Shown: piece by piece, positions 1 through 32,000 of the stretch
Numbering within the stretch: position 1 is the first letter of the stretch
Layout of the letters: every line of letters starts with the position of its first letter
DNA from: Candidatus Saccharimonadota bacterium
Lineage (GTDB): Bacteria; Bacillota_I; Bacilli_A; Mycoplasmatales; Hepatoplasmataceae
DNA length: 32,000 nt
Assembly (NCBI GenBank): GCA_027925325.1
Contig: AP027133.1
Span: 510,001-542,000, forward strand
Reading direction: 5' to 3'
Notes under the pieces: generated by a model
What the model was told of the DNA's origin: nothing
What the model saw: the letters and a program-made list of their open reading frames with translations, nothing else
Databases searched by the model: none
Position numbers and translations under genes: made by a program

Positions 1-326
1 CGTATAATTGCCCCTAAATTTTGTGGATCTTGTATTCGATCTAAAAATAGCAAAATTGATTTTTGCTTATTTTCAATTTTTTTAAGCAATTGATCTAATG
101 TAAGTTTATCTGGTAGATCAATTTCAGCAATGATGTTTTGAAAATTATTTACATTTGGAAATTTTTTTCTTCAATAATGAAAATCAAATTCAAGCACATT
201 TATTTTCGCATTTTTTAAGATTTGATAAAAAGAAAAATGTTTACTTTTATCTAAATAAACTTTCTTAATTAAATCTCTTCTTTTAGTAAAAATTTCCTTT
301 ACGGAATTTATTCCATATATTTGCAT
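1..326 (-). CDS. rlmB: TrmH/SpoU-family rRNA 2'-O-methyltransferase (RlmB-like), N-terminal part; the 3' end lies outside the window
   Basis: Hand translation from the ATG at 326 gives MQIYGINSVKEIF...LLFLDRIQDPQNLGAIIR. The DxxQDPxNLGAIIR motif is the SpoU methylase motif. It contains one in-frame TGA. Its position just downstream of cysS matches the Firmicute cysS-rlmB neighbourhood. Confidence 0.72.
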
Positions 327-330
327 AACA

Positions 331-1497
331 CTATTTTTTCATTAAATATTTTAAATTAAATCCAAGAATCTCTAAATTAAAAATTAATTTTTGATATTCG
401 ATTTCATCAAATTTTTTATTAATCTTTTTTAATTGCAACATCAAATACGAAATTGCATTTGGTGTATTTAAATTATTTTCCAAAATTTTAATGAAATCTT
501 GATCTATTAAGGATTTTGCGCTTTTATTATTGAAAATTTTATTGATTTTTATCAAAAAATTAGATATTTTTGCTATCTGAATTTTTGCATTATTAATAAC
601 ATTTTCATTAATATTAATTGGTTTCTGATAATAACTTAATAAAAAAAGCATTCTCAAAGTATTTGGAGAATAAGCTTTTAAAAAATCCTTTGCATAAATA
701 ATATTATTTAAAGATTTCGACATCTTTTTATTATTAAAATTTATATGTCCGACATATAACCAACTTTTTGCCAATTGATTTTTATGGATTGCTTCATATT
801 GCGCCATTTCATTAATATGATGTGGGAAATATAAGTCAATTCCTCCGCCATGAATATCAATTCCATTATTACCAAAATATTTTTCGATAAGATAAGAACA
901 TTCAGTATGTCAACCCGGTCTGCCTTTACCTCAAGGTGAATCGAATTTTATACCTGCTGTTGTTGTTTTTCAAAGAGCAAAATCATTTTGATTATTCTTA
1001 GAAATAATTTTGCTTTGTTTATTTATTAATTCACCCATATCTATATTAAGTTTTGAATTATAATTTTCTCATTTATTTATTGAAAAATAAACACCTTCAT
1101 TAGTTTGATATGCATAATTTAAGTCAAGTAATTTTTTAATAAAATTTATCATTCCAGTTATGTTATCGGACACCTTTGGAAGATAGGTCGGTTTGATAAT
1201 ATTTAATTTTTTTAGAAGAAGTAGATAATTTATTAAATATTTTTCTGAAATTAATTTTTCAGTTTTATTTTGTTTTAAAGCTTGATCAATTATCTTATCA
1301 TCAATATCTGTAATATTATGTACGTAAATAACTTCTTGTTTGTTTACTTTTGCAAGACGATGCAAAACATCAAAAACAACCACTGCACGAAAATTACCAA
1401 TATGAGGATAATCATAAACGGTTGGTCCACAAAGATAAATATTAAGTTTCCCTTTAAATTCTTGTTTTTGTTTTGTATAAAAATCTATTAAAAACAT
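331..1497 (-). CDS. cysS: Cysteinyl-tRNA synthetase (388 aa)
   Basis: ORF fragments 331-807 and 1069-1497 share one frame. I translated the gap, and it contains only TGA codons. Motifs seen: CGPTVYDYPHIGN (HIGH), GWHTECS, IHGGGIDLYFPHH and KMSKS. Confidence 0.93.
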
Positions 1498-1627
1498 ATT
1501 GATAAAATTATAATAAATAATTTAAATAAAAGTAGATAGGATTTAAATCCTATCTATTTAATCATAAATGCACACTTAGGGATTTATGTATCAAAATATT
1601 TAATGAAACTTGTTGCTCACTTGATAA

Positions 1628-1728
1628 TAAAAAAGAGCAACATTTATGCGAGATGCCAAGTATCTTAATTAAATAAGAAGTGCATAAATGCTGCTTTTTT
1701 TCTCTTATTTAATTTTGGATACAAGGCA
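1628..1728 (-). ncRNA. Candidate ~100-nt small RNA, copy A (promoter-like TTGAGA-N18-TATAAT, then a long hairpin terminator). Strand and existence are unproven.
   Basis: On the minus strand, TTGAGA lies at 1764-1759 and TATAAT at 1740-1735. The 14-bp stem pairs fully on the minus strand (one G-U), whereas the plus strand has an A-C mismatch. The stem is followed by CUUUUUUAUU. Confidence 0.3.
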
Positions 1729-1886
1729 ATATATATTATATCCATTTAACTTTTTAAGTCTCAAAAAATTTATCTTTAATAAAAAAGCAGATAGGCAAAA
1801 CCTATCTACTTCATCATTAAATGCACTTAGGGGATTAATATCTTTTAAATATTTAATGAAACTTAATGTCACTCTATTTATAAAAA

Positions 1887-1987
1887 TAAAAAAGAGCAAC
1901 ATTTATGCGAGACGCCAAGTATCTTAATTAAATAAGAAGTGCATAAATGCTGCTTTTTTTCTCTTATTTAATTTTGGATACAAGGCA
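1887..1987 (-). ncRNA. Candidate ~100-nt small RNA, copy B
   Basis: Same architecture as copy A: TTGAGA at 2024-2019, TATAAT at 1999-1994 (19-nt spacer), identical body and terminator. The spacer sequence differs from copy A while both hexamers are kept. Confidence 0.3.
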
Positions 1988-2162
1988 ATATATATTATAT
2001 CTATTACAAATTGTGATTTCTCAAAATTGTCTAATTTATTTTAAAAAGAAAATATTTATTTGTTTTGATATTTTTATAATTATTTTTAATTAGATAATTA
2101 TAAAAATAAATTTGATCAAGATAAAAATGATTTTTAATAAAGGGTTTATGATGAAAATTAAA

Positions 2163-2783
2163 TCATCTCTCTAAATAAGAAATTAAATCAGCAATTTCTA
2201 TTATTAAATAATGTTCTTCATCTTTTTTATCAATAAATTTAATGTTTTTTTGTAAAAATAATAAATTATTGTATTTAAGATTTAATTTAAATGAATTTAA
2301 AAGCTCATAGTCAAGGTATTGACCTCTTGTTTCAATAAAAATGTCACTATTTAATAAAAAACTATCAAAAAATAATTTATTAAAGAAAAATTTGATCGCA
2401 TTAAAATAAGGATCAATCGTTTTTTCTTTATATTTGTTGTAAAGTGAATCAATATCAATTTTTATTTGATATATTTTAAAATTTTGTGATTCTAATAAAT
2501 TTAGAAATTTGTAAATATAAAGTTGATAATTTTTATCATATCTTAACTTAAAATTAAAAAATTCGTAACTATGAAAAATAAATTTTTCACTCTTAAAATA
2601 TTGGATTTTAAATTGTTTAACCTTGAAATTAAGATAATCAAAAGTTTCTTTATTGAATAAAACGAGCGTGATAAAGTTTACTATTTCGTTTTTGTTAAAT
2701 TTTTTACTTAACTTTACTTTATAAATTTTTTGTAAATGATTACTTGTTATTCCAGATTCATCAATTCCAATGTAATATTTCAT
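2163..2783 (-). CDS. DUF3800-like hypothetical protein (206 aa)
   Basis: The start is taken at the internal ATG (2783), because the track ORF 2163-2882 runs into the tRNA. The N-terminus MKYYIGIDESG and the C-terminal IIEIADLISYL match my recollection of the DUF3800 pattern (xYxDESG ... ADLIxY). There is no other recognisable domain. Confidence 0.55.
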   Translation of the reverse strand: MKYYIGIDESGITSNHLQKIYKVKLSKKFNKNEIVNFITLVLFNKETFDYLNFKVKQFKIQYFKSEKFIFHSYEFFNFKLRYDKNYQLYIYKFLNLLESQNFKIYQIKIDIDSLYNKYKEKTIDPYFNAIKFFFNKLFFDSFLLNSDIFIETRGQYLDYELLNSFKLNLKYNNLLFLQKNIKFIDKKDEEHYLIIEIADLISYLER

Positions 2784-2848
2784 TACATTAAATTTATAAA
2801 GAAAATTATCTTTTTCAATTTTTTTTATAAATTTAACTGAAATAACAA

Positions 2849-2923
2849 TGGAGGCGCGAATCGGATTCGAACCGACGATCAAAGAGTTGCAGTCTTCTGC
2901 CTTACCAGCTTGGCTATCGCGCC
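2849..2923 (-). tRNA. tRNA-Cys (anticodon GCA), with encoded CCA
   Basis: The reverse complement reads GGCGCGATAGCCAAGCTGGTAAGGCAGAAGACTGCAACTCTTTGATCGTCGGTTCGAATCCGATTCGCGCCTCCA. It has a 7-bp acceptor stem, anticodon loop CTGCAAC, T-loop GGTTCGAATCC and a terminal CCA. Confidence 0.93.
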
Positions 2924-2972
2924 ATTAATAAATTATTAACGTCTTTTATATTATATCGTAAATTAAAATAAC

Positions 2973-2998
2973 AAAAAAGAACCTTAAAGGTTCTTTTC
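2973..2998 (-). terminator. Intrinsic terminator downstream of tuf
   Basis: Hairpin GAACC-loop-GGTTC is flanked by an A run and a T run. On the minus strand it is followed by UUUUUUGUUAUUUU. Confidence 0.6.
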
Positions 2999-3012
2999 AT
3001 TATTTAAAAAAT

Positions 3013-4200
3013 TTATTCTAAAATTTCAACTACTGTTCCTGCTCCAACAGTTCTTCCACCTTCACGAATTGAAAATTTTGTATTTTTTTCAATTGCAACT
3101 GGAGAAATAAGTTCGATTGTAAGTTCAGTATTATCACCAGGCATTACCATTTCTGTTCCTTTTGCTAAAGTAACAATTCCGGTAACATCCGTTGTTCTTA
3201 AATAGACTTGTGGACGATAATTTGTAAAAAATGGCGTATGTCTTCCACCCTCTTCTTTTTTAAGAGCATAAACTTGCGCTTTAAATCTCTTATGGGGAGT
3301 AATTGATCCAGGTTTACAAATAACTTGACCACGTTGAACATCTTTACGATCCACTCCTCGAAGTAATAATCCAACATTATCTCCTGCTTCTGCATAATCT
3401 AGAAGTTTTCTAAACATTTCGATTCCAGTTACGATTGTTTTTCTAATTTTTTTACTTAATCCAACAATTTCAACTTCAGAGCCTTCCTTGATTTCTCCTC
3501 GTTCAACTCTACCTGTTGCAACCGTTCCTCTTCCTGTAATTGTAAAGACATCTTCTATTGGTAATAAAAATGGTTTATCCTTTTCTCTTAATGGAATAGG
3601 AAAATATGAATCACATGTTTCGATAAGTTTTGCAATTGCTTCTTCATATTTTTTGTCACCCTCAAGAGCTTTCAATGCTGAACCATAAATAAATGGAGTT
3701 TCATCACCATTAAAACCATATTTTGATAATAATTCTCGAACTTCCATTTCCACAAGTTCGATCATCTCTTTATCATCAACCATATCAACTTTATTGATGA
3801 AAACAATTAATTTTTGAATTCCTACTTGTTTAGATAAAACAATATGTTCACGAGTTTGAGGCATCGGTCCATCGGTAGCTGAAACAACCAAAATTGCTCC
3901 ATCCATTTGCGCTGCTCCGGTAATCATATTTTTAACATAATCAGCATGTCCAGGTGCATCGATATGAGCGTAATGTCTTTTTTCAGTTTCATATTCTACA
4001 TGGGCTGTATTAATTGTAATTCCACGTTCTTTTTCTTCCGGTGCTGCATCAATTGCATCATAAGACATCTTTTTCGCAAATCCTTTTTTTGAAAGGTAAC
4101 TTGTAATTGCTGCAGTTAATGTTGTTTTACCATGATCAACGTGTCCAATTGTTCCTATATTAATATGTTCTTTTGAACGATCAAATTTTTCTTTTGCCAT
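3013..4200 (-). CDS. tuf: Elongation factor Tu (395 aa)
   Basis: [33 protein letters not shown]..., DAPGHADY and NKVD motifs are present. The start is moved to the ATG at 4200, because the track ORF begins 3 codons upstream. Confidence 0.97.
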
Positions 4201-4331
4201 TTTTCTCACTTTCTTTAAAATAACGCTAGTTTTAATAAATTAAATTATTAATTAAAATACAATGACATATATTATATATTATCACAAATATTATTAATAA
4301 ATACAAATATGAAATTGTTAATTAATTATAA

Positions 4332-4544
4332 TTAATTAACTTGTCGAACTTCAAATTCCCCCATAAAATGATTTTGAAGTTCTTTTTCAATTTTAGTTAA
4401 ACTGACATTTCCTAAATATCTTAATGTATTACCACCCTTAAAAATAACTTGAATATCATCTTTATTTTTATGTAAGAGATAATCTTCGATATCATTTGAT
4501 GATATTTGAATTTCTGGATTTCAACGAATTTGAAATTTTGCCAT
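4332..4544 (-). CDS. Hypothetical small protein (70 aa)
   Basis: Hand translation gives MAKFQIRWNPEIQISSNDIEDYLLHKNKDDIQVIFKGGNTLRYLGNVSLTKIEKELQNHFMGEFEVRQVN. It has one TGA codon, so it is absent from the standard-code track. It fills the tuf-trmB gap on the same strand. I do not recognise the family. Confidence 0.5.
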
Positions 4545-4590
4545 TATTAATTCCTTTCTCTTTCGATAATAAATTTTTTACTTTAAAAAT

Positions 4591-5235
4591 TTATAATTTA
4601 TTCTTAGAAATTTCAAGATAATAAATTGGTTTTTCAAGATCAAGAAACTTTTCTTCATATTCTGTCTTTATAATCTTCTCATCTGTTAACTGATGTAAAT
4701 CGACTGTTTTTTCAGAAATAAAGAATTTTTGCTTTAATTCTTTTGTTTTTAAATTGATTAAAACATAATCAAATAGTTCTCTTTGATCGGTTTTAATGAA
4801 TATTCTTCCTTCTTCTTCCAAAATTTGATAGTAATAAAGTAATAATTCTTTTGTCAGTAATCTTCTTTTATAATGTTTCTTTTTTGGTCAAGGATCAGGG
4901 AAATTAATAAAAATTTTTTCAATTGAAGAATCAGTGAATCAATTTTTTAAATTATTAATGTCAGCAAGAATAAATCTTACATTTGTTAATTCTAATTTTT
5001 CAACTTTTTTTACTGCTTTTTCTTGAATTGTTGCAATTTTTTCAATTCCTATTAATTTAGCATCAAGATTGTTAAGAGCAAGTTTGCTAATAAATTTTCC
5101 TTTTCCATGTCCAATTTCAAGTCAAATTTTATTACTTTTCTTAGTAAAATCTTGATATTTATCTTTTGTGTTCAAAAAATAAATAGAATTTTGCAAATAA
5201 TCCTTTGCTTCTTTTTTTATCCTTACTCTTCCCAT
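4591..5235 (-). CDS. trmB: tRNA (guanine-N7)-methyltransferase (214 aa)
   Basis: Code-4 translation gives MGRVRIKKEAKDYL...LEIGHGKGKFI...FINFPDPWPKKKHYKRRLL.... These are the SAM-binding and PDPWxKxxHxKRR motifs of TrmB. Confidence 0.88.
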
Positions 5236-5270
5236 AACTAAATTTTATCTTTTTTTCGATTCTTAAAGTA

Positions 5271-5297
5271 AAAAAGTGGTTTTTAGACCACTTTTTT
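5271..5297. terminator. Strong bidirectional hairpin between uvrA and trmB
   Basis: AAAAAGTGGT-TTTTAG-ACCACTTTTTT has a perfect stem with an A tract and a T tract. Confidence 0.65.
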
Positions 5298-5392
5298 AAA
5301 TAAAGAATTCTTTATATACACCCCTTTTTTTCTTCCGTTCTTCATCAAAAAATAGGGTTTATCTTTCACAATTAGTTATTATAGCACGATAT

Positions 5393-8212
5393 TTATTTTA
5401 AAATATATCTTAAATATTTTCCCGTAGCTGAAATTTTGCTATTTATAATCTCTTCCGGTGTCCCTTTTGCAATCACTTTTCCGCCCCCACTTCCTCCTTC
5501 AGGACCCATATCAATAATATAATCTGCGACCTTAATTACATCTAAATTATGTTCAATAATAAGAATTGAATCACCTTGATCGACAATTCTATTTAAAATT
5601 ATTAATAATTTTTTAATATCATGATGATGTAAACCTGTTGTCGGTTCATCAAGAATGTATAAAGTTTTACCGGTAGCTTTTTTTTGTAAATGTGTTGCTA
5701 ATTTAACACGTTGTGCTTCCCCACCTGAAAGAAGAGTAGAAGAATGGCCTAATTTAATATAATCAAGACCGACATCCCTTAAATAACTTAATTTACGACT
5801 AATTTTTGGTTGATTTTTAAAAAATTGATTCGCTTCTTCTACCGACATCTCTAAAATATCAGCGATATTTTTATCTTTAAAATGAATTTGTAAAGTCTCT
5901 TCATTATATCTTTTACCATTACATTCATCACATTTTACATATACATCAGGAAGAAAATGCATCGGAATTCGTAAAATACCATCACCTTGACATTTTTCGC
6001 ATCTTCCACCTTTAACATTAAAAGAAAATCTTCCCGGACTAAATCCTTTTACTTTTGCATCATTTGTATTTGCAAATAATTCCCGGATATCACCAAATAC
6101 ACTTGTATAAGTTACCGGATTTGAACGTGGTGTTTTACCGATTGGATCTTGTGAAATTCGTACAATTTTATCGATGTTTTCAATTCCCTTAATCGAACTA
6201 TATTCTCCCGGAAGATCAAAATGATTTCCATGCGTAATTAAATTATGAATTCCCTTATAAATAATTTCATTTACAAGTGTTGATTTTCCTGAACCAGAAA
6301 CACCGGAAACAACGACAAATTGTTTTAGTGGAATTTTAACATTAATATTTTTTAAATTATTTGCTTTTGCACCGTAAATTTCAAGATAATTTTGTTCTTT
6401 GATTTTTCTTCGTTTTGTTGGAATTGCAATCTGATCTTTTCCTGCTAAAAAATTACCGGTATGAGTATTCTTTTTCGCTATTTCCATCGGTGTTCCATAT
6501 GCGACAACTTTTCCACCATAAATTCCAGCATCAGGACCGATATCTACTAAATAATCTGATTCAAGCATCATTTCTTCATCATGTTCAACTACTAAAACAG
6601 TATTTCCTAGATCACGAATCTCTTTTAAAGTATTTATAAGTCTTTCATTATCTCTTTGATGTAAACCAATTGAAGGTTCATCTAGCACATAAATAACACC
6701 GGTTAATTTAGATCCTAATTGAGAGGCCAATCTTATTCGTTGACTCTCTCCTCCGGAAAGAGTATTAGCCATTCGATTTAATGTAAGATAACCTAAACCA
6801 ACATTTATTAAGAAATTAAATCGAGATTTAATTTCACTTATTACTAAATTAACAATTTTTAATTCTTGTTCTGTTAATTTAAGTTCGCTAATTCATTTAT
6901 TTGCTTCTTCAATAGAAAATGCTGTAAGATCAAAAATATTCTTATCGGCAATTTTGACAGCAAGAACATGTTGATTAAGTCTTGCACCATTACATTTATC
7001 ACAAACACTTGTTGCAAAAAATTGCTTATAATAATTTCTTGCAAAATCAGAACTAGTTTCAAGATTTAATCTTTCAATCATTTTCGCCAATCCTTCTATA
7101 TAATCATATTTACGAGTTACATGTGATTTAGAAGTAATCTTATATGAAATTGGCTTATCTGAACCATTTAAAATTATTTTCTGCTCTGCTTCAGTAAAGT
7201 ATTTTAATTTTTTAGTAAGTGAAATATCATATTCTTTAAATAAATGAGCAAATTTTTCTCATGTAAAACCACTAAGTTTATCACCAAAATATTTAATTCC
7301 ACCCTCAAGAATAGTCTTTTCTGGATCAATCATTTTTTCTCAAGTAACTTGTTGAATAAATCCTAATCCATTACACTTATCACACGCCCCTAAAGGAGAG
7401 TTAAATGAAAACAATTTTGGTTCAATTTTTGGCATCGAAAAATCGCCATGTTTACAACCTAATTTAAGCGAAAATAATTCCTCTGTTTTCGATGTTAAAT
7501 TTTCAACGCTTACCATTCCATCACTATATTTTGTTGCAAGCGTTAAGCTCTCATAAATTCTTGATCGATTTTCTAAATTTAAAATAACTCGATCAATTAA
7601 AATATCAATCGTATATTTTTTATGAGGATCTAATTCTGTTGTTTGATCTAAATGAAAAATCTTATCATTTACTCTTATTCTTAAAAAACCTTCTTTTTTA
7701 AGCTCTGCTAATTCTTTTTTAAATGTTCCTTTTTTATCAGAAAATAAGGGTGCAAAAATCTGTAATTTAGAATTTTCTTTTCAATTATAAATTTGATTAA
7801 TAATCTGTGTAATTGTTTGAGAAGAAATTTTTATATTATGATTTGGACAATAAGGAATCCCTATTCTTGCAAATAGTAGACGATAGAAATCATAAATCTC
7901 TGTAATTGTTCCTACAGTTGATCTTGGGTTATTAGAAGTTGTTTTTTGATCAATTGCAATTGCCGGTGATAATCCTTCGATTGAATCGACTGCCGGTTTT
8001 GCTGTTCCGCCTAAAAATTGTCTTGCATAATTTGATAGTGAATCGACATATCTTCTTCTTCCTTCATTATAAATGACATCAAAAGCAAGCGAAGATTTAC
8101 CCGAACCAGAAACACCCGTAATTATTACTAATTTATTTTTTGGCAACTCTAAATTGATATTTTTTAAATTATTTTCTTGTGCATTTTTAATTATTATTTT
8201 ATCGTTTATCAT
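5393..8212 (-). CDS. uvrA: Excinuclease ABC subunit A (939 aa)
   Basis: Fragments 5393-6772, 6893-7090 and 7781-8212 are all in one frame. Motifs seen: N-terminal [13 protein letters not shown], a second [15 protein letters not shown] signatures and Cys-x2-Cys zinc modules. Confidence 0.96.
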
Positions 8213-8297
8213 AATCTTTTATTATAATTATTTTAATGTGGGTATGTAAATTATATTCCTAAATTAGTAATATAAAAAGAAAGTTAATTAAGGTTGC

Positions 8298-9380
8298 ATG
8301 GAAAGTGAAATATCCAAAAGCACTGATAATCAAAAGTATTTAATTCCTATTGATAATGAAAATGAATTAAAGGAAGATGAAGATGAAGCATTTAAAAAAA
8401 TGTTTATTTTTTTAAATGCTAATTATAAAAATTTATATAAAGAGAATTTAAAATTAATTGAATTTTTTAAAAAAAATATTAAATGTTCAATTCTAGATGA
8501 ATTTAATTCTAATACAATAATAAATTATTCAAATTGAGTTTCATATAAAGAGTTATCTGAAATTATTTGTTCAATTAAAAAAGCTAATATTGATATCAAT
8601 GACTTAATAATTGTTTTTGATAAATTTGCTAAATTTATTGATTATTATTCAAAAAAAAATAGCCCCAAGTATTTTGATATTAATAGAACAACTGAAATTA
8701 TTAATTTAATAAAAAATTTTAGTATTATAAATGACCAAATTTCTTCTAATTTATATAAATATATTAATTATTATGAAAAAAAAATTTCTCATTTAATTTT
8801 AGAAAAATCTATTAAAGATAATATAAATATAAGCGAATTAAAATTACGAGAAAACAAAAAGAAAGAGAAGCAAAAAGATTTTGATAAAACTATCAATTTA
8901 ATAATTAAGGATAAAAAAATTAGTAAAAAGGATAATTTTGAAAAAAATTTAGTAATAATTAAAAATCTTTCTTTTTATTATAAAAATGAAATATTAAAAT
9001 CAATGTGATATCATAAATTAATAACATTAGATGAATTAATTAATTGTGAATTTATCGCTAAATCCAAAAAAGAACAATTAGAAATAAATTTTAAAAAAAC
9101 AAAACAAAATTTAAAAGAAGAAAATCATATCTTTAATTTTATTTTCGCAAAATTAGAAAGTACAAGAAAATATCGTAATAAAATTTCTCATTTAGAAAAT
9201 TTAATTATTTCTAAAAAATCAGCAAATAATTTATATGATTATTTAGAAAAACAAGAAGATTTGATGAGAAATGGAGTTAGTAAAAGTATTTTATTTAAAA
9301 TAAAATCTATTTTTTTAGAAAATGAGTTTATAAGAAATAATCAATTTACAAAAAAATATTATCAAAAATTTTTAGAATAA
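8298..9380 (+). CDS. Hypothetical protein (360 aa) with a C-terminal Rx4H motif; possible HEPN / AbiD-AbiF-like
   Basis: The frame from the ATG at 8298 continues through two TGA codons to TAA at 9378-9380. It is Lys/Asn-rich. The motif STRKYRNKISHLENLI (RNKISH at 9174-9191) fits the HEPN R-[N/H/D]-x3-H signature and the RNxxxH box I recall from Abi_2 proteins. The domain call is tentative. Confidence 0.55.
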
Positions 9381-9490
9381 AAATGGATCAATCTATAGGA
9401 CGATTTATTTATAAACTATGATTTATTGTATCTTAAATATAAAATATATGTAACAATTGAAAATTTCTCATTTTTGATAAATATGCAAGC

Positions 9491-9517
9491 AAAAAGAGAG
9501 CACAAATGCTCTCTTTT
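9491..9517. terminator. Bidirectional terminator between convergent genes
   Basis: AAAAA-GAGAGCA-CAAA-TGCTCTC-TTTT lies between the plus-strand gene ending at 9380 and the minus-strand micro-ORF ending at 9533. Confidence 0.6.
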
Positions 9518-9532
9518 ATTTTATTTTAAAAT

Positions 9533-9757
9533 TTATACAAATCAAATTCAATATATACCAATAATGATTGCTGGAATTCAGAAAATTACAAGCAAAATTG
9601 AAATAAGGACTCTAACTAATGTATTATCCTTCATTCAATCAAAGGCTTCTGTTGAAAATCAAACAATGAATAAATTAAGCAATCAAATAAAAGCCATTAT
9701 TGTTGCAAGAATCTTTCATCCAGTCCCACTTTTAAGTTTATTTTTAAAGTCATCCAT
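9533..9757 (-). CDS. Small Trp-rich membrane protein (74 aa)
   Basis: The RBS GAGGGGAG lies 6 nt upstream of the ATG at 9757. Translation gives MDDFKNKLKSGTGWKILATIMAFIWLLNLFIVWFSTEAFDWMKDNTLVRVLISILLVIFWIPAIIIGIYWIWFV. It has two hydrophobic segments and seven TGA codons, so it is invisible in the standard-code track. Confidence 0.55.
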
Positions 9758-9819
9758 AATTAACTCCCCTCTCAATTTTTGAATTATACCACAGAATTTT
9801 ACAAAAAAAAATCATTAAT

Positions 9820-11772
9820 TTAATAATTACTTTTAAGTTCGGTAATTAAATCACGCAATTTGATCGCTCTTTCAAAGTCATATTCCTTTGCTGCTTTTTT
9901 CATTTCTTTTTCTAAAACAGCTATCTTTTGTTTTGATTTTAATGATGATAATTTAAGTTTTTTATCTTGTTCAAATTCCTTAATTAAAGGTTTTGGAATT
10001 GCTTTTTTAATTGTAACAGGGGTAATATTATTTTTTATATTAAATTCTAATTGAATTGATCTTCTTCGATTTGTTTCATCAATCGCTCCCTGCATTGAAT
10101 TTGTAATTTTTTTAGCATAAAGAATCGCTTTTCCATTTATATTTCTTGCAACTCTTCCGATCATCTGAATTAAAGATCTTTTATTTCGTAAAAAACCATC
10201 CTTATCGGCATCTAAAATCACAATTAAAGAAACTTCCGGAACATCTAATCCTTCTCTTAATAAATTAATTCCAACAATCGCATCATAAAAACCGATTCTT
10301 AATTTTCGAATTACCTCTTCTCGTTCAAATGTTTTTAAATCACTATGTAAATAGGCAACTGAAAATTCTGTTTCTGTAAGATATTTTGCAATATCCTCTG
10401 CTAATTTTTTTGTAATCGTATTTACAAACACACGTTCATTTACTTTTTTCCGCTCTCTAATCTCATTTGCGATATCTTCAAGTTGATTTTCAACATTTTT
10501 AATTTCGATAACTGGATCTAATAATCCGGTCGGTCTTATAATCTGTTCAACATATTTATTATTTGTTTTTTTAAGTTCATAATCACCAGGAGTAGCAGAG
10601 ACAAAAATAACTTGATTGATTCGTTTTTCAAATTCAGCAAACTTAAGAGGACGATTATCAAGTGCGCTTGGTAATCTAAATCCATATTCAACAAGCGTTT
10701 TTTTACGTGAATAATCACCTTCATACATTCCACCAATTTGCGGAATAGTAATATGTGATTCATCAACTATTAATAAATAATCTTTTGGAAAATAAGAAAA
10801 GAGTGTTGCTGGTGGTTCCCCATGCTTTCTTCAAGATTCAAAATAAATTGAATAATTTTCAATTCCCCCAGTCATTCCAAATTCTTGTAATTGCTCAACA
10901 TCAAAATTTGTCCGATTTTCCAAACGCTGTTTTTCAACTAAAAGATCTTGTTCTTCAAAATAAAGTAATCTTTTAGCAAGATCTTTCTTTATTTTAACAA
11001 TCGCATCTTTTAAAAGTTCTTTTGAAACGACATTTACATCAGCTGGAGTTATTGTATATCTTTGATAATGTTTAATTGGTCTTTTTGTAAGTGAATCAAT
11101 TTCGACAATCTCTGTTATTTCATCACCAAAAAAATCAACTCTAAGACTATATTGATCTGATCAGGCGGGAACGATTTCAATTACATCGCCCTTTGAAAGA
11201 AATGAACCAGGAAAGAGATCTTCCCCTCGTTTATATCCTAAACTAACAATTTTTAACAATAATTCTTTTCTTGTTAATTTTTTACCGATCGCAATTTCAA
11301 AATGATGTTTTTTATATTCTTTCGGTTCACGATGTCCATAAATTGCAGCAACTGAAGCGACAACAATCACATCTTTTTGTGATGTAAGGGCATTTAAAGT
11401 TGAATTTCGCATCATTTCAATCTGTCAATTTTGAACCGATCTTTTCTCTACATAAAGATCTCTTTTTGGAAGATATGCTTCTGGTTGATAAAAATCAAAA
11501 TTAGAAATATAATATTCGACACGATTATTAGGAAATAATTCTTTAAATTCAACATATAACTGATTTGCAAGTGTTTTATTATGAGCAAGAACAAGCGTTG
11601 TCTTATTTACGTTTTTAATTACATTTGCAATCGTAAAAGTTTTTCCTGTTCCGGTTGCCCCAAGCAAAATATTATATTTTTGCTTATTATTTAAATTATT
11701 TGTTAAATCATTGATCGCTTCTTTTTGATCACCAGCCGGTTTTTTTTCCGTTACTAATAAAAACTTTTCCAT
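9820..11772 (-). CDS. uvrB: Excinuclease ABC subunit B (650 aa)
   Basis: Fragments 9820-10728, 11161-11415 and 11425-11772 are in one frame. Evidence includes [10 protein letters not shown] (Walker A), helicase motifs, and the C-terminal UVR domain [19 protein letters not shown]. Confidence 0.96.
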
Positions 11773-11776
11773 AAAG

Positions 11777-12766
11777 TTATTTCAAAATATCTTTTAAATA
11801 AAAAATAACTCCCCCTTTTAAAACAATCTCTGATCAATCCAAACGATAAGGATTATTTTTTTTAATTCACTCATTTAATGATATTTTATAATCATCATAA
11901 TTAAATTCGGTCATCTTATTATCTAAATATGTCCGAACAATCACTTTTGGAATTCGATCACCGATCTTATAATTAAGTTCGACAAGAACGGTATTTACTT
12001 TCTTCGCTTTTGCAAATTTATAAGCAAGTTCGGAAGCGATTAAAACTCCGGTTTTATCAACTTTAGAGAAATCTTTTCCACAAAATGCACCGCCTCCATG
12101 ACTAACTCCTGCACCAAATGTATCAATCATTAATTTTCTTCCTGTTAATCCTGTGTCTGATAATGGTCCGCAAATAAACCATTCTCCTTTCGGATTAACG
12201 ATAACATTAATTTTTAAATTAAACTGTAAAAATTGTTGTTCTAAAAATAATTTGATCATTTGAAATTTATCTTTTTTAACACCACAAACCGAAATTGAAA
12301 GTTCTTTTAAGGCTTGATTAAATAATAATTTTCAATCAGGAGCAATGATAAAATTGGCTCTTAATCTATCGATTATTTGATAAAGCATCAAAATTCTTTG
12401 ATATCTCTTTTGATTATAAAAACCATAAATTACACCTTGATCAGCAGCGACAATCTCATCTTTTTGTAATTTTTTAAGTTCTGGTGATTGAGATTTGATA
12501 TCGTTTATGATTCTAACATTTTGATAATTTGGTCATCATTTCTCACCATAAACTTTTTCAATCGCCTTATAAACCAATTTTGAATAATTAATTTTTGCTT
12601 TAGAAAAGATCTCTCCTCCGAGAAAAACGGTATTTCTTGTTACCATTACTTCCGCAGCAACTTTTGCATTTTGATCTTGTTTTAAATTTTCAACTAATAT
12701 TTTTTCGGAAATATAATCGGCAAAGCGATCAGGATGACCGTATCCTACTAATTCAATTGTTTTCAT
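11777..12766 (-). CDS. metK: S-adenosylmethionine synthetase (329 aa, short)
   Basis: I translated the whole frame, and only TGA interruptions occur. The track's stop at 11867 is TGA; the true TAA is at 11777-11779. Motifs seen: [24 protein letters not shown] and [18 protein letters not shown]. Confidence 0.88.
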
Positions 12767-12773
12767 ATTAAAA

Positions 12774-13160
12774 TTATGATTTTATCATCTGATATATCTC
12801 TTCTACACTATTTTTACTTAATTTTGCAGCTGTTTTTCCATCGTAAAAGGGAATTATATGCATATGTGTATGGAAAACTTTTTGTCCAGCAAAAGCACCA
12901 TTATTAAAAAGAATCTTTGTTCCTTTTGCTTTTAATTTTTCCTCTTGTAATTTTCTAACTTTTTCCGCTGCTTTAAATAAGGCAATAATCGTATTATCTT
13001 TTTCTTGATAAATATTTTCTTTTCTAATTTTTGGAATAACAAGAATATGACCAGGATTAAAAGGATAAATATCCATAATTGCAATTAATAATTTATTTTC
13101 AAATAATTTAAGACTCTCGATCTCCCCATTTATAATCTTTAAAAAAACATCTTTTTCCAT
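12774..13160 (-). CDS. HIT-family (histidine triad) hydrolase (128 aa)
   Basis: The HTHMHIIPF histidine-triad motif (HxHxHxx) is present, and the fold-typical N-terminus reads IINGEIES. Confidence 0.88.
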   Translation of the reverse strand: MEKDVFLKIINGEIESLKLFENKLLIAIMDIYPFNPGHILVIPKIRKENIYQEKDNTIIALFKAAEKVRKLQEEKLKAKGTKILFNNGAFAGQKVFHTHMHIIPFYDGKTAAKLSKNSVEEIYQMIKS

Positions 13161-13182
13161 TTTTATCCATTCCTACTTTAAA

Positions 13183-14592
13183 TTAAACTGTAATTTTACG
13201 AAATTCATTCTTAGTTGCGAGTAAAACTTTTGTATTTTTTTTAATTCCACAATCTAATAATAACTTACGGACTTTATGATCATCATTATAATCTGATAAA
13301 TTTGCATGATGTTTTGTATAAACACCATAATTTACACCAAATTTAGTAACCTTAGATTTATCTTTAATAAAACCTAAAATGATAGCATTAGCACGAAAAC
13401 GAGATAAGGCATTGATCATTCTTCCTTTTTCTGAAAAAACAGCGACATATTTTGCATCATTTGTAAGAGCTTGTTTTGCAACAAGGTAAGCTGTTTCAGC
13501 ATTTGAAGAATCAACAAAAGCATACGCTTTTTCATATGAATCTAAATAATTATAATTTTTTTCAGCTTCTAAATTAATTCTTGCCATTGTCTCAACTGAT
13601 TCTAACGGAAAATCTCCAGAAGCAGATTCTCCTGAAAGCATTGTTGCATCGGTTCCTGAAATTGCTGCATAATAAACATCGGTAACTTCAGCACGTGTTG
13701 GACGTGGATTTTCCATCATTGAATCTAACATTTGTGTCGCAATTACAATTGGTTTTCCTCAAGCACGACATTTTTCAATAATTAATTTTTCATAAAAGGG
13801 AACTTCATAATAAGGGATTTCAACTCCCAAATCTCCTCTTGCTAACATTATAGAATCAGAATAATTGATAATTTCGTTTAAATTTTCAATCGCTTTTAAA
13901 GCCTCAATTTTAGACATAATTAAAACTTCTTTTCCGCCATTTATATCTAAAAATTTTCGTAATTCAATCAAATCTTTCTTGTTACGAACAAAAGAAGCAG
14001 CGATATAATCGATTCCTTCTTTAATTCCCCATTTGATAAAATCTTTATCATGCGTATTTAAAAATGGTAATGTAAGATCAGCACCTGGAATATTTACAGC
14101 TTTTTTAGTACTAATAAAATGATTATTTTCTGATTTTACCGTTACTATTCCATTTTCCTTATCGATTGATTTTACAATTAATGACAACTTACCATCATCA
14201 ATTAAAATTAATTGTCCAATTTTTACGGTATTTGCAAGATCTTTATAGGTAACAGAAAATTTTTTATCTGATCCTAAGATCTCTTTTTTACAATAAATTT
14301 GCAATATATCATTGCGTTTGATCTTAATTTTATTACCTTCAATCTGATGAATTCTAATCTCAGGTCCTTTTGTATCTAAAAGAATTGAAATTGGTAATCC
14401 TAATTTAGCACGAACATCCTTAATTACTTTAATTCTTTTTCCATGCTCTAAAATATCACCATGGGAAATATTTAAACGAACGACATTTACACCATATGTA
14501 AACATCTTTTCCATCAATTCTTCTGTTTCAAAAGTTGGTCCTGCCGTTGCAATTATTTTTGTTTTTTTAATAAATGTATTATTTAATTTCAT
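13183..14592 (-). CDS. pyk: Pyruvate kinase (469 aa)
   Basis: Fragments 13183-13731 and 13759-14592 are in frame. Motifs seen: [31 protein letters not shown] and MLSGESA. Confidence 0.94.
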
Positions 14593-14612
14593 AAATTTTA
14601 CTCCTGTTCTTA

Positions 14613-15569
14613 TTAAACTAATTGTTGATATTCTCTTAATAATTCATCTTTTGAAGGTCGCTTCATTTCAACAATCTCAAGTAAATTTTTAACATTTAAT
14701 TTATTATTAGAAATATTTACAGCAACTCCACTTTTATTTGCAATTAACATTTTTACTGCGTAATTTGCCATACGCGCAGTCAATAATCTTTCTGCGCAAT
14801 TTGCTCTTCCCCCGCGTTGAATATGTCCTAATACCGTGATTTTTGTCTCTTGTTTTAATTCTTTTTCGATCGCTCTTGCAATTTTATTTAAATCATCATA
14901 CATTAATTCCGAAATAAGTACAATTTTAGAACGTTTTGAATCACTTTCTTTTAATCTTGTAATAATTTGCTCAATTGTTAATTTTTTTTCTGGAATTGAT
15001 AAAACCTCTGCTCCGGTGATAATCGCTGCATTTAAAGCTAAATCACCACATCCATGTCCCATAACCTCAACTAAATTAATCCGATTATGTGATTCTGATG
15101 TATCTCTTAAATTATCAATCGCATTTACAATTGTTTCAAGTGCTGTATTGAAACCGATTGTATAATCGGTTGAAGAAATATCATTATCGATCGTAGCCGG
15201 TAGACCAATCGTTTTTATTCCCATTTCTGTAAGCTTTGCAGCACCCTTATAAGTTCCATCACCACCGATACAGATAAGAGCTTCAATTCCTCTGTTTTTT
15301 AAATTAGCAACAGCTTTGTTACGGATTTTTAAATCGGCAAATTGCGGAAATCTCGCCGAATAAATCATCGTTCCGCCCTTACGATCGATGAACTTTACCT
15401 CTTCTTTTGTAATTTTGGCAAAATTATCATCATAAAGTCCTTTGTAGCCTTCAAATACAATATAAGGTTCAATTTTATTATTGATTGCAACATTTACAAT
15501 TGCTTTTAAAGCAACATTCATTCCTGGGCAATCGCCCCCCGATGTTAAAATAGCAATTTTTTTAATCAT
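14613..15569 (-). CDS. pfkA: ATP-dependent 6-phosphofructokinase (318 aa)
   Basis: MIKKIAILTSGGDCPGMN, IGGDGT, PATIDND and GHIQRGG are present. The start is set at the ATG at 15569, preceded by AAAGGA; the track ORF starts at an upstream TTG. Confidence 0.94.
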   Translation of the reverse strand: MIKKIAILTSGGDCPGMNVALKAIVNVAINNKIEPYIVFEGYKGLYDDNFAKITKEEVKFIDRKGGTMIYSARFPQFADLKIRNKAVANLKNRGIEALICIGGDGTYKGAAKLTEMGIKTIGLPATIDNDISSTDYTIGFNTALETIVNAIDNLRDTSESHNRINLVEVMGHGCGDLALNAAIITGAEVLSIPEKKLTIEQIITRLKESDSKRSKIVLISELMYDDLNKIARAIEKELKQETKITVLGHIQRGGRANCAERLLTARMANYAVKMLIANKSGVAVNISNNKLNVKNLLEIVEMKRPSKDELLREYQQLV

Positions 15570-15651
15570 TTTATTCCTTTTCAATTCAAATTGATTTTTA
15601 AATTAAAAAGAAAGCGAAAATATCCACTTTCTCTTTTAAATTAATAAATCC

Positions 15652-16950
<1,299 letters not shown>

Positions 16951-17100
16951 AAAATTATATATATCTCCTTGTTTATGATTTTTTTAAAAAATAATTTTAA
17001 ATCTAAGTTTATAAATTTGAAACTATATATACTTTTGTATATATACACAAAAATTATAAACCAAAGTTATTAATTATAAAAGATAAATTTAATAAAAGAA

Positions 17101-17125
17101 AACTTCTCTTTTGATAAGAGAAGTT
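17101..17125 (-). terminator. Intrinsic terminator downstream of rpmE
   Basis: AACTTCTCTT-TTGAT-AAGAGAAGTT has a 10-bp perfect stem. On the minus strand it is followed by UUCUUUUAUU. Confidence 0.6.
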
Positions 17126-17151
17126 GCTTTAATTTTAAAAGAATTAGAAAA

Positions 17152-17364
17152 TTATTTTTTTGTTTGGGCAAATCTTTTGTTGAATTTATCAATCCGACCG
17201 GCTTTTACATTTGCTCCCATTTTACCTGTGTAAAAAGGATGACATTTAGAACAAACATCAATTTGTAAATGTTCTTTTGTTGAATTTACATTAAATTCCG
17301 TTCCACATGTAGAACACTTCACAATTATATTATAGTATTTTGGATGTAAATCTTTTTTCATCAT
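17152..17364 (-). CDS. rpmE: 50S ribosomal protein L31 (70 aa)
   Basis: MKKDLHPKYY...CSTCG...CSKCHPFYTGK is the canonical L31 pattern with the CxxC pair. Confidence 0.93.
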   Translation of the reverse strand: MMKKDLHPKYYNIIVKCSTCGTEFNVNSTKEHLQIDVCSKCHPFYTGKMGANVKAGRIDKFNKRFAQTKK

Positions 17365-17408
17365 AATTCTCCTTTTCTTTTTTAAATTTTAAAATAAATA
17401 AGATCAAT

Positions 17409-18275
17409 TTATTTTGCTTTATTTTTTGTTCCAAATAAGGTTATTTTTTCGGCAACTGTATCTTTCATATTTTTATAAGCATAAGTTCCAATAATTTTTC
17501 TAGGATCATATCCCATTCCTTTTTGGTCAAGTTTTTCTTCGATATATCTTCGAATTCCCTTTGCAAATGCCTCTTGAATCTCAGTATTTACATTAATTTT
17601 TGCTTCACCAGCTGCGATTGCTTTTGTAATTTGTTCATTAGGAATACCACTTCCTCCATGCAATACTAAAGGTAAATTAGTTGCTTTTGCATATATTTCC
17701 ATTTCTTTAAATCCTAATTTAGGTTTACCAACATAGTGACCATGAACGGAACCAAGTGAAGCAGCCAACATTGTAATTCCGGTAGCGGCGATGCTTTCAC
17801 ATTCACTTAATGAAGCGTAATTTATTCCACCGACAACACCATCTTCATTTCCACCTACAGTTCCAACTTCGGCTTCTACTGAAGCTTGGTGCTTATTAGC
17901 ATATTCAACAACTTCTTTTGTTTTTAAAACATTTTCCTTAATATTTAATGAAGATCCATCAAACATTACAGATTTATAACCAGCATCGATCGCTTTTTTG
18001 CAATTTTCAACTGATTGCCCATGATCAAGATGCAACACAACAGGAATCGTAATTTTTAAATCCTTCATTAAACCTTCGACCATTCCGACAATCGCATGGA
18101 AACCACCCATATATTTAACCGCTCCTTCAGATGTTCCTAAAATTACAGGAGCTTTCATTTCTTGGCAAGTTTCTAGTACGGCTTTTGTTCATTCTAAATT
18201 ATTAATATTATATTGACCGACAGCATATTTGCCTTTTTTTGCATCATTTAAAATCTTTTTTGCATTTGATAACAT
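17409..18275 (-). CDS. fba: Class II fructose-bisphosphate aldolase (288 aa)
   Basis: The N-terminus extends through one TGA to the ATG at 18275 ([29 protein letters not shown]...). LHLDHG, SVHG and VLHGGSG motifs are present. Confidence 0.92.
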
Positions 18276-18356
18276 GTTATATTTTCCTTTTTTTTATTAT
18301 TTAATATCTTTGATAAAATTAAAATACAATAAACATTATAAAATAAGAGAGACTAA

Positions 18357-18728
18357 TTAATTATCTTCTTCACTATCTTCAAAAACTATCGGAGAATCTT
18401 CAACTTCTTCATCATCAAGTGTTAGATCATTATCTTTAAGTAAATCAATTTGATCTTCTTTTTCAATTTGACTACCAAAAACATTAACCTTAATATCTTC
18501 GATTTCTTGTAAAGAATAATTTTCTTTTAAATCCCAAATTTCATTACCAAGCATAATTAATTTTTCATCATTAATCATTGAAATAAAAAAATCTGATTTA
18601 ATTTCTGGCTCTTTTTTAATAGTATCAATTTGATCAAAAAGTTCTTTCTTAATATTAGTTCAAATTACATCAAATTTTTTTGCTCCGTTTTTTTTAATAA
18701 AATCAATCGCTAAATCTACGCTTAACAT
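18357..18728 (-). CDS. rpoE: RNA polymerase delta subunit (123 aa)
   Basis: Code-4 extension reaches the ATG at 18728. The N-terminal domain reads ...FFISMINDEKLIMLGNEIWDLKENY, which resembles the FYTDL..DGRF..LG.N.WGLR pattern of RpoE. The tail is strongly acidic (DDEEVEDSPIVFEDSEEDN). Confidence 0.72.
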
Positions 18729-18792
18729 TCATATTCTCCTTTAATTATCTAAAATTATCAATTTCACATAATAAAAATATTATAAATTAAAT

Positions 18793-20442
18793 CTACATTT
18801 TTTCAATTATCTCTATTTTTAATATATTAAAAATTCTTGCAAATAAATTCTTAAGCGCGACAATTAAAATTAAACGTTCATGTTCTTGTTCTTTATTAGA
18901 ACTGATTATTTTGCAATTATTATAATAACTATGAAATATTTGCGCTAATTCTTTCAAATAATTAGTTAAAATTAATGGTTCTCGATTTAATGATGCTTGC
19001 AAAACTTGATCATGAAAGGCAGTCATTTTTGATAATAATTGTTCTTCTTTTGCATCCTCACCAAGATATTTATAATTTTTCTTTAATTCTAAATTTGATA
19101 GTCTTTCTTGTCCTGCTTTTTTTAACAATTGATGAATTCGAGAATTTGCATATTGTATATATCAATAAATATTATTAATATCTTTTTTATTAATTTTTGC
19201 GATATCAATCGCATGCATTTGTGATTTTCCCTTTGCAAGAATTGAAAATTTAAAAACGCCAAGATCAACTTTTTCTAAAATTTCTCGAATTTTAATCGCT
19301 GTTCCTTTTCGCTTAGACATTTTAAATTCTTGTCCATTTTCAAGTAATTTAACAATTGTAATATAATCAATTTTTAACTTATTAGCATCATATCCTAAAA
19401 TTTGCAATCCAGATTTGATTCTTTTTTCATATCCATGATGGTCAGCTCCTCAAAGATTAATCATTAAATCAAATCCTCTTTGATATTTTTGAACATGATT
19501 TGCAATATCAGCTACCATATAGGTAAAACTACCATCACTTTTAATTAAAACACGATCTTTTGTATCAAAAAAAGCAGATGTATTTAATCAAGTTGCTCCA
19601 TCTTTTTCGTAAAAATATTCTGTTTTTTGTAAATTTTTTAAAATTTCATCTACTTTTTTATCATCGAATAATTTTTGATCTGATGTATAAATATCAAAAT
19701 CAGCAACCATTAATGAATTTAAATCTTTTTTGATTTCTGATAAATAATGTTTAATTGCCAATTTTTTAAGTTTTTTAATAATTTGTTCTTGCTCTTTTAA
19801 ATAAAATAATTTTTGTTCTTTTTTTGCTAAATAATTTGCATAATCAATAATTTCATATCCATTATATTCAGAACTTTTTACAAAATCATTTTTGATATTT
19901 AATTTCTTTAAAGCATAATAATAAATGGCTTTTGCAAGATTATCAATTTGATTTCCACCATCATTTATGTAATATTCTCTTGTCACATTATGACCGATAT
20001 AATCTAGTAACATAACCGTTGTCTCACCAATAATAGCATTTCTTGCATGACCTAAATGCAAATATCCTGTCGGATTTGCTGATACAAATTCATAATTTAT
20101 TTTTTGTTTTAAAATCGTATTAAATTCTTCCTGATAATTTTTATCAAAATAAAGTAATGCTTTTTTAATAATCTGTTCTTTTTTAAAAAAGAAATTAATA
20201 AATCCTGGTTCTGTAACTGTAATATCAGAAAAATAATTAAAATTTAATAAAAAATCTTTTATGTTGTTTGCAATTTTAATTGCATCCTTTTTATTTTTAT
20301 TTGCTAATAAAATTGCAATATTTGTATTAAAATCACCAAACTGTTTATTCTTTCCGACAAAAACAAAAATCTTTTCCTTTGGAAATGAAATTTTATGATC
20401 ATTTAGATATTTTTGCAGATAAAAAATTATTTCTTCTTTCAT
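18793..20442 (-). CDS. argS: Arginyl-tRNA synthetase (549 aa)
   Basis: Three fragments are in one frame. Evidence includes [15 protein letters not shown] (HIGH region) and a C-terminal DALR-type anticodon-binding helix region. Confidence 0.94.
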
Positions 20443-20445
20443 ATC

Positions 20446-21612
20446 CTAAATTTTTAAACCTATTTTTTCTGTCTTTAATTGACTATAATCATTTACTTTA
20501 ATATTTATTACCGTTGAAACCTCTCGTAATTTTTTAATTTTATTATTACTAAATAAAATTAATGCTTCCTTACTATAATTACTTTCTTGATAAAAATGAA
20601 ATGAAGTTTTTAAATCAATCTCTTCTCAAGTAAATCCTTTTTGCTCTTTTTTCATCATCTTTAATTCATCCATTTTACAAATTGTCGCCCTTTTTTGATA
20701 AATCAAATGATTTGCAATTTTAATGATAATTTGATCTTTTTCATTCAGTGATTTCTTAATAAAATTTCAAATAGTATTATCATCCAAATTAAGAAATTGT
20801 TCAATTGTCAATTCTTGCTCTTTAAAAAGAGGAATGAATTGTTGGTATTCATGAATTAATTGCTTATTTTTAAATAAATATTTTAAGCGTTTAAAAAATC
20901 AGAGAAAAAGAATTGAACAAGCGACATTTTTAGGACTATTATAGACAACTTTATTCATATGATAACGACCAAGAATCATCGCTTCAATCGTTGAAATTGC
21001 TTTTTGTGTAAATGCCAATTTATTATTAATTATTTTTGCATTACGTATCAATCAATTATATTCAATTTTGCCATAATCTAAACCAACATGATATGAATCT
21101 CTTAGTAAATAATCCAAACGATCAACATCAATTTCTGATGATATCAGTTGATTTACTCACTCCAAATGATATTTACCTTGTAAAATTTGACTAATCGCTA
21201 TTATTAACTGAGGATCTTTCTTATTTAAAATTTGATTAATTTCAGTATTTTGATCATTAATGATTTTAAGTGAATATTGCTCATGATTTATTGTTGAAAT
21301 TTGTTCAAAAAGATGCGAAAAAGGTCCATGTCCAAGATCATGCAAAAGAGCAGAAGCAAGAGTTGCCTGATAAGTTAATTTATCAATTTCTACTTTATCT
21401 TCAATAAATTTTTTTAAAAATTTTTTTGCTAATTGATAAGCGCCCAAGCTATGACTTAAACGATTATGTGTTGCCCCTGGAAATTGGAAGCTTGTTAATC
21501 CTAATTGATTTATTCTAGCTAATCTTTTAAATTCTTTTGCATTAAATAATTCGATTAAAAAATCTTCTTCAAAAGTAATATTTTTTAAAATATTATCAGT
21601 TATATATCTCAT
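20446..21612 (-). CDS. HD-domain dNTP triphosphohydrolase-like protein (388 aa)
   Basis: Motifs seen: [19 protein letters not shown] and [17 protein letters not shown] translated the whole frame through the TGAs to TAG at 20446-20448. Its start overlaps the gltX stop by 4 nt. Confidence 0.8.
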
Positions 21613-23024
21613 TTCTTTAAAAATCCTTCTAATATTAATCTTGTTTTATCTTTTCCATAAATTTCAATAGTTTTTATAAGACTTGGTCCTTGTTCTCTTC
21701 CGGTAATGGCAAGTCTTAATGGATGCATTAAATCTTTCCCTTTAAGTTTAAATTTATCACCTAATTTATTAATTAAAAATTGTAATTTCGAATCTGTAAA
21801 ATCAAAATCTTTAATTTGATTTAAAAATTCTTTAATTAAATTGATTTCGATCAATTTAAATTTATGATCAATTTTTTTTCATGTTGGGAAAACAGTAAAA
21901 ATTTTAATTAGATCTCTTATTTCGCTTCCCTCTCTTAATTGTGCTTGAAAAAGTAATAAAATTTTTGCTAAATTATCTTTAATAATTAAAAGATCCTTTT
22001 TATCAATAAATGGAAGTAAAAATTCTTTTAATTGATCCAAATTTAATCTTTTAATATAATAATTATTTGTTCATTTTAATTTTGCATAATTAAATTGTGT
22101 CGGTGATTTAGAAAATCTATTTACATCAAAAATTTCAATTAATTTATTCTTTGTAAAAATTTCATCTCTAGTTGATGGAGATCAACCTAACAAACTTAAA
22201 AAATTAAAAACAGCTTCTGGAAGATATCCTAATTTTTGATAAGAATCAATAAATTGAAAAACCGATTGATCTCTTTTTGATAATTTTTTATTATCTTTAT
22301 TTACAATCACCGTAAGATGAGCAAATCGTGGTGGTTCTCAAGCGAATAATTTATAAAGATATAATTGTTTTGCTGTATTTGAAATATGTTCTTCACCACG
22401 AAAAACATCGGTTATTTTCATTAAATGATCATCAATTACATTAGCAAAATTATAAGTTGGCATTCCATCTGATTTTAAAATTACAAAATCACCAAGAGAA
22501 GCAGCCGGTATTTTAATTTTTCCTCTTACTAAATCATCTCATTCTAAATTTTTATTTTCATCAACATATAAACGAATTACCGGTTTTATTCCTGCTTTTG
22601 GAATTGGATTAAAAAAACATTTTCGATCATATTTTACAGACTTAATTCCCTGTGCTTTTTGTCTTTTTGCTGATTCTTCTAATTCTTCTTTTGTACAATA
22701 ACACTTATAAGCTAGTTTTTTTTGTAATAATAAATCAATATATTTTTGATAAATTGATAATCTTTTTGATTGTAAATAGGGACCATATTGATCCTCTTTT
22801 TGATAAGAAAAATCAGGATCAATTCCTAGTCATCTTAAACCATCTAATTGATTTTTTGCTCCCTCTTTTATATTTCTTTTAAGATCTGTATCTTCGATTC
22901 TTAAAACAAATATTCCATTTTGGTTTTTTGCATATAAATAATTAAAAAGTGCTGTTCGGGCACCACCTAAATGCAATCTTCCCGTAGGTGAAGGAGCATA
23001 TCTTGTTCTTACTTCTTTTTTCAT
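21609..23024 (-). CDS. gltX: Glutamyl-tRNA synthetase (471 aa)
   Basis: The N-terminus reads [25 protein letters not shown]. Fragments 21609-21854 and 22830-23024 are in frame. Confidence 0.94.
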
Positions 23025-23060
23025 AGCAAATTTTAAATTATTATACTATTTAAAATCAAC

Positions 23061-23087
23061 AAAAAAAGCAAAGTAAACACCTTGCTT
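23061..23087 (-). terminator. Intrinsic terminator downstream of the 157-aa gene
   Basis: The minus strand reads AAGCAAGG-UGUUUA-CUUUGCUU followed by UUUUUGUUG. Confidence 0.5.
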
Positions 23088-23100
23088 AAATTTATCTATT

Positions 23101-23574
23101 TTATTGATGTTTAATTTGATATGAATCTTTATATCTTTGATCAAGCTTTTTAATAACATCTTTTATCTTTAAACCTAAATAATAATTAAGCTTTGCTTCA
23201 TATTCCTCGTTGACAATTTCTTCTAATTCTTTTTCAAAAATTTTAACCTTGTTTTTAAGAAAAGTTAATTTTTTACTTATTTTATCGTAAGTTTGATTTT
23301 TGTAAAAATCACTAAAATCTTTATCTTTATGATCATCATAAATTTGAAATAATGTATCAATTTGTATTTTATTTATGATAATTTCTGAAATTAAGTGATG
23401 CATCTTTGCGATATTTTCGATTTGTTCATTCATCTTTCCTTCGATAAACAATCTCTCAGTAATTCTTAAATCTTGTCTTGATTTAGGTCTTAAAATTTCT
23501 TCTACAGAGTTCAAACTATGAATGCTTTCCTGATTCATTTTATTCGATTCATTTAATATATCTTTATTTTTCAT
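23101..23574 (-). CDS. Hypothetical protein, probably helical or coiled-coil (157 aa)
   Basis: The ORF is intact without TGA codons, and the RBS GAGG lies 6 nt upstream. It has its own terminator. It is Lys/Glu/Ile-rich, and I do not recognise the family. Confidence 0.55.
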   Translation of the reverse strand: MKNKDILNESNKMNQESIHSLNSVEEILRPKSRQDLRITERLFIEGKMNEQIENIAKMHHLISEIIINKIQIDTLFQIYDDHKDKDFSDFYKNQTYDKISKKLTFLKNKVKIFEKELEEIVNEEYEAKLNYYLGLKIKDVIKKLDQRYKDSYQIKHQ

Positions 23575-23811
23575 TCTAACCTCTATGCTATTTAAATTCT
23601 TAAAATATTTTAGAAATTTGCATATATATTATTTATACTAAATAACAAAAAAAATATAAGAAAAATTTATTATTAATATGTAATTACTTAACTAATAATA
23701 AAATAAGATTCTTTAAAAGATAATATAAAATTCTTATTTATAATCTGTTAATAATTTATTTTTTAAAAAGAATTATAAATTGCACACTTTATTTATAATT
23801 AAATAAATAGT

Positions 23812-23839
23812 AAAGGGTATCGTAAGATACCCTTTTTTT
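23812..23839. terminator. Hairpin terminator immediately after the ROK kinase gene
   Basis: AAAGGGTATC-GTAA-GATACCCTTT is followed by a T run. It starts 9 nt past the stop at 23844. Confidence 0.55.
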
Positions 23840-23843
23840 AATA

Positions 23844-24842
23844 TTATTTATTATTTTTCTGATCATATAAAAGCATTGCTGAATAAGATGCTCCATATAA
23901 TCCAGCATCATTTCCAACATTACATAATTCAATTCTTGTTGTTTCTCTTATAAAATCATGTGTAAATCTTTGATAAACAGGTTCAAGATATTTAAGTAAT
24001 GTTTCATTATCATGGGCTAATCCACCCCCTAGAATGATTGTTTCAGGATTTAGAATCATTGCAATAGTTGCTAATTCTCTTCCACCATATTCAGCAAAAT
24101 CTTTTGCTGCCATGATTGCTAATTGATCATTTTTGCGGACAGCATCTCAAATATTTTTTCCATTTATCTCTTTATTATCTAAAATTGATTTTATATTAGG
24201 ATTTTTTTGTTTTAATTGATTATAAATATTTATAAGACCGGTTGCAGAAAAAGTCGGTTCTGCACACTCTGGTAATCCACATGTACATTGAAATCTTGTT
24301 TTAAATCCTTGTAAAGGAATATGACCGACCTCACCTGCAGTTCCCCCTGAGCCTTGATATAATTTACCATTTATTACGATACCGGCTCCCAATCCTGTTC
24401 CTAGAGTAAGAAAGACAAAATTATCAACATCACGTGCTTTTCCAATAAATTTTTCCCCAAGTGCTGCCATATCACAATCATTATGTACGGCAATTGGAAA
24501 ATCACCTCATCACTTTGCTAGATCTCTTTTTACATCATAGTTTTTTCAACCGATATTACCAGAAAATTTTACAACTCCATCAAGAGAGGGAAAACCAGGA
24601 ATCCCAATTCCCATTGCAATTGCTTTTTTCCCTTCATATTTTGAATCTCTTAATTTATTTTTAAATTCCTTTGTAATTTCTTCAGGGATATATTTTCCTT
24701 TTTGATTTAAATTAGTATTAATTTTTCAGCGATCAAGCATTAATCCTGCTCGTGTAATTATTGCTAATTTAATAAAAGTTCCACCGATATCAACCGCAAG
24801 AAAAAGATCTTTTTTATTATATTTATCTTTTATATTAATCAT
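23844..24842 (-). CDS. ROK-family sugar kinase (glucokinase-like, 332 aa)
   Basis: Motifs seen: LAVDIGGTFIK (ATPase phosphate-1), LTLGTGLGAGIV, GEVGH and the CxCGxxxC zinc motif (CTCGLPEC). Fragments are joined through TGA codons. Confidence 0.85.
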
Positions 24843-24858
24843 GATACTTTCCTTTTTC

Positions 24859-25329
24859 TCAATCTGCTAATTCCTTTGCAAAAGAAACTTCTTTATTCTC
24901 TTTTACAATACCATCTAAAAAATCAACCAATTTTTGATCACCTGTAAACTTTTGATTAATAAAAATATCGACCGCTTCTTCCATAATTCCAAGTCCCGTA
25001 ATTCTTCCACCAAAAGCAATAATATTTGCATTATATTGTTTTCGTGCGATTTTTGCCGCTGATAAATCTCTTATTAATGCGACTCGTGCTCCTTTTATTT
25101 TTTGAGCAGAATTTGAAATTCCCACACCTGTTCCACAGATTGCAATTCCAAAATCACATTTTTTATGGACAACAGCTTCAGCAATCTTTTGCCCAAAAAT
25201 CGGATAATGAGTTCTAACAAAATCATAGGTACCGACATCAAGAATTTGATGACCATTTTGGATTAGTGCTTCTTTTAGTTTATCTTTCACATCGGTTACG
25301 ATATGATCACAACCTATTGCAATTTTCAT
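24859..25329 (-). CDS. lacB: Galactose-6-phosphate isomerase subunit LacB-like (RpiB/LacA/LacB family, 156 aa)
   Basis: MKIAIGCDHIVTD...GTYDFVRTHYPIFGQK...ICGTGVGISN closely follows my recollection of Gram-positive LacB (MKIAIGCDHIVTD..GTYD..RTHYPIFGKK). Confidence 0.82.
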   Translation of the reverse strand: MKIAIGCDHIVTDVKDKLKEALIQNGHQILDVGTYDFVRTHYPIFGQKIAEAVVHKKCDFGIAICGTGVGISNSAQKIKGARVALIRDLSAAKIARKQYNANIIAFGGRITGLGIMEEAVDIFINQKFTGDQKLVDFLDGIVKENKEVSFAKELAD

Positions 25330-25340
25330 CTTTTTCTCCT

Positions 25341-25775
25341 TTATCCTAATTTATTTAACATATCTATTCTAATCATATGTCTACCAGCAGCAAATTTAGT
25401 TTCAAAAAATAGCTTTATAATTTCTTTTGCAATAAAGATATTAGTAATATTAGCCCCTAAACTAATTCCGATCGCATTATTGTGTTCTCTTGTCATGTGT
25501 GCTGAATGTTCATCTGCACATTGTGCAACAATCATCTTTTTTACTTTAGCAGCAGCACAAAAACCAAGTCCCCCGGATTCATCAATAGTAATTAAGCGAT
25601 CCCCTTTTACATTACTTATTATTTGTTTGCTAACATTTACAATTTCTTTTACATAATCAAGATCATTATCTTTGATAATAAAATCAATATCTTGCTTGAA
25701 ATTATTCTTAATATAATTACTTATATTATTTGCATATTCTTTAAAATCTTTTTTGGCAATAATAAAAATTTTCAT
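25341..25775 (-). CDS. lacA: Galactose-6-phosphate isomerase subunit LacA-like (144 aa)
   Basis: The C-terminus ...DEHSAHMTREHNNA...AAGRHMIRIDMLNKLG parallels LacA ...DERSGYMTRGHNN...GGRHQIRVDMLNKM. It lies 11 nt upstream of lacB. Confidence 0.78.
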   Translation of the reverse strand: MKIFIIAKKDFKEYANNISNYIKNNFKQDIDFIIKDNDLDYVKEIVNVSKQIISNVKGDRLITIDESGGLGFCAAAKVKKMIVAQCADEHSAHMTREHNNAIGISLGANITNIFIAKEIIKLFFETKFAAGRHMIRIDMLNKLG

Positions 25776-25787
25776 TATTTTTCCTTA

Positions 25788-26852
25788 TTAGGCTATTTTT
25801 TTTCTAGCATTTTTTGCTGATTTAATATTCATTGTGAATCAATAGTATAATGGTAATAAATTTGAAACAAAGAGTAAAATACTTTGAATTGAAAGAATTA
25901 AATTACCAACTTGAAAGTAAACAACCATTTGTGCAAACATCGCAACTTCAAATGAAATTCATGCTCAATATGTTTTTCTTGTAAGTAAGATTAATCCTGA
26001 TACTTGAAAAATTCCCACAACCATATCTCAGTAAGGAGCAGTATCATAAATAACTCCCGATTCAACAACATAAGAATAAGCATAGCCATAAGAACCGGTG
26101 TCAATAATTTGAGCAGTTTGATCATCAATTGTAGGATCAGTATCACTAAAACCATAAAAGGTTTTATCATCAGTAAAGATTGCTGGTGTAATTAAAAGTA
26201 AAGATGCAACAACAAAAACTATCGCAACTGCTCCAACAATTAATAATCATTTTGTGTTAAGTTGTGAAAGATATGGATCTACATCTTCTTTTTTATCTTG
26301 TTTGTCTCATGCAAAATAACGTTGTTGACCTAAAACAAGACCAATAATCTGTGAAATTGCAATTCATCAAGCTCCATAAATGATATCTATAAATAGAAAT
26401 GCCCCCATCGAAATCTGATTTCACCAAATAAATCTTTTTGAAAATTTAATCAAAAAGATATTGGCCATAAATTGACAGACCGATGCAACTAATGATAAAG
26501 CTAATAGAAATCAAGAAATAATATAAAAAGGAGCGGTTTTTGAAACTCCATCTTCTGTTACTATTCCATATTTTCCATTAATTGTTTTCCCAAATGCAGA
26601 TTGATTACTAGCATCATATCCAAGACCATACAAAATAATATTAATAATTGAAATCATTAACAAAATCACAATAAATATGATCATTGTATACAATGTAAAA
26701 TCCTCTTGTGTTCATTTTTTTGGATGAAAAAACCTTGAAAAATCAACAAAAGAATCACGGTGTTCAACCGATTTGAGATCTACATTATTAGCTTTCTTAA
26801 TTTCTGTTTTTTCTTTCCCCTTACTTTCTAGGGGGGGGGATGAATTATTCAT
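25788..26852 (-). CDS. PnuC-family (nicotinamide riboside transporter-like) membrane protein, copy 1 (354 aa)
   Basis: Hand translation with many TGA-Trp codons shows a two-fold internal pattern. The C-terminal half WDMVVGIFQVSGLILLTRKTYWAWISFEV...LYYW aligns by eye with E. coli PnuC WDSCMMVLSIVAMILMTRKYVENWLLWVI...SRMW. There are multiple hydrophobic helices. Confidence 0.62.
26831..26839. repeat. Homopolymeric G9 (C9 on the coding strand) tract inside codons 5-8 of PnuC-like copy 1
   Basis: It is read directly from ...ttactttcta ggggggggga tgaatt.... The coding strand is ATG AAT AAT TCA TCC CCC CCC CTA. Confidence 0.95.
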
Positions 26853-27042
26853 AATAAATTCTTATAATCCTTCTCTTTTTAGTTATAGAATTTAATTAAA
26901 TATTTAATTTTAAAATTCCCTTTTATATAACGACCATTTTAATCTTTACAAACAAATGATAATACTTTAAAAATAAAAATCTTTTGAAAATAAAAGTTGT
27001 ATATACAAATAATAAGCTAATTCAATAATACTTATTTAAAGG

Positions 27043-27051
27043 TGGTATAAT
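27043..27051 (+). promoter_or_regulatory. Extended -10 promoter element for the aldolase gene
   Basis: TGGTATAAT (TGnTATAAT) lies 34 nt upstream of the ATG at 27085. The SD sequence GAAGGAG lies at 27073-27079. Confidence 0.45.
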
Positions 27052-27084
27052 TTTTTAATAATTATATTTTTAGAAGGAGCAGAT

Positions 27085-27942
27085 ATGCCTCTTGTAGGTG
27101 GAAAAATCTTATTAAAAGACGCAATAAAGAAACAATATGCAATTCCTGCCTTTGGAATTGTTAATTTAGAAGGAGCAAAAGCAGCAATCGAAGCTGCTGA
27201 GGAATTAAATGCACCTATAATTTTACAAACAACAGAGGGAGGAATAAATTATGCCGGCCATGAAGAATTAGCAGCAATTGCGATTGCTTGTGCCAAAAAA
27301 GCAAAAGTTCCTGTTGCTATTCATTTAGATCATGGTCGTGATATTAAATATCATAAAAAATCACTCGAACTTGGTTATACTTCATTAATGATTGATGGTT
27401 CAGTATTATCATTAAATGAAAATATTAAAATCACAAATCAGGTCAAAAAACTAATTAAAAATGATAATATCACGCTCGAAGCAGAACTTGGAATAATCGG
27501 CGGAAAAGAAGATGATATCGAAGAAGAAGCTGATAATTTTACTAAAGTTGAAGATGCAGTTAAATTTATAGATAACACTGATATCGATATGCTTGCAATC
27601 GCTTGTGGAACTAGTCATGGTTTTTATCATAAAGAACCTAAAATTAATTTTGCTTTAATTAAAGAAATTACAACAAAAACAAAAAAACCACTTGTATTGC
27701 ACGGAGGAACGGATGTTCCTTTAGAACAAATTACAAAAGCTGTAGAGGCAGGAATTAGAAAAGCTAATTTTGATAGCGAACTTAAAAAAGCCATTATTTG
27801 TGGAATTTTGGAATACATGTATCAAAATCCTGATGCTTTTGATTTAAGAAAAATTTTTCGTAAGGGAATAGATCAAGCAAAGGAAGTTGCAAAAAGCAAA
27901 ATAAAAGCTGTTGGTGCGGTTAACAAAAATTGATTAAAATAA
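27085..27942 (+). CDS. Class II ketose-bisphosphate aldolase, tagatose/fructose-bisphosphate aldolase family (GatY/KbaY-like, 285 aa)
   Basis: Motifs seen: AIPAFGIVNLE, IHLDHG, GTSHG and VLHGGTD. The TGA at 27931 is read as Trp, and the true TAA is at 27940-27942. It is a clearly diverged paralog of fba at 17409-18275. Confidence 0.85.
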
Positions 27943-27952
27943 TTTTTATAAA

Positions 27953-28915
27953 TTATTTATCTTTAAATTTTTGATTCATTACAAAATAATAAAAAAGCGA
28001 TAATAAATTAATAATAAATAATAAAACACTCTCTACTAATAAGATTATATTTCCTGCATCTTTATAAATAATAAATTGAGCAACCGTTGCCCCTTCAAAA
28101 AATATCCATGCAAATCAATTTTTCTTAGTAAGTAAAATTATTCCTGATATTTGCATAATTGCAAATATCGTGTCTCAAACAGGATTGATATCATATATCA
28201 ATCCTGTTTTTTGTACATAACTAAAAGCATATCCATATTTATCTAAATCAACCTCAATAATTTCTAATTGTTGATAATTATCTTCATTCGGAATTGTATT
28301 ACTTAATTCATAAAAAGTTTGATCTTTTGCAAAAAATATCGGTGTAATTAAAATTAAGGCTAATAGAATAAAAACGACTGTAATTATTAAAATAAAAATA
28401 AATGATTTAAAATTAAGTTCTGATTTATAAGGATTTTTATTATTAATTTCATCTTGATCTCATTTAAAATAGCAATATTGAACAAAACAAATTTCGATTA
28501 AATCAGTAATTACAATTCATCAGGCTCCATAAATAATATCTATAAATAACAGTAAAATTAATGCTATTTGATTATATCAAACAAATTTCTTCGAAAACTT
28601 AATCAAATAAATATTTGAAATAAATCAAAAAGTTGTTGCTATCATGCTAAATATAAGAACAAATCAAGAAATAATATATAAAAAATTATCTCTTGTTAAT
28701 CCACTATTAGTTACTATTCCATATTTACCATTTATCTCCTTTGCAAAGGCAAATTGATTTGTAAAATTAAACCCTAATTGATAAAAAATAATATTTATAA
28801 TTGAAGTTAAAAAAATAACGATAATAAAAATTACAATAATATAAATTGTAAAATCATCTTGTCTTCATTTATTTAATTTAAATAAATCTTTTAAATTAAA
28901 AAATTTCTTTTTCAT
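27953..28915 (-). CDS. PnuC-family membrane protein, copy 2 (320 aa)
   Basis: Hand translation gives MKKKFFNLKDLFKLNKWRQDDFTIY...IDIIYGAWWIV...ILLTKKNWFAWIFFEG.... It is colinear with copy 1, with roughly half of the residues identical by eye. Confidence 0.62.
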
Positions 28916-28990
28916 ATCATTACATTTTAAAAAAAATTAAAGATTAAATAAAATAAATGATTTCTATATAATTTAGATAAAATTTTAATT

Positions 28991-30658
28991 ATGGAAAATT
29001 TTATTGTAAATAAGGGTTATTCAATTAATTTAATTGTAAAAGAGGAAGACACAGAATTAATTGATGTTGGGAATGAATTTATTATAGAAATAAATAAAGA
29101 GTATCTTAAATACAAAAATAAATTACAACAAGAAACTATTAAATTTGCAAAATATAAACAAAATAATAATATTTATTTTTCGCAAGAAAAATTATTAAAG
29201 AGATCTCCGCTTACAATTTTAAATGCCCCATGGGGAAGTGGAAAAAGTCATTTTATTGAACAACTTGCAAAAAATTTTATCGATCAAAAGATAAATTTGT
29301 CAACATTTAAAAATATTATTATTTTAGATGTTTGAAAATACTCAAATGCAAAACATATTCCTGATGAAATAATGGCTGAATTATTCTTCATCCTTTCTAA
29401 AATATATGATCAAGATGAATCAAAAAAATTAATGCATAAACTTCACCGCTTTGCAATTAAATTTTTTAATGCAACAGCAATTTCTTGAATAAATTATTTT
29501 GGTAAAACTGACTTTGATAAAATTCAAATCAAAGAAATAAATGAAATCGATGAAATAATAAATAATATATCAAAAGACATTGAACCAACTTTGGTTATTT
29601 TTGATAATATCGAAAGAATCGGAAAATATTCCTGGGAAATTTTGAAGGCAATCTTCAAAATATCACAAATTGATAATTTTTGTTTTATTTTACCGATGAA
29701 TTTAAATAAATTAAATTATAATCAAAACGAAAATAGAAGAAATGATGAATACCCGATAGAAAAATATATCGACTTACCGATATTTGAATTTGAACAAAAT
29801 TATCTATCTTTTTTAAAAACAAATGGAATCGAAAAAGAAGAAGCAATAATTATAAATAATATTTTAAATACGGAAATTGATGGAAAAAAATTATCAATTC
29901 GTGAAGTAGAACAACGATTTAATAAAAATGATATTTTTAAGATAGATAATAAATATTTAAAGATAGATAAAATAGTTAAAAATGTTTGGGGATCGGTAAG
30001 TGAAGCAAAAAAATATTTAGATGAAGAAATAAAAGAATTTATCGATAAACTAATTGAACTAGAAAATAGTTTTAAAAAAATTAAAGAATTTATAATTTCT
30101 AAAAAATATAGCTTTACGCAAGAAAATAAAAAAAGTGAAATTTACAAAAATCTTAATTTAAATCAAATTACAAAAGAATATATTGATCAGATTTTTAATA
30201 ATGAATGAAACCACTATCATAATTATGAAAAATGAATCGATGTATTTAACGATATTTTAAAAAATATCAAAATCTATTTAAATCAAAAAAAGCAAAATAA
30301 ATTAAAATTAATATCACTACAAGAAAAAATAAATGCAAAAATTAATCAATTTAATGATAATCTTAAAAATCAAAAATTAAAGATTGAAAATAATGATGAA
30401 AAAAATATTATTTTATTTTTACAAAATAAAAATAATTTAATTAAGCAAGAAATATATAATATTGAAGAAGAATATAGAAATTTAGATTACGATAATCTAG
30501 AGAAATATATCGTAGATTATAAAGAAAAAATAAATCAAATATCTCAAAATACAAATGTATATCTAATTAATAAATACTATATGTGAGATCGAAAATTTGA
30601 TTATGAGCGAGATAATTCAAACTATACTAGCTATTTTGTTGATTGCTTATTTAGTTAA
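28991..30658 (+). CDS. KAP-family P-loop NTPase-like protein (555 aa)
   Basis: One frame runs from the ATG at 28991 through six TGA codons to TAA at 30656. It has the Walker A LNAPWGSGKSHFIEQL (29225-29248), followed by IIILDVWKYSN (like the KAP xFNAWxY box). The Walker B-like LVIFDNIERIG (29591-29617) resembles the KAP hhhhDDLDR box. The C-terminal region of about 250 aa is Lys/Asn/Glu-rich and helical. Confidence 0.72.
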
Positions 30659-30698
30659 AATTATTTATTTATAAAAAAGAATTAAAAGGAGTTAATTA

Positions 30699-30992
30699 AT
30701 GGAAAAAGAAAATTTTTCTTGGGATGAAAAAAGAAAGATCTGAGAAAAACAATACGGCAATAGATTAACAGGGTATGATATTTTTGGTCGATTTGTTGGA
30801 AGATGCGGTCTTGAGGTTTATCATATTCTTCCTAAATCAAGGGGTGGAAAAACAGTAATTGAAAATGCAATAATTTTGAGTCCAGCTTCGAATCGAGAAA
30901 AAGGAGAAAAATTACACGGAATTATAAATAAAAAATATTTTCAAGTATTAAATATCGGAAACGGAATTGGTAAGATAATTATCAATCAATAA
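30699..30992 (+). CDS. Small HNH-family endonuclease-like protein (97 aa)
   Basis: The SD sequence AAAGGAG (30685-30691) precedes the ATG at 30699. The core reads ...GYDIFGRFVGRCGLEVYHILPKSRGGKTVIENAIILSPASNREKG..., giving the H...N...N spacing of the HNH/HNN beta-beta-alpha-metal motif. It contains one TGA codon. Confidence 0.68.
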
Positions 30993-31016
30993 ATTTATTA
31001 TTAAGGAGTTAAATAA

Positions 31017-31343
31017 ATGGAAAGTAATATTGAAAGTGATATTTTTTCTAAAGCAGGAAAGAAAGCAATTTGAAAAAAACAATTTGGAACACATTTTACA
31101 GGATATGATTCTTTTGGCAGATTTGTTAGTCAATGCTGTTCTGATACAAAATGTTGCTCAAGTGTTTCTTTAGTTCTTCCAAAAACTTATGGAGGAAAAG
31201 AAATTTTTGAAAATGCAATGATTTTGCATCCAAAATCATTAGAAGAAAAAAGTGATAAATTGCACGGAATTATAAATAAAAAATATTTCCGAATTATAAA
31301 TAATCAAGATGGAACAGGCAGATTAATTGTTAATAATAAATAA
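31017..31343 (+). CDS. Degenerate HNH paralog (108 aa) lacking the catalytic His, with a CCxxxxCC insert
   Basis: The SD sequence AAGGAG (31003-31008) precedes the ATG at 31017. It aligns along its full length with the upstream gene, but ...YHILPKS.. becomes ..SLVLPKT.. and SNREKG becomes SLEEKS. It has the inserted sequence QCCSDTKCCSS. Confidence 0.6.
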
Positions 31344-31360
31344 ATTAATTTTGATGAAAT

Positions 31361-31392
31361 AAAAAGCACGTTAATAAAGAACGTGCTTTTTC
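31361..31392 (+). terminator. Intrinsic terminator closing the three-gene operon
   Basis: AAAAAGCACGT-TAATAAAGA-ACGTGCTTTTT lies 18 nt after the stop at 31343. Confidence 0.7.
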
Positions 31393-31467
31393 ATTTTATT
31401 ATTGCATTTAAAAATAATATAATAAATTTAAATATTAATAAAAGTAATTTTTAAGAAGGATAATTAA

Positions 31468-32000
31468 ATGAAAAAATACTATGCTATATTTTTGATTCCA
31501 CTAATTGGCGTTATGCCTATTAATAGAAATATTAGTGAAAAAAATATCTCAGCAGAACAAACTGTAATTACTGATTTTTCAGCAGGCGGGCATCATTCTG
31601 GAATAATTGTTGATACAGATAATGATTATTATGCTGACACTCTTTATATGTGAGGTGATAATGAATATGGAGAAATTGGAAATGGTAAGAATTTTGAAAC
31701 TGTTAGTACACCGCAAATAATAGATTATGATTTTAAAGGTAATTTAATCAATCTTGAGCTTGGAGTAATTCATTCTGGCGTTACAGTTGATTCTGATTAT
31801 GATGGATATGCCGATACCCTTTATATGTGAGGTGATAATGATTTTGGTCAAGTTGGAAATGGTACTAGCGGAGATGAAAATATGTCTGTTTCACCAGAAA
31901 AAATTACTCCTGAAGATCAAGACAATTGAAACGGTAATATCGTTGACTTATCATTATCAGCAATGAATACCTCTGTTAGTATCGATACAGATTATGATGG
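31468..32000 (+). CDS. Secreted RCC1-like (beta-propeller) repeat protein, N-terminal part; it continues beyond the window
   Basis: The RBS AAGGA and a hydrophobic signal-like N-terminus (MKKYYAIFLIPLIGV) are present. Repeats read GxxHSG..V.D[TS]D.D.YADTLYMWGDN..G[EQ][IV]GNG with a period of about 59 aa. The W residues are TGA-encoded. Confidence 0.72.

Follow-up and report, generated by a model that had tools for sequence, protein, structure and literature searches.

A candidate PTS-independent tagatose-6-phosphate pathway associated with a Pnu-fold membrane protein in Candidatus Hepatoplasma

Five genes in a 32,000-nucleotide stretch (the window) of the 606 kb Candidatus Hepatoplasma genome may encode a tagatose-6-phosphate pathway that is self-contained, needs no PTS and serves a galactose-type hexose, D-galactose being the most likely; we put the probability of this reading at roughly 0.55. 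In the proposed route, the free sugar would cross the membrane by facilitated diffusion through P0001, a divergent Pnu(PnuC)-fold protein, and would be trapped as the 6-phosphate by a co-transcribed ROK kinase. LacAB would then convert Gal6P to Tag6P, the housekeeping PfkA would phosphorylate the latter to tagatose-1,6-bisphosphate, and a divergently encoded class II aldolase would cleave this product to DHAP and GAP. A non-PTS route of this kind had been suggested in an initial annotation of the window, and is supported by the present analysis.

Layout and reading code of the locus

The window was translated with code 4 (TGA=Trp), which yielded intact genes where table 11 gave fragments alone; P0001 itself contains 11 TGA-Trp codons. 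The host is an uncultured woodlouse-gut mollicute. Once code 4 was used, the previously described minus-strand unit of PnuC-like, LacA, LacB and ROK genes, with an aldolase diverging from it, was borne out. P0001 (25788-26852, minus strand, 354 aa), recognized by its fold, is the first gene of the operon. It is followed on the same strand by the galactose-6-P isomerase subunits LacA (25341-25775, 144 aa) and LacB (24835-25329, 164 aa) and by a ROK-family sugar kinase (23844-24842, 332 aa), all three identified by Pfam and NCBIfam models. The packing is indeed tight, with intergenic spacings of -8, 11 and 12 nt; the gaps of 11-16 nt originally given did not hold. A hairpin terminator located directly after the ROK stop codon (23812-23835, minus strand; 10-bp stem that includes 4 GC pairs, and a run of T) closes the operon. 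Six terminator-like sites were found, compared to 1.4 expected from shuffles.

The aldolase gene (27085-27942, plus strand, 285 aa; Pfam and NCBIfam) is divergent from the operon, with 232 nt between the two start codons (26853-27084). This region is presumed to hold promoters in both directions; a promoter scan of its AT-rich DNA gave a signal no better than chance, and no convincing operator was found in it. P0002 (27953-28915, minus strand, 320 aa), a paralog 49% identical to P0001, lies tail-to-tail with the aldolase. A G9/C9 homopolymer occupies codons 5-8 of P0001 (26831-26839) and is one of three G/C runs of at least 8 nt in the 606 kb genome, all three of them within sugar-uptake genes; it is a candidate tract for phase variation by slipped-strand mispairing.

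Enzymes of the module

Both isomerase subunits matched their Lac models far better than the rpiB models (LacB, 203.5 bits with NF006381 vs 120-129; LacA, 113.7 bits with NF006380 vs 67-73), and their best PDB matches were 4LFK_B and 4LFK_A, respectively. LacB keeps D8, H9, I10, R39, Y42, C65, T67, G70 and the C-terminal W..G.YHD, and LacA keeps HMTREHN (equivalents of M92/H96/N97) and GRHMIR (equivalents of R130/H131/R134). Every residue that contacts Tag6P in L. rhamnosus LacAB is thus conserved, and the hexose-phosphate pocket is intact; among these residues are R39 of LacB and the C-terminal Asp, which make room for a hexose phosphate. It had also been considered that the pair acts only as a ribose-5-P isomerase. 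This is unlikely: RpiA, transketolase, Rpe, Gnd and Zwf are all absent from the whole genome, so that such an activity would be a dead end, and neither UlaD/E/F nor HPS-like enzymes were found there. Judging by gene content, nothing else in the genome would supply or use Gal6P, Tag6P or Ru5P.

With 289.6 bits, the module aldolase (PF01116, 295.8 bits) falls short of the FBP-aldolase equivalog cut-off of 343 and satisfies the ketose-bisphosphate subfamily model alone; its best PDB matches are 8Q58, AgaY 1GVF and KbaY 8Q57. In contrast, the housekeeping FBP aldolase outside the module (17409-18275, minus strand) scores 361.2 bits with TIGR01859, over the cut-off of 343, and best matches S. aureus Fba 4TO8 (328 bits). 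The two are 37% identical, in agreement with the earlier view of the module enzyme as a distinct paralog. Its nearest outside relatives (49% identity) are encoded within a gatY-gatABC-gatD-type operon (galactitol) and a GH35/AgaS-like/deacetylase operon (GalNAc/beta-galactoside), and the module enzyme is probably specific for tagatose-bisphosphate. The ATP-dependent 6-phosphofructokinase PfkA (14613-15584, minus strand), whose identity was verified with NF002872 (369.6 bits), is the only candidate for the step from Tag6P to tagatose-1,6-bisP, and would have to accept Tag6P.

The module ROK is the only one in the genome. It matched PF00480 with 196.5 bits and TIGR00744 with 228.8 bits, under the cut-off of 260, and its best solved match is the E. 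faecalis glucokinase 2QM1 (197 bits). By descent it thus appears to be glucokinase-like (GlcK-like), which counts against the galactose reading, and a literature report of a ROK galactose 6-kinase was not found. It shares just 28% identity with the LacAB-linked ROK of Spiroplasma, so that there is no dedicated "galactose kinase" ROK lineage. The genome encodes TreB/TreC, and its single ROK is therefore probably required as a glucokinase in any case; within the module, it would phosphorylate galactose at C6.

The window contains no PTS, lacC or lacD. The whole-genome inventory revealed no LacC/PfkB-family gene, no LacD (the single DeoC/LacD-family match is a 225-aa protein of DeoC size), no Leloir genes and no Lac-, Gat- or Man/Aga-type PTS; the four PTS permeases present are two of the Glc/GlcNAc/Mal type, one trehalose and one fructose type. 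The suggestion that a PTS-lacC-lacD set might be encoded elsewhere in the genome can thus be dismissed. The module shares with the Gram-positive tagatose-6-phosphate pathway (lacABCD, lacFE PTS and lacG of Lactococcus, Staphylococcus and Streptococcus) a heteromeric LacA/LacB with all pocket residues, as well as the proposed C1 phosphorylation and subsequent aldol cleavage to DHAP and GAP. Unlike in that pathway, Gal6P would not be delivered by a PTS, and a Pnu-type permease and ROK are therefore proposed for uptake; LacC is missing, and PfkA is therefore proposed for the phosphorylation, with the class II aldolase as a putative replacement for the class I LacD.

PfkA acts as a Tag6P kinase in the E. 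coli galactitol and GalNAc routes. In these pathways (gatYZABCD, aga/kba) the class II aldolases GatY/KbaY cleave tagatose-1,6-bisP, as proposed for the module, likewise without a dedicated LacC. Tag6P is derived there from galactitol-1-P or GalN-6-P, whereas in the module it would be formed from Gal6P by LacAB. Two further differences weigh against our reading, namely that the genome holds no AgaS/KbaZ/GatZ homologs, and hence no GatZ-type aldolase partner, and that the module aldolase forms a clade of its own, outside GatY/KbaY. The same applies to the failure of the module proteins to reach any NCBIfam equivalog cut-off.

The Pnu-fold membrane proteins

The initial label "PnuC-like" was not upheld by direct profile matches, as P0001 scored only 11.5 bits with PF04973, below the Pfam cut-off, and P0002 only 22 bits with TIGR01528 (cut-off 42). 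It stood with respect to fold. The AF2 model of P0001 superimposed on PnuC (4QTN) with VIA Z 19.7 and an rmsd of 3.9 over 220 of 235 residues, the next match being at Z 8.0, and Foldseek assigned it to the PnuC fold with a probability of 1.0; the pLDDT of 68 indicates moderate confidence in this model and is counted against our reading. The Tyloplasma ortholog P0012, 46% identical to P0001, reached 36.1 bits with PF04973, above the cut-off of 27.3. Predicted fold and ortholog transitivity together confirm P0001 as a Pnu(PnuC)-type protein.

Similarly to the Pnu transporters (PnuC for NR, PnuT for thiamine and PnuX for riboflavin; PF04973, SWEET-like), P0001 has eight TM helices in the 1+3+1+3 arrangement; the Trp motif of TM6 is kept, as are the gate Trp residues terminating TM3 and TM7. 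It differs from them in ~100 extra residues that form two extracellular inserts, in an invariant Glu, found in both P0001 and P0002, at the position of the ligand-binding D/N, and in its association with a ROK sugar kinase in a sugar catabolic operon. The retention of the nicotinamide-riboside binding residues had been in question, and this substitution speaks against it; two ordinary short PnuC genes exist elsewhere in the genome. Pnu transporters are facilitators that rely on a co-localized trapping kinase (PMC5749112), and facilitated diffusion was demonstrated for PnuT; the co-transcription of P0001 with a kinase, as in Pnu systems, fits such diffusion coupled to metabolic trapping. No sugar substrate for the family was found in the literature; for P0001, we infer a galactose-type sugar. 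P0001 homologs are confined to the Hepatoplasmataceae. The P0002 orthologs in H. crinochetorum lie ~20 kb away from the module, and the linkage of this paralog in sister genomes is not strict.

Co-inheritance and alternative readings

All family genomes with a P0001-type gene (7/7) carry LacA, LacB, a high-scoring ROK and a second aldolase within ~6 kb, and among family genomes the LacA+LacB pair never occurs without a P0001-type gene. The module was found in three different neighbourhoods in three species, in Tyloplasma with a different gene order in which the five genes share one strand; a family member devoid of it has a classical single RpiB instead. This pattern suggests a mobile five-gene module that travels as a unit. 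In other Mollicutes the LacA-LacB and class II aldolase core recurs without LacC or LacD: Spiroplasma chinense (CP043026.1) carries an aldolase next to DeoR-LacA-LacB-ROK and, as a non-PTS uptake system similar in this respect to that of the module, a CUT2 sugar ABC transporter. Williamsoniiplasma luminosum (CP024963.1) has an aldolase next to DeoR, a lactose-type PTS and LacA-LacB, and a metagenomic mollicute contig (L038) encodes LacA-LacB-EIIA-EIICB(lac)-GH1-aldolase, both without ROK. Unlike the module, these clusters include a regulator (DeoR or GntR) and depend for uptake on an ABC transporter or a PTS of the lactose type, and their ROK and aldolases belong to different lineages. Comparison of the clusters indicates that the core is kept while the uptake system is swapped, and that ROK apparently occurs only where uptake does not phosphorylate.

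One alternative is that the same architecture serves another aldohexose (D-allose, D-talose, glucose or mannose), taken up by the Pnu facilitator and trapped by ROK. The corresponding ketohexose phosphate (e.g., psicose-6-P) would then be handled by LacAB, PfkA and the aldolase, or only some of the operon's genes would be devoted to this sugar. The E. coli D-allose operon (alsBAC-alsE-alsK with rpiB) similarly combines non-PTS uptake, a ROK that forms a hexose-6-P and an RpiB/LacAB-family isomerase; it differs from the module in having the AlsE epimerase, while the module has a heteromeric LacAB-type isomerase and a linked aldolase instead. To our knowledge, there is no psicose-bisphosphate route, and an AlsE/Rpe-family epimerase for the allose route was not found in the genome. 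The GlcK-like ROK, with its weaker similarity to allose kinases, speaks for another sugar, as do the S. chinense ABC permease, which scores alike for ribose, allose and galactose transporters, the annotation of E. coli RpiB as an allose-6-P isomerase, and the report by Kawato et al. of a mannose-6-P isomerase without a mannose transporter. Enzymes of the RpiB/LacAB type also act on allose/psicose, and LacAB can use ribose as well in vitro (PMC3755991), which supports another sugar and counts against the galactose reading. Glucose or mannose would nevertheless require neither LacAB nor a second aldolase, which are always co-inherited; PTS-fed versions of the core carry a lactose-type PTS and a GH1 phospho-beta-galactosidase, and the relatives of the aldolase reside in gat/aga-type operons. 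We therefore regard another substrate as unlikely.

Still less probable is a chance neighbourhood of housekeeping genes, in which ROK would serve as the glucokinase for trehalose-6-P-derived glucose, LacAB as the sole ribose-5-P isomerase, the aldolase as a spare enzyme for FBP cleavage and the PnuC-like proteins as vitamin or nucleoside importers. LacA and LacB are indeed the only PF02502 genes of this RpiA-less genome, R5P matters since Prs is encoded, TreC is accompanied by one ROK only, and every substrate known for a Pnu transporter is a vitamin or a riboside. However, Ru5P would have neither source nor sink, and LacB retains its hexose-phosphate features. The five translationally packed genes move and are lost jointly, the module-less relative makes do with its single RpiB, ordinary PnuC genes are located elsewhere, and in other Mollicutes sugar transporters occupy the transporter slot. 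The galactose-type pathway thus remains the preferred reading; if confirmed, it would give the PnuC transporter family a new role and add a new entry point to the textbook tagatose-6-phosphate pathway.

Layout and distribution of the gene cluster

The source genome is a single contig of 606,194 bp; the window spans positions 510001-542000 of it, and its GC content is about 25%. The nearest protein homologs point to a Candidatus Hepatoplasma of terrestrial isopods. When open reading frames were called with translation table 11 the genes broke into fragments, and this code was dropped; under table 4, in which TGA encodes tryptophan, the window resolved into long, closely packed genes, with 11 TGA-Trp codons in the gene of the membrane protein P0001. 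Four of these genes form a minus-strand operon coding for a ROK kinase (23844-24842), LacB (24835-25329), LacA (25341-25775) and P0001 (25788-26852), spaced by -8, 11 and 12 nt; immediately 3' of the ROK stop codon lies a hairpin terminator with a stem of 10 bp. A class II aldolase gene (27085-27942, plus strand) diverges from P0001 across a gap of 232 nt; a promoter scan did not exceed chance expectation, and the divergent region showed no clear operator. The housekeeping fba (17409-18275) is a separate gene, and pfkA (14613-15584) is located within a pyk-pfkA-eno-fba cluster. The organization described in the initial annotation, a minus-strand operon with a divergent aldolase gene distinct from fba and with pfkA elsewhere in the window, was confirmed under table 4.

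Tail-to-tail with the aldolase gene lies that of P0002 (27953-28915, minus strand), a paralog 49% identical to P0001, which diverges from the gene of a KAP-family P-loop NTPase (555 aa, PF07693; 28991-30658, plus strand). The P0002 ortholog of H. crinochetorum is found beside phi29 gp9-like genes, ~20 kb away from the module. The window also encodes an HD-domain protein of 388 aa (20446-21612, minus strand) with weak similarity to dGTP triphosphohydrolases, the gene of which shares 13 nt with the end of gltX. The published account of these genomes by Kawato et al. (2024) gives glucose, fructose, trehalose and amino sugars as PTS substrates and mentions neither lacAB nor tagatose, PnuC or another aldolase besides the first (PMC10928387).

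A P0001-type gene was present in 7 of the 14 family genomes and was accompanied in all seven by LacA, LacB, a high-scoring ROK and a second aldolase within ~6 kb; since these genomes are kin, neither the 7/7 nor the 14-genome counts represent independent events. A LacA-LacB pair without the Pnu-type transporter was never encountered among the 14. Genomes devoid of the module carry one aldolase each, save for one incomplete assembly with two; they have no ROK, or else one that is different and scores lower. The neighborhood of the module varies: it is next to gltX and the KAP NTPase gene in the source genome, and is flanked by restriction-modification genes in Tyloplasma, where the five genes share one strand in the order Pnu-ROK-LacA-LacB-aldolase. 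In H. vulgare it is situated inside a CRISPR-Cas9 locus, between cas1/cas2 and cas9, into which the cassette appears to have been inserted. By this co-inheritance in differing surroundings, the five genes behave as one mobile cassette. At the H. vulgare locus (L018, AP027131.1) a CRISPR array with a 66-nt period begins ~70 nt past the ROK gene and, upstream of the aldolase gene, there is a degenerate copy of the repeat (CRISPR features at L018 6655-6705 and 11124-14513). In another family genome (G009, contig C1, 213839-220591), two tandem copies of the LacA-LacB-ROK unit flank the Pnu-type gene, and there is a single aldolase.

Isomerase, aldolase and kinase genes in the context of the whole genome

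LacB scored 203.5 bits with the LacB model compared to 120-129 with rpiB models, and LacA 113.7 bits with the LacA model compared to 67-73; both are divergent, AT-rich mollicute sequences and miss the NCBIfam equivalog cut-offs of 234 and 164, respectively. Their best PDB matches were the two chains of the L. rhamnosus LacAB structure (LacB to 4LFK_B, LacA to 4LFK_A), and both of the adjacent genes resemble their Lac counterparts more than RpiB, as expected of a LacAB pair. All residues reported to contact tagatose 6-phosphate (Tag6P) in the L. rhamnosus enzyme (PMC3755991) are kept, both in LacA (M92, H96, N97, R130, H131 and R134) and in LacB (D8, H9, R39, Y42, C65 and T67), the C-terminal helix of which ends in Asp; only I69V and T73N, at the periphery, differ. 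LacB R39 and the C-terminal Asp are features that separate a hexose-phosphate pocket from that of RpiB.

LacA and LacB are the sole RpiB-family genes of the genome, and a family member without the module has one classical RpiB instead. A role of the pair as the only ribose-5-phosphate isomerase was rejected, as no transketolase, ribulose-phosphate epimerase, Gnd, Zwf or UlaD/E/F was found in the genome, from which RpiA is also absent. With no enzyme to produce or consume it, the ribulose 5-phosphate formed by such an isomerase would have neither source nor sink; together with the retained hexose-phosphate pocket residues, this makes the reservation attached to the initial annotation, that LacAB might act only on ribose 5-phosphate, unlikely to apply.

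The inventory was made on a single-contig genome that is 96.5% complete, with treC, galE, gatY and rpiB as working positive controls; a gpmA query gave no match and so was not a useful control. No PF00294 match, and hence no PfkB-family member (LacC, FruK), was found in this 96.5%-complete genome. The sole PF01791 match genome-wide is a DeoC-size protein (225 aa, 64.8 bits), and neither a LacD-size nor an FbaB-like class I aldolase was found genome-wide. GatZ/KbaZ, GatD, AgaS, GalK, GalT, GalM and AlsE are likewise absent from the genome; TreC, Prs and a GalE-like gene are present. The PTS comprises HPr and four EIIC genes (two of the Glc/GlcNAc/Mal type, TreB and one of the Fru type), with no lactose/galactose, Man/Aga or Gat type among the genome's permeases, so that no PTS can plausibly deliver galactose 6-phosphate. 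The absence of a PTS-Gal/Lac, lacC and lacD, noted initially for the window, therefore extends to the entire genome and sets it apart from genomes with the canonical lacABCD pathway, which is fed by a lactose/galactose PTS and proceeds through LacC and LacD.

A search of the genome with PF01238 found no ManA. A weak ManA-like tblastn match (E 0.004) was observed at genome positions 132193-133131 (minus strand), beside the Fru-type PTS, a Fru-family EIIABC gene of 882 aa (133250-135898, plus strand) with a best model of the mannosyl-glycerate/fructose type; this PTS may be the mannose route that was not found by Kawato et al. (PMC10928387).

The module aldolase and the housekeeping Fba share only 37% identity. 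The latter alone passes the FBP-aldolase equivalog model, the former passing only the generic ketose-bisphosphate model, which agrees with its earlier designation as a distinct paralog. With TIGR01858 it scored 247 against a cut-off of 443. Its best PDB matches were of the AgaY/KbaY type, whereas in pairwise BLAST with E. coli GatY the housekeeping Fba ranked above it. A maximum-likelihood tree settled this conflict: the module aldolases group in a clade of their own with strong support (100/99), distant from the housekeeping Fba. Membership of the GatY/KbaY clade was rejected, as GatY and KbaY of E. coli fall outside this clade; its sister group, with weak support, consists of the aldolases encoded next to LacAB in Spiroplasma and Williamsoniiplasma. 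Beyond the family, the nearest relatives (49% identity) occur in two contexts: the first is an operon with the galactitol layout (aldolase-EIIA-EIIB-EIIC(Gat)-dehydrogenase), and the second is an operon that also encodes a GH35 beta-galactosidase, a SIS protein resembling AgaS and a deacetylase. Galactitol-type and GH35/AgaS-like pathways both end in Tag6P and tagatose 1,6-bisphosphate. A tblastn search of the genome with E. coli GatZ and KbaZ revealed no such partner for the module aldolase, which adjoins the Tag6P-producing LacAB in all seven module genomes.

The ROK kinase matched PF00480 with 196.5 bits. Its Zn-binding Cys motif (CxCGxxxC) and its EVGH (ExGH) motif align with those of the E. 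faecalis glucokinase 2QM1, its best match; it is GlcK-like, with 228.8 bits against the TIGR00744 glucokinase subfamily (cut-off 260.35). As this is the only ROK in the genome and TreC frees glucose, it probably also serves as the glucokinase, in which case the use of galactose requires a broadened specificity.

The Pnu-type membrane protein

Direct identification of P0001 as PnuC by HMM failed, with scores under threshold: P0001 reached 11.5 bits with PF04973 (cut-off 27.3) and P0002 22 bits with TIGR01528 (cut-off 42.45). A profile built from 12 P0001 homologs had no match among PDB sequences. Fold comparison and transitive homology were therefore needed. P0012, the Ca. Tyloplasma litorale ortholog (46% identical to P0001), scored 36.1 bits with PF04973, and the distant homologs P0014-P0016 27.6-31.1 bits, all over the cut-off of 27.3. 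The AlphaFold model of P0001 (pLDDT only 68) displays helices in a 1+3+1+3 arrangement, namely the seven-helix 3+1+3 Pnu core with its optional N-terminal helix. It matched the structure 4QTN of PnuC, a nicotinamide riboside (NR) transporter, with a VIA Z of 19.7 (rmsd 3.9 A, 220/235 residues; runner-up Z 8.0) and with a Foldseek probability of 1.0 (target TM 0.65). Judged by its predicted fold and by the relatives that pass the Pfam cut-off, P0001 can be grouped with the PnuC-type proteins, as its initial label of PnuC-like had implied.

The ligand-binding motif in TM6 of Pnu transporters is WxxW(x)3D/N (PMC5749112). In the P0001 family it reads [W/Y]xxW(x)3E, with W298 and E302 invariant across the 12 homologs; the inspection of the pocket suggested in the initial annotation thus revealed a Glu in place of the ligand-binding D/N. 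Gate tryptophans are retained where TM3 and TM7 end, and two conserved inserts (~30 and ~45 residues) have a predicted outward orientation. Alignment of the TM6 motif with the genome's own short PnuCs was poor and hence uninformative, as were the gene contexts of P0014 and P0015. The family is limited to Hepatoplasmataceae, with 11 matches in 5.8 billion clustered proteins; an exhaustive phmmer search with P0001 yielded only 5 matches among 1.8 billion representatives.

Because two ordinary short PnuC genes exist elsewhere in the genome, P0001 and P0002 are extra, specialized members. One of the short genes (genome positions 362014-362811, minus strand; 51 bits with PF04973, no NCBIfam match) shares its strand with a lipoate-protein ligase gene (362831-363814) and starts 19 nt downstream of it, a hint of another non-NR Pnu substrate, possibly lipoate. 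A further observation concerns homopolymers: only three G/C tracts of at least 8 nt exist in the 606 kb of this genome (24.7% GC), and all three fall within sugar-uptake genes, a G9 in a Glc/GlcNAc-type PTS EIICB and a C8 in treB (genome positions 5082-5090 and 283334-283341), and a C9 in codons 5-8 of P0001 (26831-26839 of the window). Such tracts in sugar transporters are candidate slipped-strand phase-variation switches; the P0001 orthologs of H. vulgare and Tyloplasma lack the C9 tract.

Uptake systems in Mollicutes and the proposed pathway

The same enzymatic core, LacAB and a class II aldolase, was found in other Mollicutes with other uptake systems. Spiroplasma chinense combines an aldolase gene with a DeoR-LacA-LacB-ROK unit and a CUT2-type sugar ABC transporter. 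The Williamsoniiplasma luminosum cluster holds an aldolase, DeoR, a PTS with an EIIC best matched as lactose-specific and LacA-LacB, with no ROK; a metagenomic code-4 mollicute contig displays the order GntR-LacA-LacB-EIIA-EIICB(lac)-GH1-aldolase, with a lactose-type PTS, no ROK and an aldolase 55% identical to GatY. LacC and LacD are in none of these three clusters. A ROK accompanies both non-PTS cases and neither of the PTS cases (2/2 and 0/2), exactly where uptake does not phosphorylate. The GlcK-like Hepatoplasma ROK is only 28% identical to the LacAB-linked ROK of Spiroplasma; the kinases were hence recruited independently. In Hepatoplasmataceae it is the Pnu-type protein that fills the slot of the sugar transporter, and this is the strongest argument for P0001 carrying the sugar of the pathway; the context argues for a sugar, rather than a B-vitamin or a riboside, as its probable substrate. 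The known substrates of the Pnu family are limited to vitamins and ribosides. Pnu transporters are facilitators in which substrate trapping depends on a co-localized kinase (PMC5749112), and the Pnu-ROK pair, encoded in one operon in 7/7 module genomes, repeats this logic with a kinase class unlike that of known Pnu systems.

The best explanation for these findings, to which we assign a probability of roughly 0.55, is that the cluster is a galactose-specific, kinase-fed tagatose-6-phosphate route. P0001 would take up the free sugar and its partner ROK would trap galactose by phosphorylation at C6; following isomerization by LacAB, PfkA would act on Tag6P, as it does in the E. coli galactitol pathway, ahead of the class II aldolase. 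This is the interpretation offered in the initial annotation, and every test that could be run supported it. The same design may serve another hexose, which we regard as unlikely; in vitro, enzymes of the LacAB type also convert allose/psicose and ribose (PMC3755991). An additional scenario, that housekeeping genes, the probable glucokinase among them, have come to be neighbors by chance, is quite improbable, the five genes occurring together in differing surroundings.

The galactose proposal is novel, yet has no precedent for a ROK galactose 6-kinase or a sugar-carrying Pnu protein: in the literature searched, coverage of which was incomplete, there was no report of either, nor of any Pnu-sugar link or of this pathway variant. 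That all of its parts hold jointly, with P0001 as the first sugar-carrying Pnu transporter, a ROK that phosphorylates free galactose at C6, and a PTS-independent entry to Tag6P on a moving five-gene cassette, has in our estimate slightly less than an even chance. On the galactose reading, the cluster would be a previously undescribed version of a known pathway, potentially with a novel class of substrate for an established transporter family.

In standard accounts, a PTS feeds the tagatose-6-phosphate pathway (for example PMC12992531). A kinase-fed version, if true, would be a new entry to it and would imply galactose 6-kinase activity in the ROK family. A sugar-carrying member would widen the substrate range of Pnu proteins and connect them in function to the SWEET sugar transporters, to which they are related in structure. 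For annotation, LacAB and a class II aldolase may be treated as a conserved core to which one or another uptake module is joined, a ROK being found only with non-phosphorylating uptake. For Hepatoplasma, the route would mean a carbon source beyond those that the metabolic reconstruction in the literature lists (PMC10928387); in the isopod gut this would probably be galactose from plants or glycans.

Follow-up and report, generated by a model that had tools for sequence, protein, structure and literature searches.

What does a compact operon of three genes, encoding a KAP-family P-loop NTPase and two small HNH-like proteins, do in Ca. Hepatoplasma scabrum, a small isopod-gut mycoplasma? The genome paper on these symbionts (genomes ~0.6 Mb) names no defence systems other than restriction-modification and CRISPR-Cas9 (PMC10928387). 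In Mollicutes with so small a genome, defence repertoires are barely charted, and anti-phage KAP NTPases have been recognised only recently. A first-pass annotation of the sequence had taken the locus for an uncharacterised defence operon, in which an active HNH nuclease is the effector and a dead copy its accessory. The analysis given here regards the operon as a module restricted to the Ca. Hepatoplasma lineage, with genome conflict (defence against phage or mobile DNA) as its most likely field of action, a reading to which about an even chance is given, and it revises the roles proposed for the two HNH-like genes.

The layout of g1, g2 and g3 is operon-like. Under genetic code 4 (TGA = Trp), exactly three plus-strand ORFs are found in the operon region of the window, that is, the whole stretch of 32,000 nucleotides analysed, and they lie where they had been annotated (Table 1). 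ORF calling with table 11 breaks all three genes into fragments, and the g1 ORF contains five in-frame TGA codons. The Shine-Dalgarno boxes expected before g2 and g3 are present, and none was found upstream of g1. The strong terminator described behind g3 was recovered as the sole one in 28800-31500, where 0.2 are expected from shuffles. A TATAAT hexamer does lie upstream of g1 as had been pointed out, but it carries no weight, because promoter-like sites occur at chance frequency in the 26% GC DNA here (25 found vs 25.3 expected). Nor does the operon begin at the end of a pure minus-strand run of ~29 kb, since plus-strand genes lie within this upstream stretch at 8298-9380 and 27085-27942 (fructose-bisphosphate aldolase).

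Table 1. Features of the three-gene operon, in positions of the window.
Feature	Position	Strand	Description
TATAAT hexamer upstream of g1	28967..28972	+	weak evidence
g1 (HPPSJP_4910)	28991..30658	+	555 aa, code-4 ORF; soluble KAP-family P-loop NTPase, C-terminal half helical
g1 Walker A, residues 79-86 (APWGSGKS)	29225..29248	+	W81, G82, G84 and K85 invariant in 20 homologs
g1 Walker B variant, residues 201-209 (LVIFDNIER)	29591..29617	+	D205, N206, E208 and R209 invariant in 20 homologs
g1 C-terminal helical region, residues 336-555	29996..30655	+	long helices (AF2); rich in K, N, I and E
Shine-Dalgarno AAGGAG before g2	30686..30691	+	
g2 (HPPSJP_4920)	30699..30992	+	97 aa; small HNH_4-like protein, Y41-H42, N56, N65
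Shine-Dalgarno AAGGAG before g3	31003..31008	+	
g3 (HPPSJP_4930)	31017..31343	+	108 aa; degenerate HNH paralog, with D-H replaced by S51-L52 and Asn by L75
g3 Cys cluster C40, C41, C46, C47 (CCSDTKCC)	31134..31157	+	insert shortly before the lost D-H position
Intrinsic terminator after g3	31361..31391	+	12-bp stem + T run; closes the three-gene unit

The KAP hallmarks read by eye in g1 are borne out by Pfam KAP_NTPase (PF07693), which matches residues 76-260 with 56 bits (cut-off 20, E 4.7e-15). The Walker A pattern (GxxGxGK[ST], then a (D/N)xW.Y strand motif) is found as WGSGKS at 81-86 and LDVWKYS at 112-118, and D113 of the latter is nearly invariant across 20 homologs. The canonical Walker B form of KAP NTPases is DDLDR; g1 carries the hhhhDDLDR motif as the variant VIFDNIER. 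Many KAP NTPases, though not all, have transmembrane helices within the P-loop domain. As the first-pass annotation supposed, no transmembrane segment was found in g1, whose highest Kyte-Doolittle window of 19 residues reaches 1.16 versus 3.6 in the neighbouring membrane protein; in the AF2 model (pLDDT 79.4), residues 114-196 form only soluble helices. The best PDB folds for this model are RdrA, BrxC and ORC/Cdc6, all of them weak matches with TM ~0.3. The tail of g1 ends in YLINKYYMWDRKFDY..DNSNY..YFVDCLFS, and in the homolog alignment the tail is present in full in the g1 orthologs, all with g3-type partners, but not in the paralogs. The g1 homologs number 22, and nearly all are Hepatoplasma-like.

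The view of g2 as a minimal HNH nuclease stands in part. H42, N56 and N65 align with the catalytic His, the structural Asn and the metal-binding Asn of the family, and PF01844 is matched by 18 of the 30 aligned subfamily members (E up to 0.01, best 8.5e-08). An alignment of g2 with the Cas9 HNH domain was also obtained over the D-H...N...N core (E 0.024). On its own, however, g2 falls just under both Pfam cut-offs, with 19.3 bits for HNH_4 (cut-off 22) and 19.0 bits for HNH (cut-off 21.4), and its key residues read YHNN versus DHNN in the family. Neither Asp nor His directly precedes the catalytic His as a metal ligand; Tyr41 takes the place of the metal-binding Asp, which most subfamily representatives have. 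In the Cas9 HNH domain, the equivalent change, D839A, is inactivating. The activity of g2 is uncertain because Tyr replaces this Asp (YH for DH). A structure model of g2 built from a 3-sequence alignment was unreliable (pLDDT 39.5).

The paralogy claimed for g3 is confirmed, with 50% identity to g2 (E 8e-36). It has no Pfam match on its own, and its HNH homology runs only through g2. Of the Pfam assignments foreseen for the three genes that of g1 alone cleared its cut-off. Relative to g2, Leu replaces both the catalytic His and the last Asn, the metal-binding one, as had been noticed, and every g3-type ortholog (69-77% identical) shares these losses. All four Cys of a CCx4CC insert are found in every g3-type sequence and are absent in g2 and the rest of the family.

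Judged from sequence, g2 and g3 belong to a small subfamily of HNH proteins of ~100 aa, for which 53 matches were obtained among 1.84 billion representatives. The subfamily profile matches solved HNH domains at E ~1e-3, and members match PF13395 and PF01844. Similar to HNH_4, the Cas9-IscB-type HNH (PF13395), g2 is alignable over the core; unlike that type, g2 and g3 are free-standing and carry an N-terminal W..(Y/F)G....D.FGR and a C-terminal G.INGK.F.V extension, and they depart from its catalytic set, g2 by Tyr for Asp and g3 by the loss of His and Asn. Five of the six subfamily proteins that have at least two family domains combine one DH-N-N domain with degenerate ones. A 1574-aa protein with 8 apparent stretches proved to be a low-complexity false positive. 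The recurrence of intact and degenerate domains fused in single proteins suggests, by analogy, that g2 and g3 could form a catalytic/non-catalytic pair.

Conservation of the operon across genomes bears on which partner matters. A KAP gene and a g3-type gene are adjacent in seven loci/genomes; they are 24-174 nt apart, and Shine-Dalgarno sites are present. Besides H. scabrum, these comprise H. crinochetorum Av (X271_00552 and X271_00553), Ps and TKY and three metagenome contigs, and in these six other loci the degenerate g3-type gene alone follows the KAP ortholog. g3-type genes were found always directly after a KAP ortholog and nowhere else; H. crinochetorum Ps was the sole find when a genome collection was scanned with a narrow alignment. 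Homolog searches found no g2-type sequence outside the H. scabrum genome. The triad was not found in any other genome, an outcome that the first-pass annotation had named as speaking against its proposal, but the dyad of KAP and degenerate HNH does recur. By homolog lists, the g1 ortholog and the g3-type gene are missing in H. vulgare and Tyloplasma. The dyad appears to be conserved only in the crinochetorum/scabrum clade, and the locus is not a core one of all related Mollicutes.

In neighbour-joining trees, g2 branches off before all g3-type sequences, as their sister, in 95/100 bootstraps (100/100 for the g3 clade itself), from which an old duplication, with g2 lost elsewhere, can be deduced. 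The assignment of the active HNH as effector and the dead copy as accessory is not supported in that form, as the dead type is the sole partner in every other genome with a g1 ortholog. Since the module of most genomes is without a catalytic HNH, nuclease action cannot be its conserved output.

How the module may work can be sketched as follows. With intact Walker A and B motifs, g1 would be able to bind NTP and hydrolyse it, while sensing and assembly would fall to its N-terminal domain and its long C-terminal half of helices. It would act together with a small protein of HNH fold, the product of the next gene downstream. The partner that is conserved, g3, is proposed to be a nucleic-acid-binding or adaptor subunit rather than a nuclease, because residues of the HNH fold are kept, the catalytic His and metal-binding Asn are lost and the Cys4 insert is present. 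In H. scabrum, the older paralog g2, with its His and both Asn, may form a catalytic/non-catalytic heterodimer with g3, equivalent to the tandem HNH proteins of one intact and one degenerate domain but split over two genes, which would give this species a nuclease output. A more specific version can be put forward tentatively and with clearly less confidence than the conflict module as such: KAP and the Cys4 dead HNH would be an undescribed two-component immune module of Mollicutes, with the pseudo-nuclease as nucleic-acid sensor/adaptor for a soluble KAP motor, and H. scabrum would retain the ancestral three-gene state, the intact HNH paralog heterodimerising with the dead one for cleavage.

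The defence role claimed by the first-pass annotation is circumstantial and rests on association, with neighbours, with distant relatives and with published anti-phage KAP NTPases. In sister genomes, the region behind the aldolase gene carries type II methyltransferases (C5 and N4/N6), a gene resembling Tsp45I, an ATPase of AriA/PtuA/GajA-like type and a second KAP operon. KAP relatives with 38% identity are located among a Panacea antitoxin, GmrSD_N, a PHP + SMC-like ATPase and a SMODS cyclase (CBASS-type), and downstream gene content there differs between two otherwise matching contigs. It has been reported that KAP NTPases fused to C-terminal regions without known domain protect against phage in a Walker B-dependent manner (PLoS Biol 2026, PMC13552941); protection by EF_KAP requires Walker B as well as the C-terminal region. 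Along with three KAP proteins from gut metagenomes in the same study, EF_KAP resembles g1 in having a KAP domain, then ~300 aa without recognisable domain. Nevertheless, this likeness is one judged by architecture: the transmembrane helices of EF_KAP are absent from g1, and the published proteins work on their own, while g1 always has a small HNH-fold gene directly behind it.

The most serious rival holds that the dyad is a lineage-specific cellular module without a defence role, in which the KAP protein with its helical tail and a DNA-binding dead HNH-fold partner take part in chromosome or nucleic-acid housekeeping and g2 is a leftover paralog. The dyad has been inherited vertically at one syntenic site in H. 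scabrum and every strain of H. crinochetorum (dS ~0.8) and is under purifying selection; such persistence at one place is unusual for a defence gene and agrees with a cellular role specific to the lineage. At least one KAP paralog is found in each Hepatoplasma genome examined, and two KAP paralogs or relatives have housekeeping genes as neighbours, one next to UvrA and the other between WhiA and SerRS. Searches of phage, plasmid and IMG/VR collections found no relatives. Against this, the two genes are missing, by homolog lists, from H. vulgare and Tyloplasma, the variable partners and neighbours of the family are typical of defence islands, and bacterial KAP NTPases of proven function are anti-phage (PMC13552941; QatA). 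On balance, we consider the cellular role somewhat unlikely and keep the conflict module as the preferred reading.

The pairing of g2 and g3 could also be understood without g1, either as a toxin/immunity-like pair, with g2 as nuclease toxin and g3 as inactive decoy or inhibitor, or as a selfish HNH element that landed beside a functionally unrelated KAP gene. Small HNH genes of the family stand alone, without an NTPase, in other organisms, active and dead domain pairs recur in the subfamily without any KAP, and the tandem duplication takes in the Shine-Dalgarno site. This explanation is nonetheless improbable when six other loci have a g3-type gene but no g2, each time right behind a KAP ortholog, when the distinctive C-terminal tail of g1 is confined to orthologs with a g3-type neighbour and when a single terminator lies behind all three genes. 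It is less likely still that the operon is what remains, in decay and without function, of an earlier NTPase + HNH defence system in a shrinking genome, although the catalytic residues of g3 and the Asp of g2 are lost, g2 is gone entirely from sister genomes and the genomes are reduced to ~0.6 Mb. The reading frames are all intact and have Shine-Dalgarno sites, the Cys4 insert, fold residues and Walker motifs are invariant, and dN/dS lies well below 1 for both g1 and the g3-type genes. For the latter it is 0.27-0.5, indicating purifying selection, and with the invariant Cys4 insert this argues that the g3-type gene is not a pseudogene.

Comparison with characterised systems points to a composition (KAP, HNH-like protein and dead HNH copy) that looks, on sequence grounds, like one not yet described as a named system, as the first-pass annotation had supposed. 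PADLOC found no known system for g1, g2 and g3, merely P-loop or HNH-core matches, and NCBIfam and PHROGs gave nothing past such generic cores. At E up to 1, g1 to g3 had no PtuA, PtuB, QatA or RdrA match in PADLOC; the sole system protein matched by g1 was mad8, over the P-loop only, and g2 matched generic HNH cores only. The operon resembles Septu in its two-gene architecture of an ATPase and a small HNH protein. However, PtuA is an ABC/AAA_15-21 ATPase and g1 is a KAP, not an ABC/SMC-like one, and the HNH partner conserved here is catalytically dead, unlike the HNH of PtuB. With qatABCD it shares a KAP-family NTPase (QatA) and a nuclease-type protein in one operon, but no equivalents of QatB, the QueC-like QatC or QatD are found near g1, and the fold is HNH here and TatD in QatD. 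Despite the common logic of an NTPase next to a nuclease, a divergent member of Septu (PtuA/PtuB) or qatABCD is therefore highly improbable, given the missing Qat equivalents and the PADLOC results. RdrA of RADAR is the best solved-structure match of the g1 model (8hr8, E 8.6e-4), a weak one with TM ~0.3 and 12% identity; the two have in common that they are large P-loop ATPases of defence type, extended by helices, and the RdrB deaminase is absent here.

A soluble KAP protein with a very small partner, of clear HNH ancestry and with catalytic residues lost, would offer a simple case of how a KAP NTPase is coupled to its output. The recurrent intact-plus-degenerate pairing is in addition a structural hypothesis on how the HNH subfamily works; if true, such pairs, fused or split, would be a general design of it. 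Practical reach is limited, as only a few uncultured symbionts have the family and the functional statements are all inferences.

Some minor observations concern the surroundings of the operon. The 360-aa ORF at 8298-9380 was considered as a remnant of the UvrA-adjacent KAP gene of H. vulgare and shows no similarity to it. Within the window, the operon is neighboured by genes for a membrane protein and an RCC1-repeat protein. Just past the window end, H. scabrum encodes a second KAP paralog, HPPSJP_4970.

The three genes are best described as a candidate defence module that centres on a KAP NTPase, includes an unusual live/dead HNH pair and is restricted to a narrow clade. Under the default bacterial code the region breaks into short ORFs; genetic code 4, with TGA read through in a window of 26% G+C, gives three clean plus-strand genes where the first-pass annotation had placed them, namely g1 (KAP NTPase), g2 (HNH-like protein) and g3 (degenerate HNH paralog). 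Exact database matches place them in the 606-kb genome of Candidatus Hepatoplasma scabrum, which lives in symbiosis with the isopod Porcellio scaber; all three are annotated 'hypothetical', and the operon is unmentioned in the genome paper on these symbionts (PMC10928387). The Shine-Dalgarno sequence AAGGAG precedes both g2 and g3, and the hairpin directly 3' of g3 is the sole terminator-like one in 28800-31500 (0.2 expected), so that both of these signals stood. The proposed TATAAT box is present but proves nothing: in DNA this AT-rich, hexamers resembling promoters turn up as often as chance predicts (25 found, 25.3 expected). The 29 kb upstream, earlier taken as a continuous minus-strand run, is mostly minus-strand but includes two plus-strand genes.

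Coordinates of the operon, its surroundings and the comparison loci (L-numbers) in related genomes and metagenome contigs
Feature	Source	Position	Strand	Length	In-frame TGA	Remark
g1	window	28991-30658	+	555 aa	5	HPPSJP_4910
g2	window	30699-30992	+	97 aa	1	HPPSJP_4920
g3	window	31017-31343	+	108 aa	1	HPPSJP_4930
TATAAT	window	28967-28972
Terminator-like hairpin	window	31361-31391
ORF between uvrA and uvrB	window	8298-9380	+	360 aa
Aldolase	window	27085-27942	+
Membrane protein	window	27953-28915	-	320 aa		divergent, upstream of g1
RCC1-repeat gene	window	31468-32000				runs off window end
Post-aldolase stretch	L003	734-9370				sister Hepatoplasma
Post-aldolase stretch	L005	10001-16505				sister Hepatoplasma
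Post-aldolase stretch	L004	7534-9976				sister Hepatoplasma
Post-aldolase stretch	L008	7561-9927				sister Hepatoplasma
KAP-relative region	L012, L013	4000-14700				metagenome contigs
Heptad-like-repeat genes	L001	1590-1838, 3082-3348
Heptad-like-repeat genes	L002	2695-2982, 4585-4926
Heptad-like-repeat gene	L003	12148-12396
HNH-like gene	L007	6036-6269	-	77 aa		H. vulgare

The reading of g1 as a KAP NTPase lacking a transmembrane insert was borne out. It scores 56 bits against Pfam KAP_NTPase (cut-off 20; residues 76-260), and no transmembrane segment is present, the peak hydropathy window being 1.16 against 3.6 in the neighbouring membrane protein. Among 20 aligned homologs, W81, G82, G84 and K85 of Walker A are invariant, as are D205, N206, E208 and R209 of the Walker B variant, an E..IEK motif and R304. 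In the AlphaFold model (pLDDT 79.4), an N-terminal strand and long helix are followed by a P-loop core, and the C-terminal half is helical. The model's top solved-structure matches, the RADAR ATPase RdrA (E 8.6e-4), BrxC, ORC/Cdc6 and Trip13, confirm the general ATPase class only, since all are weak (TM ~0.3). In the 20-homolog alignment, the C-terminal tail YLINKYYMWDRKFDY..DNSNY..YFVDCLFS is common only to orthologs with a g3-type neighbour, a distribution that hints at a possible interface. A second KAP paralog (HPPSJP_4970, P0010) lies outside the window, some five genes further downstream in this genome, and is 52% identical to g1 over 77% of its length.

With a profile of the g2/g3 type, a full HMMER scan recovered 53 proteins among 1.84 billion representatives, mostly of ~100 aa, with the consensus F..(x)IW.K.FG....G.D.FGR.V...NF..DHI.P.S.GG.....N.IPL.P.SN.EK.D.L.G.INGK.F.V. 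PF01844 is matched by 18 of 30 aligned members and solved HNH domains are matched by the subfamily profile; the small HNH subfamily to which g2 and g3 belong is therefore genuine. Taken alone, g2 scores slightly under the Pfam HNH cut-offs, but its alignment with Cas9 HNH domains spans the D-H...N...N core. The four key positions read D-H-N-N in the subfamily, Y-H-N-N in g2 and S-L-N-L in g3, and g2 thus has Tyr where most relatives place an Asp ahead of the catalytic His. In Cas9, the HNH domain is disabled by the equivalent change, D839A, which makes the activity of g2 uncertain. As proposed, g3 is a paralog of g2 (50% identity, E 8e-36) with the catalytic His and last Asn replaced; it has also gained CCx4CC, inserted immediately ahead of where D-H was lost.

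H. crinochetorum strains Ps, TKY and Av and three metagenome contigs each have an ortholog of g1 (66-75% identity). Each ortholog is directly followed by one small gene, in every case of the g3 type, with His and Asn lost and four Cys present. Thus, the conserved unit is a dyad of KAP and a catalytically dead HNH-fold protein, and purifying selection acts on both (dN/dS 0.14-0.33 for KAP, 0.27-0.5 for g3-type genes). No second g2-type sequence was found in any of the protein or locus searches run, and H. scabrum alone has the three-gene form; the co-occurrence sought in other genomes holds for the dyad but not for the triad. In a distance tree g2 branches as the sister of all g3-type genes together (95/100 bootstraps; 100/100 for their clade), indicating that the duplication is older than the species split and that g2 was lost in the other species.

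The first-pass annotation made the active HNH the effector and the dead paralog its accessory. Partnership of a dead domain with a live one has parallels, but the active HNH is not conserved and the dead type stands without it elsewhere. One intact D-H-N-N domain is combined with one or two degenerate domains in five (P0030, P0056, P0060, P0067 and P0068) of the six subfamily proteins with at least two family domains. Every domain still has the structural Asn, which argues for retention of the fold. The pair g2 and g3 looks like a split-gene version of this tandem arrangement, which supports the proposed partnership of dead and live paralogs. In two metagenomic proteins (P0042, P0047), TrkA-N and TrkA-C (RCK) ligand-binding domains are fused to the small HNH module, as expected of a regulated effector module, suggesting a ligand-gated nuclease architecture.

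No known system was assigned to g1-g3 by PADLOC, which returned a P-loop-only match to mad8 and generic HNH cores, in agreement with the earlier view that no named system has this composition. The operon would work like NTPase-plus-nuclease defences such as Septu and qatABCD, and like single-protein KAP defences, but belongs to none of them. Its ATPase is not PtuA-like; the Qat components are absent; and EF_KAP has transmembrane helices, whereas g1 has none. Its conserved second component is a pseudo-nuclease.

The chances that the operon acts in defence or conflict are about even, the support coming from neighbourhoods in sister genomes and around distant KAP relatives and from the KAP literature. 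KAP NTPases fused to C-terminal regions of unknown nature were recently found to block phage in a Walker-B-dependent manner (PMC13552941), and qatABCD has a KAP NTPase in QatA. In sister Hepatoplasma, the dyad lies past the aldolase gene in a variable hotspot of restriction-modification and defence genes. Type II methyltransferases of both C5 and N4/N6 classes occur there, together with a Tsp45I-like gene and, on the opposite strand, an AriA/PtuA/GajA-like ATPase; a second KAP paralog belongs to a conserved operon of the order KAP-X-N4/N6 methyltransferase-700-aa; in two genomes a C5 methyltransferase and two genes of no assigned function lie directly upstream of the g1 ortholog. Two near-identical metagenome contigs of a code-4 organism (L012, L013) encode the same 586-aa KAP relative (38% identity) in a textbook defence island around this family. 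Panacea-domain (antitoxin) genes lie upstream of the KAP gene in both, followed downstream of it by a 408-aa unknown gene and a SMODS cyclase in one and by GmrSD_N and a PHP/SMC-like ATPase in the other. Counted against defence are the stable vertical inheritance of the dyad across H. crinochetorum and H. scabrum, the housekeeping surroundings of two KAP family members, and other small HNH genes of the subfamily that stand alone; a lineage-specific cellular role is rated about half as likely as defence. No relatives were found in phage, plasmid and IMG/VR collections.

Several other genes were observed nearby. The divergent membrane protein is multi-pass and has no family matches; its H. crinochetorum orthologs lie ~2 kb downstream of the dyad, past YchF, and therefore a rearrangement breakpoint flanks the operon in H. 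scabrum. Small genes (82-113 aa) with heptad-like repeats (NLDxKVxxLDxRV...) recur around YchF beside the dyad in H. crinochetorum-like genomes. The 360-aa ORF has no Pfam match and was rejected as a counterpart of the H. vulgare KAP paralog, as it occupies the same place but shares no similarity. In H. vulgare, the 77-aa gene lies 3.7 kb from that paralog, on the downstream side of UvrA and a metallo-beta-lactamase gene, and matches PF01844 above threshold (28.4 bits); its catalytic His is replaced by Tyr (DYIKP) and its SNxEK motif reads SIEEK, making it another degenerate small HNH. Past the terminator, the RCC1-repeat gene (PF00415, E 2.9e-14) is unrelated to the operon; it contains DNA repeats of ~177 nt, and its product, with a hydrophobic leader at the N terminus, is probably secreted or at the surface.
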